From the NCBI GenBank assembly GCA_963782525.1, contig CAWAKC010000007.1, forward strand, positions 32,001 through 96,000: a stretch of DNA of 64,000 nt, in the 5' to 3' direction. Shown here one piece after another: positions 1 through 64,000 of the stretch. A program made the position numbers and the translations under genes. This DNA is from Candidatus Bathyarchaeota archaeon (GTDB lineage: Archaea; Thermoproteota; Bathyarchaeia; Bathyarchaeales; Bathycorpusculaceae). Every line of letters starts with the position of its first letter. The stretch's first letter is position 1. The notes below the pieces were generated by a model. The model was not told the DNA's origin and searched no databases. It saw only the letters and a list, made by a program, of their open reading frames with translations.

Positions 1-862
1 AGTAGATGTCGTGTTGTGGATAGGGTGAAAGTGCATCTGTGCCTTCCGGTATCATGCGTGTCTTGGAGACGTGTTCAGTGACTTTTTCTCCGGGAAGGTG
101 ACCGCCTATTCCGGGTTTTGCGCCTTGCCCAATCTTGATTTCGACTGCGGCACCTGCATTGAGGTACTCGCTGTGGACGCCGAATCTGCCAGAAGCAACC
201 TGCACTATTGTGTGAGCGCCGTACTTGTAGAGGCTCTTGTCTAAGCCGCCTTCGCCTGTGTTCCAGTAAGTTCCGCACTCAGTGGCTGCACGAGCTAACG
301 ATTCATGCACGTTTAGGCTGATGGCGCCATAGGACATGGCAGAGAACATTATTGGGGTATCCAAGCAGAGTTGTGGAGTCAGTTGAGTTTTAAGGACAGC
401 TTCGCCGTTTTCCACTGCCAAATCTATTCTGTCAGGTTTTGCGCCAAGATACGTACGGATTTCCATTGGTTCTCTTAGTGGGTCGATTGAGGGGTTGGTG
501 ACTTGGCTTGCGTTTAGGAGCAATCTGTCCCAGTAGGTGTATTCGGGTTTGTCGCAGCCCATACCAGTTAAGATGACGCCCCCGCTTTCCGCTTGCCGTT
601 TCAAGTCGCGGATTGCTTCCATTTTCCAGTTGGCGTTTTCTCTGCTGACGTTCAGGTTCTTCTTTATGGTTAATGCGTGAGTTGGACAGAAGGTTACGCA
701 TCGCTGGCAGTTAACGCAGTTCTCATCTTTGCTGCAAACAGTGTCAGTTTCGGCATCGTAGAAATGGGTGTCGTATGTGCACTGGTTAACGCAGACTTTG
801 CAGCGTATGCAACGTTTCTCGTCTCGTTCAACTATGTATTCTGGTTGGACGTAGGTTTTCAT
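1..862 (-). CDS. gltB: Glutamate synthase FMN-binding subunit (archaeal GltB domain 2) with N-terminal 2x[4Fe-4S] ferredoxin; truncated by window start
   Basis: Not in the ORF track. Hand translation from ATG 862: MKTYVQPEYIVERDEKRCIRCKVCVNQC...CVNCQRCVTFCP...SAMSYGAIS...NTGEGG...QVASGRFGV...EIKIGQGAKPGIGGHLPGEKV. Confidence 0.93.
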   Translation of the reverse strand, partial: MKTYVQPEYIVERDEKRCIRCKVCVNQCTYDTHFYDAETDTVCSKDENCVNCQRCVTFCPTHALTIKKNLNVSRENANWKMEAIRDLKRQAESGGVILTGMGCDKPEYTYWDRLLLNASQVTNPSIDPLREPMEIRTYLGAKPDRIDLAVENGEAVLKTQLTPQLCLDTPIMFSAMSYGAISLNVHESLARAATECGTYWNTGEGGLDKSLYKYGAHTIVQVASGRFGVHSEYLNAGAAVEIKIGQGAKPGIGGHLPGEKVTEHVSKTRMIPEGTDALSPYPQHDIY

Positions 863-863
863 T

Positions 864-1979
864 TTAGAGCTCTCCTGTGAGCATGTTTTTTAGTCTGCAT
901 ACAACGGGTTCTCCGCCGCGGGGCGCCCAAAACTTGTCAAGCCGGGGCGAGACTAGCCGCATTGCCGCTTCCTCAGATGAAATGTACTGGAAGTCGCCAC
1001 GTATACCTGCAACCATCGGACGCAGTTTAATACGGTCGCATAAACCGATCATTTCGCCATGATGGGCTATGACGATGCCGAATGGTCCGTTCATGAGTAG
1101 GCTGCCGTAGGTTTGGCGTAGTGTCCGTAGCAAAGTTGCCTGTTTAGGCTCCATACTGTCGATTTCGTTCCACATCGGCGCAGCTAAGATTTGGGCTACC
1201 AAGTTTATGGGCAGGTGCTGTCTTCGCATAAGCAAATCCACCGCGTAAGCTAACACTTCAGTATCGGTTTGCATGGTGCATTTGTAACCGTACATCTCTA
1301 GGAAACGGCGGTTTATGCCGTAAGATGAGAGTTCACCGTTGTGTACTACTGTCCAGTCTAGGATGTTGAATGGGTGTGCTCCGCCCCACCAGCCGGGGGT
1401 GTTTGTTGGGAATCGGCTGTGGCATGACCACAAATAGCCCTGGTAGTCTTCTAAACAGAAGAAGTCTGCTACGTCCTCTGGGAAACCGACGCCTTTGAAG
1501 ACGCCCATGTCTTTGCCGCTTGAAAAGACAAAGGCTTTGCCTGTTTCAGTGTTGATGCGCATGATGGCTTCTATGACGTAGTCTTCTTCTGTTCGGTTTT
1601 CAGGTCGATGTTTTTTGGGTTCAACAAAGTACCGCCAAACCAGCGGTGGGTCACGAACGTCGGCTGGTTTTGTCTGCATTTCTTCATCGTATGCTATGTC
1701 GAATTTTGAAGCAAGTATATGGTCGGTTTTTTCTTTAGCGTCTTTGCTTAGGTACATGACGTGGAATGCGTAGTAGTCTTTGAAGTCGGGGTAGATACCA
1801 TAGACCGCAAAGCCGCCGCCTAAGCCGTTGCCGCGGTCATGCATATTTGCCATGGCGCGCACAGGGTCTTTGCTGCCGAAGCGGTTGCCTTCTGTGTTTA
1901 TCGCTGCAAAGATTCCGCAGGCTGCAAAATCTTTGTCGTCGCCGTAGGGGTTGATTATTTTTCTGTCGTTTTGGTCCAT
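864..1979 (-). CDS. Class II glutamine amidotransferase (glutamate synthase domain 1)
   Basis: CGIFA N-terminal nucleophile, DRGNGLGGG, HSRFPTNT, GAHPF, VHNGE and TDTE motifs; abuts gltB. Confidence 0.9.
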   Translation of the reverse strand: MDQNDRKIINPYGDDKDFAACGIFAAINTEGNRFGSKDPVRAMANMHDRGNGLGGGFAVYGIYPDFKDYYAFHVMYLSKDAKEKTDHILASKFDIAYDEEMQTKPADVRDPPLVWRYFVEPKKHRPENRTEEDYVIEAIMRINTETGKAFVFSSGKDMGVFKGVGFPEDVADFFCLEDYQGYLWSCHSRFPTNTPGWWGGAHPFNILDWTVVHNGELSSYGINRRFLEMYGYKCTMQTDTEVLAYAVDLLMRRQHLPINLVAQILAAPMWNEIDSMEPKQATLLRTLRQTYGSLLMNGPFGIVIAHHGEMIGLCDRIKLRPMVAGIRGDFQYISSEEAAMRLVSPRLDKFWAPRGGEPVVCRLKNMLTGEL

Positions 1980-3259
1980 TATTGTACCACACTCATTTTT
2001 CTTTGAAGAGTAACGGGCAAGACTGCTAAGCCGAAGTCGTCTCTTAGTAGGTCTTGCTTGAATTTCTTCACGTTCACTTGGGTTTTCATCAGGTTGAATA
2101 GGATTCCAGCGCGGTCGATGCAGTTGACCAAGGTCATTCCGACGATGACGTTGTTTTTGAGGACCACTTTCTTGTACACGTTGTTCTGAAGATCTTGTTT
2201 TACGAGGATTTCCAGTGTTGGGTCTTCTTTGGGGTTTGCCATGCCGATGGAGACGATGGGTATGCCGAAGTACTTGAGGCTGCTCATGTTGGTTCCGCCC
2301 TCATAGGTGGCTTTTGCACCCGCCATGTTGGAACCTGCAACTCTACCCTCCAAAACCGCCAGAGGCCAGAGTGGCAAGAGCCGGTTCTGGTTAAGGATGA
2401 AATCGAAGGTTTCTGCAACATCGCCGCTGGCGTAAACGTCGGGTACCGTGGTTTGCATGTAGTTGTCAACCACTATACCTCGGTTAAGTTTCACTGCGGT
2501 TCCCGCTACGAGTTCGGTTCTTGGGATAACTCCGATGGCTACGATGACTAAGTCACAGGGCACTTGGTCGCCTTTGGTCAGGATAACTCCGCCGACTGTA
2601 CCGTCGTTTTCTGACCGGCCAAGGATTTTCTGCACTGATTGCCCAGTGGCAAAGTTGACGCCTGCTTTTCTGATGATGGCTTCAACAATGTCAGAGGCTT
2701 TAGCATCTAACAGTAAGCTCAGGATTTTTTCTTGCAGTTCCACGACAGTGACTTTTAACCCTTTTTTGACTAGGGCCTCGGTTACGCTTATACCAATCAA
2801 TCCTGCGCCGATGACGACTGCGCTTTTGGCGTGGATACTGTCGATTTTTGCTGCTAACCGCTGGGCGTCGGAGAGGTTTGTGAAGGTGAATACACCGTCT
2901 TTTTCTTGTCCTTCCATTTTGGGCACGAAGGGTTTGCCGCCTGTTGCAAGCAAAAGTTTTTCGTAGGCTACTTTTTCGCCGTCGTCTAAGTTGACGGTTT
3001 TCTCGGTCAAGTTTAGGCTGATGGCTTTTTTGCCGATACGTGCTTCAGCATTGTTTGTTTTCCAGAAGTCGTCGGTTTTACACTTCATCTTTTGGACGTC
3101 GGCTTTACCGCTGACTAAATCACTAATCATTGGGCGACTGTAGTGAGCGCAGGCTTCTTCAGTGATTACCACAATGTCGCCTACTTGGTCTACTTTTCGA
3201 ATAGCCTCAACTGCGGCTATGCCTGCTGCAGAAGCGCCAACGATAACGTACTTTGCCAT
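1979..3259 (-). CDS. FAD/NAD(P)-dependent pyridine nucleotide-disulfide oxidoreductase (NirB/Nox-like)
   Basis: VIVGASAAG, LLLATGG, VIGAGLIG and TTVPDVYASGD motifs. Confidence 0.88.
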   Translation of the reverse strand: MAKYVIVGASAAGIAAVEAIRKVDQVGDIVVITEEACAHYSRPMISDLVSGKADVQKMKCKTDDFWKTNNAEARIGKKAISLNLTEKTVNLDDGEKVAYEKLLLATGGKPFVPKMEGQEKDGVFTFTNLSDAQRLAAKIDSIHAKSAVVIGAGLIGISVTEALVKKGLKVTVVELQEKILSLLLDAKASDIVEAIIRKAGVNFATGQSVQKILGRSENDGTVGGVILTKGDQVPCDLVIVAIGVIPRTELVAGTAVKLNRGIVVDNYMQTTVPDVYASGDVAETFDFILNQNRLLPLWPLAVLEGRVAGSNMAGAKATYEGGTNMSSLKYFGIPIVSIGMANPKEDPTLEILVKQDLQNNVYKKVVLKNNVIVGMTLVNCIDRAGILFNLMKTQVNVKKFKQDLLRDDFGLAVLPVTLQRKMSVVQ

Positions 3260-3702
3260 TACGGTTTAACCTCCTTAAACACCAACGCCTGGTTGGGACA
3301 GTTGGCTACACATGCGGGTTCAGCTAAGCCCTGGCAAAGGTCGCATTTCGCGACTACATGGCCTTCTTTATCCATGATTAACGCGCCGTAGGGGCAAACC
3401 ATGACACATGTCCAACAGCCTATGCATTTGTCTTTGTTGTGGGTGACTTCGCCTGTTTTCTGGTCTTTTTGCATGGCGCCTGATAGGCAGGCGGTTACGC
3501 AGGGTGCGTCTTCGCAGTGGCGGCATTGAATTGCAAACGAGACGGGTTTGTTTACTTCGCGTCTGATTCTGGCGATGGGTTTGGGGCGTTCGCTATTGTA
3601 GGCTTTGATGATGTCTTTGGATTTTGAATGCGCAGTGGTGCAGTAGACTTCGCAGAGTCCGCAGCCCATGCATGCTTCTTGGTTTGCGATTATTTTCTTC
3701 AT
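3259..3702 (-). CDS. 4Fe-4S dicluster protein (HycB/CooF/DmsB-like)
   Basis: CMGCGLCEVYC, CRHCEDAPCVTAC, CIGCWTCVMVCP, KCDLC...PACVANCP. Confidence 0.9.
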   Translation of the reverse strand: MKKIIANQEACMGCGLCEVYCTTAHSKSKDIIKAYNSERPKPIARIRREVNKPVSFAIQCRHCEDAPCVTACLSGAMQKDQKTGEVTHNKDKCIGCWTCVMVCPYGALIMDKEGHVVAKCDLCQGLAEPACVANCPNQALVFKEVKP

Positions 3703-3967
3703 CTTAATCTCTCTCCATTAAGGTTAGCGTGGACAAGTAAGCATCTGCACATGGAGTTCAATGTCATTTGTGCATAGAATGCTCTTGCTTGTGATTGCTT
3801 GATTACCGTTTTTGATTACTATTTTGCAACTGTTAAGCGGCATTTTTTTTCTCTCTTTTTTGGGAGTGCCCTTTCAATAGCATGTATTCTATATAACTTT
3901 GTTGATAATCATTTATATGTAACGCAAGGAAATATGTAATCTAAATGAAACATTTACCAATAGGTGT

Positions 3968-5077
3968 ATGTTAATGGCTGAAAAAGACCTCGGATACAGG
4001 CGCGTCCAATGCACAGGCAGAGGATCTTACATAATATCCCTACCAAAAGAGTGGGTAGAAGACTCAGGTTTGAACAGAGGCAGCGAAATCGCATTCAATA
4101 TCCAACCCGACTCAACCCTCACACTAGTTCCTAGAAAAATCATGGAGAAAGAAGGCAGAGAAAACGGCTCCAAACCCAAAGAATATTACATAAACATCGA
4201 CCCCAAAGAACCCCCGCAGTCCACAATACGCATGATACGTGCACTCTACGCCATAGGCGCCGACATCATACGGGTCCACTTCAAAAACACGACAGATGCC
4301 ACCAAAAACAAAAATGACATAAAAAACCTCGCTCGCGACAACTTTTTGGGCTCAGAAATAATCGATGAAACCCCTGACGAAATCACCATGCAAATTCTTA
4401 TTAAACACTCCGAGTTCCCGCTCGAAAAAGCAGTGCGCCGCATGGCAATCGTAGCGTTAGCCGCAAACCGCGACGCCATAGCAGCCTTAAAAGACCGTAG
4501 CACAACTCTCTTTGACAGCGTAATCAGTGCCCACAACGACGTCAACCGATTGGGACTCTACATCGTTCGCCAACTCAAACATGGCATAGAACGCAACCTC
4601 TACCGTGAACTCGGTTTCCGAACCCCCAAAGAATTCTTGCTCTACCGCATAGCTGTTAATGACGTAGAAAGCATCGCCCAAAACGCCATGAATATAATAA
4701 ATAACTTAGGCGCACTCCAAAAATTAATCGACAGCGAAACCCTATTCGTCAAAGACCCGATAGACGAAGAAATCTACAACCAACTTGTCTACTTCAGCAT
4801 CCAAGCCCACCAACTCTACGACGACTCCATCAAAGCCCTCTTCAAACGCGACTACAAGGACGCAGAAAAATTAATTTCCAAGCGCGAAGCTCTAATCCCC
4901 CTCGAAAATGAGTTAATCATGCTTATGTCAAGCAAAAAACTCGACCCCAACATCGCCTCAGTCCTCCGTTTAATCTTTGACAGCTCCAGGCGCATCATGG
5001 ACTACAGCCGCAACATGGCAGAACTAACACTCAACCGCACAGTCGAAGAACTCTGCTCCACACTCACATCCAAATAA
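3968..5077 (+). CDS. AbrB-domain / PhoU-repeat transcriptional regulator
   Basis: N-terminal RRVQCTGRGSYIISLPKEW (AbrB/SpoVT-like) followed by PhoU-type helical repeats. Confidence 0.85.
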   Translation: MLMAEKDLGYRRVQCTGRGSYIISLPKEWVEDSGLNRGSEIAFNIQPDSTLTLVPRKIMEKEGRENGSKPKEYYINIDPKEPPQSTIRMIRALYAIGADIIRVHFKNTTDATKNKNDIKNLARDNFLGSEIIDETPDEITMQILIKHSEFPLEKAVRRMAIVALAANRDAIAALKDRSTTLFDSVISAHNDVNRLGLYIVRQLKHGIERNLYRELGFRTPKEFLLYRIAVNDVESIAQNAMNIINNLGALQKLIDSETLFVKDPIDEEIYNQLVYFSIQAHQLYDDSIKALFKRDYKDAEKLISKREALIPLENELIMLMSSKKLDPNIASVLRLIFDSSRRIMDYSRNMAELTLNRTVEELCSTLTSK

Positions 5078-5095
5078 TTAATTTTTGAGAAAGAG

Positions 5096-5170
5096 TGCTC
5101 CGGCCGGGATTTGGACCCGGGTCGCCGACTCGAGAGGCCGGCATACTTGACCGGACTATACTACCGGAGC
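5096..5170 (-). tRNA. tRNA-Glu (CTC), intronless, CCA not encoded
   Basis: Reverse complement GCTCCGGTAGTATAGTCCGGTCAAGTATGCCGGCCTCTCGAGTCGGCGACCCGGGTCCAAATCCCGGCCGGAGCA folds as a cloverleaf with anticodon CTC. Confidence 0.93.
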
Positions 5171-5232
5171 TCGGAACAAAAGGTTCTCTAATAGAAATAA
5201 ATAGGTTTTGTGCCTCAAACTTACTTAGCATT

Positions 5233-6198
5233 CTAGAACCTGAGCCTTTTCATCCAGCTCTGCCGCGGCTGATTTTTCAGTGTGTTTTTTGGAAGCAGTC
5301 GGTAGGACGCATAGAACGCTACACCTATAACGATGAACGTAACGATTGTAGGTAAGTACGAGGGCAACTCTAAACCAAAGCTTTCAACCAGCATAAAAAT
5401 TCCAAGAAAACCGATTGAAGTTAAAGCGCCGTTCTTGAGATACTTATATTTGCTGATAGTATCGATTCCTTTTATGGTTAATTCTCTTACTACAAGAGCG
5501 CCGATGCCTAACCCTATAAGAATCAACAGCAGGTTTATAGTGAAAGCAAATGCGCCGACGACGCCGTCAAAACTAAATGTTGTATCTAAAACTTCAAGGT
5601 AAACGAACTTTGAAAGGTCACTTAGGCTGCCGCCGCCACCTAATAACCGCTCCTCGTTTTTTTCTGCAGTTTCCTTTAACCCATAGACTAAGAAGAAAGT
5701 GGCACTGCCAATTGCTGCTGCCAACATCATTGTGGAATTAGCCCTTGCAAGGTACAACACAACTACCAACATCAGACTGGCGACAGCGAAGAACCAGACG
5801 CCGTACTTTTCCTTTAAGAACCTCTCCACGTAGAGCGGGTCTTTTTTCTCGAGGAACAACCAGTGGAAGTATAGGAGTAACAGGAATATTCCTCCGAAGA
5901 CAAGAATTACTGGCTTTTGAATTTCGATAGCTTGCGCAGCAATAGTGCTTTGTCCCGAGAAAGCAAGGAACATTTCGGGGAGGCTTATAGTTGGAACAGA
6001 AATCCAAACTATGATTAGCGGCAGAATAAACCTTACCAGAAACACAGACGTTACAATTCCGATTAAGAGGAATCGCTTGCGCCACAACATGCTCATCGTC
6101 TTCAGGACTGTGGCGTTCACTACAGCGTTGTCTACGCTATTGACAACTTCGAATACCACCAAACCCAGAACAATCGCTATAGACTCTAATAGTGACAC
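5233..6198 (-). CDS. DUF475 / TerC-like integral membrane protein
   Basis: FEVVNSVDNAVVNA and YLEVLDTTFSFDGVVGAFA motifs; multiple TM segments; GTG start. Confidence 0.8.
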   Translation of the reverse strand: MSLLESIAIVLGLVVFEVVNSVDNAVVNATVLKTMSMLWRKRFLLIGIVTSVFLVRFILPLIIVWISVPTISLPEMFLAFSGQSTIAAQAIEIQKPVILVFGGIFLLLLYFHWLFLEKKDPLYVERFLKEKYGVWFFAVASLMLVVVLYLARANSTMMLAAAIGSATFFLVYGLKETAEKNEERLLGGGGSLSDLSKFVYLEVLDTTFSFDGVVGAFAFTINLLLILIGLGIGALVVRELTIKGIDTISKYKYLKNGALTSIGFLGIFMLVESFGLELPSYLPTIVTFIVIGVAFYASYRLLPKNTLKNQPRQSWMKRLRF

Positions 6199-6456
6199 GA
6201 TTCAAGCACGTGCCAATTTATGGTGTTAGTGTATAAAACGGTTTTTGATAAACAAGCCCTTGTTTAGATATCGATAAACTATAACCCACAAGCATTTGAT
6301 TCTATTTTTTGAAAAAGAGATTTGCATTTAAGTCGTTCTCTATCTTTTTGGATCCTAAGATGTCCATGTTGGATTAAACCATAGCCATTAAAATGTTAGA
6401 ACAGAGTGCTTTTCGTCAAAATTACTAAAATTAAAAAAGAAGTTATTTGGGGAAGT

Positions 6457-8106
6457 TTATTCTTCGCCCATGCCGCCCGGCATTCCGCCTGGGCCACCTG
6501 GACCGCCTTTCGGCGCCTTGGAGGTGATAACGTCGTCGATGCGTAGTATCATGGCTGCTGATTCTGCTGCGGATTTGATGGCTTGTTCTTTGACAACGAT
6601 TGGTTCGATAACGCCGTTTGCGATGCTGTCTTGGAGTTTGCCTGTGAATACGTTGATTCCCATGAATTTGCCGGTTTCTTTGTCATGTACTTGTCGCAAT
6701 TCAACGAGTATGTCGATTGGCTCTAAGCCTGCGTTCTCTGCGAGCGTGCGTGGGATGACTTCTACTGCGTCTGCGAATGCTTCAACTGCGAGTTGTTCGC
6801 GTCCGCCGACTTTCGTTGCGTATTTGCGTAGTTCTTTTGCGATTTCAATTTCTACTGCTCCGCCGCCTGCGACGATTTTGTTGTTTTCTAAAACGTCTGA
6901 GACTACTGAGAGTGAATCGGTCATGGCTCTTTCGGCTTCGTCAACGAGGCGTTCGAGTCCTGCTCTGATGAGGATTGCTACGCTGTGAGGGTCTTTGCAT
7001 TTTTCGACGAAGATCATTTTGTCGTCGCCGATCTTGCGTTCTTCAATGTGTCCTGCAAAGCCAAGGTCTGCTTTCTTGAGGTCATCTAAGTCACTTACTA
7101 TTCTTCCGCCTGTGGCTCTTGCGAGTTTCTCCATGTCTGATTCTTTTACACGTCTTGCCGCCATTATACCTGCTTTAGACAAGAAGTGCTGAACCATGTC
7201 ATCGATACCTTTTTGGCAGAAGACTACGTCTGCGCCAGAGGCTTTAACTTTGGTAACCATATCTTGCATCATGTCGTTTTCTTGGTCTAAGAATGCTTTC
7301 ATCTGTGAGGGGTCTTTAATGCGGATTTCTGCGGTTATTTCTGTTTTTTCGATTTCTAAGGCTGAATCTAACAATGCGACCTTGGCATTTTCTTTAATTT
7401 TTGGCATGCCTGGGCTTACGACTTCTTTGTCGATGATTATGCCTTGGATTAATTGTGTTTCAAGGAGACTTTTGCCTGTTTTCTTGACGAGTTGAATGTT
7501 GTCTATGTCAGCGATTGTTTTGTCTCCACGTTGTTCAGAGATTTGTGTAACTGCATCTATGGATATTTCTGCTAAGTGTTCTCTTGCTGAACCCAGTGAT
7601 TTGCTGCTCATTGAGGTTAATGCGACTTTAAGGAGTGTTTTGCGGTCTTTGATGTCTAATGGCACGGCCATTTTTCCAATGGCTTCAATAGCTTTGACTG
7701 AGGCTTTGCGGTAGCCACTTACTAGAATGGTTGGGTGAATGTTTTGGTCGAGAAGTTCTTCGGCTTTTCTGAGTAATTCGCTTGCGAGAACTACTGCGGA
7801 GGTTGTTCCGTCGCCTACCATGTCATCTTGGGTTTTGGCGATTTCAACCATCATTTTTGCCGCTGGATGTTCAACGTCGATTTCTTTGAGGATGGCTGCG
7901 CCGTCGTTGGTGATTGTGATGTCTCCTAGGCTGTCGATGAGCATTTTATCCATGCCTCGCGGGCCTAAGGTTGTTTTCAGCACCTCGCCGATTACGCGGG
8001 CTGCCATGATGTTGTTTCTTTGGGCTTCTTTGCCTCTGCTTCTTGTTGTTCCTTCTTTAAGGATGAGGACTGGTTGTCCTGAACCTGTTGTTGTTAAATA
8101 CGCCAT
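6457..8106 (-). CDS. ths: Thermosome (group II chaperonin) subunit
   Basis: TTLGPRGMDKML, TNDGAAIL, GDGTTS motifs; GGM-rich tail. Confidence 0.97.
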   Translation of the reverse strand: MAYLTTTGSGQPVLILKEGTTRSRGKEAQRNNIMAARVIGEVLKTTLGPRGMDKMLIDSLGDITITNDGAAILKEIDVEHPAAKMMVEIAKTQDDMVGDGTTSAVVLASELLRKAEELLDQNIHPTILVSGYRKASVKAIEAIGKMAVPLDIKDRKTLLKVALTSMSSKSLGSAREHLAEISIDAVTQISEQRGDKTIADIDNIQLVKKTGKSLLETQLIQGIIIDKEVVSPGMPKIKENAKVALLDSALEIEKTEITAEIRIKDPSQMKAFLDQENDMMQDMVTKVKASGADVVFCQKGIDDMVQHFLSKAGIMAARRVKESDMEKLARATGGRIVSDLDDLKKADLGFAGHIEERKIGDDKMIFVEKCKDPHSVAILIRAGLERLVDEAERAMTDSLSVVSDVLENNKIVAGGGAVEIEIAKELRKYATKVGGREQLAVEAFADAVEVIPRTLAENAGLEPIDILVELRQVHDKETGKFMGINVFTGKLQDSIANGVIEPIVVKEQAIKSAAESAAMILRIDDVITSKAPKGGPGGPGGMPGGMGEE

Positions 8107-8143
8107 ATTATCATTCCCTGTTTTACTAGAACTTGTTTTGATT

Positions 8144-8180
8144 CGGAAATATGCAAAAACCCTACGGAAATATAAACTTT
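8144..8180 (-). promoter_or_regulatory. Putative thermosome promoter (TATA TTTATA preceded by purine-rich BRE) with a CGGAAATAT direct repeat
   Basis: Minus strand reads GTAAAAGTTTATATTTCCG; CGGAAATAT at 8144-8152 and 8165-8173 on the plus strand. Confidence 0.45.
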
Positions 8181-8307
8181 TACCCTTGCAATGAAGCGGT
8201 CTTTATGATACCAGTTTTAAAGATTGGAAAATTTTGATTGAAACAGTTCAGTTCTCGAAAATCCTTAACATACACAAAGCTAAAAAATCCATCGAAACAA
8301 ACATCGC

Positions 8308-8805
8308 ATGGAGGTCAAAATGCGTCTTCAACCAGCGAATAAATCCAAACGGATCTACGCAGTAATTGCTGCCGCCCTATTGATTGTAACAATCGTAAGC
8401 GTTACCATTTATGTTTTAACCCAACCAGGTCCCACTGGTCCAGGCCCAGTTAAAATCGACATAATAACGGATAAAACTGTTTACTTGCAGGGTGAACAAG
8501 CGCATTTCTCAATATACATTAATAACACCCAGAACTGGAGGATTCCCAAGCCTACTACCATTAGCTTTCAAATAGGAAATTATTCTTCGAAAACAGTTTG
8601 TATTGATTACGTTAATCCTCCCCCGACCTTTCCTGCCCATTCACGAGAATTCTTTTTTGATTATGATTGGAATCAACAAACAGACAATGGCAGCAACAGC
8701 ACACAGGTGGAACCAGGATACTACACGCTTACCGTTACCTTAGAGGGGGCAGTTAATTATGGTGCCCCAGCGAAGTACACTTTCGAAATAAAACCAAACG
8801 TCTAA
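8308..8805 (+). CDS. Hypothetical membrane-anchored protein with probable Ig-like beta-sandwich
   Basis: N-terminal TM helix; TDKTVYLQGE...WNQ...VEPGYYTLTV pattern. Confidence 0.6.
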   Translation: MEVKMRLQPANKSKRIYAVIAAALLIVTIVSVTIYVLTQPGPTGPGPVKIDIITDKTVYLQGEQAHFSIYINNTQNWRIPKPTTISFQIGNYSSKTVCIDYVNPPPTFPAHSREFFFDYDWNQQTDNGSNSTQVEPGYYTLTVTLEGAVNYGAPAKYTFEIKPNV

Positions 8806-8887
8806 AAACCAATTTAACAGAACGCAAACAGGGAAGGCAAAGCAAAAATAACCAGTTCACATTCATTCCATTTCTGTGTGAACTACA

Positions 8888-9415
8888 ATGATTAGCGGCT
8901 TCAACCTTCTAGCAACTACTTCCCGCGGAAACGAACGCCCAATGATCAACGAGATGCTATATCTGCTCAAGGATGAGTTGGGCGACGCCGAAGCCCAAGC
9001 CGCAAAAACTAAAATCCGCGGCTTAATAGTCGCCAAAACCACACTTGACCAATGCATTGTAATAGAAAAATTCCGGACAATCCTCAAAGAACGCCCATAC
9101 GAGTTCCGCTACGCCCTAAGGATACTGCCTATCGAAAAGGTTGTGCCTACAGATTTGGAGGAAATCAAAAAAGCCAGCGCCGAATTAGCATCAAAAATAG
9201 GCGAAAAAGAAACTTTCAGGGTTACAATAGAAAAGCGCTTCACAACCTTACATACAAAAGACCTAATTGAGGCAGCTGTGGGAGAAATTAAAAATAAAGC
9301 CGACCTTGAAAACCCAGATCAAATCTTGCTGGTTGAGGTTCTGGGTGCGTTAACGGGATTGTCGTTGTTGAAACCCACGGATGTTTTAGCGGTTGTTAAA
9401 GAAAAAATGCTCTAA
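8888..9415 (+). CDS. THUMP-domain RNA-binding protein (Tan1-like)
   Basis: FNLLATTSRGNE, LRILPIEKVV, TFRVTIEKR, DLENPDQILLVEV. Confidence 0.85.
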   Translation: MISGFNLLATTSRGNERPMINEMLYLLKDELGDAEAQAAKTKIRGLIVAKTTLDQCIVIEKFRTILKERPYEFRYALRILPIEKVVPTDLEEIKKASAELASKIGEKETFRVTIEKRFTTLHTKDLIEAAVGEIKNKADLENPDQILLVEVLGALTGLSLLKPTDVLAVVKEKML

Positions 9416-9428
9416 CCTTATAGTTGAG

Positions 9429-9612
9429 TTCTTCTTTTTAGAGAAGAAGAATAAATCGACTCCTTCCTAAATAGCAATTTTTTCTTCTTTCAACTTGACT
9501 GAAAGAACAACAACACTATGAATTTTTTATCTGTTGTTGTTATCCCGATCAGGGAAGAAACTGTTTAACGGGTAGAAGAAGATTGCTGAATTGCTACTAC
9601 TTCTTCTTCTTC
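9429..9612. repeat. Cluster of inverted repeats with trinucleotide-repeat arms between convergent genes
   Basis: TTCTTCTT/AAGAAGAA (9429-9451), AACAACAACA/TGTTGTTGTT (9506-9541), AGAAGAAGA/TCTTCTTCT (9574-9610). Confidence 0.55.
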
Positions 9613-9761
9613 TTTTTCTGCTCTTAAAATGGGGTACAGTTGAAGTTCAGACATGATCTTTGTTAATACGTTCTATTGTTAGGTAAAGTTAATTTAGAGC
9701 CTTCGAAATCTCATCAACAACCTCATTTAAAACATGGCAAAGTCTTTCATTGGACTTTTAA

Positions 9762-10319
9762 TCACTTTACGGCCAACAGGGCGATTTGCTCGATTACTAA
9801 GTTAACTATTGCCTTCTTTGGGTTATCGTTTTTGAGGATGTTTAACTCTTCATTTTGGATGTTGAAGGCTTTTTTGATTTTTGTTTCCTTGGTTTTAGTC
9901 ATTGCAAGAACCGCCTCGTCTAGGTCAGTACCAACGCATTTGGTAAGCGCTTCAAGGATCTTTTGAATATGTGTTGGATCTTCGCCGATTATTGCTACTG
10001 CGAGGTTTTTAGTTTTGGGTTTGATTCCGGAGCGTTCGATGGCTTTTTGTATTTGTAGCTGTGCGGAAGCGTAGAGTATTGTTTCCATGGCGAGGCTTTT
10101 TGAATGGTTGGTTTTGTTTTGGAATGCCTGCAGGGCGTTTAGGATAGCAAAGTAGAGATGTTCCTGCGTGGCGATTAGTTCGGCGTCGAAGAATTGGATG
10201 TCGACGTTTTGGGTTTGTTTTCGGTTTGCTTTTAAGAATGCCTCCGCTTTATCGAACGCTATGCTTCGGTAACCTGTTATTTCCACGTATTTGTCGTGTT
10301 CTTTTATGTACTGCAACAT
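9762..10319 (-). CDS. cgi121: KEOPS complex subunit Cgi121
   Basis: IQFFDAELIATQEHL...A, SKSLAMETILYASAQLQIQKAIERSGI. Confidence 0.88.
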   Translation of the reverse strand: MLQYIKEHDKYVEITGYRSIAFDKAEAFLKANRKQTQNVDIQFFDAELIATQEHLYFAILNALQAFQNKTNHSKSLAMETILYASAQLQIQKAIERSGIKPKTKNLAVAIIGEDPTHIQKILEALTKCVGTDLDEAVLAMTKTKETKIKKAFNIQNEELNILKNDNPKKAIVNLVIEQIALLAVK

Positions 10320-10329
10320 CTAAGGTTCC

Positions 10330-10914
10330 TCAATGCATGTCTTTTAAGAGTTTTTCGGCTAGCTGTTTTGGCAAGCCAGCCTTCACGAGTTTTGTCACTT
10401 CCTGATTTAAGACGCGTTTGCCCTGAGGTTTGTGGATTATTTTTCGCAGAGTTTCTTTTGTGTCCCACGGGAAGACAACCCAGTTGGTTGTTTGTTTTTC
10501 GTAGAAGTCAGGGGTTGTGATGGATTGGGGTTTTTGATAGAGGGTAGCGGTTTTTACTTCATTGGCGCCTTGCTGTTGAAGGTGAGTTTTGGCTAGTTTT
10601 AGGCTTTGACCGCTGTCTGCGATGTCGTCAACCAACAGCACTTTTTTGTCCTCCACATTTGTCATAATGGGGTGTTTTAGGGTTGGCTTTGCCTTTGTCT
10701 GGTTTATGTCAACATAGAATTCTATCTGGATGGTTGCGAACTCTAAAGTTTCTAATAAATCAGCTAGAATACGGGCAGGTATTAAGCCTCCTCGGGTTAC
10801 CGCGACTACGATATCGTGTTGGTAGTTTTGGGATAGAATTTTTTGGGCTTGGCAGAAAAGCATCTCATATATTTGATTCCATGTTGGGACTTCGTATTCG
10901 ATGGTGCCAGCCAA
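10330..10914 (-). CDS. Type I phosphoribosyltransferase (purine PRT-like)
   Basis: VAVTRGGLIPA, VLLVDDIADSGQSL PRPP loop, WVVFPW; likely start TTG 10914 (GAGGT upstream) rather than 11022. Confidence 0.88.
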   Translation of the reverse strand: MAGTIEYEVPTWNQIYEMLFCQAQKILSQNYQHDIVVAVTRGGLIPARILADLLETLEFATIQIEFYVDINQTKAKPTLKHPIMTNVEDKKVLLVDDIADSGQSLKLAKTHLQQQGANEVKTATLYQKPQSITTPDFYEKQTTNWVVFPWDTKETLRKIIHKPQGKRVLNQEVTKLVKAGLPKQLAEKLLKDMH

Positions 10915-11242
10915 AAACTCAAACCTCGTATAGAGGATAAGTACATTTTTTGCTTCTGTTAAGCCTTTCGATGATACAAATGACCATGCAATTTCCTTAC
11001 TTCGTAAATTTTGGTATTTCACTAATTATTGATTTATTGTGAATGCTATTCTATTTTTGAATGGATTTTTGGTGAGACTGATTATTTTTTTGCTTGCTTG
11101 GTTGCAGATTTATAAGGGGGTTGTTGTTATATTTTTTATTCGGGAGATAGGCGTCAGGAGATATGTGTCGTCTTTCGTAATATAGTTTATATGCTTAGAC
11201 GTCTTTTCCAATAATAATCAACAATGAAAGGAGACTTGAAAA

Positions 11243-11584
11243 ATGGTGAAGAATGTGAATGAAGAAAAGATTAAGCGCGTGCTAACAGAGCCAAAGCTAG
11301 CTGCCATAAAATCGATGCTCGAGAAAGACCATGCAATAGACTGTTTATTGCTGCTCCACGTTGGCCGCGGCAAATGGAAGGATGCTAAAGACTTCATGAA
11401 GGACAATGGCTTGACACTCAGCGATGGCACTTTTAGGGCTAGAATGATCGAGATTGAATCCTTGGGTTTAGCTAAGAGTGAACGTATTGATCCACTCAAA
11501 AAGTATTATGTTAAGACTGAACTCGGGGAAAAAGTTGCGAAACTTCTTCTCGGTTTTTTTGACACGCTTGATTCTAAGAGTTAG
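11243..11584 (+). CDS. Putative winged-helix DNA-binding protein
   Basis: LSDGTFRARMIEIESLGLAK...YYVKTELGEKV, a wHTH-like pattern. Confidence 0.6.
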   Translation: MVKNVNEEKIKRVLTEPKLAAIKSMLEKDHAIDCLLLLHVGRGKWKDAKDFMKDNGLTLSDGTFRARMIEIESLGLAKSERIDPLKKYYVKTELGEKVAKLLLGFFDTLDSKS

Positions 11585-11744
11585 TCTTTTTTTGGCTTTT
11601 TAGCCGTTTTCTTCCTTTTGTTTATTTTTTTTGGGCTTCTGTGGTTGTGTCCTACATACCCATACTATTGTGTAGTAAGACGTAATATTTAAAAGATGCT
11701 TTTAGACAACTACCTATTACAAGCAAAAATAGGAAGATAGAAAA

Positions 11745-12206
11745 ATGAATACATACCTAAGAAAAATCAAGAAAAACTCAAAAGCCCTCAGCCCCGTCAT
11801 CGCATCAATCATCCTCATCGCCGTCACCGTCGCAGTCAGCGTCGTCGTCGCAGCATGGATGGGTGGAATGACCATCGGATTCATGGGCAACGCAGAACAA
11901 GTATCGATCACAAACATAGCATTCGTGCCAGGGGATGGTACTACTAAAGACCAATTAGAAATAATGGTAACGAACTCAGGCAGTACACCAGCAACTATTA
12001 GCAAAGCATTCATCAATGGAGCAGCAGTTGCGGACACAGATATGACCGTGATTCCATCCGGAGCAATCGCGAAAAGCTCATCTGCTACAATAACGTTGAA
12101 TTTAGATGCTGGCACTTTAGCAGACAACGCAGGAACTGCATACCAAGTTAAGCTCATCACTCAGAAGGGCACATCAGTCGTCAACACAGCAACATACAAC
12201 CCATAA
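11745..12206 (+). CDS. Archaeal type IV pilin / archaellin-like protein (class III signal peptide)
   Basis: Basic leader KIKKNSKA followed by LSPVIASIILIAVTVAVSVVVAAW; small beta-rich C-terminal domain. Confidence 0.9.
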   Translation: MNTYLRKIKKNSKALSPVIASIILIAVTVAVSVVVAAWMGGMTIGFMGNAEQVSITNIAFVPGDGTTKDQLEIMVTNSGSTPATISKAFINGAAVADTDMTVIPSGAIAKSSSATITLNLDAGTLADNAGTAYQVKLITQKGTSVVNTATYNP

Positions 12207-12302
12207 ACACCCAACATTTAAAAATCTAAACAAGGGGCAAGGTGAAGCAAACATTCACCCAACTCTCCTCTTTCTCTTCAAAAAAATCAGGAGTAATAAA
12301 TC

Positions 12303-12728
12303 ATGGTAACACAAATCAAAGAATATACATCTGCACAGGCAATCGCCGATGCAATGGACAAGCAATTGTCCGAGACCAAAAGCGTTCTGGGCGAGTACCT
12401 GCGTAAGTTAGACGAAATCCGCACGTTAGCGGAAAAATCAAAGAAAGTCCGTGAAGTCGTTCTCAAACTCGCAGGCAAAAAAGCCCCAACCGAGAACACC
12501 AGCGAAATCACGGTCGGCACATTAAACATCGTTTTAGACGCTAACCCAACCCACGAGTTAAGTGCCATAGAATCCGTGGTCCGAAGCCACCAGGAACGTC
12601 TGCTGGTTTTGCAGAAGGTTCGGGAAGCCCTCAAATGGCTCGACCAACTTGGCGACACAGAAGGCCTCAGGTATCTAGTAGTAGAAGACGAAGGCATCCC
12701 AGAACGGATCCTATTCAAATTATCCTAA
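12303..12728 (+). CDS. Hypothetical protein with two long predicted coiled-coil helices
   Basis: Helix / beta-hairpin / helix / beta-hairpin pattern; SD AGGAG upstream. Confidence 0.7.
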   Translation: MVTQIKEYTSAQAIADAMDKQLSETKSVLGEYLRKLDEIRTLAEKSKKVREVVLKLAGKKAPTENTSEITVGTLNIVLDANPTHELSAIESVVRSHQERLLVLQKVREALKWLDQLGDTEGLRYLVVEDEGIPERILFKLS

Positions 12729-12744
12729 CCTGGGAGATTAAACG

Positions 12745-13524
12745 GTGACTGAGGCTTACAGCAACCCAATCCAAACAATCATAGATGAAATCAGAACTCT
12801 AAGCCCAGAAACCACCAATGCATTATTTTTTAGGAACACCGGACAAACAATCGCAAACACCCAAACCGGAACCGAAAAACAAATCAAAAAATTCGTCGCC
12901 AACTTCGCCAACATCTCAGTGCAGGCCCAAGCAATCGGCGGCATAGAAAGCTTTACAATCCAAACTCCGGAAAGTCAACTTAACATCGTTGCAGTGGAAG
13001 ATTACTTTTTGGCAACACTATCTTCACAGACGGCAAACCAGGAAATTCTCAAGTCGATAACTAAAGTTGTGGTCCCAACAGTAGTGAGACTTGTTAACCA
13101 GATTGACATAAAAGATAAAGAACTTGAAGAAAAACCCTACGAAGAACTAGCTGTGTCAGCATCACAAGAAGCCAAACCAACCGTTGAACCCACCCTTGAA
13201 ATACAACCGCCCTTTGAACCGTTCCTGCCCAAGACACCCACCAACCAGTTTATGGTAGAGAAAATCAGCGGGTTTATGGTTGCAGCTGACACTGTGCGAA
13301 TCGACGGCGAAATCGTGGAGCAATGGAGTAACCTCTATGAGGGCAAACAATTTAGCACAGTAATCATCGAAGCGTTAGACGGAAAGAAAACGACTTGCAA
13401 GTTTAAAGCGATTAAAGACGCAAAAAACAGTGCTAAAGGCATAATCCAGATTCCAGAAAAAATCCTGCAAACCCTGCAAACCGAAAAAGGTAAACTGGTG
13501 ATAGTTAAGCCAGTATTCGAGTAA
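12745..13524 (+). CDS. Roadblock/LC7-like N-domain fused to a CDC48-N-like double-psi beta-barrel
   Basis: N-terminal roadblock-type alpha/beta pattern; Pro/Glu-rich linker; C-terminal DTVRIDGEIVEQW...KGIIQIPEKILQTLQTEKGKLVIVKP. Confidence 0.6.
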   Translation: MTEAYSNPIQTIIDEIRTLSPETTNALFFRNTGQTIANTQTGTEKQIKKFVANFANISVQAQAIGGIESFTIQTPESQLNIVAVEDYFLATLSSQTANQEILKSITKVVVPTVVRLVNQIDIKDKELEEKPYEELAVSASQEAKPTVEPTLEIQPPFEPFLPKTPTNQFMVEKISGFMVAADTVRIDGEIVEQWSNLYEGKQFSTVIIEALDGKKTTCKFKAIKDAKNSAKGIIQIPEKILQTLQTEKGKLVIVKPVFE

Positions 13525-13530
13525 TGAGGA

Positions 13531-13935
13531 ATGATGTTGAAGCAGAAAAATAGCCAAGTCGAAACCGAATTTCCCGATGGAGCAGCAGTTATTACTGTTG
13601 GGACCGAAGATTCTGTGTTTACGGATTTGGCTGCGAGTTTGGCGGAGATACGTAAACTCGATGGTGTTAGGGGCTATATTCTTCGAAGTGATACTTCTGC
13701 GATAATAGATTTGACTGAACAAGAAAAAATAATCGAGTACGCCATCCTATCCTCGCAAATCTCTGAGTCCAGTGCTGAAATAGCCAAACAATTCAACCTA
13801 ACAGATGTAGAGAGCGTGCTGGTGGAAGGAAAAACCGTTAAAATGCTCTGCATGAACAAGTCACAAAATCGCGTAAGCGTGTTCATAGATAAGACAGCGA
13901 CTCATGATTCAATAATAAAACGAATCTTGCAATAG
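13531..13935 (+). CDS. Roadblock/LC7 (MglB/LAMTOR-like) domain protein
   Basis: LAEIRKLDGVRGYILRS...SAEIAKQFNLTDVESVLVEG...VSVFIDK. Confidence 0.75.
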   Translation: MMLKQKNSQVETEFPDGAAVITVGTEDSVFTDLAASLAEIRKLDGVRGYILRSDTSAIIDLTEQEKIIEYAILSSQISESSAEIAKQFNLTDVESVLVEGKTVKMLCMNKSQNRVSVFIDKTATHDSIIKRILQ

Positions 13936-14052
13936 CGCGGCTTTGATTATTTCTACAGTTTTCAACATGGTAACTCGAAAAAAACCCAGTACGACCTATC
14001 CTCTCTTAGGGCTATTTTTCTTAGAGAAAAGAATTGACGATGAAATAAAAAA

Positions 14053-14283
14053 TTAGTAGAAGTTGCGGGCTTCTTTGCGTTTTTCTGCTTCTTCGTAGAA
14101 CCGCAGAACTTCGTCGATGATTTCTACATTAGAGAGCAACATGCGTCTACAACAGTATCGTTTCAAGCCTAAACTGTCAAGGACGTCACTGGCGTTTTCG
14201 CCTGTTTTGATGCGTCTTGTGAATTCATCCCATCGGTCTCCAACGAGTTTGCCGCAAGTGAAGCATCTTACGGGAATAATCAT
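14053..14283 (-). CDS. rpoN: RNA polymerase subunit N (Rpo10)
   Basis: [12 protein letters not shown]...RYCCRRMLL. Confidence 0.97.
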
Positions 14284-14297
14284 TTTGTCTTATTCTC

Positions 14298-14708
14298 CTA
14301 CCTGTAGCTCTTCTGTTCTTTAGACCGTGCGCCTGCTCCGCCGACTTTCTTTGTCTCTTTGGTTCTGCTGTCTCCAGCAATCATGGTTCGGTCGTATTCG
14401 TTGAAGACGGTGCGTAGGTGTGTGCTCTTGGTCCATTTTAAAAGAGCATTTGAGATTGCCATGCGTGCTGCTTCAGCTTGTCCCATGTAGCCGCCACCGC
14501 TGGTTTTAACGTCCATGTCTAATTGTTGCCAGACATCGGCGCCTGCTTGCAAGAGGGGTTCCATGATTTTGGCTTTAGCTATGTCGGGTTCGTAAATTTC
14601 AACTGGAGTTAGGTTTATTCGTACTCTACCAACGCCCTGTTTCACTATGGCGCGGGCAACTGCTGTTTTTCGCTTTCCACTAACAACTAAGACTTTTTTT
14701 GCGGGCAT
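14298..14708 (-). CDS. rps9: 30S ribosomal protein S9 (uS9)
   Basis: SGKRKTAVARA, GGGYMGQAEAAR, QKSYR; start set at ATG 14708. Confidence 0.96.
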   Translation of the reverse strand: MPAKKVLVVSGKRKTAVARAIVKQGVGRVRINLTPVEIYEPDIAKAKIMEPLLQAGADVWQQLDMDVKTSGGGYMGQAEAARMAISNALLKWTKSTHLRTVFNEYDRTMIAGDSRTKETKKVGGAGARSKEQKSYR

Positions 14709-14710
14709 AA

Positions 14711-15160
14711 TTATTCCATCCTGTTGAACCATCCGATTTCAGTTGCCAATTCACCAAGGGTAAAGTGTGGCCCTTTGAGGTTTGCGGAATTGGCTTCTTC
14801 GAAGGTTATCATTTTTTGATCTTTGAACTCAAGTGGGACGCCCATGAAAACTTTCAGTCGTTTGAAGGCGTTTTTACCTTTAGGCAACTTGAAGGGAACC
14901 ATGCCACGAACGGTTTTTCGTAGAAACCGGTCGGGTCTACGGTAATGGAATGGTCCTCGCATTGGAGCGCCTACTTCGAGGAATTTGTGTGCTTCTAACA
15001 CTTTGCTTTTCTTTTTACCAGAGAACACTGCTTTCTCCGCGTTAAGAATGATTACTTCTTCTCCGTTTAACAATCGTTTAGCAACTTTGCTGCACATTCT
15101 GCCAACGATTAAGCCTTCAGCGTTCACGAAAGTTATTGGGGATTGTATTGTGGTTGCCAT
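14711..15160 (-). CDS. rpl13: 50S ribosomal protein L13 (uL13)
   Basis: IVGRMCSKVAKRLLNGE, GPFHYRRPD, VRGMVP. Confidence 0.96.
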   Translation of the reverse strand: MATTIQSPITFVNAEGLIVGRMCSKVAKRLLNGEEVIILNAEKAVFSGKKKSKVLEAHKFLEVGAPMRGPFHYRRPDRFLRKTVRGMVPFKLPKGKNAFKRLKVFMGVPLEFKDQKMITFEEANSANLKGPHFTLGELATEIGWFNRME

Positions 15161-15167
15161 TTCTTAT

Positions 15168-15530
15168 TCACCGGATGATTTTTACGTTTGAACCTTTGGG
15201 GTTTTTCTCCATCAAGTCTTGGATTGTGATGTATTTTGCTTTGACAGCTTCAAGCTTTGCTTTAGCTTTATCGGAGATATCAAAGGATGCGACGGTCACG
15301 GAGTGTTCGATGCTGCCTGAAGCTAAGAGCTTGCCGGGAACAATCACTACGTCAGCTTTTTTGGTGTGCCTGTTTAGTTTGCTCAGGTTTACAGCGACAC
15401 GTTGGCTACGTGATTTGGCTAAGTGATCTGCGACGTCTAGCCAGATGGGGGCTTGTTTTTCTCTGCTTTCTTTCTTTAAAAGACCAATAAGATCGATTAA
15501 TTGGGGGTTTGTAGTTTTTGTTTCTCTCAT
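15168..15530 (-). CDS. rpl18e: 50S ribosomal protein L18e
   Basis: TNPQL, VNLSKLNR, VIVPGKLLASG, NPKGSNVKII. Confidence 0.96.
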   Translation of the reverse strand: MRETKTTNPQLIDLIGLLKKESREKQAPIWLDVADHLAKSRSQRVAVNLSKLNRHTKKADVVIVPGKLLASGSIEHSVTVASFDISDKAKAKLEAVKAKYITIQDLMEKNPKGSNVKIIR

Positions 15531-16342
15531 TGTGGTCCAGCCTTTATTTGTTCTTCAAACTCGTTTAGTTGTTTGCCTAACAGTTTAGTTGCTTCTTTTA
15601 AGACTCGTTCTGGAGGAAGCGCACCTGTAGACTCTATGTTCATTACGAAAGTATCCTTTTCCCATTCAACCTTCAACGGTGAAGGTTTTTGTGGGCAAGC
15701 ATCAACGCAGTCCATGCAGAGGTTACATGCCAATAGGTCGCGGACATCGATTTTTTCATCCTTGACAACGTAAACTCTTTTGGGGCATATGTCAGCGCAT
15801 TTTTGGCACCCTTCACATTTCCCGGTTGGAGTGGTGATTTTTGGGTAGTACTTATATGCACACATTGATACGGGCTGCCATTTGGCATGGACTTTGCCTT
15901 TTCCAAGCTTTGCGTAAGCTTCAAGTTTTAGTTTCTGATTTTTCGCCAACTTAACTATCGGGATTCTGTCTGAGACAGGGACGATTTCAGGGTTTTCCGA
16001 AACGATTTCTCCCGAATAAACGGTTCTTGTCCCGTCTCTGGCTTCTGCGTCAAGTGTTAGGGTTACTCGGCATAGTTGGCAGCCGAATTCGCTTTTACAT
16101 TCGCATTCTTCAGGCAGATTGTATGCATCTAAATCAGTCTTCAGCGGAGTAAGACCGAGCCTGTGAGAGATTATTTCGTCTTGGAGAATTGAAGAGTTTT
16201 CTATCATGACAACTTCTTCAATTGCCATGCAGGGGACCTCAGCAAGTGCTAGACGTCGTAGAGCATTCATTAAAGGCACGTCCGCATCTTTGACAACTAT
16301 GCGGAGGTTAGTATCGTTTTTTTCAAGGACTTCTATTTTCAC
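15527..16342 (-). CDS. rpoD: RNA polymerase subunit D (Rpo3) with ferredoxin-like Fe-S domain
   Basis: NALRRLALAEVP, HRLGLTPL, HAKWQP, CEGCQKCADICP, CNLCMDCVDACP. Confidence 0.96.
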   Translation of the reverse strand: MKIEVLEKNDTNLRIVVKDADVPLMNALRRLALAEVPCMAIEEVVMIENSSILQDEIISHRLGLTPLKTDLDAYNLPEECECKSEFGCQLCRVTLTLDAEARDGTRTVYSGEIVSENPEIVPVSDRIPIVKLAKNQKLKLEAYAKLGKGKVHAKWQPVSMCAYKYYPKITTPTGKCEGCQKCADICPKRVYVVKDEKIDVRDLLACNLCMDCVDACPQKPSPLKVEWEKDTFVMNIESTGALPPERVLKEATKLLGKQLNEFEEQIKAGPQ

Positions 16343-16389
16343 TTGCTAGACACTCCATAAATTACTTCAATAAAGAGGGATATTGCAGA

Positions 16390-16797
16390 TTAAACTCTTC
16401 TGCCTCTTCTGCCACCGGGCCTTCTGGTTCCGTCGTGGGGGATTGGTGTAACTTCTTCGATGCGTTCAATGCGGAAACCGAATCGGGCTAATGCTCTAAT
16501 GGCTGCTTGTGCGCCTGGTCCAGGTGTTCTTGGTCCTGCGCCGCCTGGAGCTCGGACTTTGATATGAATGGCTGTTATTCCTTTGTCGCGTGCGATTTCA
16601 GCTGCTCCTGTGGATGCGCGCATGGCTGCATAAGGGGATGATTCCATTCGGTCTGCTTTAACGAACATACCGCCGGTGGTACGAGCGATGGTTTCTGCAC
16701 CTGAAATATCAGTGATGTGAATTAAGGTGTTGTTGTAACTGCTGAAGATGTGAACGATTGCCCACTTCTCGTTACGTTTGTTGTTGGGAGCGCTCAG
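16390..16797 (-). CDS. rps11: 30S ribosomal protein S11 (uS11), apparent CTG start
   Basis: Frame extends upstream of ORF-track Met 16668 as (CTG)[36 protein letters not shown]...; C-terminus [16 protein letters not shown]. Confidence 0.92.
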
Positions 16798-17384
16798 AAT
16801 CTACCGCCTCCGCGTCCGCCTCTGCGGCCTCTGCTTGGTGGCCGAGCTTCTACTTGTTTAGCTACGACTGTCAAGCCGACTCGTAGTGCGTGTTCTTGGC
16901 TTGCTAATGCGCTTTCTGGTGAGTACACCATTTTTGTTTCATCTTCTTTTAGTACTATATAACCGGGGATTGTTACTCTGCGTCCATCGATTGTTATGTG
17001 TCCATGTGTGATAAGTTGGCGTGATTGATAGACAGTTCTTGCTAAACCTTTGCGGAACACAATGGTTTGTAATCGGCGTTCCAAGATGTCTTCTATGGTT
17101 AAGTCTAACACGTTATCGAGGACTGCGGTTTCTTGCAAGATTCCTTTCTTTTTGAGTTGGGCGAGTAATTCGTTTTCCATCTTTGCGCGTTCTTCAGTGG
17201 TTTTGCTGATGAGTGAACGGGCGATGCTTCTGGTCTTAGATAGGGTGGTTTTGTGGCGCCAGAGTTCATGTTTGTTTCTTAAACCAAATTGCCCCAGAAG
17301 TTTAAGTTCTTCTTGGAGGACATCTTTTCGCCAACGAAAACGTGGCGTATCAAATTTCTTACGCTGCTTCTTTGGATCTCCCAT
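16794..17384 (-). CDS. rps4: 30S ribosomal protein S4 (uS4)
   Basis: [34 protein letters not shown]. Confidence 0.97.
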
Positions 17385-17386
17385 GC

Positions 17387-17875
17387 TTATTTGCCTCCTT
17401 CTGGTGCTCCACCGGGCTTTTGCATCAGAGTCTTCTTCTTAACTCCTAGTGCGTTGCCTGCTCTTCCAGTGGTTTTTGTTCTTTGGCCACGTACTTTCAG
17501 GCTGTAAGCATGGCGGTATCCACGCCAAGACCTGATTTCTTTAGCTTGATCAATGTCAGTTTTAATTTTAAAGGCTAGTTCAGCGCTTAAAATGTGTGCG
17601 TCTTTGCCAACTTCTACATCTTTTCGGCGGTTAAACATCCAGCTTGGGATGCTGTATTTTGCCGGGTCTTTAATGACATCTTCTATTTTTGCGATGTCAG
17701 ATTCTGTTATATAGCCAACACGCAGGTCTGGATTTACGCCTGCTTTTTTGAGGACTGCATTTGCGAGCGCGGAGCTTACTCCTTTAACTTGCGCTACGGC
17801 GTATGAAGTCTTTAAGGTACCTTGAACGTCTGTACCCATGATACGAAGTATATAGCGATATTCCTGCTGTGACAT
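17387..17875 (-). CDS. rps13: 30S ribosomal protein S13 (uS13)
   Basis: [30 protein letters not shown]. Confidence 0.97.
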
Positions 17876-17980
17876 GCTAAATTTTCATCCGTTTTTTTAA
17901 CTTAAAGCATATACGAAATATGACGGTATTTATTTAAACCTTCTCTTCCAAAAACTACCATCAACGTTAACTGAAAAATG

Positions 17981-20179
17981 TTAGCAACTGCATGCCAGCA
18001 TCTTAAGATGAAGTTCATTCCGCAGCTTATCAAAGCTCTCTTGTATCCCACTAATTAAGTCATCATCTTTACCCAATTCAAGACCAACATATTTTGTTTT
18101 ATTGCATTCACCGTTGAAGGTGATAACATCAACAATAGAACGCCTTTTTTCATACAATTCCTTTATTTTTAAGCTTTCAACATCATTTTCATTTAGGTAT
18201 AAAATAGAATACATAAGTGCGCAAGCAGCCCCAAACTCCAAACCTCTTGTACCTAATCCATGTTTTTTCGCCAAAGCGATTGTACCAAGTATACGTTCGC
18301 CGCATTGAAGTTTTCTCATGGGATCTCGCCCAACCCTCGAACACTTATCTTTAAAAGAAGCGCGGCACCTTTTAAGAAAATTTTGGGCTATAGAATTTAT
18401 GTACTGTTTAGAATTGGGGTTTTCTTTTAACAGTGCGGGCATTATTTCGTTTTTAATTATACATTCAGCAAGTATTGAGACTCTCGAGTCACCCATACCT
18501 TGCCCTATAGTCTTATACCCAAGAAGTGCCGAATACCAAGCAATTATTGCATGCGGTCCGTTTGAGAGCTTATTTTTTATTTCTTGCATGGATTTTATAT
18601 TCTCGACTGTTACTACCTGTCTTAATCGCTCTAAAATTGGGCTTCCTTCACTGGCGTAGATTGGCATGTCTGGTTCGCTACTGAATAGGGTAACACTTAA
18701 TTTTGATAGTTCATTGGCAAATTGAGTTACAGACGAAACGAAGTCGGCAATGTGAATTGTCTGGTTAATTGCTTGGTTTTCGTCTTTTAATGATTTATTG
18801 TGTTTAGTTAAATTTTTTTCTGCAAAATAGGCTCGCGAAAACTCAAAGACTTCTTTCATTTTCCCAGAATACTCCAGGATGCATTTGTTCATACTGTATA
18901 ATTCCTTGTGCATGTTTGAAAGAATAATTTCATCGGGAATTTTCGACACCATTCTGTTAACAACGGTTTCAGTGAAAAATGTGCTTTTCATAATTTTTTT
19001 TGCTTTTTCTTCACCTGCTATCTGGATGATTGCGTTCTCGACATGGTGTCGGACAAAATTTGCCGAATTAATCTTGTTCATGACGATGAGCAAAGTGAGG
19101 CTTTTACCGGTGCTTTCGTATCGTTCTATCAAGCCTTTGGCAATCATCTTTGATTGAGACCTGATAGCGTGTTCTGGAAGAGCCAGCCCAATTATTTGCG
19201 CTTTTTTATACATATTGATTATTTGTGCTTCGTCGTTCATATCGATAATTTTTACATTTGAAATCGTTTGAAAATATGCAAGGCTCTCATACTTTACATT
19301 GTATTTACCTAAGGCATTGACTAGCTGCCGTTTAAGATTGTCACTTGTAGCGCCAATTATCTGACCCGGTCTTGTGTATCCATCCCAATGGGAAAAAATT
19401 TGGGCAAGATAACCACCTCCCATTGCACCAAACCCGTGTATCCCTACAACAGTGTAACCTATACTTTGAGGAAAATGCTCATTGAGTGTCGGGATTGGCA
19501 TCTTTGGCATTTGCTGAATTAGTTCATCCAAAAAATCCGTCATTTTTTCGCAGGACTTATACGCAAGTGCCTTAACCGCTAAATCAGGTTCTTTTATGTC
19601 CTTGATGAAGATGGGTATTCCGCCTGAAGCGTTTGCGGATAAAAGTCCGTTTTGTGAATCTTCAAAAATAAAGCATTTGCTTGGCGCACAATTAAGTTCG
19701 CTTGCTGCTTTGAGAAATATTTCTGGGTCGGGCTTTCCTTTTTCTACGTCCTCCCCGCATATAGTCACATCAAAAAATCGAAGTACCCTTGCACTGAGCA
19801 GATATTCTTCGGCGATTTCTCTTCGGCTTGAGGTAGCTAAAGCGATAAGTACCCCATTCTTTTTGAGACGTTCAAGTAAATTATAAAGACCCTCCTTAAC
19901 TGGAACCCCGTTTTCTCTTACGTACCCTCTTTCGAGTTCATCTGCGCGTACTCTTATTTTTTTATACGGATAGTTCTCGCCATAAAATTCTTTTGCAAGC
20001 TTTTCACCGGTTACGGCGCTTATTCCGAGGGAATCATAGAGGATTTGGTCTGAAATTTCTTCGCCAAAGATTTCCTTAGAGGCCTGTTTAAGCATCTTGA
20101 ATCGTAGGCGTTCGGTATCAAACATCGTTCCGTCCATGTCGAAAATGACAGCCTCTAAGGTTTTGTTCTGAAAAATCAA
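17981..20179 (-). CDS. mtlD: Bifunctional HAD phosphatase / mannitol-1-phosphate dehydrogenase (Acinetobacter-type MtlD)
   Basis: HAD domain FDMDGTMFDTE, ATSS, GKPDPEIF, FEDSQNG; dehydrogenase domain GIHGFGAMGGGYLAQIFSHWDGYTRP, TVVNRMVS, KNKLSNGPHA, RVGRDPMRKL. Confidence 0.88.
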   Translation of the reverse strand: MIFQNKTLEAVIFDMDGTMFDTERLRFKMLKQASKEIFGEEISDQILYDSLGISAVTGEKLAKEFYGENYPYKKIRVRADELERGYVRENGVPVKEGLYNLLERLKKNGVLIALATSSRREIAEEYLLSARVLRFFDVTICGEDVEKGKPDPEIFLKAASELNCAPSKCFIFEDSQNGLLSANASGGIPIFIKDIKEPDLAVKALAYKSCEKMTDFLDELIQQMPKMPIPTLNEHFPQSIGYTVVGIHGFGAMGGGYLAQIFSHWDGYTRPGQIIGATSDNLKRQLVNALGKYNVKYESLAYFQTISNVKIIDMNDEAQIINMYKKAQIIGLALPEHAIRSQSKMIAKGLIERYESTGKSLTLLIVMNKINSANFVRHHVENAIIQIAGEEKAKKIMKSTFFTETVVNRMVSKIPDEIILSNMHKELYSMNKCILEYSGKMKEVFEFSRAYFAEKNLTKHNKSLKDENQAINQTIHIADFVSSVTQFANELSKLSVTLFSSEPDMPIYASEGSPILERLRQVVTVENIKSMQEIKNKLSNGPHAIIAWYSALLGYKTIGQGMGDSRVSILAECIIKNEIMPALLKENPNSKQYINSIAQNFLKRCRASFKDKCSRVGRDPMRKLQCGERILGTIALAKKHGLGTRGLEFGAACALMYSILYLNENDVESLKIKELYEKRRSIVDVITFNGECNKTKYVGLELGKDDDLISGIQESFDKLRNELHLKMLACSC

Positions 20180-20403
20180 TCCTTTCTCCTCTAATTATTT
20201 TTTGTTACTTACTGGGAAGCTTTTCTTATAAGTTTTATCCATGAATTAAGAAAAAACATCAAATTTTTACGGGAAAACTACAGAGTTTATGTAGAGTTTA
20301 CCAAAATAAGTCGCTATTACTGCATCAGACAAGATAATAAATTTTAAGGAGACGAACCCAGAGTAAAAAAAAACCTCCAAAAAAATTTTAATCCCAAACT
20401 AAG

Positions 20404-20661
20404 TTAAGCCTGCTCAACCATGCCGACAACGTTCAAGGTTGAGTTTATCCATCGCAGATAAGCGTTCAATGTTGCGCGCAAAGCAACTGTGTCGTCCGCC
20501 TCAACAGTTAACTCAAGAAACAATCCTTCATCTTCAAGTGTTATTTTGGAGCGTTTAGTTGCTGGCGATTTAGCTTCTGGCGTTAAAGCGTGGAGAACAG
20601 TTGAAATTTGCTTTTGCGAATCAAACTTTAGGCGTACGATTGCTTTTGCTGTGGTTGACAT
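20404..20661 (-). CDS. pcc1: KEOPS complex subunit Pcc1
   Basis: ALTPE...RS...LTVEADDTVALRATLNAYLRWI. Confidence 0.88.
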   Translation of the reverse strand: MSTTAKAIVRLKFDSQKQISTVLHALTPEAKSPATKRSKITLEDEGLFLELTVEADDTVALRATLNAYLRWINSTLNVVGMVEQA

Positions 20662-20736
20662 TCAGCATTCCCTACGCTAACAGAATATATAGAGTTTTAA
20701 ACATAAAATAAAAAATACAAAAAGAAAAAAAGTTGT

Positions 20737-21060
20737 TTACTCGGTTGTTTCTTCTTCAGTTGCCGACTCGACAGCTGCAGTGGCCTTCGCTATTTCTTCA
20801 ACTGGCGCACCTTTAGCTGCTCGTTTGGCCACAACACCCAGCTTTGTTACTGGCGTGTATGCTCCGCCTGCAAAAGTGTACTCGCACTTGCTGCATTTCC
20901 AAATGCCGACGCTTTCGCGTTTAACGCGGGTAAAACCGCAGTTTGGGCATCTGTGGGGCTTCTTGAGTTCAGTGATTACTTTGACGTAGCGTTTTCGAAC
21001 GGTTGAACCGTAACGTACGCCTAATCCTCGTGTTGGACCAACTTTCTTCATTCTTGGCAA
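20737..21060 (-). CDS. rpl37ae: 50S ribosomal protein L37Ae (eL43) with acidic C-terminal tail
   Basis: GVRYGSTVRKR, CPNCG, GIWKCSKC, FAGGAYTP; TTG start. Confidence 0.95.
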   Translation of the reverse strand: MPRMKKVGPTRGLGVRYGSTVRKRYVKVITELKKPHRCPNCGFTRVKRESVGIWKCSKCEYTFAGGAYTPVTKLGVVAKRAAKGAPVEEIAKATAAVESATEEETTE

Positions 21061-21067
21061 CTTTTAT

Positions 21068-21859
21068 TCACCAATCTAGTTTCTTGCGCAGTTCTGCTGC
21101 TTTGTCCAGAGCAATCTTTGAGGCTTCTAAAATCTGTTGCGGTGTGAAATAGCCTGAGCCGCCCTTCTGTATGGCGCAAATGGTTCCGTCTTCTTTAGTT
21201 GCGAAGGTGATGCGTGAATCCATGACTTGTTCTTCTTCAGCTATGGGGTCAGTGATTAGTTTGTTGCTGATTTTTCCGATGGTAACTGTTACAGGGTGGC
21301 TTCTCAGTGCTAAAGGTGTGTAGCCTTGTTTCATTTTTAGTTCACCGTCTTTGATTTCATAGTTGGGCATCTTTGTATTCAACAATGCAGCCATTGCAGC
21401 GATTGCGGATGCGTCAATTAGGTTTCCTCCGTGGTCAAGAACATAAATGTCGACGAATACAACGAACACTTTCTTTCCGGGTTCGATGCACAGTTTTTCG
21501 TTGTCGATGCATTTTGATTCCCTGATACCCCTGTCAACTACTCGAGCAAGTTCGATGCTATTTTCGTCTGGTGGACCTGGCTCAAAGCTCGGTGAAGCAA
21601 CTGGCACAAGCTCTGCATTTACTGTCAAGACGCCTTCGTTTGGTGTGTCTGAAAAGGGTTCGCCTAAGCCGACTTTGACGCCTACGAGAATTTGGGTTTT
21701 TCCCATGAAAACTCTTGCGGAGCCTTCAGCCTTCTCGATTATGCCTTGTTCAATTTTGATTTCGCGGGTATCGAGTAAGCCTCTATCGTCTAGGCGTTTG
21801 CCTTTCTCGATTAATTGTTCAATTTGTCTTAGTCTAACTTTAGTTACGAGTGATGACAT
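21068..21859 (-). CDS. rrp42: Exosome subunit Rrp42
   Basis: KAEGSARV, FEPGPPDENSIELARVVDRGIRES, GNLIDA. Confidence 0.96.
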   Translation of the reverse strand: MSSLVTKVRLRQIEQLIEKGKRLDDRGLLDTREIKIEQGIIEKAEGSARVFMGKTQILVGVKVGLGEPFSDTPNEGVLTVNAELVPVASPSFEPGPPDENSIELARVVDRGIRESKCIDNEKLCIEPGKKVFVVFVDIYVLDHGGNLIDASAIAAMAALLNTKMPNYEIKDGELKMKQGYTPLALRSHPVTVTIGKISNKLITDPIAEEEQVMDSRITFATKEDGTICAIQKGGSGYFTPQQILEASKIALDKAAELRKKLDW

Positions 21860-22593
21860 TATTCTTCAACCTCTTTAACGACCATGTACTTGGTCTTAAG
21901 TGCTTCTTTCTGCATTTCATAGATTTTCTTGCATCCTTCCATTGCCATGTTTACGGCTTTCTCGAATTCAGCGGGCTCCAAAATTCCATCCATCTGTAGT
22001 AGTGTAATGGCGTTTAAGCTTGGCATGTAAGCGACTGGAACGTCTGCGGCGCCGAGTTTGTCTTCTGCATCATAGAGGTCAAGAACTACTGTATCTTCTA
22101 CTTTGCCTGCTGCACATCCAACGACTAAGTCGCGCATTGGAACGCCTGCGTCTGCAACGGCTAAGGCAGCTGCGGTGATAGCTGCACATCTTGTTCCTCC
22201 ATCTGCCTGCAAGACTTCAACATATACGTCGACGCCTGTGCGTGGGTAGAGTTCAAGGAACAGTGCGGGTTCTATTGATTCTTTTATTACTTTTGAGAGT
22301 TCAACTTCTCTTCTTGAGGGTGCTGGGGATTTTCTTTCCTGAACGGAAAAGGGTGCCATGTGATAGCGGACTTTTAGGACCATGCGGTCAGCTTGCATGA
22401 GGTGTTTTGGATGTACTTCTCTTGGGCCGAAAGCTGCGGCTAAAATCTTGTTTTTTCCGTGTTCAATGTAGGCTGAGCCGTCAGCGTTTGAGAGTACGCC
22501 TACTTGAAGTTTTACAGGGCGAAGTTCATCCGCTTTTCTACCGTCCAGTCGGATGCCTTTCTTATCGATTAATTTCTCTGTTTTTTCATTCAA
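21859..22593 (-). CDS. rrp41: Exosome catalytic subunit Rrp41
   Basis: [37 protein letters not shown]. Confidence 0.96.
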
Positions 22594-23299
22594 CTTTGTT
22601 TTCCTCCACTTTACCTAATTTCTTTTCTTTCAGCAACTGTGTTATGCGATCAGTAAGACCGCTTGTGTGGGATTCTTCCTCGATTTTTCGAATAACGCTT
22701 ATGGCAAGTTCTTCTTCTTCCAGAGTTTTGCCAGTGACCAATATCACGCCGTTTAAGCCCAATATGATTTGGCAGTTGGTTTCTTGTTTAATCATGGAAA
22801 TCATTGAGCCTTTGCGTCCGATGATACGGGGAATCTTTGTTGGTGTAACATGCAGGATTTGACCGCGAGTAATCTTTCCCAGTCCAGGTTCGCCCACGGT
22901 TAATTGTGGGTCGTGTGCTCTGTCGAAGGATGCTATTTTGGCAACGATTAAGTCGCCGGCAGTTAGGACTGCGGATAACTCATCGTTTTGTGGCTTAAAG
23001 GGCCTGCTGAGTACGTCGGATGCACGCAGCATTGCTGTGTAGGGTGCTTTAATGTTGACGGTCCAGCCGTTGAATCCGACTTCAGTGACTGTTCCAATAA
23101 CTATGTCGCCCATTTTCGGGACGTAAAAAGCCCTTAGTGCAACAACGTTTACTTTTTTATTGTCACTGTCTACGAGTCCAATCCTTGAGGCATAAATCTT
23201 GCCTGCTTCCACATACGTGTTTTCGCCAGGTAAATAGTCGCCTTCAGCGAGCATTTCGCCCGGGGTCACGAGCTGTTTTTTTTCAAAGAATGTTGGCAT
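22586..23299 (-). CDS. rrp4: Exosome RNA-binding subunit Rrp4
   Basis: [16 protein letters not shown] (S1), [12 protein letters not shown] (KH), HTSGLT. Confidence 0.95.
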
Positions 23300-23328
23300 A
23301 AAATCACATTTTCCATATTTTTATTACT

Positions 23329-24018
23329 TTAAGAGATTATTTTTGCTTCTCCACTTCCCTTGGTTGCATCACCAAGCTTGTTCAAAAGCGAAGCGTATGA
23401 TCCTGCGGGTAACTCAAGTTCACCATACCAGGAACCGTCACCGCGCCATTCTTCCCGTTTAATAGTACCCAACGTTTTGATTGTGCCGTAAGCTCTTGCA
23501 GCATGTTGAGTTGGTATTTTGATTGCAACTGTAACCTGTTCGATTTTCAAGGGTAAAATGGGTCGTAACAGTTTAACTATGTCTTTAGCCTGCTCTTCCA
23601 CAGACTTGTACGGGTCAATTGGATAACGAATCTGCTCCATCGCATTTTCGATGCGCGCAGGCGGATGCGGCAAATTTGTTTTAGGGTCTACTGCTTGGCG
23701 GGAAATAAAATCTATAACTAGCCTTTTTTTGTCTTCGACCATTTTCCGTCTTTGGTCAGTTGTTAGCTGCAAAGTTCCTTTCTTTAAGATTTCATCAGCG
23801 ATTTTTAGCGGGTCACATGTTTTGAAGGCTTTTTTCATAGCTTCTTCAGAAACCTTAGTGCCCTTGTTTGCGTCAGCAAAAATCATTTCAGCGGCTAAAA
23901 CCTCAGTTATGCCTGCGATTTTGCCGTTTCGGTAGTCGAGCGCTTTGTTGGGCTTAACTAATATTTCAAAATGCTCATTTTCTCTTGTTAAGCGCGCGAC
24001 GGTGAACTTTTCGCTCAT
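23329..24018 (-). CDS. Ribosome maturation protein SBDS/Sdo1
   Basis: FEILV, ILKKGTLQLTTDQRRKM, DPKTNLPHPPARIENAMEQ. Confidence 0.95.
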   Translation of the reverse strand: MSEKFTVARLTRENEHFEILVKPNKALDYRNGKIAGITEVLAAEMIFADANKGTKVSEEAMKKAFKTCDPLKIADEILKKGTLQLTTDQRRKMVEDKKRLVIDFISRQAVDPKTNLPHPPARIENAMEQIRYPIDPYKSVEEQAKDIVKLLRPILPLKIEQVTVAIKIPTQHAARAYGTIKTLGTIKREEWRGDGSWYGELELPAGSYASLLNKLGDATKGSGEAKIIS

Positions 24019-24025
24019 TAGTTTT

Positions 24026-24754
24026 TCACTTGCTTGAACCCAGCTCTTTGATGTAACCTTCCACTGTGTTGTCGTTTAACATTTCCATTTTCTGTGTTGC
24101 AGCTGGGATGATTGCGATTTTTATTCTCGGCGGTAGCTGGCGCGCTTCGAGGGCTTTAACTAGACATTTGACTGTTAGTTTTATGCTGCTGTCTAGGTTT
24201 AGGTCCTCTTTGTATTCTTCTTTCAGGATTCCTAGAACTGTTTCTCTTCCTGCGCCGAGTGCTGTGGCTTTGTAGCCGCGATAGGTTCCACTTGGGTGTG
24301 TGCCGAAGACGCGGGTTCCGGTTTTGTCGACTCCGCCGAAGATGATTGAGACTCCGAAGGGTCGAACACCTGCATGCTGCGTGTACATCTGCTGGATATC
24401 GCATATGCGTTTGGTTACGACTTCTACGTCGATGGGTTCGTCGTAGGTTAGTTTGTTACTTTGAGCGTAGATTCTTGCTTGGTCAATTAGGATTCTTGCG
24501 TCGGAACTTAACCCGACTATGGCTGCGCCAATATGGTCGTCTACTCGGAAGATTTTCCATGAGTAACCTGCTTCTTCGAGGACTTCTATGTTTTCTTCTG
24601 AACCTAGAACTAATCCTTCTGAACTTTGGATGCCTATAATGGTGGCTCCGCGGTTCACAAGTTCCATTGCGTATTCTACTTGGAAGAGTCGTCCATCAGG
24701 CGAGAAAACGGTAATGGCACGGTCATATGCTCCTGGTGCTGCAAATACAGACAT
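24026..24754 (-). CDS. psmA: Proteasome subunit alpha
   Basis: YDRAITVFSPDGRLFQVEYA, YTQHAGVRPFGVS. Confidence 0.97.
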   Translation of the reverse strand: MSVFAAPGAYDRAITVFSPDGRLFQVEYAMELVNRGATIIGIQSSEGLVLGSEENIEVLEEAGYSWKIFRVDDHIGAAIVGLSSDARILIDQARIYAQSNKLTYDEPIDVEVVTKRICDIQQMYTQHAGVRPFGVSIIFGGVDKTGTRVFGTHPSGTYRGYKATALGAGRETVLGILKEEYKEDLNLDSSIKLTVKCLVKALEARQLPPRIKIAIIPAATQKMEMLNDNTVEGYIKELGSSK

Positions 24755-25017
24755 AATGTTAACCTCACTTTACACTATACACTTTTTCACAGTCTCATAC
24801 AACAACTATACTAAAAACCTTTCCTATAAAAGCAAAACCTAACCAGCAAGGTTTTGAGATTTTGAAGGTGACTCTAACAACCTTAGTCATGGACAATTTG
24901 TAGTCCATAAGCCTGTTGCTTGGAAAAAAACTATAGCCCCCCTAATATAGTGAGACTTGAGTGAAATGGAGAAGGACTAAACCCAATTGGTTGTTATCCA
25001 AACAAGTTAATGTAACC

Positions 25018-25539
25018 TTAGCTTACTACTTGGATGGGTAAAACACAGTAATTTTGAGTAAACTCGTAAGTTCCCGCTGAGTTTTGTTGCCATAACTCGA
25101 AAACAACGGAGTAATTTCCTACCGCGTTCTCCGTAACAGTAGCTGTGTTCTCACTGGTCTTTCCGTCTCCTAAACTGTTTATTTGGAGAACTTGGCTTGC
25201 TGGAACATCAACGGGAAAAGTGGAGAGGTTCTCGGTTATTTTCACCTGCACCTGATAAGAAGCACCATGCCCCAGATGGTTTACTACGTCAACGTAGATG
25301 TTGAATGTGCTGTTCTGGTTAGCCAACAAGGTTTCAGGGTAATCTACGGCTTTTTTGTTGGAGTCAAGCAAGTAAATACTGTTATATGGTTCTGCAGGCG
25401 GTCTAAACCAAACAAAATAGCTCAAAACTGCAACGGAAACGATGAGTAACGCAAGAAAAATGGCAACTGCAAAGCCTTTCTCTTCATTAAGCCCGAGTTT
25501 TCTTCCAAGCCGCTTCGCGCTTTCTAATCGTATCTGCAT
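25018..25539 (-). CDS. DUF1616-like membrane-anchored protein
   Basis: TM helix then EPYNSIYLLD...KAVDYP...VVNHLG...Y.V.VK; start uncertain (ATG 25539 overlaps the upstream gene). Confidence 0.65.
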   Translation of the reverse strand: MQIRLESAKRLGRKLGLNEEKGFAVAIFLALLIVSVAVLSYFVWFRPPAEPYNSIYLLDSNKKAVDYPETLLANQNSTFNIYVDVVNHLGHGASYQVQVKITENLSTFPVDVPASQVLQINSLGDGKTSENTATVTENAVGNYSVVFELWQQNSAGTYEFTQNYCVLPIQVVS

Positions 25540-26218
25540 CCAAAGACCCCTTGAATATAGTGCTAAATATCTCGATACCTGACTTAAACCTTCGCAGTTT
25601 AGGCCTGCCATACTTTCGGGCTTTATAGGTCGTGGGAACCTCAATCATGCTATAGCCTTCCTTAGCGAATTTTATGAGCATCTCCGTTGCAAACGCCATG
25701 TCACCCTCGACTAAATTGACGTTGTCGATGGCATCATGGGATATCGCTCGGAACCCCGATTGTGTGTCACTGAGGAATTGGCTATAAACGAAGTCGAAGA
25801 AGAACGTAATGACTTTGTTGCCGATGAAGTTCATAATGCCCATAGCTTTTTTGGGATCATACATGCGGGTTGCTAAAACCATGTCTGCGTCTTGCTCAAT
25901 CATTTTAGCTATCATACGGTTGATGTGTCGCACTTCGTAGGTTCCGTCGCCGTCTACCATGATTATGATGTTGCCCTTGGCGTTTTTCATGCCCGTTTTA
26001 AGAGCTAAGCCGTAGCCTCGTCGAGGTTCAACGATGAGTCTGCAGTACCCAAGTTCCTGAACGATTTCTTTGGTTCCATCTGTCGAGTTCCCGTCGACGA
26101 CGATGATTTCTTTTGGATAAGATAAATCTTCATGGATGGTTGTTATGGCTTCCAGAATGTTACCTGCTTCGTTGAGTGTTGGAATTACCACCGAGACCAT
26201 TTCAACTTTTGACGTCAT
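25487..26218 (-). CDS. GT2 glycosyltransferase (Dol-P-Man synthase-like)
   Basis: SVVIPTLNE, VVDGNSTDGT, MVDGDGTY, SDTQSGFRA. Confidence 0.9.
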   Translation of the reverse strand: MTSKVEMVSVVIPTLNEAGNILEAITTIHEDLSYPKEIIVVDGNSTDGTKEIVQELGYCRLIVEPRRGYGLALKTGMKNAKGNIIIMVDGDGTYEVRHINRMIAKMIEQDADMVLATRMYDPKKAMGIMNFIGNKVITFFFDFVYSQFLSDTQSGFRAISHDAIDNVNLVEGDMAFATEMLIKFAKEGYSMIEVPTTYKARKYGRPKLRRFKSGIEIFSTIFKGSLDADTIRKREAAWKKTRA

Positions 26219-26262
26219 CAGCTAACTTCCATTCAAAGGGCTAATATGTTTCCGTTACATGG

Positions 26263-27420
26263 TTAAATAAGCTCTTCGTATATTTCCACGAGCCTTTCAA
26301 CGTTCTTATCCCAACTATACTTATCTTCCATCATGGAGCGGAGTTCTTTTTTGCGTGAAGAGAAATCTTGTTTGGCGAAATCCAATATGGCTTTTGCAAG
26401 CAGTTCAGGCTGATTGGGCGGCACCAGTTTTCCATATTCTTCCATAAGGATTTCCCTTATTCCTCCAACGTCCGTTGCGATTACTGGCAACGCGCACGCC
26501 ATGGCTTCAAGCGCAACCAGCGGCAGACCTTCACCTGATTTTGAAGGCAGTACAAAAATGTCTGAGGCATTGTAGTAGATAGGTAAATCTTCATCGCTTA
26601 CAAAGCCTGCAAGCTTAAAGTTCTCCTCAATACCCAACTCATGAATCCTTAACTTGACGCTTTCGGAATCTGGACCTTTACCTACCGCCAAAAACACAAT
26701 TCGCGGGTTCTTTTTGACCGCGATGTTAGCGCCTTCAATGAGGGTGTCCACACCGTTCTTGTAAACAAGTCGCCGCACAGTCAAAATCACGACCGCATCC
26801 GACGGAATTCCGAGCTTTCGCCTCATTTCTTCACGTTTTTTAGCCATCGGCTTAAACTTTTCCAAATCAACCCCGTTATGCACAACCTCGACCTTCTTGG
26901 GTTTGGCGCCTAAACGAAGCACATATTCTTTTGTGGCGCCGCTTACGGCGATAATTCTGTCTGCGTCTTGGAGGTTTTGTTTGCCGACAGTTAGGTCGTT
27001 TAAGTTTTCAATGTCGTCGAAGAGGTTGTTGTATTCGATGAAGGTGTTGTGTTGGGTGAGTACGAAGGGTTTAGAGTACATTTTGGCAAGTTTACCTGCG
27101 GTTAGCGAGGTTAAGTATGGGTGGCCGTGTGCGTGGACTATTTTGCTCTGGTTCACCGCTTTAAGAAAAGTGGGGAAACTCGTGACCGTTGGAATCGAAT
27201 AAGGAATCCCCAACCTAAAGCCAGTGTTTAGCGATTCATAGCATTCTACTGATACGCCGTCAACCACGTATTTTTGAGGTGTACCTATCCTATTAGTTAC
27301 AACCATGGGCACAAAATTTTTCGTTCGCAACCGCTTGCTTTGTTCATTAACCACCTTTTCTATACCGCCCACATGCGGCAGAAAAGTGTGCGTGACAATG
27401 CAGAGCCTTGTTTGAACCAT
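26263..27420 (-). CDS. GT4 glycosyltransferase
   Basis: PHVGGIE, VHNGVD, RRLVYKNG, EGLPLVALEAMAC. Confidence 0.9.
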   Translation of the reverse strand: MVQTRLCIVTHTFLPHVGGIEKVVNEQSKRLRTKNFVPMVVTNRIGTPQKYVVDGVSVECYESLNTGFRLGIPYSIPTVTSFPTFLKAVNQSKIVHAHGHPYLTSLTAGKLAKMYSKPFVLTQHNTFIEYNNLFDDIENLNDLTVGKQNLQDADRIIAVSGATKEYVLRLGAKPKKVEVVHNGVDLEKFKPMAKKREEMRRKLGIPSDAVVILTVRRLVYKNGVDTLIEGANIAVKKNPRIVFLAVGKGPDSESVKLRIHELGIEENFKLAGFVSDEDLPIYYNASDIFVLPSKSGEGLPLVALEAMACALPVIATDVGGIREILMEEYGKLVPPNQPELLAKAILDFAKQDFSSRKKELRSMMEDKYSWDKNVERLVEIYEELI

Positions 27421-27522
27421 GCTGCCCAACAGGCTAAATCCTCAATCGGCATAGTATTATAATCTTATGGTAAAGTCAAGGCTATCGTTGTCGCGACTGA
27501 AACTGCACAAAAACATGGAATT

Positions 27523-28005
27523 TTACGGTTTTATTCCTGCATCCCTCACAGCGCGCGTATAAACGTTTGCTGATGCGCCCGCAACTAAAGCACCTATGGC
27601 GTCGTTTGTTAAGGAACCTAATGTTTTTAGAATTCCAGGTTTGGCTTGATCAAAGCGTACATACTCAAACACGCCTCGGGTTCCGCCGATGTAGGTTGCG
27701 ATTGCCAACCCCAAGATTTCGTCAGCGACTGGACCAGGTCTTCCCCTGAACCTTTCTTGCGTTAACCCTGGAATTTGTCCCTTTTCTGCTTGATCTTGGA
27801 CGGAAAACGCAGCTACTTCAAGTATAGAGACATTGACATCTGAGAGGATGTCGAGAAGTTCCTCTTTGAGCATTTCGGTGGCTTTTTTCTCGGTTTCTAT
27901 GCCGGGGTGGGGCACGTACATTTCGAGGGCGCAGTCGATGAGGCTTTGCAGTGTAATCCCCTTTGCTTTTAGGTAAGTTAGAAGTGGAGGAGTTTGCGTT
28001 TTCAT
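27523..28005 (-). CDS. cobZ: Archaeal alpha-ribazole-phosphate phosphatase CobZ / PgpA-like protein
   Basis: LSDVNV, VADEILGLAIATYIGGTRGVFEYVRFDQAKPGIL, DAIGALVAG; divergent from the cob operon; start uncertain. Confidence 0.75.
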   Translation of the reverse strand: MKTQTPPLLTYLKAKGITLQSLIDCALEMYVPHPGIETEKKATEMLKEELLDILSDVNVSILEVAAFSVQDQAEKGQIPGLTQERFRGRPGPVADEILGLAIATYIGGTRGVFEYVRFDQAKPGILKTLGSLTNDAIGALVAGASANVYTRAVRDAGIKP

Positions 28006-28259
28006 GCTGTTCAACCGCATTTTTAGTGGTGAAGTTTGTTTTAAGTGTTGTGTGGCAGGTTTTACCGATATACTTATATCAAAAAGGCTGGATAAACCAA
28101 CCAACAGCGGGTTGATAATTTGCTGAACATAAAGAAAACAAACGTTATTTCAGCTAAAGTTTTACAAGAAGGCAAATTATCTAAAAACCTGAGCAGAAAA
28201 ATTGGATTTTTGCATTCAAATGTTTGTGAGAAAAAGGAAATATTGGAGGAAAAAACTGA

Positions 28260-28931
28260 ATGAAAGTTGTTGCTTCATGGAGCGGCGGCAAAGACAGCTG
28301 CTACGCACAATACCTCGCAACTCAGCAAGGCCACCAAGTAATGAACCTGTTCACTATGATGATGAGCGAGGAAAAATCTAACTTCCACATGATACCTTCT
28401 GCCATCCTCGATGCGCAGGCCGAAGCTATTGGGATTCCGTTGATTAAAAAAACCACCAGTCCACAGAACTATGAGAAGGATTTCAAAGCAGTCCTTTTAG
28501 AGTGCAAGACAAAGGGGATGCAGGGCTTGGTTACAGGTGACATCTATGAGGTTGCTGGGCACGAGGAGGGCTGGCTTGGACGAGTATGCAAAGAAGTCGG
28601 CTTAACACCCGTCAAACCCCTATGGATGGGCGACACAAAACAGATTTACTTAAACTACCTCAAAACGGGGTTCAAAGCAACTGTTGTCCGCACCAAACTA
28701 GACTTACTCGACGTCGACTGGCTTGGACGAGTACTAGACCGCAAATTCTACGATGAAATCCTAAACCTCGGCAACGTTGACCCATGCGGTGAAGGCGGCG
28801 AATACCACACTGTCGTAACAGACGGACCCACCTTCAAGAAGAAGATTGAAATCCAAGAAGCACAAAAGCATAAACTGGATGGCGGTTTTGGATACTTGGA
28901 AATCAAAAAGTGGAAAGCCGCCCCTAAGTAA
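28260..28931 (+). CDS. PP-loop ATPase of the DUF71/COG2102 (diphthine-ammonia ligase-like) family
   Basis: SWSGGKDS, VTGDI, PLW, DPCGEGGEYHTVVTDGP. Confidence 0.9.
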   Translation: MKVVASWSGGKDSCYAQYLATQQGHQVMNLFTMMMSEEKSNFHMIPSAILDAQAEAIGIPLIKKTTSPQNYEKDFKAVLLECKTKGMQGLVTGDIYEVAGHEEGWLGRVCKEVGLTPVKPLWMGDTKQIYLNYLKTGFKATVVRTKLDLLDVDWLGRVLDRKFYDEILNLGNVDPCGEGGEYHTVVTDGPTFKKKIEIQEAQKHKLDGGFGYLEIKKWKAAPK

Positions 28932-28941
28932 GTGAAACATT

Positions 28942-30030
28942 ATGGACGTACTAATTGCGAATAACGCGCTTAAAGCAAAAGCTTTCCTTGACGAAATCGA
29001 AAGCAAGAAGCCCCTCTTCATAGCCACCATAGCAACCACAGAAACCGGAAAAATCCCAGGGTTGTCTGCGGCAGGGGCAAACCCTGATTTCACCGATTTC
29101 ACGCCTCCTGCAGATGCCGAGCTACTTTTGCTTGGCAAATGTAAATCAATCCAAGGCGTCCCAATCACACCCGACGGAATTCCGACACCTGGCTTGATTA
29201 CCATGTCAGCGCTGCATTTAGCCGACATACCCGTGCTGGTTGTAAACGGAGGAGTAAAGGTTAAGCCACAAATTCCCTACGTTGATTTAGGGGGCAACTC
29301 TGGGCGCGACATACGCACCGGCAACTCGGTTGATAATGTGGAAGAAGTAATCGAACACGCTAAGATTTTAGGTGAACAACTAGCTAAAGCGTCGGATTAC
29401 CTGGTTATCGGAGAGAGTATTCCGGGGGGCACCACAACGGCGCTCGGTGTATTGTCGGCTTTGGGCGTAAATGCACAGGGTAAAGTAAGCAGCACCCTCC
29501 CCGAAAACCCCCACAACTTAAAAGCGGAGGTGGTTGCGGCTGGTCTAAAAGCGGCAGGTGAAAAATTCGGAAGCCTAAAGGGCAACCCCATAAAAGCGGT
29601 TTCCTGTGTTGGCGACCCAATGATGGCGGCAATGGCTGGTTTAGCCATCGGTGGTGCTCGGCAGGGCCCTGTTCTGATGGCTGGTGGCACCCAAATGACC
29701 GCGGTCTTAGCAGTAATCAACGCTTTGAGTCCTGAATCTCTCTGCAACGTCGCCATCGGCACAACGCGGTGGGTTGCAAAAGACGTAAAATCCGATATCT
29801 GCGGTATAGTTAATCAATTCTGTGAGGTTCCGATTTTAGCGGCTGACTTAGACTTCGGACCCTCAAAATATCCGGGCTTACGAATCTATGAAACTGGACT
29901 AGTCAAAGAAGGCGTCGGAGCAGGTGGAGCGTCAATCGCTGCCATGGCAAAGACAGGCGGTGCAGTCACGAAGGATATACTTCTTAAGGAAATAGAACGT
30001 AACTATGCTCTACTGATGAGCAAAAAGTGA
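28942..30030 (+). CDS. cobT: Archaeal nicotinate-nucleotide:DMB phosphoribosyltransferase
   Basis: IPGLSAAGA, TPPADAE, GESIPGGTTTA, VGDPM, AGGTQM, VKEGVGAGG. Confidence 0.9.
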   Translation: MDVLIANNALKAKAFLDEIESKKPLFIATIATTETGKIPGLSAAGANPDFTDFTPPADAELLLLGKCKSIQGVPITPDGIPTPGLITMSALHLADIPVLVVNGGVKVKPQIPYVDLGGNSGRDIRTGNSVDNVEEVIEHAKILGEQLAKASDYLVIGESIPGGTTTALGVLSALGVNAQGKVSSTLPENPHNLKAEVVAAGLKAAGEKFGSLKGNPIKAVSCVGDPMMAAMAGLAIGGARQGPVLMAGGTQMTAVLAVINALSPESLCNVAIGTTRWVAKDVKSDICGIVNQFCEVPILAADLDFGPSKYPGLRIYETGLVKEGVGAGGASIAAMAKTGGAVTKDILLKEIERNYALLMSKK

Positions 30031-30037
30031 CATTGTC

Positions 30038-30820
30038 TTGGTCGTTAAACAACTAAAAAACCTCCTATCCTTCTTAACCGTCTTTCCAGTCGCTATGGAC
30101 AAAGACCTGCTTACGGATTGTGCCCAGAACATGTGGGCTTTTCCCCTAATCGGCGCATTCCTTGGCTTGTTAGCGGGTGTTTTCGGTTGGGTAGCGTTAC
30201 AGTTTTTGCCCAGCCTCGTCGTCGGCGCCTTGGCGTTGGCGTTGCTTCTTTGGATGACTGGTTTGCATCATACTGATGGGTTGCTGGATTTTGGCGATGG
30301 CATCATGGTCCACGGTTCATTCGAGAAAAAAATCGAGGTTATGCATGACCAGTTGACAGGCGCAGGAGCGATCGGCTTAACACTTATGACTTACATAATT
30401 ACCGCTTTCGCGTTTGCCGAATTGGGTATAAGACTATTTTATGGAAGTTTTGCTGTTCCCCTGATTTTCCCTGCCTTAATCGTAATAGAATTATGTGCAA
30501 AATTATCCATGGTTGTTGTTGCTTGGGCGGGCAAGTCCGTGCATGAAGGCATGAACTCAGCTTTTCTGGCAGCGATGCGGGGTGGCAAAGGCAACTTACG
30601 GTTGATTGTGGCTTTGGCGATTTCTCTTGTAATTGCTGTACTGCTTCTCGGTTGGGCAGGCATCTTTGCCATTTTGGCGGCGGTGCTAACAGGCTTTGTT
30701 ATGGTGGGAATTGCCCACAAAAACTTTAACGGTGTTACCGGCGACGTGTTTGGCGCGACTAATGAGTTGTCGCGGATGGTTTGTGTGGTTGTTTTGTTGG
30801 CGGCGATTGCATGGGTGTAG
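30038..30820 (+). CDS. cobS: Adenosylcobinamide-GDP ribazoletransferase (cobalamin synthase), copy 1
   Basis: SFLTVFP, FPLIG, TGLHHTDGLLDFGDG, GVTGDVFGATNE. Confidence 0.92.
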   Translation: MVVKQLKNLLSFLTVFPVAMDKDLLTDCAQNMWAFPLIGAFLGLLAGVFGWVALQFLPSLVVGALALALLLWMTGLHHTDGLLDFGDGIMVHGSFEKKIEVMHDQLTGAGAIGLTLMTYIITAFAFAELGIRLFYGSFAVPLIFPALIVIELCAKLSMVVVAWAGKSVHEGMNSAFLAAMRGGKGNLRLIVALAISLVIAVLLLGWAGIFAILAAVLTGFVMVGIAHKNFNGVTGDVFGATNELSRMVCVVVLLAAIAWV

Positions 30821-31425
30821 TTGCGCTGGTTATGGCTGGCGGCAAGGGCACACGCATGAAACTCGCTGAAGAAAAGCCATTGATTAAAGTCTGCAGGAAA
30901 CCCGTTATCGAATATGTCCTTGCGGCGTTGAAAGAGGCTAAAAAAATCGACAAAGTCATCGTTGCCACAACCTACTGGACACCAAAAACCACAGCCCTCA
31001 TGCGTAAACTTGGCGTGGAAGTAATCGAAACCCCGGGCAAAGATTACGTTTCTGACATGGGCTATGTCGTTCAAACCCTCAAACTTGGCGTTTTCTTAGC
31101 CGTCGCGGCTGACTTGCCATTGGTTAGGGGTGAAATGATAGATGCCGTCGTGGAACGCTATGAACACTGCGGAAAACCAGCCTTAACTGTGGCAGTCCCT
31201 CTGGAAATTAAGGCAAAGTTGGGCATGTGCATTGAATACTCCTTCAAAGAGGACAGCCGCGAAGTTGTTCCCGTTGGCATAAACGTCATTGATGGAACCA
31301 AACGCTATGGCGACGAATGGCTCGACCAAGATATCTTCCTAATGAATAACGAAGAATTAGCCGTAAACATAAACACGGTACAGGAACTCCAACTTGCAGA
31401 ACGATTGCTATCTAGTAAAAAATGA
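30811..31425 (+). CDS. cobY: Adenosylcobinamide-phosphate guanylyltransferase, copy 1
   Basis: ALVMAGGKGTRM...EKPL, GKDYVSDM, ADLPL, PVGINVI, NINT; ATG 30811. Confidence 0.88.
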   Translation: MGVVALVMAGGKGTRMKLAEEKPLIKVCRKPVIEYVLAALKEAKKIDKVIVATTYWTPKTTALMRKLGVEVIETPGKDYVSDMGYVVQTLKLGVFLAVAADLPLVRGEMIDAVVERYEHCGKPALTVAVPLEIKAKLGMCIEYSFKEDSREVVPVGINVIDGTKRYGDEWLDQDIFLMNNEELAVNINTVQELQLAERLLSSKK

Positions 31426-31977
31426 CCTATCGCTCTCTGCGACCGCTCCTTAATTATAAACACAAAATCTCAACATACGAATAAGCTGAAAACGCCAATT
31501 CGTATCTATATCCCCTCAATCGTTTTCTACATGGATTTGCTATTTGGATCCTGATGTCGCCTATCAGGTTGATGATCAACAAAGAAATCAGTATTGTATT
31601 TGAGTTTAGCTTGGTAGATGCAACTGTTGATTTGCAGAATCGCGTTGCAGCAGCATCAGCAGCAGCAACTTCTCGGGTGCCCCTCGCAACTTTTTGATTC
31701 TGATTGTTGTTGCAACTGCTCTGCAGAATGCAGGTGCAATAACAACAACTTCTCTTCAAAATTTACCCGTTACTGGCACCCCACAACACAAAGCCACAAC
31801 AACGACGACTTAAGAACCCACACGAATAGACCAATTCCTATCAACGTGCAAACTACAAACCAATATTCAACATATTAATAATCAAGAAAACACCATACCA
31901 ACTGCGCCCTTAGAAATATGTGACATCCCGTTTAGTTTCTGAAATGAGTTTCTATAGATCAAAATAGGTTTGTACTT

Positions 31978-32859
31978 TTAGGGTTCATGTTTATGATGCT
32001 TGCTTTCCAGAACCTCGCTAAGAGTTCGCTTCATTTTTCTTGCGTCCACATCCAGAATCGGCGACTCACAAATCATCGTTGGATGCAGCTCAAAATCGAC
32101 AATAACTTCGGCGAGCATGCGGAATTCTGGGCCGTATCGTTCTTCGTCGAGGGTGTGGTGGCGTTTTTCGCCTTGGTTGCTGAATTCGATTTTTGAGAAG
32201 TGGCAGTGCATGCTTCGGAGGGTTTCGGTGCCTAGTGTTTGTTCGATTTTTTCTGCGATGTCTTTGAAGTCTTCGACTTTTTTCAGGGTTCCCAAGTGAA
32301 GAGCGTGTAAGTGTCCCCAGTCGACGACCAGTTGTGTGCCCTCGACTTCCTGATTGATAGTCAGGATTTCGTCTAAGGTGCCGACTTGAAATTTTCTGCC
32401 CATCGTTTCAGGTCCAAGTTTCACTTTCAAACCCAACGATTTCATTTCTGCGCTGACTTCTTTTAGTGCAGTTAGGGCGCTATTGAAGGCGAAGCTCTTT
32501 TCTAATTTGCCGTAGAACCCTGTGTGGAAAACCACGACGTATGCTCCCATCCAGTCGGCGGCGGTGGCGCAGGCGATTAATCGGCGTTTGCTTGCTTCCA
32601 CAACTTCTTTTTTGCCTGAGAAGTTGATGAAGTAGGATCCGTGCATGCTGAGTTTAACGTCGTTTCTGCGGCATTCCTCCCCGAGCTTTATTGCGTCACC
32701 CTGGTTTATCTGGGGCTTTGGACCCCACCGGGAAGCTTGGTACTCAAAAGCGTCTAACCCTTCCTCATGCAAAAGTTTTGGCACGTCTACTGTGGTTGCG
32801 CCCATTAACCTAAACATTGGCGGAACGCCTGCTGGACCAAAACGAGTATGATCAGTCAT
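31978..32859 (-). CDS. Endonuclease IV-like TIM-barrel protein
   Basis: RFGPAG, HGSYFIN, VFHTGFY, PETMG, DWGHLHA, HCHFS, ICESP. Confidence 0.88.
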   Translation of the reverse strand: MTDHTRFGPAGVPPMFRLMGATTVDVPKLLHEEGLDAFEYQASRWGPKPQINQGDAIKLGEECRRNDVKLSMHGSYFINFSGKKEVVEASKRRLIACATAADWMGAYVVVFHTGFYGKLEKSFAFNSALTALKEVSAEMKSLGLKVKLGPETMGRKFQVGTLDEILTINQEVEGTQLVVDWGHLHALHLGTLKKVEDFKDIAEKIEQTLGTETLRSMHCHFSKIEFSNQGEKRHHTLDEERYGPEFRMLAEVIVDFELHPTMICESPILDVDARKMKRTLSEVLESKHHKHEP

Positions 32860-32927
32860 CAGAGTCTTCTCTTGTTTTTAGGGGTTGGTTTGTTTGCATT
32901 AAGGCTTTCTATCCAAAGGACGATGGC

Positions 32928-33710
32928 TTAAAGTAAACTGGTAATGGTCGGAATCGACACATAAAAGTGGATATAAACAGCTACTACCAGAATCCCGATA
33001 GTAATCGCCAATAAGCCATAGTCGCCTTTGTGCAGTTTAAGCAGGTAGAGGTTGGTTCGTTTTTTTGTAGCTCCCCAAGCGCGGGACTCCATCGCTTCCG
33101 CAAGTTCCAGGCTTCGGCGTATGGCGCTAACAATAAGCGGGATAAGCACAGGCACGTAGTTTCTGATTCGTTTGAGTAAGCCGCCTTTCTCAAGCTCCAA
33201 CCCGCGGGCTTTTTGAGCATCCATAATTGTTTGGGCTTCTTCCGCCAGAACAGGTACAAAGCGCACTGCTGTTGTGAAGGCGAAAGCGAATTCGTAAGGC
33301 ACGCGAGATTCTTCAAGTGCTAAGCCTAAGTGGTCGGGCGAGGTAGTTAAGAAGAAAACTGAGAATGACTCAACAAGCACGACGAAACGCAGAGTCATTG
33401 CTGCTGCATTCTCGATGTTTGGAGCTATTAAATGATAGCCTGAAGTGAAATAGGTTGTTCCAACGTTTACAACAAAGATGAATATCGCTAAAAATGCTGC
33501 TCCACGCAGCGAACGCAGCCACTGCCGCTGCACACGCGCCAGTAGCACAAAGGGAAGTTGCATAAAGAACAGAATCAGCAATGGAATAATCTGGAAGAAT
33601 AGAATAGCCACAACAAAGATACCGATGACGTAAACAAATTTTATTCTCGGGTCTAAGTTGTGGATTGGAGAGGAGACTTTTCTGAACCTTAAACCGTCAA
33701 AAACGCTCAT
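32928..33710 (-). CDS. ecfT: ECF transporter transmembrane component T
   Basis: HNLDPRIK, RFVP, AQKARG, AMESRAW. Confidence 0.92.
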   Translation of the reverse strand: MSVFDGLRFRKVSSPIHNLDPRIKFVYVIGIFVVAILFFQIIPLLILFFMQLPFVLLARVQRQWLRSLRGAAFLAIFIFVVNVGTTYFTSGYHLIAPNIENAAAMTLRFVVLVESFSVFFLTTSPDHLGLALEESRVPYEFAFAFTTAVRFVPVLAEEAQTIMDAQKARGLELEKGGLLKRIRNYVPVLIPLIVSAIRRSLELAEAMESRAWGATKKRTNLYLLKLHKGDYGLLAITIGILVVAVYIHFYVSIPTITSLL

Positions 33711-33711
33711 T

Positions 33712-34533
33712 TCAGCGTTGTCTCTCCTTAGCTTCTAGAATTATTTGTTTGGCTTCGTAAATGTCAATAACGTCCTTTGGGAAACCCAGTGACTCCAACT
33801 TATTGAAAACTTGAGCGATTTGCGGTAGAACAATCGATGACAACTCAAGGAGTGCTGGGTTGGTGAGGATTTCTTTTCCTTCACCATCCGCCACAATTTT
33901 GCCCTCCTTCATCAATATCACGCGTGGATTACATTCTGCCACAAACTCCACATCGTGGGTAACGGTTACCACTGTTTTCTTTTGGGTCTGCATCTGCAGG
34001 ATGAATTGGCGCAGCTTCTCCTTCTGTTCGTGATCTTGCCCGATGGTGGGTTCATCTAAAATCAAAGTGGAGGGATCCCATGCCAGAACAGATGCTAACG
34101 CGACACGCTTGCGTTCGCCGCCGCTTAGCAGAAATGGTGAGGTTTTTCGGTATTGTGTTAATGATAAAAGGTTTAGAGCCCATGTAACTCGGTCTTCAAT
34201 GACTTCTGGTTTAAAACCGAAGTTTTTGAGCGCAAATGCAATTTCTTCTTCGACGGTTTCGCTGAATAGTTGGTGATCGGGGTTTTGGAAGACGAAGCCG
34301 ACATTTCGGGCTAAAGATGCAACGCTTGATTTAGTGGTTTCTACGCCGTCTATGAGAACTTTTCCCTGTGAAGGCTTGAGGAGCCCGTTGAAGTGTTTGA
34401 CAAGCGTTGATTTTCCTGCGCCGTTCTGTCCCATGATAGCTAGGAATTCGCCATCTTCGATTTTTATTGAGACGCCCTTTAAGGCTTCCACTTTGTTGGG
34501 GTAAGCGTAGCGTATGTCTTTGGCTTCAATCAC
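33712..34533 (-). CDS. ecfA2: ECF transporter ATPase (A')
   Basis: GQNGAGKST, FQNPDHQ, LSGGE, LDEPT. Confidence 0.92.
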   Translation of the reverse strand: MIEAKDIRYAYPNKVEALKGVSIKIEDGEFLAIMGQNGAGKSTLVKHFNGLLKPSQGKVLIDGVETTKSSVASLARNVGFVFQNPDHQLFSETVEEEIAFALKNFGFKPEVIEDRVTWALNLLSLTQYRKTSPFLLSGGERKRVALASVLAWDPSTLILDEPTIGQDHEQKEKLRQFILQMQTQKKTVVTVTHDVEFVAECNPRVILMKEGKIVADGEGKEILTNPALLELSSIVLPQIAQVFNKLESLGFPKDVIDIYEAKQIILEAKERQR

Positions 34534-35381
34534 TACTGCTTTAGCGCCTCCAACAGTTGGTCAGCTAACTCCTCAGAAGACAGAGGCGTTTTATCGGGTA
34601 GGTTTAAGCCTTCTTTTTTGAGCATTTGATAGAGCAGGGTGGCTTTGGGAATTCCTACGCCCATCAAGCGTGTTTCTTCGTTGCTGAGGATTTGCCGTGG
34701 ATCCCCTTCAAAACGCACCTTTCCCTCATCCATAACAATGAGGTGGTTGGTGTACTTCGCCGTCAAATCCAAACGATGTTCAACGAGGATAACGGTGATT
34801 CCCTGCTCCTTGTTTAGCTTGTAGATTACCTCAAAAATCTTCTCGGCACTTAGTGGGTCAAGAAAAGATGTTGGTTCATCCAAAACGATGACTTCGGGCT
34901 CCATAGCAAGCACAGATGCAATCGCTACACGCTGCTGTTGCCCTCCTGAGATTTCGTGGGGTGAACGTTCTCGTATGTCGTAGATGCCTGTTTGGTTAAG
35001 TGCCCAATCGACCTTTCGTCGCATTTCCTCGCGGGAAACGCCAACGTTTTCTAAGCCGAAGGCGACGTCCTTTTCGATGGATAATGCGAAAAGTTGGTTT
35101 TCGGGGTTCTGAAAAACCAAGCCAACGTGCTTTGCCATTTCGTAAGTGTGATGTTTTAGCGTGTCGATTCCTGCAACGGTGATTTCGCCTTTCAGTTCGC
35201 CCTGGTAGAAATGGGGAACGAGCCCGTTGAAGGTTCGGCATAATGTTGTTTTTCCGCAGCCGCTTGGACCCGTAATTAAAACAAACTCTCCCTTCGCCAC
35301 CTTGATCGAAACATCCACAATCGACGGTTTTGTGGCACCGGGGTATGTGTAGGTGAGGTTTTTTGTTTCAATTATAGCCAT
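34533..35381 (-). CDS. ecfA1: ECF transporter ATPase (A)
   Basis: GPSGCGKTT, FQNPENQ, ISGGQQQR, LDEPT. Confidence 0.92.
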   Translation of the reverse strand: MAIIETKNLTYTYPGATKPSIVDVSIKVAKGEFVLITGPSGCGKTTLCRTFNGLVPHFYQGELKGEITVAGIDTLKHHTYEMAKHVGLVFQNPENQLFALSIEKDVAFGLENVGVSREEMRRKVDWALNQTGIYDIRERSPHEISGGQQQRVAIASVLAMEPEVIVLDEPTSFLDPLSAEKIFEVIYKLNKEQGITVILVEHRLDLTAKYTNHLIVMDEGKVRFEGDPRQILSNEETRLMGVGIPKATLLYQMLKKEGLNLPDKTPLSSEELADQLLEALKQ

Positions 35382-35433
35382 GTTTTTTGTGCCTGCTCAC
35401 CTTAAGCGTGAGTGTTTGCTCATTTAAGCGTAG

Positions 35434-36429
35434 CTACGCTTTTTTGGCTATTTTCTGCTTTACAAGTAACAGGCATTGTTTGAGGGCTTGTTGGATTTCT
35501 CCCTTGCCGCTCACACCAGAAGCCATCGCGTGGCCTCCGCCGACTCCACCCAAGAACTCTCCAAGCGGTGCTGCGATGTCGGTTCCCAAGTGTACGCTTG
35601 CTAACTCGTTGAATTGCCTTGTGCAACGTAGGCTCAACTCGACTTTCCCACCTTTTTTGCCTGCCACAGCAGCCATATGTGCACCCAAATCCACAAGAGC
35701 TTTAGCTGCTGGAGCCTGATAAGCACTGACATGCGAAAGCGCGATAATCCAGCCTTCCACCTTCACAATTTTTGCGCGTTTGCAAGCCTTCAACTTCGCC
35801 ACGCGCTCCGAAGGATCAATAGGCATTGCAAACAACGCTAATGTTGGCTGGACATCTATCCCCGTTGCAACTAGTTTAGCGAGAATCTCAAAGGTCGGCG
35901 AATTAGCCAACGCAAAGTGTCGTGTGTCAAATGCGATACCCACGAAGAGGGCCTTAGCTTCGTTCAGGGTTGGTTCAACTTCTGCTTGACTGAAAAGCCT
36001 ATAGACTAATTCACAGTTTGCCGCTGCCTTCTCATCTACTACGCAGACTTTGCAGATTTGCATCGTTTCAGCGCTTGGGGCGTGGTGGTCGATGATAATT
36101 TTTGGTGCAGGCGACTTCTTTATTATATCTGCGACTTCGTCGAGTTGCTCGACGGTGTTCATGTCTAAGAGCACGATGACTTCTGCAGATTCGATGTTTG
36201 GTTTAAGGTTAACGGTTATGGGCAGGTGCTCGAAGAGTTGTTTAGCTGGTTTGTTGACGCCCTGTGGACAACCAATCTCAACAACAACATCGGGCAAAAA
36301 CCGCTTTAAAAGTCCTTGCAATGCATAAGCTGAACAAATCGCATCTGCATCAGCACTGCGATGACAGAGAAGCAGAACAAAGGAAGACCTTGTGTCTTCC
36401 AAAGTTTTGAGTATTTCTTTGAAGCTCAT
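35434..36429 (-). CDS. DHH/DHHA1 family phosphoesterase
   Basis: HRSADAD, IIDHH, FDT, SLR, GGGH motifs. Confidence 0.88.
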   Translation of the reverse strand: MSFKEILKTLEDTRSSFVLLLCHRSADADAICSAYALQGLLKRFLPDVVVEIGCPQGVNKPAKQLFEHLPITVNLKPNIESAEVIVLLDMNTVEQLDEVADIIKKSPAPKIIIDHHAPSAETMQICKVCVVDEKAAANCELVYRLFSQAEVEPTLNEAKALFVGIAFDTRHFALANSPTFEILAKLVATGIDVQPTLALFAMPIDPSERVAKLKACKRAKIVKVEGWIIALSHVSAYQAPAAKALVDLGAHMAAVAGKKGGKVELSLRCTRQFNELASVHLGTDIAAPLGEFLGGVGGGHAMASGVSGKGEIQQALKQCLLLVKQKIAKKA

Positions 36430-36722
36430 TTTATCTTTCTCAAAAAATTTTCCGTTGCTTTGTGAGCTTCACTGACTGCTTCTTTGACGAGAGCTTCTGC
36501 ATCTACATTTTTTGTTTGGGGCGATAAAACAAGGTTGATTTCAACTGTAACGTTAACTGGTTTGGAGCCGTCTGCTTCCACGCTGATGTCCAAGCGGTCA
36601 ATCTCCTTTTGCGGAATCTTTGAGAGAATGTATTTTCTGGCAGCTTGTTCAGATGTGGAACATAAAAGCTCGATTTGCTCTGTGGTTAGCTCTGGAAATC
36701 CGAGCTCACCCACAAGCATCAC
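36426..36722 (-). CDS. DUF3194-like conserved archaeal protein
   Basis: GFPELTTEQIE...AARKYILSK...LDISVE; lies between prefoldin beta and DHH. Confidence 0.65.
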   Translation of the reverse strand: MMLVGELGFPELTTEQIELLCSTSEQAARKYILSKIPQKEIDRLDISVEADGSKPVNVTVEINLVLSPQTKNVDAEALVKEAVSEAHKATENFLRKIK

Positions 36723-36724
36723 CC

Positions 36725-37099
36725 TTAAGATAGGGGTTGACCGGAGACTGGGCTTAGGTCTTCTTGAAGTTTCGTTTGTGCTTCTTTTACTTGGCTGCGT
36801 ATGCGTTCTTCTTGTCTGGCCATAACTGTGCTTCGGGTGTCCAAGAGCGATTTGCGTTCGGCTAGTTCCTCGTTAATTTTGGCTTTGTCTGCTTTAACCA
36901 ATAGTGATCCGATGGCTTTGTAAACCACTACATCGTCAGCGGTTTTAACCAATTCAGCAATGGTTTGGTCTACCTCGGTTTTTTCCATTTCAACCTGCTG
37001 CTTCTGTGCTAAGATTGATTGGAGGGTTTGTTGCAGTTGCTGTAACCTGAGAAGCCTTTCTTGAACGTTAGGCGGTAACTTTGAAATTTCGTCACTCAC
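36725..37099 (-). CDS. pfdB: Prefoldin subunit beta
   Basis: LPPNVQ...LQQLQQTLQ...QKQQVE, VYKAIGSLLVK. Confidence 0.93.
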   Translation of the reverse strand: MSDEISKLPPNVQERLLRLQQLQQTLQSILAQKQQVEMEKTEVDQTIAELVKTADDVVVYKAIGSLLVKADKAKINEELAERKSLLDTRSTVMARQEERIRSQVKEAQTKLQEDLSPVSGQPLS

Positions 37100-37376
37100 G
37101 TTTTATTCCTTCCGTACCAGCAATAAGATAAGCTCTTAATTAAGCATTTCCAACAAAAAAAGGAGATGGGAAAGCATGCTAAAAACCAACTCTTAACTGA
37201 AAGAAGAAGAAGTAACTGAAAATATCACTTTCTTCCTCTTCTCTTAGATAAGAAAAAATATTGTTTTTATATTTTGGATATGAATTTTTCCTTGGAAACC
37301 GTAAAACAAAAAAGCATGGTAACGACCCATTATTCATTCCATCTCCTTAGTCAGTACAATCTAGCAAGTAAGAAAA

Positions 37377-38066
37377 ATGAACACAAAAAGAAAGAGCATA
37401 ATTATCGTTCTCGTTGTAGTTCTATTAGTAGCTCTAAGCTTGACCGTTGTTTTTTCAGAAAATCTTGCAGCCCACTCTGTAAACGACCCCGGCAATAAGC
37501 TGGCGCGTGTTGCTTGCCTTGGCGACAGTATCACAAACATTACAGGGTACCCAGAGCAGCTTCAGTCTCTTCTAGGCAATGGTTCGGTAGTGGGTAATTT
37601 TGGGGTTAATGGGGCAACCGTGAATTTGAACAGCAACAACCCCTACTACTATGACCTAACTTACCGTGATGCCCGAAACTTTCTGCCAACTACAGTCATC
37701 ATAATGTTGGGAACTAACGATGCGCGGTCAGATAATTACCAAAAAATCAGCAACTTCACCACTAACTACGAAAGATTGCTAAATCGGACGCAACGGTTGA
37801 ATAGTACACAACAGATTTTTCTTGTCATTCCTCCGCCGATATTCAACAACACGCTCGACTTGAATTCTACAAGTTATGTGAATGGGGTAATTCCAAGAAT
37901 ACGACAGATTGCAAGCGACTTGGGTTTGCCGCTAATCGATGTTTATACGCCACTGATTGACCATCCTGAGTATTTCCCCGACGGCGTCCACCCCAACAGC
38001 CAAGGAGCCCAAATAATAGCCAACACCATCTACCAAGCCATAACCATAAACTCAAAGGATTCTTAA
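37377..38066 (+). CDS. Membrane-anchored/secreted SGNH (GDSL) hydrolase
   Basis: N-terminal TM/signal; GDSIT, GVNG, GTND, DGVHP catalytic blocks; many N-x-S/T sequons. Confidence 0.9.
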   Translation: MNTKRKSIIIVLVVVLLVALSLTVVFSENLAAHSVNDPGNKLARVACLGDSITNITGYPEQLQSLLGNGSVVGNFGVNGATVNLNSNNPYYYDLTYRDARNFLPTTVIIMLGTNDARSDNYQKISNFTTNYERLLNRTQRLNSTQQIFLVIPPPIFNNTLDLNSTSYVNGVIPRIRQIASDLGLPLIDVYTPLIDHPEYFPDGVHPNSQGAQIIANTIYQAITINSKDS

Positions 38067-39139
38067 CCAATCAGTTTTTTGAGCACAGGCACCCGCCGCA
38101 TCAACAAAACCAGTCCGAGCGTAATGAAGAATGTTAGGGCTGCGAGTAGGGGGATTTCTATGATGGGGGTTAGGGTTGTGTAGCTTATTTTGAATCCAAG
38201 TAAGCCGCGCTCGAAGGTTTCAAGGATTATGACGTGGAAGAGGAATAGGGGGAGGGTGTTGTTGCTTATGGCTTGGACGACTGGACGCAGGGGGTTGTTT
38301 GTTCCTGGCCAATCGGGCTTAACCTTAAGCAGAAACAAGAAAAGCGACACTGACCCCACGATGACATTTACGGTTAAGTAGCCCAGGAAATAGTCGCTCT
38401 GCCCCAATCCGCTTAATGGATAAGTCATAAGCCATACACTGAAGACTGTGCCGACAAAACTAGCGATTAACAGCCCATAGAGTATGGTATTTCGCAGTGT
38501 TATTTTCTGGAGGTAGCTGCCCATGACGAAGTAGCCGATGAAGCCGCCGAGGACGAAAACGCCGGCGTCTAAAGTGTAACCAAATCCCAGTTGGATTAAA
38601 GGCAAGATGGCTACCCCTGCAAACCAAAGGGCAATCAAATAGCGCGTAATTCTTTGATTCCCATAGGCGATTATCACTCTCAAGATGGGGGTAATCAGGT
38701 AGAGACCGATGATGAGGTAAATGAACCAGAACTGGTACCAAGCGCCCGTAAACAGATCCTTCACGATGCCCTGCAGGATGTTATCGAGGGTAACTGGTAC
38801 GTTGTAGACAAAGAAGCCCCAAGCGAGGTAAACCATGCTCCAAAACACGAATGCCAACCCGATGCGGGTGAGCCGTTTTTTTAGGAAGACGCGGATGGGT
38901 TCGTTGAGTTTGGCTGGTTGAAACAAAAGTGCACCACTTAGCATGACGAATAGTGGTACGCATGAGAGGGAGAGGCTTTTGTAGACAAGAGCAGTCCACC
39001 AATATGGCATGGGCACGGAAGAAGCCTGCAGCGCCTCATTGGAAGCATGCAATAACACGACTAAGCCGATAGCTAAGGTGCGGATAAGGTCGACTGGAAT
39101 CGCAAGTTTCTTGTTTGGCTCCAAACCGTTCTGTTCCAA
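38063..39139 (-). CDS. Acyltransferase family 3 (WecH/OafA-like O-acyltransferase)
   Basis: DLIRTLAIGLVVLLH, VPLFVMLSGALL, KKRL.RI, FWFIY.IIGLYLITP; about 10 TM segments. Confidence 0.9.
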   Translation of the reverse strand: MEQNGLEPNKKLAIPVDLIRTLAIGLVVLLHASNEALQASSVPMPYWWTALVYKSLSLSCVPLFVMLSGALLFQPAKLNEPIRVFLKKRLTRIGLAFVFWSMVYLAWGFFVYNVPVTLDNILQGIVKDLFTGAWYQFWFIYLIIGLYLITPILRVIIAYGNQRITRYLIALWFAGVAILPLIQLGFGYTLDAGVFVLGGFIGYFVMGSYLQKITLRNTILYGLLIASFVGTVFSVWLMTYPLSGLGQSDYFLGYLTVNVIVGSVSLFLFLLKVKPDWPGTNNPLRPVVQAISNNTLPLFLFHVIILETFERGLLGFKISYTTLTPIIEIPLLAALTFFITLGLVLLMRRVPVLKKLIG

Positions 39140-39289
39140 TCGAAAGCGCCCTCGAATTGTTGTTGATTATTTGCCGTAGCCAGCGCTTATAAAACTGCTT
39201 GTTTTTGAGCAACAAAAATATACGAACCTGCGGGTTTTGTGAGGTATTTTTAAGTAATTAAAGCATAACAAAACAGTAGGCGAAAAGAG

Positions 39290-39667
39290 ATGGAACGCGA
39301 ACGCGCAAAAGTCACCAAAGAAGAGCTACAAGAAAAAGATACACGTTTTCTAGCGGTTTATGTGGAAGCCCAAAACTCAGTGATGATAATGCTGAGCGAG
39401 AGAGAAGATAAACTCGGCACCTTAGCCATCGCCGTTCCAAAACCCAAAGACCTCATGGGTTCCGTTACTTCGTCCGTGCTTTTAGGCGATAAAAACGTGA
39501 TTACCGCGCGGATGTTTGCGGAGTTGGTTGCAGCTAAGAAGGGCAAAATCGCCATGGTCTCCATCTACCTTGAGAAGATGGGGGAGATGCAGGCGCAAGC
39601 GTTCTTTATGCGTTTAATCGACAAGGTCCTCAAGGTTGAGGGCCAAAAAGAGCCAGAGGCAATATAG
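39290..39667 (+). CDS. Proteasome assembly chaperone 4 (PAC4/PSMG4)-like protein
   Basis: LGTLAIAVP...TSSVLLGD...ARMFAELVAAKKGKIAMVSIYL resembles the PSMG4 core as I recall it. Confidence 0.65.
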   Translation: MERERAKVTKEELQEKDTRFLAVYVEAQNSVMIMLSEREDKLGTLAIAVPKPKDLMGSVTSSVLLGDKNVITARMFAELVAAKKGKIAMVSIYLEKMGEMQAQAFFMRLIDKVLKVEGQKEPEAI

Positions 39668-39684
39668 ACTTCGCGTGCGCATCC

Positions 39685-40179
39685 ATGATTCGCAAGTTAA
39701 CAAATACCGATTTTCAAGAAATCTTGATGGTGGTAAACGATGCTGCGGTCGCTTACAAGGGCAAGATTCCAGCAGACCGATGGAAAGAACCCTACATGCC
39801 CTCCGAAGAACTAAAAGAAGAAATCCGAAGCGGCATCCAATTCTACGGCTACATTGAAAACGGCAAGTTAATCGCTGTTATGGGAACCCAACCAGTTGGC
39901 GATGTCACTTTAATTCGGCACGCCTACACCCTAACAAGCCAACAACGGAGGGGAGCGGGAGAAAAACTCCTAAACCACTTGCTCAGCTTAACCCTAACCG
40001 ACAGGATTCTAGTGGGTACATGGGAAACCGCACCGTGGGCAATCAAATTCTACCAAAAACACGGGTTTACCCTGCTTTCGAGGGAAGAAACCAATAAGCT
40101 ATTGAAGAAGTATTGGAAGATTCCTGAGCGTCAAGTTGAAACCTCAATAGTGCTCGAATACAAAGGGAAAAGCCAATGA
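39685..40179 (+). CDS. GNAT family N-acetyltransferase
   Basis: QQRRGAGEKLL acetyl-CoA motif, AIKFYQKHGF. Confidence 0.9.
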   Translation: MIRKLTNTDFQEILMVVNDAAVAYKGKIPADRWKEPYMPSEELKEEIRSGIQFYGYIENGKLIAVMGTQPVGDVTLIRHAYTLTSQQRRGAGEKLLNHLLSLTLTDRILVGTWETAPWAIKFYQKHGFTLLSREETNKLLKKYWKIPERQVETSIVLEYKGKSQ

Positions 40180-41231
40180 AAACTCTCCTGTTTAAAGTGG
40201 ATGCAGAAAATCCTGACCCAACAATTATTCAGACAGCGGCAGATATTATTCGAAAGGGTGGGTTGGTGGCGTTTCCTACGGAGACGGTTTATGGTTTAGG
40301 AGCAGATGCACTTAACGGGGAGGCGGTTTTGGCGTTGTTTGCTGCTAAGAAGCGTCCGCTGGATAATCCGCCAATTGTCCATGTCGCCGACCTAAAAGAA
40401 GTCGGCAGATTAGTTTTGGAAGTGCCGCCTATAGCCAAGGTGCTTATGGAGAAGTTTTGGCCCGGACCCTTAACATTGATTTTTAACCGCTCAAGCCTCG
40501 TGCCCAAGGTGACGGTTGCGGGTTTAGACACCGTTGCCATCCGTATGCCCAAACACAAAGTTGCCCTCGAACTTATCAAGCAGAGCCGCTGCCCCATCGC
40601 GGCGCCCAGCGCCAACCTTGCGGGCAAACCCAGCCCAACTACCGCCCAGCACGTCTACGAAGACCTAAACGGAAGAATCGATGCCATCCTCGACGGCGGA
40701 GCCACAAACATCGGCGTAGAATCCACCGTCGTTGACCTAAGCGTTGACCCACCGATGCTACTTCGCCCAGGCGGCACACCATACGAAGCCCTAAAGAAGG
40801 TTCTAGGCGACCTCAAACTTCACCCCTTCGTGGAAACAGAGCAAGAGTTGTCGATTCAGGAGATTCGCTCACCAGGAATGAAGCACAAACATTACGCACC
40901 CAAAGCAGAAGTTATTCTAGTTGAAGGCAAAATTCCTGCAGTCACTTTGAAAATCAAGGCGATAGCTGAATCCTACAAGTTAGAAGGTAAAAAAGTGGGC
41001 GTCTTAGCCACCGACGAAACCCAAAGCGCTTACACCGCAGACGTAGTTAAATCGCTTGGCAGCCGCTCCAACTTAGCAACAGTCGCCCAGAGCCTCTTTC
41101 GCTTGCTTAGGGAAGTGGATGCTGAAAATGTGGATGTTATTTTGGCGGAGGGGGTTACTTCGGAGGGGTTGGGGTTGGCTGTGATGAATAGGCTCAGGAA
41201 AGCATCGGGTTACCACATAATTAAAGCGTAG
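40176..41231 (+). CDS. sua5: L-threonylcarbamoyladenylate synthase Sua5
   Basis: FPTETVYGLGA, KKRPLDNP, WPGPLT, APSAN, SPGMKHKHYAP. Confidence 0.96.
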   Translation: MKTLLFKVDAENPDPTIIQTAADIIRKGGLVAFPTETVYGLGADALNGEAVLALFAAKKRPLDNPPIVHVADLKEVGRLVLEVPPIAKVLMEKFWPGPLTLIFNRSSLVPKVTVAGLDTVAIRMPKHKVALELIKQSRCPIAAPSANLAGKPSPTTAQHVYEDLNGRIDAILDGGATNIGVESTVVDLSVDPPMLLRPGGTPYEALKKVLGDLKLHPFVETEQELSIQEIRSPGMKHKHYAPKAEVILVEGKIPAVTLKIKAIAESYKLEGKKVGVLATDETQSAYTADVVKSLGSRSNLATVAQSLFRLLREVDAENVDVILAEGVTSEGLGLAVMNRLRKASGYHIIKA

Positions 41232-41275
41232 GTTTGGGTTCGATATGTTTTTTATATTAAATCGCTAGTGCTAAA

Positions 41276-42526
41276 GTGGCGACCATTTTGGTAAAACTGA
41301 AAGGATTCCGAAAACTGACATTAATAGACCAAGCCCTACAAATCTGGTTTGACGCGCTGAAGATTGGCAAACCCAAAGTGACACAGGTTCCGCTGAATCA
41401 GGCTCTTAACTGTGTTTTAGCTGAAGACCTCTTTGCGCAGGAGGCTTTGCCACGCTTTGACAAGTCAGCTATGGATGGCTACGCTGTGAAGTCGGCTGAT
41501 TTGACAGGTGCATCGCAATCTAAGCCCATGGTCCTTAAGTTAACCCAAGCAGACCAGATTGACACTAAGCAGGCTAAGCAGGTTTGGACAGGAAACCCCA
41601 TACCCAAAGGCGTAGACGCCGTCGTCATGCTGGAGAACACCGAGAAACATGGCGAAGAGGTGGAGGTTTGGAGTCAACTTGCGCCGTGGACTAACGTTTC
41701 TAAGGTCGGAGAAGACCTGAAAGTGGGCGACCTTGTGGTTAAAGCTGGCAACCGATTGAACCCTTACCATTTGGGCTTAGCCGCTGCGTTGGGCAATTTG
41801 CAGTTGAAGGTTGCGGAGAAGCCTAAAGTCGCCGTCATAGCCACTGGCAACGAAATAGTTGAAGTCGGATCAGAACGCGCAAGTAACCAAATTTACGATT
41901 CAAACAAAACTATGGTTGCATCCATGTGCCATGAACTAGGTGCAGAAATAAGCGACCTCGGCATCGCAAAAGATAACATCGACGAAATCGCAGAAAAAAT
42001 CCGAGCAGCCCTCAAAACCCACGACGCCATCATCACTACAGGAGGAACCAGTGTCGGAGGCTTAGATTTGGTGCCAGACGCCGTTAACAAGTTGGGTAAA
42101 CCAGGCGTCATCGTTCACGGTGTTGCGTTGCGTCCAGCGATGCCTACAGCCGTTGGGATGCTGGAGGGCAAGCCCGTTTTGATTTTGTCGGGGAACCCTG
42201 TTGCCGCGGTGATTGGGTTTGAAGTTTTCGGCAGACCCCTAATCTGCAAGATGCTCGGCATGGACAGAGAAGAGCCAAGACCTATCGTTAAAGCGGTTTT
42301 GGCAAGAAGAGTCACGAGTGTGTTGGGAAGAAAAACCTACGTTCGAGTTCGAGTTACAACAAAGGATGGCGAGTTGTTTGCTGAACCAGTAAGCTCGAAG
42401 GGTTCAGGCTCCATATCCACCATGACCCAGAGCAACGGATACGTTGTGGTTCCAGAGAACCGCGAAGGCGTCGCTGATGGCGAAACGGTAATCGTCCAAA
42501 TGTTTGGCATCGTGGAGGTTGCGTAA
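41276..42526 (+). CDS. moeA: Molybdopterin molybdenumtransferase MoeA
   Basis: SAMDGYAV, TGNE, TTGGTSVG, LSGNPVA. Confidence 0.93.
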   Translation: MATILVKLKGFRKLTLIDQALQIWFDALKIGKPKVTQVPLNQALNCVLAEDLFAQEALPRFDKSAMDGYAVKSADLTGASQSKPMVLKLTQADQIDTKQAKQVWTGNPIPKGVDAVVMLENTEKHGEEVEVWSQLAPWTNVSKVGEDLKVGDLVVKAGNRLNPYHLGLAAALGNLQLKVAEKPKVAVIATGNEIVEVGSERASNQIYDSNKTMVASMCHELGAEISDLGIAKDNIDEIAEKIRAALKTHDAIITTGGTSVGGLDLVPDAVNKLGKPGVIVHGVALRPAMPTAVGMLEGKPVLILSGNPVAAVIGFEVFGRPLICKMLGMDREEPRPIVKAVLARRVTSVLGRKTYVRVRVTTKDGELFAEPVSSKGSGSISTMTQSNGYVVVPENREGVADGETVIVQMFGIVEVA

Positions 42527-42528
42527 AG

Positions 42529-43779
42529 GTGTTTAGGAAACTGTTGACGTTTGAGGAAGCGCAAAAAAAAATCGACGAACAATTCAAACCTGTTTTTCTG
42601 GGTGAAGAGGAAGCCGTGCTCTTGGAAGCTTACAACCGCGTGCTTAACGAAGATGTGGTTTCGACGCTGGATATTCCGCCTTTTAACCGTTCAACCATGG
42701 ATGGCTACGCAGTGAAAGCCGAAGACACATTTGAAGCTGACGAAAATACGCCTGCAACGTTGAAGGTTTCTGGCGCCGTCAACATCGGTGAACCTCCAAA
42801 CGTCAAGGTTGGGAAGGGCGAAGCCGTCGAAATCGTTACTGGCGCTCCGATTCCTGAAGGCGCAGACGCAGTCGTTATGATTGAGGACACTCAGCGTGAA
42901 GATGCCGATTTGCAGGTTTTTGGAGCCGTCACTTCGGGCGAAAACGTGATGAAGAAGGGCTCTGACTTAAAAAAAGGCGTTTTGGTGCTCAAGAAAGGGG
43001 TGGTTTTGGGTTCCAGCGAAATCGGCGTTTTAGCCGCACTGGGTTTGACCAAAGTTAAGGTTCTCAAAATTCCCATGGTTGTAGTCATCTCTACAGGTGC
43101 AGAAGTCACGGAACCCGGCAAACCGTTGCCACCGGGAAAAATCTACGACATCAACGCCTACAGCATCAGCACAGCCGTAATCGAAAGCGGCGGCAAACCA
43201 GTGTACTTCGGCGTGGTCCCAGACGACAAAGCCGCATTAGCAAAGGCAATGCAGACCGCAGTGGCTTCAGCCGACATGGTAATAACTTCAGGCGGCGTTT
43301 CCGTTGGTCCCCGCGATTACACTCCCCAAATCGTGGATTCGCTGGGCAAACCAGGCATCGTAGTTTATGGAATCGCCGTGAAACCCGGTAAACCCACAAC
43401 CGTCGGTTTCGTAGGCGACAAACCCATCTTTTCATTGCCAGGTCACCCAACATCAGCTCTTCTGATTTTCTATTTACTTGCAAGACCCCTAATTTTGCGG
43501 TTAGCTGGTCGACCAGTGGGCGCAATGAGGATGGTTCGAGCGTTTGCTGGATCAAGGATGTTTAGTGCAAAGGGTAGGCGAACCTTTGTGATGGTGCGTT
43601 TAGAGTTTGACAAGAACTGCCGATTAATCGCTGAACCAGTTGAATCAGGTGCTTCAGGTGCAATCACCACGTTGGCGAATGCTGATGGATTTGTGGAAAT
43701 AGCTGAGAACGAACAATTTATCGATGTTGACCAGGAAGTCGCGGTTATGCTGTTCCGTGGTTCCGCCGCAAAAGCTTAG
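42529..43779 (+). CDS. moeA: Molybdopterin molybdenumtransferase MoeA, second paralogue
   Basis: STMDGYAV, TGAPIP, SGGVSVG, KPGKP, LPGHPTS. Confidence 0.93.
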   Translation: MFRKLLTFEEAQKKIDEQFKPVFLGEEEAVLLEAYNRVLNEDVVSTLDIPPFNRSTMDGYAVKAEDTFEADENTPATLKVSGAVNIGEPPNVKVGKGEAVEIVTGAPIPEGADAVVMIEDTQREDADLQVFGAVTSGENVMKKGSDLKKGVLVLKKGVVLGSSEIGVLAALGLTKVKVLKIPMVVVISTGAEVTEPGKPLPPGKIYDINAYSISTAVIESGGKPVYFGVVPDDKAALAKAMQTAVASADMVITSGGVSVGPRDYTPQIVDSLGKPGIVVYGIAVKPGKPTTVGFVGDKPIFSLPGHPTSALLIFYLLARPLILRLAGRPVGAMRMVRAFAGSRMFSAKGRRTFVMVRLEFDKNCRLIAEPVESGASGAITTLANADGFVEIAENEQFIDVDQEVAVMLFRGSAAKA

Positions 43780-44123
43780 TCTTTGCGTTTCAGCAAAAGA
43801 TAGGCTGTAAAGATCAATGTTAATATGAAGTAGCCAAGCATGCTTAAGCCAACTAATAGGTTGCTGAAGCCTGCTGAAGCGAGGGTAACGATTGTGAAAC
43901 CCGTGATGGTTATAAATAGGATAGCGAATAGCCAAGGTGCCCAAGCCCTTTTCAAGAAGAGGCTGTAGGCAGTTATGAGGCTAAGGATTCCTAAGAAGCC
44001 AACATGCGGTGGATAACCCGTCAACGGCAACGTAACTAGGAGGATTAAGCCTGTGAGCGCAAAGAACCCTAAGGATAATAGTTCAAGGGGCTTGAAGTTT
44101 TTTAGTTTAGTTGCGAGGGACAC
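43776..44123 (-). CDS. Hypothetical membrane protein (about 4 TM)
   Basis: Four hydrophobic segments; GTG start. Confidence 0.65.
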   Translation of the reverse strand: MSLATKLKNFKPLELLSLGFFALTGLILLVTLPLTGYPPHVGFLGILSLITAYSLFLKRAWAPWLFAILFITITGFTIVTLASAGFSNLLVGLSMLGYFILTLIFTAYLLLKRKD

Positions 44124-44358
44124 AGATTCTTCGCCTTTACCTTATGCAGTATGGGATTAATTAATAAATTTAATGTATTTGGCTAGACCCAATTAGTTTA
44201 CTGCCTTAAAGAAAAGTTATCAGTTAACCCTGGCGTTTGCACGAAAAAAACTTGGTTTTTTTGGCCACTTGCATCTCTTGTGTGCGAATGTAGCTCAGGA
44301 TTCTTATATTTTAACATGCATAATAGATTTTGAGGCTGATAGAACGGCTGAATCGGCA

Positions 44359-44916
44359 GTGGTTTACACGATTGGGCACTCCACGCGAACGCTCAAGGAA
44401 TTCGTGCAGTTACTCGAAGCTTACGGCATAATTTTACTGGTAGACGTGCGAACCGTTCCCCGTTCACGACACAATCCACAGTTCAATAAAGAAACTCTGC
44501 CCACCAGCCTTAAGCACTACGGCATCAGATACATCCACATGCCCGAAATCGGCGGCTTACGACACCCAAAACGCGACTCCATCAACTTAGCATGGGAAAA
44601 CAGCGGCTTCCGCGGATACGCCGACTACATGCAAACCCAAGAATTCACCGACAACCTCCTAAAAATTGTGGCTTTGGCGCGGGAGAACTGTTTGGCGTTG
44701 ATGTGCGCGGAAGCGTTGCCCTGGCGGTGCCACCGAAACCTACTCTCCGATGCCCTCGTAGTACACCACTTAAAAGTGGAACACATAATCGGCAAAGACA
44801 GCACCATCAACCACCAACTCACCGAATTTGCACATGTGGAAGGAACAAAAATCACCTATCCATTATTCAGTAAAGAAACGCCGCAGCGAACACTTGGAGA
44901 TTTTGGCTCAGCCTGA
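44359..44916 (+). CDS. DUF488 family protein
   Basis: YTIGHSTR, LVDVRTVPRSR.NPQFN, LMCAEALPWRCHR; start probably GTG 44359. Confidence 0.88.
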   Translation: MVYTIGHSTRTLKEFVQLLEAYGIILLVDVRTVPRSRHNPQFNKETLPTSLKHYGIRYIHMPEIGGLRHPKRDSINLAWENSGFRGYADYMQTQEFTDNLLKIVALARENCLALMCAEALPWRCHRNLLSDALVVHHLKVEHIIGKDSTINHQLTEFAHVEGTKITYPLFSKETPQRTLGDFGSA

Positions 44917-44920
44917 TTTT

Positions 44921-46267
44921 TTATTGTTTTTGTAGTTTTGCTATGAAGAAGCCGTTGCATTGGTGGATATGTGGGTAGAGACGTTGGCATTTAGTTAAAC
45001 CGTTTAAGCCGGGCATTCCGATTTTGGGTTCAATTTCTGCCAGCGTAAATTCTGGGTGTTCTTTTAAGAACCGCTCGATTATGCCTTCGTTCTCTTCCAG
45101 TGTTATACTGCAGGTTGAGTAAGCTAAAACTCCGCCTGCTGCGACTTTTTCGGCGCAGTTGTTAATCATTTGCCACTGGAGCTCTGACATGTTGCGGATT
45201 GAGTTGGGGCTCAGACGCCACTTTGCTGAGGGTTGCTTTGCAAATACTCCTGTGCTGGTGCATGGAGGATCCAAAATCACAAGGTCCGCTTCACCGACTA
45301 AAGGCACAGATATTGAGACATCAGCCACTATAGGTTCTGCATTTTTAGTTCCCATGCGAACGGTTTCTTTTTTCCATGTTTTCATGCGTTTAGCCGAGAA
45401 ATCCACCGAGATGATTGAGCCTTGATTTCCCATAAGTTGAGCTATGAAGGTTGTTTTGGCACCTGGAGCCGCACAGATGTCAAACACGGTGTTGCCCGGT
45501 TTGGGGTTTGCGGCTTGGGTTGCAAAGCAACTGGCTTTATCTTGGACGTAGAATAGGCCTTCTGCGTAGCTTGGCAGGGCGTTTAATGGTTTTTTGGATG
45601 ATAAAACTTTGTAAGTATAGTTGAGAGGAACCGATTTTTCGAGTTCGACGCCTTCTGCTTTGAGCTTTTCCAAGGTTGCTTCTTCGGGTGCGGCTAAGGT
45701 GTTGATTCGGACGTAACCAGGCGGCGCCTTCTTGCTGCCATTCAAGAATGCTATGGCTTCGTCATGCCCAAAGAGCTTGAAGCAATATTCCACGAACCAT
45801 AATGGATGAAAAGTTTGCAGACTAACCTTCTCCGCTTCATTTGCGGCTTCCATAATTGGCGCTAATTTTTTAGTAAGCAAGAAGCCTAAAATGCCTTCCA
45901 CTTCTCGCATAGTTTGCCAGCCCAATATTGCTCTACCCATACCTGCGACGTTTTCGGCTTCTTTGAGGTTCATTTTATCCCAGTTTTTAATAACACGCGT
46001 CTGGTAAACGTACAGGCGCAGAAAAGCTTGGATGCCCATGGTGTATTCGCCCATGTTTTTGGGCGCAACCACCGCGTTGATGAATTTGTCGATGAGGTTT
46101 TTTCTTCTTTCTGTCTCAACGACTAAGCCGTAGGCGAAGCGTATTGCGCTTGGATCTTTGACGCCGAGTTGCTTAATGGTCCGCATCAGAGCTGAACGCT
46201 CGTTTAGTCGGCGCATTTCTATCCAACTGAGAGTCTCTATGGCAACAGTCCAAGCGTCCCGCAACAA
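44921..46267 (-). CDS. RsmB/NOL1/Nop2 family RNA m5C methyltransferase
   Basis: VRINTL, QDKAS, DICAAPGAKT, LDPPCTSTG, YSTCS, GFFIAKL. Confidence 0.93.
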   Translation of the reverse strand: MLRDAWTVAIETLSWIEMRRLNERSALMRTIKQLGVKDPSAIRFAYGLVVETERRKNLIDKFINAVVAPKNMGEYTMGIQAFLRLYVYQTRVIKNWDKMNLKEAENVAGMGRAILGWQTMREVEGILGFLLTKKLAPIMEAANEAEKVSLQTFHPLWFVEYCFKLFGHDEAIAFLNGSKKAPPGYVRINTLAAPEEATLEKLKAEGVELEKSVPLNYTYKVLSSKKPLNALPSYAEGLFYVQDKASCFATQAANPKPGNTVFDICAAPGAKTTFIAQLMGNQGSIISVDFSAKRMKTWKKETVRMGTKNAEPIVADVSISVPLVGEADLVILDPPCTSTGVFAKQPSAKWRLSPNSIRNMSELQWQMINNCAEKVAAGGVLAYSTCSITLEENEGIIERFLKEHPEFTLAEIEPKIGMPGLNGLTKCQRLYPHIHQCNGFFIAKLQKQ

Positions 46268-46470
46268 ATCAATTCACAGCAATGAAAAACACGGGCATCC
46301 TAATAAGAATTCAAAATGGCAGCCATGTTACAGCATGGTAATAGCTACGTAGTTTTTTAATTATTCGTGCTATACCATTCGTTCTCCTCTGAAAAACCCT
46401 TCTCTATGGAGGCAAGTTTTTTGTCGAGAAGACGAAACCGAAACGAGGTCACGAACATAACAAAGGAAAG

Positions 46471-46566
46471 ATGACGCCTCAGGAAACGGGCAAATTGGGC
46501 GGTGCAAAGGGTGGTCCAAGAGTCCGTGAACTCATCAAAGAAAGAAAAAAACTTGAAGACGAATAA
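46471..46566 (+). CDS. Micro-ORF resembling KGG/Em-like stress proteins; possibly a frameshifted remnant
   Basis: MTPQETGKLGGAKGGPRVRELIKERKKLEDE; below the ORF-track size cutoff. Confidence 0.5.
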   Translation: MTPQETGKLGGAKGGPRVRELIKERKKLEDE

Positions 46567-46637
46567 GTGCGTTACAAAACTGTCGCACTCAATTGCTTAA
46601 GCCACTTTTCCTTTTTCTTTAGTTAAAGGGATAAAAA

Positions 46638-46778
46638 TTGAGTCAAATCACCAAACGTAAGAGCACACCTCAAACAAGAGCAGGACAATATATGTGTCCA
46701 GAATGCGGCGAAATCTTTAACACAAAAAAAGAAGTTGACCGCCACCTGTACATTATGCACGAAGTCCAAATCAACTAA
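46638..46778 (+). CDS. Small single C2H2 zinc-finger protein (46 aa)
   Basis: TTG start; MSQITKRKSTPQTRAGQYMCPECGEIFNTKKEVDRHLYIMHEVQIN. Confidence 0.7.
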   Translation: MSQITKRKSTPQTRAGQYMCPECGEIFNTKKEVDRHLYIMHEVQIN

Positions 46779-46925
46779 AAGCTCCTTGGGCAAAAGCCCC
46801 AAATTGATGATTTTTGGAGCTTTTAGCGGCAGATTCTGGTGCTTTATTCATTGGTAAGTTTGTGTTTTTTTAGTCACTAAGGTTTTTAGTCTCATTGTTC
46901 CATATAGAGACAAGGTTAACTGGGG

Positions 46926-49652
46926 ATGGCGCGAACCAATTCGTTAGATGCTTACTTCGGCAGTGTACCAGCTAAATCAGCCCTTAAAGTGGAGGTTAAA
47001 GCGCAAGCTCCAGCTAAACCAAGCGAAGTTAAGGAACCTGTGATGGTTAAGCCCAGGAAGCGGGGTCAGCGCCAACCTTATCCTCCAGTTTGCCCCGAAA
47101 ACCTGGCTCCATCTTACTTTGTCTCAGCATCTTATGATGGACGCCAAAAGAAGGCGATAATCAAACTCTACGAGCCGGAATCGGGACAAATTTATTTTTG
47201 GTACGACAACACGGGTCACAAACCCTATTGTTTAACCAACCTCACACCTTATGAACTAAACAAAATCGAAAGCTTAACCCATCATGAAGGCTTTGACAGC
47301 CTTGAAGTCACCGAAAGATACGACCCCCTGCAAAACCAGCATATCAAAGTTACAAAGATAATCGCTAAAGATCCCCTGGCAATCGGCGGGCGACCGCAAG
47401 GAACCATCCGAGACCTCGTGCCAGAAAATTACCCCAGAGTCTGCGAAACCCACATCGAACCATCAGACATCAAAATTTGGGAATCCAAAATCAAATACTA
47501 CCAATCCTACATCTACGATAAGCAACTGCAGCCAGGCATGATTTACGAGGTAAAAGACGGCAACCTGGTGCCGAAAGTACTAGAGGTTGCAACTGAAAAC
47601 CTTAACAAAATCAGAAGCCTGTTTAAAGAATGCAGCGAGGAGGAACGCGAGTATGCGGAGATGTGGGCTAAACTGCTTGAGTATCCCGCGCCCAAGTTTC
47701 GCCGGGCAGCCATAGACATCGAAGTTCTGTCGCCTCTATCTACGAGAATGCCCGATGCGCGTGAAGGCGCCTGCCCTGTGATTGCCTGCTCAGTGTACAG
47801 TTCCGACGGCGAAAAAAGGGTGCTTGTCCTCAGACGCGAAGGATTATGTGAGGGTAACGTGCATTTAGCCCCAGACATCGAGGTCGAGTACTGCGAAACC
47901 GAAGAAGACCTCCTGCGCAAAGTGTTCGATGTACTGTGCGATTACCCCTTCATCTTAACTTTTAACGGCGACGACTTTGACCTCCGATACCTAGCTCACA
48001 GAGCTGCAAACCTGGGCTTCAGCAAACGTGATATTCCAATAGAAATTGGCAAACGCACCTGCAGCCTCAAGTACGGCATCCACATCGACCTCTACAAGTT
48101 CTTCTTCAACCGCAGCATCCAAATCTACGCTTACGGTGGACGTTACAAAGATGTAAGCCTCGGAGACGTAGGCAACGCACTTTTAGGTGTAGAAAAAATC
48201 CATTTAGAAAAAACATTCGGCGACCTCAACTACAGTGAACTCGCAGCCTACTGTTTGCGCGACTCGGAAATCACGTATAAACTGACGAGTTTTGAAGACG
48301 ACAGCGCCATGAAACTCATCCTGGTGCTCTCCAGAATCAGCAGTATGCCCATGGAGGACGTGAGCCGCCAAGGAGTCAGCCGCTGGATACGCAACTTTAT
48401 GCACCGTGAACACCGCAAACGCGGCATGCTCATTCCCAACGGCGAAGACATCTTGACCAAGAAGGGCAAGACCACCTCCACCGCCGTGATTAAGGGCAAA
48501 AAGTATAAGGGCGCAATAGTCGTGGAACCCACGCCCGGCGTTCATTTTAACGTGGCTGTTATGGACTTTCCCAGCCTGTACCCGTCAATCATCAAAGTCT
48601 GGAATCTAGGTTATCAGTCCATCTGCTGCGAACACCCCGGCTGCAGAAGCCATATGATACCTGACACTCCACATTGGGTCTGCACCGAGAAACGCGCATT
48701 AGAAAGTCTGCTGATCGGTTCGCTACGGGATCTGCGGGTGCGCTGGTACAAGAGCCGCGCCAAAGACAAGTCGCTACCGCCTGAACTGCGCAGCTGGTAC
48801 AACATCACCCAGGGAGCGCTAAAAGTCATTTTGAACGCGAGCTACGGCGTTTTCGGCGCAGACAGCTTCGATCTCTATTGCCCACCAGTCGCAGAAGCCA
48901 CAGCAGCCATCGGCAGATACAGCATCACCCAAATCCTCAACCATGCCAAAACCGTGGGCATCCAGGTACTCTACGGCGACACCGACAGCTTATTCCTAAA
49001 AAACCCCACAAAAGAACAAATCGAAGACGTCGTCCACTACACCGAACATGAACTAGGCATGGGCATTGACGTCGACAAAACATACCGCTATGCAGTTTTT
49101 AGTTCCCGAAAGAAAAACTACCTTGGCGTCCTCGAAGACGGCACAGTTGACGTAAAAGGGTTAACGGGCAAGAAAAAACACATACCGAACTTCATCAAAG
49201 GCGCCTTCAACATGATGAAAGACAGGCTGGCAAAAGTTAAGAACCCCGAAGATTTCGAGAAAGCCAGAAAAGACATCGCCAACATAGTGCGCGAACGCTA
49301 CAACATCCTTAAACGGCGCGAATGGGGCGACATGAGCGAACTCGCCTTTCATGTAGTTTTAGGCGATGAAGTTGCAAGCTACACTAAAACGACGCCTCAG
49401 CACGTGAAAGCCGCTAAAATTCTGCAGGCAAGCGGCAAGGAACTGCGTGCGGGCGACCTGATAAGCTTCGTTAAAGTCAACAGCAACAAAGACCACGTGA
49501 AACCCGTCGAGTTGGCTTCGAGAAACGAAGTGGACGTTGACAAGTACATCGCGTATTTGCAGTCTACTTTCGATCAGGTTTTGGATGCGTTGGGCTTGAA
49601 TTTTGAGGAGATTATCGGGTTGACTAGGCTTGAAAGTTTCCTTGGAGCTTAA
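46926..49652 (+). CDS. polB1: Family B DNA polymerase (PolB1 type)
   Basis: Exonuclease motifs DIE, FNGDDFD, YCLRD; polymerase motifs DFPSLYPS, KVILNASYG, YGDTDS, KKNY; PolB1-type N-terminus WYDNTGHKPY. Confidence 0.95.
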   Translation: MARTNSLDAYFGSVPAKSALKVEVKAQAPAKPSEVKEPVMVKPRKRGQRQPYPPVCPENLAPSYFVSASYDGRQKKAIIKLYEPESGQIYFWYDNTGHKPYCLTNLTPYELNKIESLTHHEGFDSLEVTERYDPLQNQHIKVTKIIAKDPLAIGGRPQGTIRDLVPENYPRVCETHIEPSDIKIWESKIKYYQSYIYDKQLQPGMIYEVKDGNLVPKVLEVATENLNKIRSLFKECSEEEREYAEMWAKLLEYPAPKFRRAAIDIEVLSPLSTRMPDAREGACPVIACSVYSSDGEKRVLVLRREGLCEGNVHLAPDIEVEYCETEEDLLRKVFDVLCDYPFILTFNGDDFDLRYLAHRAANLGFSKRDIPIEIGKRTCSLKYGIHIDLYKFFFNRSIQIYAYGGRYKDVSLGDVGNALLGVEKIHLEKTFGDLNYSELAAYCLRDSEITYKLTSFEDDSAMKLILVLSRISSMPMEDVSRQGVSRWIRNFMHREHRKRGMLIPNGEDILTKKGKTTSTAVIKGKKYKGAIVVEPTPGVHFNVAVMDFPSLYPSIIKVWNLGYQSICCEHPGCRSHMIPDTPHWVCTEKRALESLLIGSLRDLRVRWYKSRAKDKSLPPELRSWYNITQGALKVILNASYGVFGADSFDLYCPPVAEATAAIGRYSITQILNHAKTVGIQVLYGDTDSLFLKNPTKEQIEDVVHYTEHELGMGIDVDKTYRYAVFSSRKKNYLGVLEDGTVDVKGLTGKKKHIPNFIKGAFNMMKDRLAKVKNPEDFEKARKDIANIVRERYNILKRREWGDMSELAFHVVLGDEVASYTKTTPQHVKAAKILQASGKELRAGDLISFVKVNSNKDHVKPVELASRNEVDVDKYIAYLQSTFDQVLDALGLNFEEIIGLTRLESFLGA

Positions 49653-49656
49653 CGGT

Positions 49657-50550
49657 TTATAGAAGCTGGATTATTGCTCCCAACAGCGTGAAGAGCGCAA
49701 CTATGGCTACGATTATTTGTACTATTCGTCTTTCGGTTAAGGGGCGATGGAAACATATTATTGTTACAAGGCTTTTTCTTGCGTCAGAGCTGAGTTTTTC
49801 TCCGTCGAATTTGACTCCTGCACGTTTGTGCGTGAAGAATACAGCGAGCAAAATGATTGCTGAGTTAAAGATGTAGGGCAAGAGGGATATTAACAAGGAA
49901 ACTTTCAGGTCAGAGATCACTGCAAACGAGGCTATTGTTAGGCCGATGGCAAATGACCCTACGTTACCTACAAAAATTTTGCCTCGCACATTGAAGTATG
50001 CTAAAATTAGCCAGAAGAATAAGGGTCCAACCATGAGTGTGTAAGAGGGTGAAAACGCCATCAAGCCCAAGATGACTATGGCTGGGCACACGCTTTCTAA
50101 ACCATTTAAGCCTCCAAGCTGGTTAACCGTGTTTGTGACAATCATGACGATAAGCGGGACAATCAGCAAAACGTAATAAGCACCAAAATGCAAAGTTCCC
50201 AGAAATGGTAAAGATATTGAAGTTCTTATAGCTCCAATTTGTAGACCCTCAAACGTATAATACATCAGCGGTAGGGCTGCGATCAGGGGCATGAACGCTT
50301 TATAGCGCCACTTCAGATCCATAAAATCGTCAAGGAGTCCCATAAAGCCTCCGAACAGTATGCACACTGCAAATGTCAAAGCGGCTGAGGCGCCGTTCAC
50401 TGAGTTGTCTAAACCTAAAGTGAAAACTCTATTCAAAAAGTAAATCGAGAAAAGATAAACTGTGGTGGTTAGGACGAAAAAAACGCCTAACCCATTTGGG
50501 ATTAAGGGTCGACCAACTTTGTGCTGATCGGGAACCTTAGGGAAAGGCAA
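49657..50550 (-). CDS. aglH: UDP-GlcNAc:dolichyl-phosphate GlcNAc-1-P transferase (AglH/DPAGT1/MraY-like)
   Basis: DQHK...IP, GLLDD, NTVNQLGGLNGLE, IFVGNVGS; directly downstream of aglB. Confidence 0.82.
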   Translation of the reverse strand: MPFPKVPDQHKVGRPLIPNGLGVFFVLTTTVYLFSIYFLNRVFTLGLDNSVNGASAALTFAVCILFGGFMGLLDDFMDLKWRYKAFMPLIAALPLMYYTFEGLQIGAIRTSISLPFLGTLHFGAYYVLLIVPLIVMIVTNTVNQLGGLNGLESVCPAIVILGLMAFSPSYTLMVGPLFFWLILAYFNVRGKIFVGNVGSFAIGLTIASFAVISDLKVSLLISLLPYIFNSAIILLAVFFTHKRAGVKFDGEKLSSDARKSLVTIICFHRPLTERRIVQIIVAIVALFTLLGAIIQLL

Positions 50551-50574
50551 AGTTGTTTCCTGCTATTCTGTTTA

Positions 50575-52866
50575 TTAGGGCGGTGTGATGCCGTTTGCCG
50601 CGTCGTATGCTGCCCAGTCGATGCTGTAGATTGCAACTATTGGAACTAAGCCGCCGTATTGTGTTGGTGATATGTTTAGTCCAGCGAAGAATGCTTCTTT
50701 GAAGTAGGTTGGCTGCGTGGTTGTCATGTCGGGTGTTACGGTGATTTGGTTGTTTGTCGCTTGAGTTATGGTGTTGCAGTATTGTACTTCTGCGTAGTTG
50801 AGCAGTTCTTCTACGGTGCAGTTCAAGCCCTGGTCATTCCATTCCCATCTGTTGGTCTGTTGATTGACTGCGCCAAATGTTGTTTCGTTGGTCCAAGCCG
50901 TTGCGGGGTCCATAAAGCCTTGGTCGATGAGTCTTTGTTTGTCTGTTCCTGAAATTCTTGCCATCCATGTCCATTTGCCTTCATCACCGTATCCGGCTGG
51001 GTATGCTACATAGCTTGAAGAGCCACTGCTAGCTTGAGAAATGCCTAAGACCTCGAAGACTGCAATGTACTTAACGCGGTCTTGGCCATAGCTGTTAAGC
51101 ATCTTCATTGATTCGTTCTCATTACCCATGAATATGAAACCATCATTAGCTATCTGAGTGCTGTTTGTAGTAGTGTTATCTGCCAAGCTAGTTACGTTTC
51201 CAAGATCAGACAGCCAGTTACCATAGTCCCACCACATAACGATAACTTGGTTTGAGGGAACGGTTCCGTGCATCCAATCTATTGCGTCAAGCCATGCTCT
51301 TACTGGTTGTGTGAGACCTGCGCCCCCAACTGGAAGGCTTGAGCCGCTGATAGCTGTTGGTGTGTAAGCTTGCGATATTGATCGGGGCTCGCCTCCTGTT
51401 TGGGGTGAGAAAGCGAGACTTGTCACCAGAAGCAGGAATATGATGAGTACGGCGACACCGCTGTATTCTTTGCTTACGCGTGGCATCCGCCGTTTTGATT
51501 TTATCAAAGTTTTCGGTGCTTCCTTCAGTAATGTGACGAACGGTTTTAGCATGGTAACGATTCCTATGCCCGCTATGATGCCGAAAGCTGGGGCAAAGAG
51601 AACTAATAGACGAATCATTGAGGCTGCGAAGTAGAGTGAGGTTACCGCGAAGAGAAGTAGGAAGATGTTGCGGTTAGTCGGGTTCTTAAGGGTGAAGTAT
51701 AAGCCTATTAGGAAAAATAACACGGTGATGCCGACTTCAAGGTAGAGATTTCCCCATGCAGCGATTCTTTGTTCTGCTACTGAATCAATTAGGGGTGAAC
51801 CAGCCCTTATGAAGGGGTCTAAGACGGTGACGAATTTACCTGTGATTCCGCCGATCAGTCCAGTTGCAGCTAAACCGACTATGCCTGCAATTATAGCTAC
51901 CATAGTTGCTATGGCTAACGTAAGTTTATTTTTCATTGATATGTTGTTTCGCAGAACCTCTGCAACAATGAGTATGATAAACACTGCTGCAACAGGGAGA
52001 ATGGCTCCCGAGGTAACATAAGCCGTTGTGATGTAAGGAACTCTGGTTCCGATAAATAAGGCTAAACCGAAGGTTATGCTGTAGTTAACAAGCATTCTTG
52101 GGGTGTACCGCTTTAGCAAGACCAAAACAAAGACGAATAGGACTGCTAAATCAATCAAGTAGTAAGCTGCGCCCCAACCTGCAATAAAATATGCCAATGA
52201 AGCAGCCGCACCTAACGAATATAGTAATGACGCACGCATGGACCTGTTGCTGTCAAGGGACCGCAAGAACAGGAAAATAAACAGTACTAGCCCAAGGACA
52301 CCAGGCACTTCGGTATCAAAAAATCCCAATGAGCTTCTTTGTAAAAATGATGGTGCCATAGCAAGGAATAAGGCAGCGAATAGACCAACTGCTTTTCCAC
52401 CCATATCTTTGCCGATAAGGTAGAGAATTGTGCAAGAGACGACAGCCACTAAAGCCGGAAATATTGCGCAGAAGGTCATTAAATCAATTTTTGCGCCAAA
52501 CAAAGATATAACTTGGAATACTGCAGCGGCTGACATGGGCAGAGCGGGCAACGCTGTGGACATATCTAATCCGTCTGGATACCATTTCTGAGTGTTTATC
52601 CAGTGAGTTGGCCAATAGGGTGAAAGTAAGCCGTTTTGAACCATATGCTGAGTAATGCTGAATTGATAATAGGGATCAAACTCGTTGAGAAGAGATGTGC
52701 CTCCAGAGAGGTTTTCCCAACGTAACGGTAGAATACGCACTGTGAATGCAACAAAGAGAATCGTGATTAATGCTGCAAACGCAATGATTGAACCGTGGCT
52801 AACTTGAAGTCTTAATCTGCTGAAAACGGATAAGCTACCTAGTCGTTCCTTAATTCCTTCGCCCAC
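50575..52866 (-). CDS. aglB: Oligosaccharyltransferase AglB/STT3
   Basis: EFDPY, RSSLGFFDTE, SVAEQ, WWDYG, DNTT. Confidence 0.95.
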   Translation of the reverse strand: MGEGIKERLGSLSVFSRLRLQVSHGSIIAFAALITILFVAFTVRILPLRWENLSGGTSLLNEFDPYYQFSITQHMVQNGLLSPYWPTHWINTQKWYPDGLDMSTALPALPMSAAAVFQVISLFGAKIDLMTFCAIFPALVAVVSCTILYLIGKDMGGKAVGLFAALFLAMAPSFLQRSSLGFFDTEVPGVLGLVLFIFLFLRSLDSNRSMRASLLYSLGAAASLAYFIAGWGAAYYLIDLAVLFVFVLVLLKRYTPRMLVNYSITFGLALFIGTRVPYITTAYVTSGAILPVAAVFIILIVAEVLRNNISMKNKLTLAIATMVAIIAGIVGLAATGLIGGITGKFVTVLDPFIRAGSPLIDSVAEQRIAAWGNLYLEVGITVLFFLIGLYFTLKNPTNRNIFLLLFAVTSLYFAASMIRLLVLFAPAFGIIAGIGIVTMLKPFVTLLKEAPKTLIKSKRRMPRVSKEYSGVAVLIIFLLLVTSLAFSPQTGGEPRSISQAYTPTAISGSSLPVGGAGLTQPVRAWLDAIDWMHGTVPSNQVIVMWWDYGNWLSDLGNVTSLADNTTTNSTQIANDGFIFMGNENESMKMLNSYGQDRVKYIAVFEVLGISQASSGSSSYVAYPAGYGDEGKWTWMARISGTDKQRLIDQGFMDPATAWTNETTFGAVNQQTNRWEWNDQGLNCTVEELLNYAEVQYCNTITQATNNQITVTPDMTTTQPTYFKEAFFAGLNISPTQYGGLVPIVAIYSIDWAAYDAANGITPP

Positions 52867-53199
52867 TTTAAGCCATCTCTTCCAAATGTATATTGCGATT
52901 GTACTATTTTACACATTGGCGATTTATTTATGGCTTTCCAAAACCCCCAAACAATGAGCCACGATACCCGACGCATTCGTGTCAGGCTTTTTAATTAGTT
53001 TACTAAACCATAACAGCCCATTACAACCAAAAATTAAATCGCTTTTCCTTAAAAAAGGCACATAACCGATTAAAGCCAGCTTATAAAAGGACAATTAGTT
53101 TTCAAATTATTCAATTCTGCAAACTGCCTTGACAAAAGCAACGTGCAACAAATTAGTTTACTATGCGGAGGCAGGTTTGCAGATTTTTGCGGTTTTCTT

Positions 53200-53370
53200 T
53201 CAACGCTTGTTCACGGGTTTAACTTCAACATCCTGAGGCAAAAGTGATAGTTTTCGGTCGCATTTTGGACATTTTCCCCCGTGAAGGGCAATAACCTCAT
53301 CTGGCGGTTTAAGGTCTTTGCCTTCATATAAAACGTGTTTGCATCCATGGCAAATTACGCGTTGTGGCAT
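53200..53370 (-). CDS. Small zinc-ribbon protein (56 aa)
   Basis: MPQRVICHGCKHVLYEG...GGKCPKCDRKL; two CxxC pairs; missed by the ORF track. Confidence 0.75.
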   Translation of the reverse strand: MPQRVICHGCKHVLYEGKDLKPPDEVIALHGGKCPKCDRKLSLLPQDVEVKPVNKR

Positions 53371-53508
53371 CCGAATCCCCCATAATTACACGGATGGGAG
53401 ATATTTATTGGTTGCTAAAAATTTTAGATCTTTGTTAACTGTGTATTTGCTGTAAAGCTTATAATTGGAAACACATTTTGAATGTTAATGTGTGTGGTTC
53501 ATAAGTGT

Positions 53509-55581
53509 TTGAATAAATATACTTTGGTCATCACGGAAAAACCTGATGCAGCAAGCAGGATAGCCACGGCGTTGGATGTTGAGGGAAAACCGAAAAAAAC
53601 CGTAAGCAACGGTGTGCCGCACTATCTTGCATATAGAGATGGTAATATAATTGTGGTTCCAGCGCTGGGACACTTATACACAATTACAGGCAAAGAAAAA
53701 GGGCGAACCTACCCCGTCTTCGATTATCAATGGGTTCCAAAGTATCTGGCTGAGCGTGGCGCTTCCAGAATTCGGGTTTGGCTAAAAGTCATCGCTCAAC
53801 TCGCGAAAGACGCCGAGGAGTTTGTGGATGCCTGCGACTTTGACATCGAAGGCAGCATCATAGGATACACCATCCTAAAGTACGCTTGCAACGGCAAAGA
53901 AAAAGCGGCTAAACGGATGAAGTATTCAACCCTGACTAAAGAAGAACTTCAAGAATCATACTCCACCCTACTTCCAAACTTGGATTTTGAGCTCATAGAG
54001 GCAGGATTAACCCGACATGAAGTAGACTGGTTATACGGCATAAACCTCTCACGTGCCCTAACTCAAGCCGCCAAAAACTGCAGCGGACAATACGCAACCC
54101 TCAGTACAGGCAGAGTTCAGGGACCAACGTTAAAGTTTCTTGAAATGCGGGAAAAAACCATAAACTGCTTCGTTCCCACCCCCTACTGGACATTATCAGC
54201 AAAAATAGCGATTGACGACAAGATCTTTGAAGTTGAATACGAAAAAACCCTTGAAAACAAAACAGCGGCAACAGCGCTAAAAGATGCGTGTAAAACAAGG
54301 GAAGGCAAAATAGAGGCCGTTGAAGTAAAAGAGTTCAGCCAGCTGCCTCCGACGCCGTTTGATTTGGGTTCTTTGCAGAGTGAAGCTTACCGTATCTTCA
54401 AGTACACACCTATGCGAACCTCAAGCGTTGCACAACAACTGTACATGGAAGCGTTGATTTCTTATCCTCGGACAAGCAGCCAAAAACTACCACCATCAAT
54501 TGGCTACAAGAACATACTTAAAAAACTCCAAAAAGCCCCAGCCTACAACAAACATACAGCTGACTTACTGTCCAAAGCCTCGTTGAAACCAAACGAAGGC
54601 AAAAAGTATGACCCAGCGCACCCAGCCATTTACCCAACGGGGAACCTACCAGAAAAACCCTTTGACGCCGCTGAAAGAAACATCTTTGACTTGGTGGTTA
54701 AACGGTTTTTAGCTGTTTTCGGTGAACCCTCCGTCCAGCAAAGCATCAACGTAAAAATCAACATAAACGGATACTTTTTCCTTCTCGATGCAACGCGGAC
54801 ATTGATTGAAGGATGGATGCGGTTCTACAAGCCCTATATCCAGTCAAAAGAGGCATCTTTGCCAGCTTTAGTTGAGGGACAAAAAGTCAGTGTTAAACAA
54901 GTAAAACTAAAAGATAATTTCACAAAGCCACCGACACCATACAACCCCCGCAGTTTACTGTTAAAGATGGAGAAAGAAGAAATCGGAACCAAAGCGACAC
55001 GAGCCGCAATCATCCAAACACTTTACGACCGCAAATACTTAAGCGGCACAACCAACCTATCAATTAGCGACCTCGGCTTTGATGTCATTGAAGTCCTCCA
55101 AAATTTTTGCCCCACCGTGGTCTCTTCAGAAATGACAAGAACTCTGGAAAAGAGAATGGAGGCAATCCAACAGGGCAAAGAAAATAAACAAAAAGTCCTG
55201 CAAGACACCACCGAAACTCTAAAACTTGTAATATCCGAACTCAAAGAAAAAGAAGCCGAAATAGGCGCACGGTTAAGCAAAACACTCCAGCAAGGACGAC
55301 TTGACGAACGAACCGTTGGGGCATGCACCAAATGCTCCGATGGGAAACTGGTGATTTTGCGTTCGAAAAAATCTGGCAAACGCTTTGTGGGCTGCACAAA
55401 CTATTTTGAAGGCAAATGTACCACCACGTTTCCGTTGCCGCAAACTGGAACCGTTAAGCCACTGGGAACTGTTTGCAAAAGTTGCGGTTCACCCATCGTA
55501 GCGGTATATCAGCGGGGAAGATATCCTTGGAGACTTTGCCTCAACATCAATTGCCCAACAAAAGGAGAAAGTAAACCTTGA
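53509..55581 (+). CDS. topA: Type IA DNA topoisomerase with C-terminal zinc ribbons
   Basis: ITEKP, GHL, DFDIEG, STGRVQGP, ISYPRT, AHPAI, GTKATR; start probably TTG 53509. Confidence 0.95.
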   Translation: MNKYTLVITEKPDAASRIATALDVEGKPKKTVSNGVPHYLAYRDGNIIVVPALGHLYTITGKEKGRTYPVFDYQWVPKYLAERGASRIRVWLKVIAQLAKDAEEFVDACDFDIEGSIIGYTILKYACNGKEKAAKRMKYSTLTKEELQESYSTLLPNLDFELIEAGLTRHEVDWLYGINLSRALTQAAKNCSGQYATLSTGRVQGPTLKFLEMREKTINCFVPTPYWTLSAKIAIDDKIFEVEYEKTLENKTAATALKDACKTREGKIEAVEVKEFSQLPPTPFDLGSLQSEAYRIFKYTPMRTSSVAQQLYMEALISYPRTSSQKLPPSIGYKNILKKLQKAPAYNKHTADLLSKASLKPNEGKKYDPAHPAIYPTGNLPEKPFDAAERNIFDLVVKRFLAVFGEPSVQQSINVKININGYFFLLDATRTLIEGWMRFYKPYIQSKEASLPALVEGQKVSVKQVKLKDNFTKPPTPYNPRSLLLKMEKEEIGTKATRAAIIQTLYDRKYLSGTTNLSISDLGFDVIEVLQNFCPTVVSSEMTRTLEKRMEAIQQGKENKQKVLQDTTETLKLVISELKEKEAEIGARLSKTLQQGRLDERTVGACTKCSDGKLVILRSKKSGKRFVGCTNYFEGKCTTTFPLPQTGTVKPLGTVCKSCGSPIVAVYQRGRYPWRLCLNINCPTKGESKP

Positions 55582-55796
55582 ACTGCAAACTATGCAACAG
55601 AAATGCGAGTGAAAATGATTTTTGCCCAATGCATTCGAAGGCTTACCGCAACATACTTGACAAATTCAGGGTCTGGGAATCGGCTTTGAACGTGTCTTGG
55701 AGGGAATATTTAATTGAAATTCAGAAAAATTCATTAACTGGAGTATGGGCTAAAGATGTAGCAGAATACCTAATTGAGGAAGAGAACCAAAAATGA
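55578..55796 (+). CDS. Small hypothetical protein with CxxC...CxxH zinc site
   Basis: CKLC...FCPMH; start/stop overlaps with both neighbours. Confidence 0.7.
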   Translation: MNCKLCNRNASENDFCPMHSKAYRNILDKFRVWESALNVSWREYLIEIQKNSLTGVWAKDVAEYLIEEENQK

Positions 55797-56218
55797 CCAG
55801 CAAACTAAAGAAAAGTTCAGAATCTATGTCGTTTTCACTCAGCCGATGGTTCAGAAAATTTAGCCAGAATACACCAACAGCCGCCATCATAACAGCTGTC
55901 GGCATATTCTATGCAGTATTTCTCTTCGGCGGCGGATTGTACACACTAATTAATCATCCACAACCGTCAGCCTACGTTAACAACCAATTCTACTTCCTCT
56001 ATCCAGACATAAGTTCCCAATTCATATCTGACACTTTAATTTCGGTTACACTCTATGTGCTGGGATTCGCGGGGTTACTCGCCATTTACCAAAGCACAAA
56101 GAGTGCGTATAAACCAAGACAAGCTTACATGCTGTTGATTGTCGGCGTGGCGCTATTGCTGTTATCATACGTGTTCTTAGAAGGATCAATCTCGTTCAAA
56201 GCAAACCGCGGAGCATAA
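55793..56218 (+). CDS. OST3/OST6/OSTC (DC2)-like oligosaccharyltransferase accessory subunit
   Basis: Three TM segments; FLFGGGLY...P, FLYP...QFISD, GFAGL pattern resembles eukaryotic OSTC. Confidence 0.7.
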   Translation: MTSKLKKSSESMSFSLSRWFRKFSQNTPTAAIITAVGIFYAVFLFGGGLYTLINHPQPSAYVNNQFYFLYPDISSQFISDTLISVTLYVLGFAGLLAIYQSTKSAYKPRQAYMLLIVGVALLLLSYVFLEGSISFKANRGA

Positions 56219-56267
56219 TTTTTTTTTCTCCGCTAAAAAATTTCTTTTATTTTTTGAAGTTTAAAAT

Positions 56268-56771
56268 TTACCAAGGATTTTTCTTCAACTTCATTTTATA
56301 CGCTAAAAAGTTAGTGAACAAGTGGATAGGCGGAGTAATCAACAGTACCGTTGCGGCTACGTCCCAGCCGATCAAGGCTAAGGGAAGCGAAAACACAACA
56401 GCTCCAACTACAAAGTCAATCTGATCCACAATGGGCAACAAGCCGCCTGGTTTAATGCCTATGCGGCGTTTTATGAAGGCACCTGTCAAGTCTCCCAGAA
56501 GTGCGCCCAACGGAATAAGCAAAGCAAATAGAATGGGATAGTTTTGGAAACCGAAGGCAAAGCCCTCCATCAACCCCACCGCGAAGCCCACGCCCCAGCC
56601 GAAGAAGAACCCGCGAAAGGTCTTATTGTTCCCAAAGATACGCTTGCCATCCACGAAGTTTCTACCGAAATCCATCTTGGTGCCGCCTCCCGCCAAAACT
56701 GGGGTGGCATTAGCGCAGTAAGCGGGGAAAATAAATTTTAGGGCTTCAACGATCAGCAGTGCAACATCCAT
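56268..56771 (-). CDS. carS: CDP-archaeol synthase
   Basis: PAYCANATPV, DGKRIFGNNKTFRG, GDLTGAFIKRR, DQIDF, KKNPW. Confidence 0.92.
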   Translation of the reverse strand: MDVALLIVEALKFIFPAYCANATPVLAGGGTKMDFGRNFVDGKRIFGNNKTFRGFFFGWGVGFAVGLMEGFAFGFQNYPILFALLIPLGALLGDLTGAFIKRRIGIKPGGLLPIVDQIDFVVGAVVFSLPLALIGWDVAATVLLITPPIHLFTNFLAYKMKLKKNPW

Positions 56772-56783
56772 GTGGTTCAACCA

Positions 56784-57488
56784 TTAACTGTGAAATTGTG
56801 TATCTTGTATTCCCTTTTCACCTATTTGTACATAACACATCTTTCCCTGTTCAACCTCACGTGTTTTCTCCAAATCCACCTTGATTGTTTTGGGGTTATC
56901 GGTAGGTTTGAACGCAATTATTGTGTCCGCCCAAAACTTTAGAACACGCGTAGCCACAGGCCGAACGCTTGAGTTCTGGTCGCTTAGAACGCTTCGCACT
57001 TGACTGGTTATTATTACTGGGATTTTGCGGATTTTCACGAGTTGCGCCAAAATTGCTAGTTGCCGGTTTAACTCCCGGTTAACGCCGAACCCTCTTGTTT
57101 TGCTCGAGGTTTCGCTGACTTTTGCGCTGTAGAGCGAGGTGAACGTGTCAATTATTATCAAGCCCACATTGCCAACTGCATAATCTTGGATTTGGTCTAC
57201 GACTGCGATTTGTTCCTTAAATTCCTTGGGCTTCACAAGAATAATTCGTTCAGCAACCTCATCGAATTTGTCGCCTGAAATCTGAGCGAGCCTCTTGGCG
57301 TAGAAAGTGTTGTCGCAGTCGATATAGAGGACTTTTTGGTTGTTGGTTGCACAGTGGAAGGCACATTGCATTGCAAAGGTTGTTTTTCCCGTTTCAGGTT
57401 CGCCGTAAACCAATGTGACCGTGTCAGGCAAGATCCCTCCGCCTATGGTTGCGTCAATGCATTTGCTACCTGTGGAGATTTTATCCAT
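56784..57488 (-). CDS. radB: DNA repair protein RadB-like RecA-family ATPase
   Basis: ISTGSKCID...GGGI, GEPETGKT, IIIDT, TSQV; lacks the RadA N-domain. Confidence 0.85.
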   Translation of the reverse strand: MDKISTGSKCIDATIGGGILPDTVTLVYGEPETGKTTFAMQCAFHCATNNQKVLYIDCDNTFYAKRLAQISGDKFDEVAERIILVKPKEFKEQIAVVDQIQDYAVGNVGLIIIDTFTSLYSAKVSETSSKTRGFGVNRELNRQLAILAQLVKIRKIPVIITSQVRSVLSDQNSSVRPVATRVLKFWADTIIAFKPTDNPKTIKVDLEKTREVEQGKMCYVQIGEKGIQDTQFHS

Positions 57489-57563
57489 GCGCTACACGTC
57501 AGGATTATTAGTTTGAAGCTAGTAATGTGTTTTGCACTTAAACGTATACTTTAAGGTTGCTTT

Positions 57564-58235
57564 ATGATTGAAAAAGTTGCTGCGGCAACGGTGCAAGGCA
57601 AAACCTACTTCCTCATAGTTAACAAATTACAGGAGCAAAACATTCCTTTTATCAGTTTAGTGCCCGGAGAATCCGTTCCCCATAGGATTGTGGTAGTCAT
57701 AACCTCTGAGCAAGAAAAACACTTAATTAACCATCAGAAAATCTTAGTTTTAAGTGACGAAGCGGAACTTGATTGTTTAATTGAGCACATAAAGGTGCTA
57801 CTTTTGGGAAAAGAAGCATACAAAAAAATTGTAGTCGGTATTGACCCAGGTGTATCGGTTGGGTTGGTTGCGCTTGCAGACGGAAAAGTTATTGAACAAG
57901 GTAACTGTTTTAGCAATAAAGAAATAATCGACAGCATCCTAAAGATTACAAAAAACATTGACTTGGCAGTAACCCGTGTTTCTGTTAAGATTGGCAACGG
58001 TGTCCCAATATACAAGGAAATGCTCGAAGATTTAGACCAAGCCTTGCCGCCTCAAGTCGTCTTGGAAGTCGTGAGCGAGGCGGGAACTAACAAACCTTTA
58101 AAAGAAAACAAGCGTAGCAGAGGAGTTAGGCATATCGCCTCAGCCAAACGCATAGCTGGAAGAGTAGGAAATATCTGTCCAAGGAGAAAAATAATTGCAG
58201 CACACAATCGAACCCAACAAAACAATGTTAGTTGA
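57564..58235 (+). CDS. Hypothetical protein with RNase H-like (YqgF/RuvC-type) domain
   Basis: VVGIDPG..VG, KIGNG, VSEAGT. Confidence 0.6.
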   Translation: MIEKVAAATVQGKTYFLIVNKLQEQNIPFISLVPGESVPHRIVVVITSEQEKHLINHQKILVLSDEAELDCLIEHIKVLLLGKEAYKKIVVGIDPGVSVGLVALADGKVIEQGNCFSNKEIIDSILKITKNIDLAVTRVSVKIGNGVPIYKEMLEDLDQALPPQVVLEVVSEAGTNKPLKENKRSRGVRHIASAKRIAGRVGNICPRRKIIAAHNRTQQNNVS

Positions 58236-59280
58236 TGGTCCAGCGTCAGTGCGGCTTCTCACGGGAAAAGCTGAAGTTTTCGGCTATCCAATGAAGGAAT
58301 CCCAGAGTGTTCTGATTCTGGAAGGAAAACGGCTCCCATTTTTTATCGCTGAAAAATCAGCTTTTGACATTTCGTTAGGCCCTAATTCTGGCGTAGCTGA
58401 AACGATGGGCAGTACAAATCCGCCATCTTGGGATAAGCCTGTTGAAGCGATTTTGGGTTTACAGAAGCGCCCCGTGGTTGTTGTGATTTTAGGCGGAATC
58501 GACTGTGGAAAAAGTAGCCTTTGCACTTACCTGTTAAACAGGCTAATCGATGGCAAAAGTAAAGTAGCTGTTTTAGACGGAGACTTAGGCCAAGCTGACA
58601 TAGGTCCATCAGCCACTATAGGTTACGGAATAACTTCTAAACGCATACCTGAACTTTACAATTTAAGGCTGAGAAACGCTTTTTTTGTTGGTGTTACCTC
58701 GCCCATAACGGCTTTGTCCAAAACCATCGAGGGCTTAACCGCTATGGAGGCTGAGGTTTTGCAGGGGCAGGCTGATTTTGTTTTGGTTAACACAGATGGT
58801 TTTGTAAGCGGTGACATGGCGGTTAAATACAAAACGGATTTGGTGCAGGCACTAAAACCCGACGTTATCATTGCAATTCAAATGCAAGATGAACTAGCCC
58901 CTCTCATAGCAAGTCTACAAACTCCAGTTTTCACAGTTGAACCATCTTTTGCGCTCAAGCAGCGTCCTCCAGAAAAACGCAAAAGCCTCCGTGAAATGAC
59001 TTATGCACGTTACCTCAAGAATGCGAAACTGCAGTGCTACCCCAAAAGTCAAGTGATAATCGAACCAAGAGGAGCCATACCGAAAAAGCAGGAACCAGAA
59101 AAAGGCTTACTTGTAGGGCTGTGTGGTCGTGGAAGTAAATTTTTAGGAATCGGCGTGCTAAGGGAAATAAATCAACTTCGTAAGACCCTCAAGATTCAAA
59201 CCGCTGTTTCTACTAAACCTTTAAAAATTCTTATCGGAAAAGTTTTGGTAAACGAGAAGCTTCAGGAAGTTCAAGACTGA
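58195..59280 (+). CDS. Clp1/Grc3 family polynucleotide 5'-OH kinase
   Basis: VDGPASV N-domain, GGIDCGKS P-loop, DGDLGQADIGP, NTDG, R..LRE clasp. Confidence 0.88.
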   Translation: MQHTIEPNKTMLVDGPASVRLLTGKAEVFGYPMKESQSVLILEGKRLPFFIAEKSAFDISLGPNSGVAETMGSTNPPSWDKPVEAILGLQKRPVVVVILGGIDCGKSSLCTYLLNRLIDGKSKVAVLDGDLGQADIGPSATIGYGITSKRIPELYNLRLRNAFFVGVTSPITALSKTIEGLTAMEAEVLQGQADFVLVNTDGFVSGDMAVKYKTDLVQALKPDVIIAIQMQDELAPLIASLQTPVFTVEPSFALKQRPPEKRKSLREMTYARYLKNAKLQCYPKSQVIIEPRGAIPKKQEPEKGLLVGLCGRGSKFLGIGVLREINQLRKTLKIQTAVSTKPLKILIGKVLVNEKLQEVQD

Positions 59281-61205
59281 GTCCTAAAGAAATTGCTGAC
59301 TTCAGTCGCTAAGACACCTTTTTTGTCGGGCAAAACTTTCATCCCGCCTGTTATCCAAGAGGGTAAGAAGTTTTTGCAGTAGTTGGTAGCGAAACGGAAG
59401 TCCAAGAACGCTATAGCGCCTCGGTCATCTAGGGTTCTTATGGGTCTTCCAGCTGCCTGCGAAGCTTTTTTCATGGCAGGCAAAACGTATCCATATTCAC
59501 GTCCAAACCCAGGAAAACGCTTATCATAATAGTCGATTTGCGCTTTAATTCTTGGCGTTGGCTCCGCATAAGGCACCCCAACAACGACTACTGAATTCAT
59601 TTGGTTGCCTGGAAAATCCACACCTTCAGACGTCCTGCCGCCCTGAACACCAAGGAACACAGCGCCGCCCTTGTCGCCGCAGGCTTTGAAATCCTGAACC
59701 ATTTTCTCGTTGGCTTTAGAAGTCATACCTTTACGTTCGTGAAAGAGGGGTTTTAAAAGAGCATTCTCTAAGCCTTCAGCCAATAGGGCATTTAAGACTT
59801 GGAAAGAAGCTGCGAAAACGCCTGTGTTAGTTGGAGTACTGTTTACTACTTCGTTTATGCGTTCCACCATGATTTGATACATTTGAGGGGTCCTCTTATC
59901 CATGGAAGTTGTAACACCCAAGGACACGGCTGAGAAAACGTGTTCCTTGGGGAACGGGGAAGACGCAAGGAACTTTACCGTGCTATCGGGCAACTGCGTA
60001 ATTCTTGCAAACGCCTCCAATGGCTGCAGAGTCCCAGACATAATCACGTTAGCATAGGTAGATGAGAAAACGGGCTGCGTAACCTTGGATGGGTCAAGCG
60101 CAACTATCTCAAGCTTGGCGGTTTTATTGTTTTCTTTGTTAAAATATCGGCTTGCAACATTGATGAAGGAGTCATCCTCCAATGTATCAAACCATTTAAG
60201 TAGAAACTCACTCATCGCATGAACATAAGACCTCGGATTTTTGCCTTCAGCAAGCAAGGTTTTCTTGATTGAGGAGCCTGCTTCATGCATATGCTCAAAG
60301 AACTCTCTTGGTCGAGAAATGTTACCTTGTTTTTGTATGATATCAATCAAGCATTTACCCGGAATGATTTCTTCTCGGCTAATCTTGTCTGTGATTTTTT
60401 CCACTTCAAGCCTGAAGAAGTGGGCGAAGTCTTCGATGTCTTTGTTGCCGAAGCGGTTAGCCTCCATCTCCGCAGCCCGCATAACGAAAAGAGAAAGGGT
60501 GCTGCCTGAGATGCTGATGGCTGTTTCAGGCAAGTTGTGAGCTTCATCCACGATTAGGATGATTTTTTGGAGTTCGGTTTCAAGGTTTTTGAGGAAAGCC
60601 GTGCGGATTACAGGGTCGAAAACGTATAGGTAGCTTAATGCGATGACTTTGACGTCAGAGAGCCCAGCCTTTACAAGTTCGTAGGGACAGACTTCTTTTT
60701 TCTTGCAAATCCGCTGGATTTCACTGCCCATGTAAGGGCGACTAGCAACTTGCTGTTGAAGTTGCATGTAATCGTAAGTTCGCTCCTCCACATTAGTGTA
60801 ATATGGACACCTGCTCTTGGCTTTGAGGAGTTCGCAGACTTCCATAAGTGACTTCGAATCGAAAGCGCCTTTGGCGGCGAAGACGTTGAGACACATTTCA
60901 TTGCGTCCACGAATGGAAAGCCCACTAATCTGGTGTTTCCTAAAAACCGCCCTTAACTCCTCGATAACGCGGTCATGTTGACGGTGGGTTCTTGCCACAT
61001 AGAGGATTTTGAGTTTTTTCTCGATAGCGACTGGTAACACTGCAGAGAGGGCGGAGATTGTTTTTCCTAAGCCGTTGCTGCCCTCGATGAGGACTGAACA
61101 GCGGTTAGCGACGGCGTTGTAGACGGTGCTTATGAATTCGTCCTGGTGTGGACGCACGCTATCGTAGGGGAAGTACTCTGCAACTTGGCTGGGCAACTTA
61201 ATCAT
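59271..61205 (-). CDS. xpd: XPD/Rad3 family Fe-S helicase
   Basis: RPHQ, GSNGLGKT, RTHRQ, Fe-S cysteines (CLN, CPYY, CPY), DEAHN, SGTL, SEGVDF, QAAGRPIR. Confidence 0.92.
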   Translation of the reverse strand: MIKLPSQVAEYFPYDSVRPHQDEFISTVYNAVANRCSVLIEGSNGLGKTISALSAVLPVAIEKKLKILYVARTHRQHDRVIEELRAVFRKHQISGLSIRGRNEMCLNVFAAKGAFDSKSLMEVCELLKAKSRCPYYTNVEERTYDYMQLQQQVASRPYMGSEIQRICKKKEVCPYELVKAGLSDVKVIALSYLYVFDPVIRTAFLKNLETELQKIILIVDEAHNLPETAISISGSTLSLFVMRAAEMEANRFGNKDIEDFAHFFRLEVEKITDKISREEIIPGKCLIDIIQKQGNISRPREFFEHMHEAGSSIKKTLLAEGKNPRSYVHAMSEFLLKWFDTLEDDSFINVASRYFNKENNKTAKLEIVALDPSKVTQPVFSSTYANVIMSGTLQPLEAFARITQLPDSTVKFLASSPFPKEHVFSAVSLGVTTSMDKRTPQMYQIMVERINEVVNSTPTNTGVFAASFQVLNALLAEGLENALLKPLFHERKGMTSKANEKMVQDFKACGDKGGAVFLGVQGGRTSEGVDFPGNQMNSVVVVGVPYAEPTPRIKAQIDYYDKRFPGFGREYGYVLPAMKKASQAAGRPIRTLDDRGAIAFLDFRFATNYCKNFLPSWITGGMKVLPDKKGVLATEVSNFFRTQS

Positions 61206-61324
61206 GCGTTATTCCCCTGAATCGTATTTCCTTCCCCCGTCTTGAAAATATAGCCCAAATATGGTTTGCATGCTATAAATACCAATTGAAGCAAAATAGT
61301 CCAGATGCCTGATGCAGTGAGGCA

Positions 61325-61945
61325 TTATTTCCTCAGGTTTTTCATTATTTGCTGTGCTATTTCCAAGTCTTTAGTCGTGTTAACGTTCAAAAGAACCTCA
61401 GTTTCCGAGGTTATGATAGCGCTGGTTTCAATCTTGCCTTCCCCCAAAACTTTGGCGCCATTGATAATGTTCACTCCCGAAACAGCATACCAGACGCCTT
61501 TGTACTCGTCAGTCGAGGAGATGGAGAGCCCAAGGTCCTGACGTTTTTTTATTGGAACGAAGACGGCTAAGAAGTCTTTTCCGCAGCCCTCAAATTCGCT
61601 TACGACTTTATCAAGAAATGGCCCAGTTATCGCTGGTACGTCGGAGGGCATAGTCAGCACAGGACCCATCAGACTGGCCTTCAGAACGGCTTGTTTTAGG
61701 TCGTTGTGGTAGCCTTTAGCGTCTGTACGCAGAACCTTCCAGCCTCTATCTAAACAGTGCTTTTCGGTTTGAGACGTGTTCGCACTGGTTATGACGTAGA
61801 ACTCGGAGACTTTCTGGGCATTTAAGATTGCGTCTGCCACCCAGTCGATGAGCGGTTTACCTAAAAACGGAAGCAACGGCTTCTCAGTTGGCACACCCAT
61901 ACGCGAGCCTTTGCCGCCAGCCATAATTAAAGCAGGAATCATCAC
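61325..61945 (-). CDS. cobY: CobY-like nucleotidyltransferase, copy 2
   Basis: ALIMAGGKGSRM...EKPL, KGYHNDL, SDVP, SGVNII, NVNT. Confidence 0.8.
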   Translation of the reverse strand: MMIPALIMAGGKGSRMGVPTEKPLLPFLGKPLIDWVADAILNAQKVSEFYVITSANTSQTEKHCLDRGWKVLRTDAKGYHNDLKQAVLKASLMGPVLTMPSDVPAITGPFLDKVVSEFEGCGKDFLAVFVPIKKRQDLGLSISSTDEYKGVWYAVSGVNIINGAKVLGEGKIETSAIITSETEVLLNVNTTKDLEIAQQIMKNLRK

Positions 61946-62775
61946 AGCATCACCAGAAACACTACTGCAAACAGAATTAACGTCACAGCACGTGCAACCT
62001 CGTTGGTTGCTCCAATCATATCACCTGAAACCCCGCCGAAAACACCCTCTGAAACCTTCTCCATTACAAATGCCACTGGAATGCTGACTAAAACTATGCC
62101 TACAGCAACTAAACCCCACAGCGGACTAATCGTGAGAGCAAACAAGGGAAAAACAACCAAAACAGCAATCACATAGGCGACGGCGTTGAGTTTCTTTTTG
62201 GCTTTGGAGAGAAAAATCGATCCTAACCCTTTATGGCTGGGCTTTCCAAACCAAACAATCGTAACCATCGATAACTTTGCCGCAATTTCGGCAGCTAATA
62301 TGGCGCCAAAAGCAAACATTGGATTAATAAAAAATAAGCCTATGAAAGCGGCAAATTCCACAACCAACGCCAAAACAGCACCCGAATAGGTTACCGTCCA
62401 AGCGTGCGCAACCATCTTTCTGTCATGCACATTCCGCAAGCCCACGGCATTACCTAAGTCGATTAAGCCATCAAAATGTTGCAGTCCAGTTATCACACTT
62501 AAGAAAGCTATTGTCATAGCTGCAGGAAACAAAGTCGGAAAAACCCAATTGGGCAAACCTGCAAAGCTGTGGATTAAACCTAACAAGAAACCTACAATTA
62601 CGCTTGAACCGAGAAAATATAATCCAGCCAGTAAACCGATAAAGCCGCCTAATAATGGAAAAAGCCAAACATTCTCCGCCGTCGTGAAAATAAAATCTTC
62701 TTTTCCCCCAACTGGAATAATGGTGAGGAAAGATAGCAAATCCCTAAAAGTTTTTATAGTTTTCACCGGCGACAT
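61942..62775 (-). CDS. cobS: CobS-like cobalamin synthase, copy 2
   Basis: SFLTIIP, FPLLG, TGLQHFDGLIDLGN, GGVSGDMIGATNE. Confidence 0.85.
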   Translation of the reverse strand: MSPVKTIKTFRDLLSFLTIIPVGGKEDFIFTTAENVWLFPLLGGFIGLLAGLYFLGSSVIVGFLLGLIHSFAGLPNWVFPTLFPAAMTIAFLSVITGLQHFDGLIDLGNAVGLRNVHDRKMVAHAWTVTYSGAVLALVVEFAAFIGLFFINPMFAFGAILAAEIAAKLSMVTIVWFGKPSHKGLGSIFLSKAKKKLNAVAYVIAVLVVFPLFALTISPLWGLVAVGIVLVSIPVAFVMEKVSEGVFGGVSGDMIGATNEVARAVTLILFAVVFLVML

Positions 62776-62823
62776 ATACCTACAACCTTACTAATAGGGA
62801 ATATAGGCTTTGTCGTGAATTAG

Positions 62824-63759
62824 ATGGCTGAATTGAAAGGGAAAAAAGTGCTGGTTACTGGTGGAGCAGGCTTTATAGGCTTTCACCTGTGCAATAAACT
62901 GTCACAACTGACGGATGACTTAACGATTTATGATAACCTATCAAGCGGTCTAATGAAAAATGTTAAGGATGTTCCCAAAGCCAACTTTATCAAAGGCGAC
63001 ATACTGGACCTCAAAACGCTTTGCAGTTTACCCAAGAGCGATTTAATCTACCATTTAGCAGCACAAGTCGTCGTGGGTTACTCTATGGAGAACCCTCTCG
63101 TTGATTTTGAGACGAACGCCAAAGGAACGTTGTGTGTTTTAGAAAAAGCCCGCAAAGACGACGCAAAAGTGGTTTTTGCTTCCAGCGCCGCAGTCTACGG
63201 CAACCCTACAGTATTTCCAACTCCCGAATCATATGGCTTTCACCCATTCTCATGCTATGGCTTATCCAAAGTGGTAGGCGAAGAATACTGCCAAATGTAC
63301 CGAGAACAATATGGATTAGACATTGTAATAACACGTTTCGCCAACGTTTACGGCCTGCGATGCCATGGCGTTATCCATGACTTCCTTGATAAACTAGCCA
63401 ACAATCCCAATAAACTTGAAATCATCGGTACTGGTGAGCAATGCCGCGATTTCGTACATGTATCAGATGTGGTTGCGGCATTAGTTAAGGTGGGTTCAGA
63501 GGATTATGTTAACTGCGAAGTCTACAACTTGGGGCTCGGCAAAACCACATCCATAATAGAATTAGCCAAATTGATACTGACCATTCTTGATCTTCAAGAC
63601 AAAACGGTCGTCACAACCACAGGCGTTTCATGGCAGGGCGACGTAACCAAAATCTGGTTTGACATCTCCAAAGCTAAAAAAGAGCTCAAATGGACACCCA
63701 AAGTAACGTTGGAAGAAAGCATCAAAGAAGTCATCGCTGACAGGAAAATTAAGAAATGA
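62824..63759 (+). CDS. NAD-dependent epimerase/dehydratase (GalE-like extended SDR)
   Basis: VTGGAGFIG, HLAA, ASSAAVYG, YGLSK, RFANVYG, RDFVHV. Confidence 0.92.
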   Translation: MAELKGKKVLVTGGAGFIGFHLCNKLSQLTDDLTIYDNLSSGLMKNVKDVPKANFIKGDILDLKTLCSLPKSDLIYHLAAQVVVGYSMENPLVDFETNAKGTLCVLEKARKDDAKVVFASSAAVYGNPTVFPTPESYGFHPFSCYGLSKVVGEEYCQMYREQYGLDIVITRFANVYGLRCHGVIHDFLDKLANNPNKLEIIGTGEQCRDFVHVSDVVAALVKVGSEDYVNCEVYNLGLGKTTSIIELAKLILTILDLQDKTVVTTTGVSWQGDVTKIWFDISKAKKELKWTPKVTLEESIKEVIADRKIKK

Positions 63760-64000
63760 ATGCAGCCGGGTCAGCTAGAGCTCTAGTTGCTCTGCTGCGG
63801 CTTCCCTACTGGCTGATGACCGGCGGTTTGGCGGTGCTAACGGCATTCGCCATCCTAAAAGGCAACTTTTCAAGTATACAAACTTCAGTTGGAACCCTAA
63901 GTTTTGGGTTAGTTGCGCTTCTGACTTTCTTTTCCATGGCACTCATTGCTTCTGCAGGGTTTGCAATAAACGATTATTTTGACAGGGAAAGCGACGCAGT
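63756..64000 (+). CDS. UbiA family prenyltransferase (DGGGP synthase-like); truncated by window end
   Basis: ATG overlaps the upstream TGA; MNAAGSARALVALLRLPYW...AGFAINDYFDRESDA contains the first Asp-rich motif. Confidence 0.82.
   Translation, partial: MNAAGSARALVALLRLPYWLMTGGLAVLTAFAILKGNFSSIQTSVGTLSFGLVALLTFFSMALIASAGFAINDYFDRESDA

Follow-up and report, generated by a model that had tools for sequence, protein, structure and literature searches.

Archaeal type IV pili (T4P) drive adhesion, aggregation, and surface life, and to our knowledge their cytoplasmic side is almost undescribed except in the archaellum, which in its crenarchaeal form has the coiled-coil accessory protein FlaX/ArlX. 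The closest described systems are T4P loci of other archaea. The portions of a published survey used here report that roadblock/LC7 proteins are often encoded within archaeal T4P loci (Makarova, Koonin and Albers 2016, PMC4858521). Methanoregula boonei, for example, has genes for roadblock proteins of 115 aa and 245 aa directly 5' of those for a FlaI-like ATPase and TadC (PMC4858521, Table S4), and Bathyarchaeia are absent from the 168-genome census of that survey.

We analyzed a locus with two roadblock genes in a 64,000-nucleotide stretch of a Bathyarchaeia genome (the window; genome G000). A preliminary description had put it forward as a candidate undescribed system, but the parts of PMC4858521 just cited had already published roadblock proteins in archaeal T4P loci, so it is not wholly undescribed. 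Our analysis documents the domain identities of the encoded proteins, the conservation of the genes as a cassette, their adjacency to a T4P machine in relatives, and their co-distribution with that machine. The four genes probably encode a pilin and a cytoplasmic accessory module of a T4P system whose machine lies elsewhere in the genome.

Organization and conservation of the locus

The ORF list places four co-oriented genes at positions 11745-13935, with intergenic gaps of 96, 16, and 6 nt in gene order; the co-orientation and the 2 short gaps had been read correctly in the preliminary description. The features of the locus are as follows:

11243..11584, + strand: probable winged-helix (HxlR-like) regulator (wHTH), 113 aa, 5' of the pilin gene
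11745-12206, + strand: type IV pilin, ORF of 153 aa
12207..12302, + strand: conserved intergenic element between the pilin and cc141 genes
~12216-12224, + strand: A/T-rich TATA-like box within the intergenic element
12234-12237, + strand: G-box within the intergenic element
12241-12246 with 12254-12259, + strand: inner hairpin within the intergenic element
~12263-12279, + strand: pyrimidine tract within the intergenic element
12290-12293, + strand: Shine-Dalgarno GGAG within the intergenic element
12303-12728, + strand: cc141, ORF of 141 aa
12745-13524, + strand: Roadblock-linker-DPBB (double-psi beta-barrel) fusion, ORF of 259 aa
12745..13113, + strand: Roadblock/LC7-fold domain of the fusion (residues 1-123)
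13114..13236, + strand: acidic, Pro-rich linker of the fusion (residues ~124-164), predicted to be disordered
13237..13524, + strand: DPBB domain of the fusion (residues 165-259)
13531-13935, + strand: rb134, stand-alone Roadblock protein, ORF of 134 aa

The neighbors of the cassette are genes for THUMP, Cgi121, and phosphoribosyltransferase proteins and an RpoN/ribosomal-protein operon, and the claim that no GTPase is encoded alongside thus stands; the proteasome alpha subunit gene lies ~10 kb away (24029-24754). A PADLOC scan of five proteins found no anti-phage defense system, and its sole match, Cas6b on cc141 (17 bits, E 0.00097), was taken as noise.

All 12 same-genus loci keep the order and strand of the pilin, cc141, fusion, and rb134 genes. 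Across 21 loci from four Bathyarchaeia families (f1, f2, f6, f7; the 21 include the locus of the window itself and a second G013 copy), cc141 and the fusion are present in every locus and the pilin and rb134 in 20 each, with the two absences falling at contig or locus ends (the pilin-less one starts 24 bp before cc141). The rb134 gene always lies directly 3' of the fusion gene and the pilin gene directly 5' of cc141 in 20 of the 21 loci, and the cassette shifts its position relative to rpoN in locus L022. The gene order on which the preliminary description relied thus recurs in four families, and its two roadblock-type proteins and helical protein form one tight, conserved unit. Its judgment that the pilin link was the weakest part does not hold: the pilin gene matches the other three in conservation, all further context likewise points to a type IV pilus system, and this link is the strongest part of the observation.

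The pyrimidine-rich tract noticed after the pilin gene proved to be part of a conserved intergenic element, whose G-box, pyrimidine tract, and Shine-Dalgarno sequence are kept across 30 loci. The G-box pairs with the pyrimidine tract in single-sequence folds (mean z -1.7 against mononucleotide shuffles) and the inner stem sequences vary between lineages; RNAalifold on a MAFFT alignment of the element gave no consensus structure, and no Rfam family matched. RNA-library contigs of relatives (85-95% identity) fall on all five genes, some of them spanning the pilin gene into the start of cc141, which is a weak hint that the cassette genes are expressed, given that DNA can occur in such libraries and a contig is not equal to a transcript. 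None of the sequencing runs contained half or more of the window's words, and the RNA runs do not show the organism itself to be present.

The protein encoded 5' of the pilin had no match in Pfam, NCBIfam, or PDB sequences. As leads only, its own ESM Atlas clusters are named HxlR-type HTH (0.98), with PF01638 HxlR on 65% of members at 0.93 and WHD_ArnR1 on 13% at 0.92, pointing to a probable winged-helix (HxlR-like) regulator. Its gene precedes the pilin gene in most loci with a flank long enough to show it and stands between the pilin and a divergent T2SSE gene in locus L074. It is also kept beside the phosphoribosyltransferase gene in three genomes without the cassette (G015, G017, G006), in the first two of which no cassette follows 3' of it. 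The wHTH gene is syntenic with the cassette, and its membership in it is uncertain.

Domain composition of the encoded proteins

The first protein matches NCBIfam TIGR02537 (archaellin/type IV pilin N-terminal domain) at 31.6 bits (cut-off 20) and has an UpsA-like match at 5e-8, while Pfam Pilin_N stays below its cut-off (13.9 versus 25.2 bits). It combines a class III signal peptide, a hydrophobic helix, and a beta-rich C-terminal domain; its N-terminus with signal peptide and hydrophobic helix is visible in the translation and aligns with that of the pilin of the T4P locus L067, to which the whole protein shows 31% identity over 143 aa. Identity is 28-33% to pilins encoded 3' of T2SSF in loci L075, L077, and L079.

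The AlphaFold2 model of cc141 (mean pLDDT 89) runs from a strand (3-8) through a helix (11-57), a hairpin (68-77), and a second helix (82-116) to a final hairpin (122-140). Based on this order of elements, cc141 is modeled as an antiparallel two-helix hairpin to which small beta elements are added; the protein, predicted to be cytoplasmic, has no transmembrane segment. The search yielded 3393 homologues, the top 120 of them with at least 89% identity. The family forms 126 clusters at 50% identity and is present in 103 of 301 Thermoproteota genomes. A narrow alignment search returned 10 loci, all from Desulfurococcaceae/Thermogladius, and the family as a whole spans Bathyarchaeia, Desulfurococcaceae, and further Thermoproteota families; we found no discussion of it in the published literature.

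Foldseek against the PDB gave nothing for cc141 at E<=0.001, and a wide VIA search returned generic two-helix hairpins only (Z<=9) and no specific PDB fold. Its topology of helix, beta-hairpin(s), and helix resembles prefoldin, with Foldseek E-values of 0.08-0.3 to prefoldin beta chains, a VIA Z of 7.8 (rmsd 5.4-5.8) that ranks among generic helical hairpins, and weak Pfam Prefoldin matches in 19 of 50 family members (best 2.5e-4, taken without a cut-off check). Similarly weak are Pfam FliJ matches in 11 of 50 members (best 2.8e-6) and a Foldseek match to the V-ATPase-D type chain 3vr5_G (E 0.076, TM 0.51); ESM Atlas gave, as a lead only, the protein's own clusters and YlqD at 0.81. The strong conservation of cc141 also led us to entertain a role in cell division or the cytoskeleton, for which no supporting context was found.

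Residues 1-123 of the fusion are predicted to fold as helix-strand-strand-helix-strand-strand-strand-helix, and their best structural match is MglB (6hjm_Q; VIA Z 15.3, 117 residues aligned, rmsd 2.3). Foldseek found 3kye at E 1.9e-7 as well as LAMTOR2, MglB, and Asgard roadblocks, so that the earlier naming of a roadblock-fusion protein is borne out by predicted fold and structural matches. Pfam Robl_LC7 matches 2 of 31 homologues at E<=0.01 and not the window's protein. The linker (pLDDT 30-42, with low confidence over residues 124-162) differs in length among homologues, from 40 residues to over 100. The partner domain, which the preliminary description had left unnamed, is a Cdc48-N-like DPBB: VIA aligns 87 residues with 7dg9 (Z 13.3, rmsd 1.8) and many p97 N-domain entries score Z 12.3-12.8, Foldseek returns 7dg7 and 7dg9 (TM 0.78-0.80) plus p97 N, and Pfam CDC48_N matches 1 of 31 homologues (0.0026). 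This barrel is the most conserved portion of the fusion, with many invariant residues, and some relatives have two or three copies of it. The chain stops at residue 259 directly after the barrel, with neither a beta-clam subdomain nor AAA+ D1/D2; the protein is thus predicted to share a DPBB domain with Cdc48/VAT ATPases and not to be such an ATPase itself. We found no such combination of Roadblock and DPBB in the published literature.

The last gene had been described as encoding a stand-alone roadblock protein. Homologue profiles agree, with 15 of 22 aligned homologues matching Robl_LC7 at E<=0.01 (best 9.7e-7) and no other family matched, but rb134 of the window itself reaches only 15.9 bits (E 0.011), below the Pfam PF03259 Robl_LC7 gathering threshold of 23 bits. 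Many homologues are named COG2018-type Roadblock/LC7/MglB in one source, and the sole match of the rb134 profile among PDB sequences is the Asgard roadblock 7yh1 (E 0.18). An N-terminal extension of ~30 residues precedes the domain, and hhalign found no relation between the rb134 and fusion profiles. Judged from sequence profiles, rb134 appears to be a divergent Roadblock/LC7 protein; both roadblock proteins are divergent members by fold or profile and not by the curated Pfam cut-off.

Association with a type IV pilus machine

Genome G000 encodes three T2SSE/T2SSF pairs, on contigs 2, 5, and 6. The contig-6 locus (~113-124 kb) comprises a T2SSE-family ATPase, a ~600-aa T2SSF/TadC platform, and five pilin-like proteins; the proteins beside T2SSE/T2SSF measure 287, 158, 422, 455, and 1114 aa, and the machine is without a small pilin. 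Directly after these genes lies the sole Peptidase_A24 match of the genome (C6:123961, 50.1 bits), so both a prepilin peptidase and an assembly ATPase with its platform are present, as expected for an archaeal type IV pilin. The 153-aa protein is a candidate for the major pilin of the contig-6 machine.

Cassette and contig-6 machine lie on separate contigs, so G000 itself gives no direct link between them; relatives do. The genes for wHTH, pilin, cc141, fusion, and rb134 in genome G295 (L074) stand ~300 bp from, and divergent to, genes for T2SSE, T2SSF, and pilin-like proteins, with T2SSE and T2SSF showing 73% and 64% identity to the contig-6 proteins. Genome G030 (L073) has the same arrangement with ~2.6 kb of small ORFs in between, and within Bathyarchaeia this adjacency comes from one genus only (2 genomes).

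The distribution of the two loci coincides as well. Among 41 relatives, 38 are concordant (fusion and T2SSF both present in 28, both missing in 10), the fusion occurs without T2SSF in 2 genomes that are themselves incomplete (completeness 76% and 86%), and T2SSF occurs alone in 1; T2SSF orthologues were called at 57% identity or more, a threshold set once the values had been seen to separate into 57-100% and 40% or less. When 121 genomes were sampled across the class, strong cc141 homologues occurred in 13 and T2SSF (>=57%) in 14, with an overlap of 13 and neither in 107. Exceptions are G032 and G099 (T2SSF without cc141) and G031 and G036 (cassette without T2SSF). These counts come from related genomes and reflect few independent events: a clade-level gain, a joint absence of cassette and T2SSF in some members of the window's genus, and a few family-level absences.

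Outside Bathyarchaeia, 13 Thermoproteota families were examined, and in 6 of them (f30, f32, f34, f37, f50, f51; 7 genomes) cc141 borders a T4P locus of the contig-6 type, lying beside T2SSE/T2SSF in loci L067, L068, L075, L076, L077, L079, and L080. Genome G092 carries a run of genes for cc141, a 978-aa surface protein, T2SSE, T2SSF, and a pilin on a single strand, and a homologue of the window's pilin is present in several of these loci. In the other 7 families, the flank of cc141 (1.5-6 kb; for f38, 15 kb on one side) has no T2SSE/F, and cc141 is therefore not necessarily specific to pili. Searches of five Thermoproteota genomes with cc141 by the Bathyarchaeia profiles of both roadblock proteins gave no match, nor did a Pfam scan of the non-Bathyarchaeia T4P loci find Robl_LC7. 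A 380-aa protein of L067 showed no relation to the fusion profile in hhalign and a marginal BLASTP match (7e-4 over the N-terminal ~110-150 residues) to a 294-aa protein of family f50; neither has a Pfam match.

Synteny without shared function would be another way to explain these patterns, with the three cytoplasmic proteins forming, next to a solitary pilin gene, a housekeeping or regulatory complex that has nothing to do with pili and shares its distribution with the T4P machine by common descent. The setting of the cassette amid core informational genes (Cgi121, THUMP, RpoN/ribosomal operon) is compatible with this, as are the TATA-like box and conserved leader before cc141, which suggest a promoter of its own, and the phylogenetic non-independence of the co-distribution. 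Desulfurococcaceae, moreover, have cc141 flanked by succinyl-CoA synthetase-like and pyrophosphatase-like genes (assigned from their translations), with no T2SSE/F in flanks of up to 6 kb. However, the pairing of pilin and cc141 outlasts rearrangement of the flanks (L022, L074), and inheritance alone is hard to credit when six further families have cc141 at the edge of a T4P locus, oriented in different ways. Cassette and T2SSF are also jointly missing within the window's genus, and roadblock genes are independently present in euryarchaeal T4P operons according to the portions of PMC4858521 used here. We therefore regard shared synteny alone as unlikely; adjacency and co-distribution support the tie to pili that the preliminary description had raised as a mere possibility.

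Candidate NTPase partners

The preliminary description had inferred a roadblock heterodimer plus helical scaffold with its NTPase encoded elsewhere. In a rival reading built on it, this would be a self-standing module for NTPase regulation, polarity, or membrane remodeling that acts on a GTPase encoded elsewhere, as in MglB-MglA, Ragulator, or the conservon, with the pilin as a mere neighbor. Both roadblock assignments hold, the roadblock proteins of known structure that were matched serve small GTPases as GAPs or platforms (MglB-MglA, Rag-Ragulator), and cc141 might play the part of a LAMTOR1-like helical partner. The genome encodes one GPN-loop GTPase (the sole PF03029 match; C7:162514, 196 bits); such GTPases are common throughout archaea, and this one lies ~118 kb from the cassette on the contig. 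No Ras-family protein was found above cut-off in the 96%-complete genome (best match 16.8 bits, in a 740-aa frame) in a search that used the Pfam Ras model; a Ras-like GTPase as in MglB-type GAP modules (MglA) is thus encoded neither in the locus nor, above cut-off, in the genome. The neighbors do not make up a conservon either (sensor kinase, DUF742, and ATP_bind_1/GPN-type GTPase, with DUF742 sought at the locus). Furthermore, the block keeps its pilin gene no less than its other genes, the cassette abuts and co-varies with the T4P machine, and cc141 occurs in other Thermoproteota without these roadblock proteins. A self-standing module of this kind seems distinctly improbable. That the NTPase is encoded elsewhere remains plausible, and a T2SSE-family pilus ATPase is a more likely candidate for it than a small GTPase.

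Proposed function and significance

Under the favored reading of a pilin with a cytoplasmic accessory module, the 153-aa pilin would be cleaved by the prepilin peptidase and polymerized by the contig-6 machine as a small, probably major, pilin. The Roadblock domain of the fusion and rb134 may form a roadblock heterodimer, a platform with the DPBB as a "hand" on a flexible linker that would regulate or position the assembly ATPase and work without a small GTPase. cc141 would belong to the ancestral cytoplasmic equipment of this T4P type and probably sit on its ATPase or its platform, at the cytoplasmic face.

More specific, and in our view improbable when all its parts are taken together, is a version in which the roadblock proteins directly regulate the T2SSE-family ATPase without a GTPase, cc141 is a FliJ/V-ATPase-D-like stalk, and the fusion tethers the ATPase. 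The stalk would enter the hexameric ATPase ring and couple the ATPase to the platform, and cc141 would be a core element of one T4P type throughout Thermoproteota, ancestral in origin and overlooked until now. The DPBB barrel would tether the ATPase via a linear motif, for which the acidic C-terminal cytoplasmic tail on large surface proteins of these loci is a candidate.

Very unlikely, finally, is a role of the fusion as adaptor or substrate recruiter for a Cdc48/VAT-type unfoldase or the proteasome with cc141 as a prefoldin-like subunit, which draws on the Cdc48/VCP N-domain matches of the fusion's C-terminal domain, the prefoldin similarities of cc141, and the proteasome alpha gene nearby, but the prefoldin, FliJ, and V-ATPase-D matches are all weak amid generic VIA hairpins, the fusion has neither an AAA domain nor a beta-clam N-subdomain, and genomic context offers no support compared to the abundant T4P context.

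Three leads follow. The strongly conserved coiled-coil family cc141 accompanies one type of T4P both within Bathyarchaeia and elsewhere in Thermoproteota, an orphan pilin gene can tentatively be assigned to a particular machine on another contig, and a Roadblock-DPBB fusion is encoded together with a second Roadblock protein in a genome without a Ras-family match above cut-off. Should the roadblock pair act on the pilus ATPase, this would widen the known range of roadblock-regulated targets. For the uncultured, sediment-dwelling Bathyarchaeia, the prediction is that this system provides pili in some lineages only.

Comparison with known systems

The N-terminal DPBB subdomain of Cdc48/p97/VAT has the same fold as residues 165-259 of the fusion (Z 12.3-13.3, rmsd 1.8-2.2). 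The Cdc48/p97 N-domain binds adaptors and short linear motifs, and the matched PDB entries are p97-N with UBX, VIM, VBM, and SHP partners. Unlike in these ATPases, the barrel of the fusion is joined to a Roadblock domain, with no beta-clam and no AAA domain. Ragulator/LAMTOR-Rag resembles the module in its roadblock heterodimers with a helical partner, and the structural matches include LAMTOR2 and C-terminal domains of Rag proteins. However, LAMTOR1 is an extended wrap and cc141 a helical hairpin, and the Rag GTPases, with no Ras-family match above cut-off here, are essential to a system whose context is lysosomal signaling.

MglA-MglB(-MglC/RomY) of Myxococcus and Thermus shares with the cassette a link between roadblock-fold proteins and type IV pili. 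The Ras-like GTPase MglA has MglB as its GAP, whereas the window's genome has no Ras-family match above cut-off; MglB also has no DPBB, which the fusion does, and acts on pole identity in rod-shaped bacteria in the sources as far as used here. For cc141, the haloarchaeal arCOG07564 is similar in being a small intracellular coiled-coil protein in a T4P-type locus with a proposed regulatory or scaffolding role in the portions of PMC4858521 used here. The likeness of cc141 to arCOG07564 and FlaX/ArlX is one of type, and cc141 has no transmembrane segment.

Closest to the cassette are the arCOG02603/arCOG02605/arCOG03412 loci, which, as far as described in the portions of PMC4858521 used here, likewise have adjacent genes for a short and a ~245-aa roadblock protein that are cytoplasmic, with no GTPase in the listed locus. 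These examples are mostly euryarchaeal and place the pair inside the ATPase operon, the short gene before the long one. Unlike there, the pair of the window follows a pilin and a coiled-coil gene, detached from the machine, and its long roadblock protein carries a DPBB, with arCOG02605 compared by its description in that paper only.

Gene content and conservation of the cassette

The window corresponds to positions 32001-96000 of contig C7 in a genome (G000) that is 2.87 Mb in size and 96% complete and that source names of homologues assign to Bathyarchaeia. The cassette is made up of the following features:

11745-13935, + strand: four open reading frames separated by intergenic gaps of 96, 16 and 6 nt
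ORF1, + strand: 153-aa pilin; NCBIfam TIGR02537 (archaellin/type IV pilin N-terminal domain) at 31.6 bits (cut-off 20), UpsA-like at 5e-8, Pfam Pilin_N under cut-off
ORF2, + strand: cc141, a 141-aa coiled-coil/helical-hairpin protein; no family in Pfam or NCBIfam
ORF3, + strand: 259-aa Roadblock-linker-DPBB (double-psi beta-barrel) protein, here called the fusion; no match in Pfam
ORF4, + strand: rb134, a 134-aa stand-alone Roadblock protein; Pfam Robl_LC7 at 15.9 bits, under the 23-bit cut-off
12207-12302: conserved non-coding element of the pilin-cc141 spacer, with G-box, inner hairpin, pyrimidine tract and Shine-Dalgarno site

The genes flanking the cassette are housekeeping genes, with thermosome, THUMP, Cgi121, a phosphoribosyltransferase and a 113-aa protein upstream and, on the opposite strand downstream, an RpoN/S9/L13/L18e/RpoD operon (read from translations), beyond which come genes for the exosome and the proteasome. 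The gene of the 113-aa protein (11243-11584, upstream of the pilin gene) shows 65-98% identity across loci and is kept in relatives without the cassette; by Atlas features only, its product resembles a winged-helix regulator of the HxlR/ArnR1 type.

The order 113-aa protein, pilin, cc141, fusion and rb134 is found at all 12 loci of the window's genus (own locus counted). Across 21 loci in families f1, f2, f6 and f7 (own locus and a second copy of G013 counted), cc141 and both fusion domains are present throughout, rb134 at 20 loci (the remaining one ends within the fusion gene) and the pilin likewise at 20 (the remaining contig begins 24 bp before cc141). The gene order cc141-fusion-rb134, which the preliminary description had proposed as a module, is conserved as the same block across four families. 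Identities across these loci range from 67-100% for cc141 and 37-84% for the pilin to about 28-84% for the fusion. At one locus (L022) rpoN is found at the opposite end of the block, showing that the block has moved as a unit.

The pyrimidine tract that had been noted between the pilin and cc141 genes is present and forms part of the conserved spacer element. The stem of its inner hairpin varies in sequence between lineages with pairing kept, and an A/T-rich box lies 10-25 nt upstream of the G-box. Rfam holds no family for this element, and RNAalifold on its MAFFT alignment returned no consensus structure. The element may serve as the leader of a cc141 transcript, or it may act as a leaky terminator behind the pilin gene. 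In relatives, RNA-library contigs fall on all five genes, some of them reaching from the pilin gene to the beginning of cc141, which is a weak hint of expression only.

Predicted structures of the encoded proteins

The AlphaFold2 model of the fusion, built from an alignment of 31 sequences, comprises an alpha-beta-beta-alpha-beta-beta-beta-alpha domain (residues 1-123) and a C-terminal barrel (residues 165-259), joined by an acidic, Pro-rich, low-confidence linker that differs in length between homologues. Foldseek searches of the PDB matched the N-terminal domain to 3kye (E 1.9e-7) and then to LAMTOR2, MglB and Asgard roadblocks, and VIA aligned it to MglB with a Z of 15.3 (117 residues, rmsd 2.3), bearing out the roadblock fold that had been proposed for this protein. 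The C-terminal domain matched the DPBB of VCP-like ATPases and p97 N in Foldseek and 7dg9 in VIA (Z 13.3, 87 residues, rmsd 1.8). Among 22 homologues of rb134, Robl_LC7 was matched in 15 (best 9.7e-7) and no other family was matched.

For cc141, a model built from 50 diverse family members (pLDDT 89) predicts a fold that starts with a strand, after which helices of 47 and 35 residues each lead into a hairpin, the second hairpin being terminal, and structure searches (Foldseek against the PDB, VIA) gave no specific fold match. Weak Pfam matches to Prefoldin (19 of the 50 members) and FliJ (11 of 50), as well as Foldseek matches to V-ATPase subunit D and prefoldin beta at E 0.08-0.3, probably reflect the helical-hairpin shape.

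Some relatives of the fusion lie in longer open frames of 407-570 aa (G011:C5:171051-172622, G016:C6:431417-432589, G021:C4:14723-15958 and G020:C75:9506-10720) in which the DPBB part is matched two or three times, so the barrel can be repeated.

Association with a type IV pilus machine

Three T2SSE ATPase/T2SSF platform pairs are encoded in the genome, on contigs 2, 5 and 6. The contig-6 locus encodes a T2SSE of 595 aa and a T2SSF of 596 aa plus proteins of 287, 158, 422, 455 and 1114 aa, several of them with pilin-like N-termini; no pilin of 140-160 aa lies within this locus, and the sole Peptidase_A24 match of the genome follows it (C6:123961).

Among 41 relatives, the fusion is present in 30, cc141 in 28 and a T2SSF with at least 57% identity to the contig-6 protein in 29, the 57% line having been drawn after identities were seen to split into 57-100% versus 40% or less. 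Fusion and T2SSF occur together in 28 of these genomes and are both missing from 10; two have the fusion alone (G031 and G036, 76% and 86% complete) and one has T2SSF alone (G032). A class-wide sample of 121 genomes gave 13 with a strong cc141 match and 14 with a T2SSF above the same line, overlapping in 13, and 107 with neither. Because the genomes are related, few independent events underlie these counts, one of them being the joint absence within the window's genus, where G006, G015, G017 and G018 are without fusion, cc141 and T2SSF, and G203, searched for cc141 and T2SSF only, is without both. In G015 and G017 the 113-aa gene still stands beside the phosphoribosyltransferase gene and is followed by unrelated genes.

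Adjacency to such a machine is seen in family f7, where the whole block of G295 lies about 300 bp from divergent genes for T2SSE, T2SSF (73% and 64% identity to the contig-6 proteins) and two pilin-like proteins. The arrangement in G030 involves the same neighbouring genes, but small ORFs spanning about 2.6 kb intervene. The main rivals to a pilus-related role are a roadblock module directed at a GTPase, with no tie to pili, and mere synteny of the cassette genes; both are weakened by this genomic-context evidence. The absence of a GTPase alongside, remarked on in the preliminary description, stands: in a genome-wide search with the Pfam Ras model the best match scores 16.8 bits, under the cut-off, and the single GPN-loop GTPase is encoded about 118 kb from the cassette.

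The small ORFs of G030 (L073:6830-8227, between the cassette and the pilus ATPase gene, with none there in G295) resemble toxin-antitoxin pairs with PIN-like and AbrB-like N-termini (from reading of translations only). The two further pilus-type loci of the studied genome (C2:3000-20000, fetched as L069, and C5:36001-52000, L072) each include separate pilin-like genes. On contig 2, the locus encodes a KaiC-like protein (23.5% identity to the KaiC-family protein of locus L067), a pilin or archaellin-like protein of 151 aa and a split platform, and it may represent a system akin to the archaellum.

The cc141 family beyond Bathyarchaeia

The cc141 family forms 126 clusters at 50% identity and was detected in 103 of the 301 Thermoproteota genomes sampled, including members of Desulfurococcaceae. 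Bathyarchaeia roadblock profiles gave no match in five cc141-bearing Thermoproteota genomes from outside Bathyarchaeia. Inspection of cc141 flanks in 13 non-Bathyarchaeia families placed the gene at the border of a type IV pilus locus in six (f30, f32, f34, f37, f50 and f51; seven genomes), with T2SSE at 45-52% and the roughly 600-aa T2SSF at 30-34% identity to the contig-6 proteins; the fetched flanks for f19, f27, f28, f35, f38, f48 and f53 contained no T2SSE/F. At five of the seven loci (f37 and f51 excepted), the gene after cc141 encodes a large secreted surface protein, and genes for T2SSE, T2SSF and pilins come next, with the whole run on the same strand in G092. In three of these five, one pilin shares 28-33% identity with that of the window. 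The surface proteins are 887-1242 aa long and have a CarboxypepD_reg domain and, towards the C-terminus, a membrane anchor followed by an acidic tail.

This short cytoplasmic tail looks similar from family to family (L040, L056, L059, L060 and L064, with extensions L075-L080) and could serve as a motif to which a cytoplasmic partner docks. Cytoplasmic proteins of 294-380 aa without Pfam match adjoin cc141 or pilus genes in three families (L067:4119-5258, L068:4445-5578, L059:2511-3392 and L040:426-1355) and share marginal N-terminal similarity (7e-4); from reading of the sequences, those of 294 and 310 aa seem to have two domains joined by a Pro-rich linker, which is reminiscent of the fusion. 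A 199-aa cc141 paralogue is encoded in the studied genome itself (G000:C5:26530-27126, i.e., L071:4530-5126, - strand; own HMM 1.4e-16). Other Bathyarchaeia have similar proteins of 190-220 aa with a Lys/Glu-rich N-terminal extension, and in two distant members the extension is instead C-terminal and terminates in a short conserved motif.

Interpretation and comparison with known systems

The cassette is best read as the pilin and the cytoplasmic accessory set of the contig-6-type pilus system, in which cc141 looks like an old component and to which one Bathyarchaeia order seems to have added the Roadblock-DPBB fusion and rb134. The roadblock domains of fusion and rb134 would pair, and this pair together with cc141 may act on the assembly ATPase or platform. 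By analogy to p97 N-domain complexes, the DPBB on its flexible linker would likely be a peptide-binding hand.

Listings and abstracts on Bathyarchaeota roadblock proteins, on roadblock/MglB proteins with archaeal type IV pili and on Bathyarchaeia pili contain no account of this cassette. Makarova, Koonin and Albers 2016 (PMC4858521) note that roadblock/LC7 genes frequently occur in archaeal type IV pilus loci, and they also link to type IV pili a coiled-coil protein of haloarchaea, S-layer-like proteins and PilA-type pilins that stand alone. In Methanoregula boonei roadblock genes of 115 and 245 aa directly precede those of a FlaI-like ATPase and TadC.
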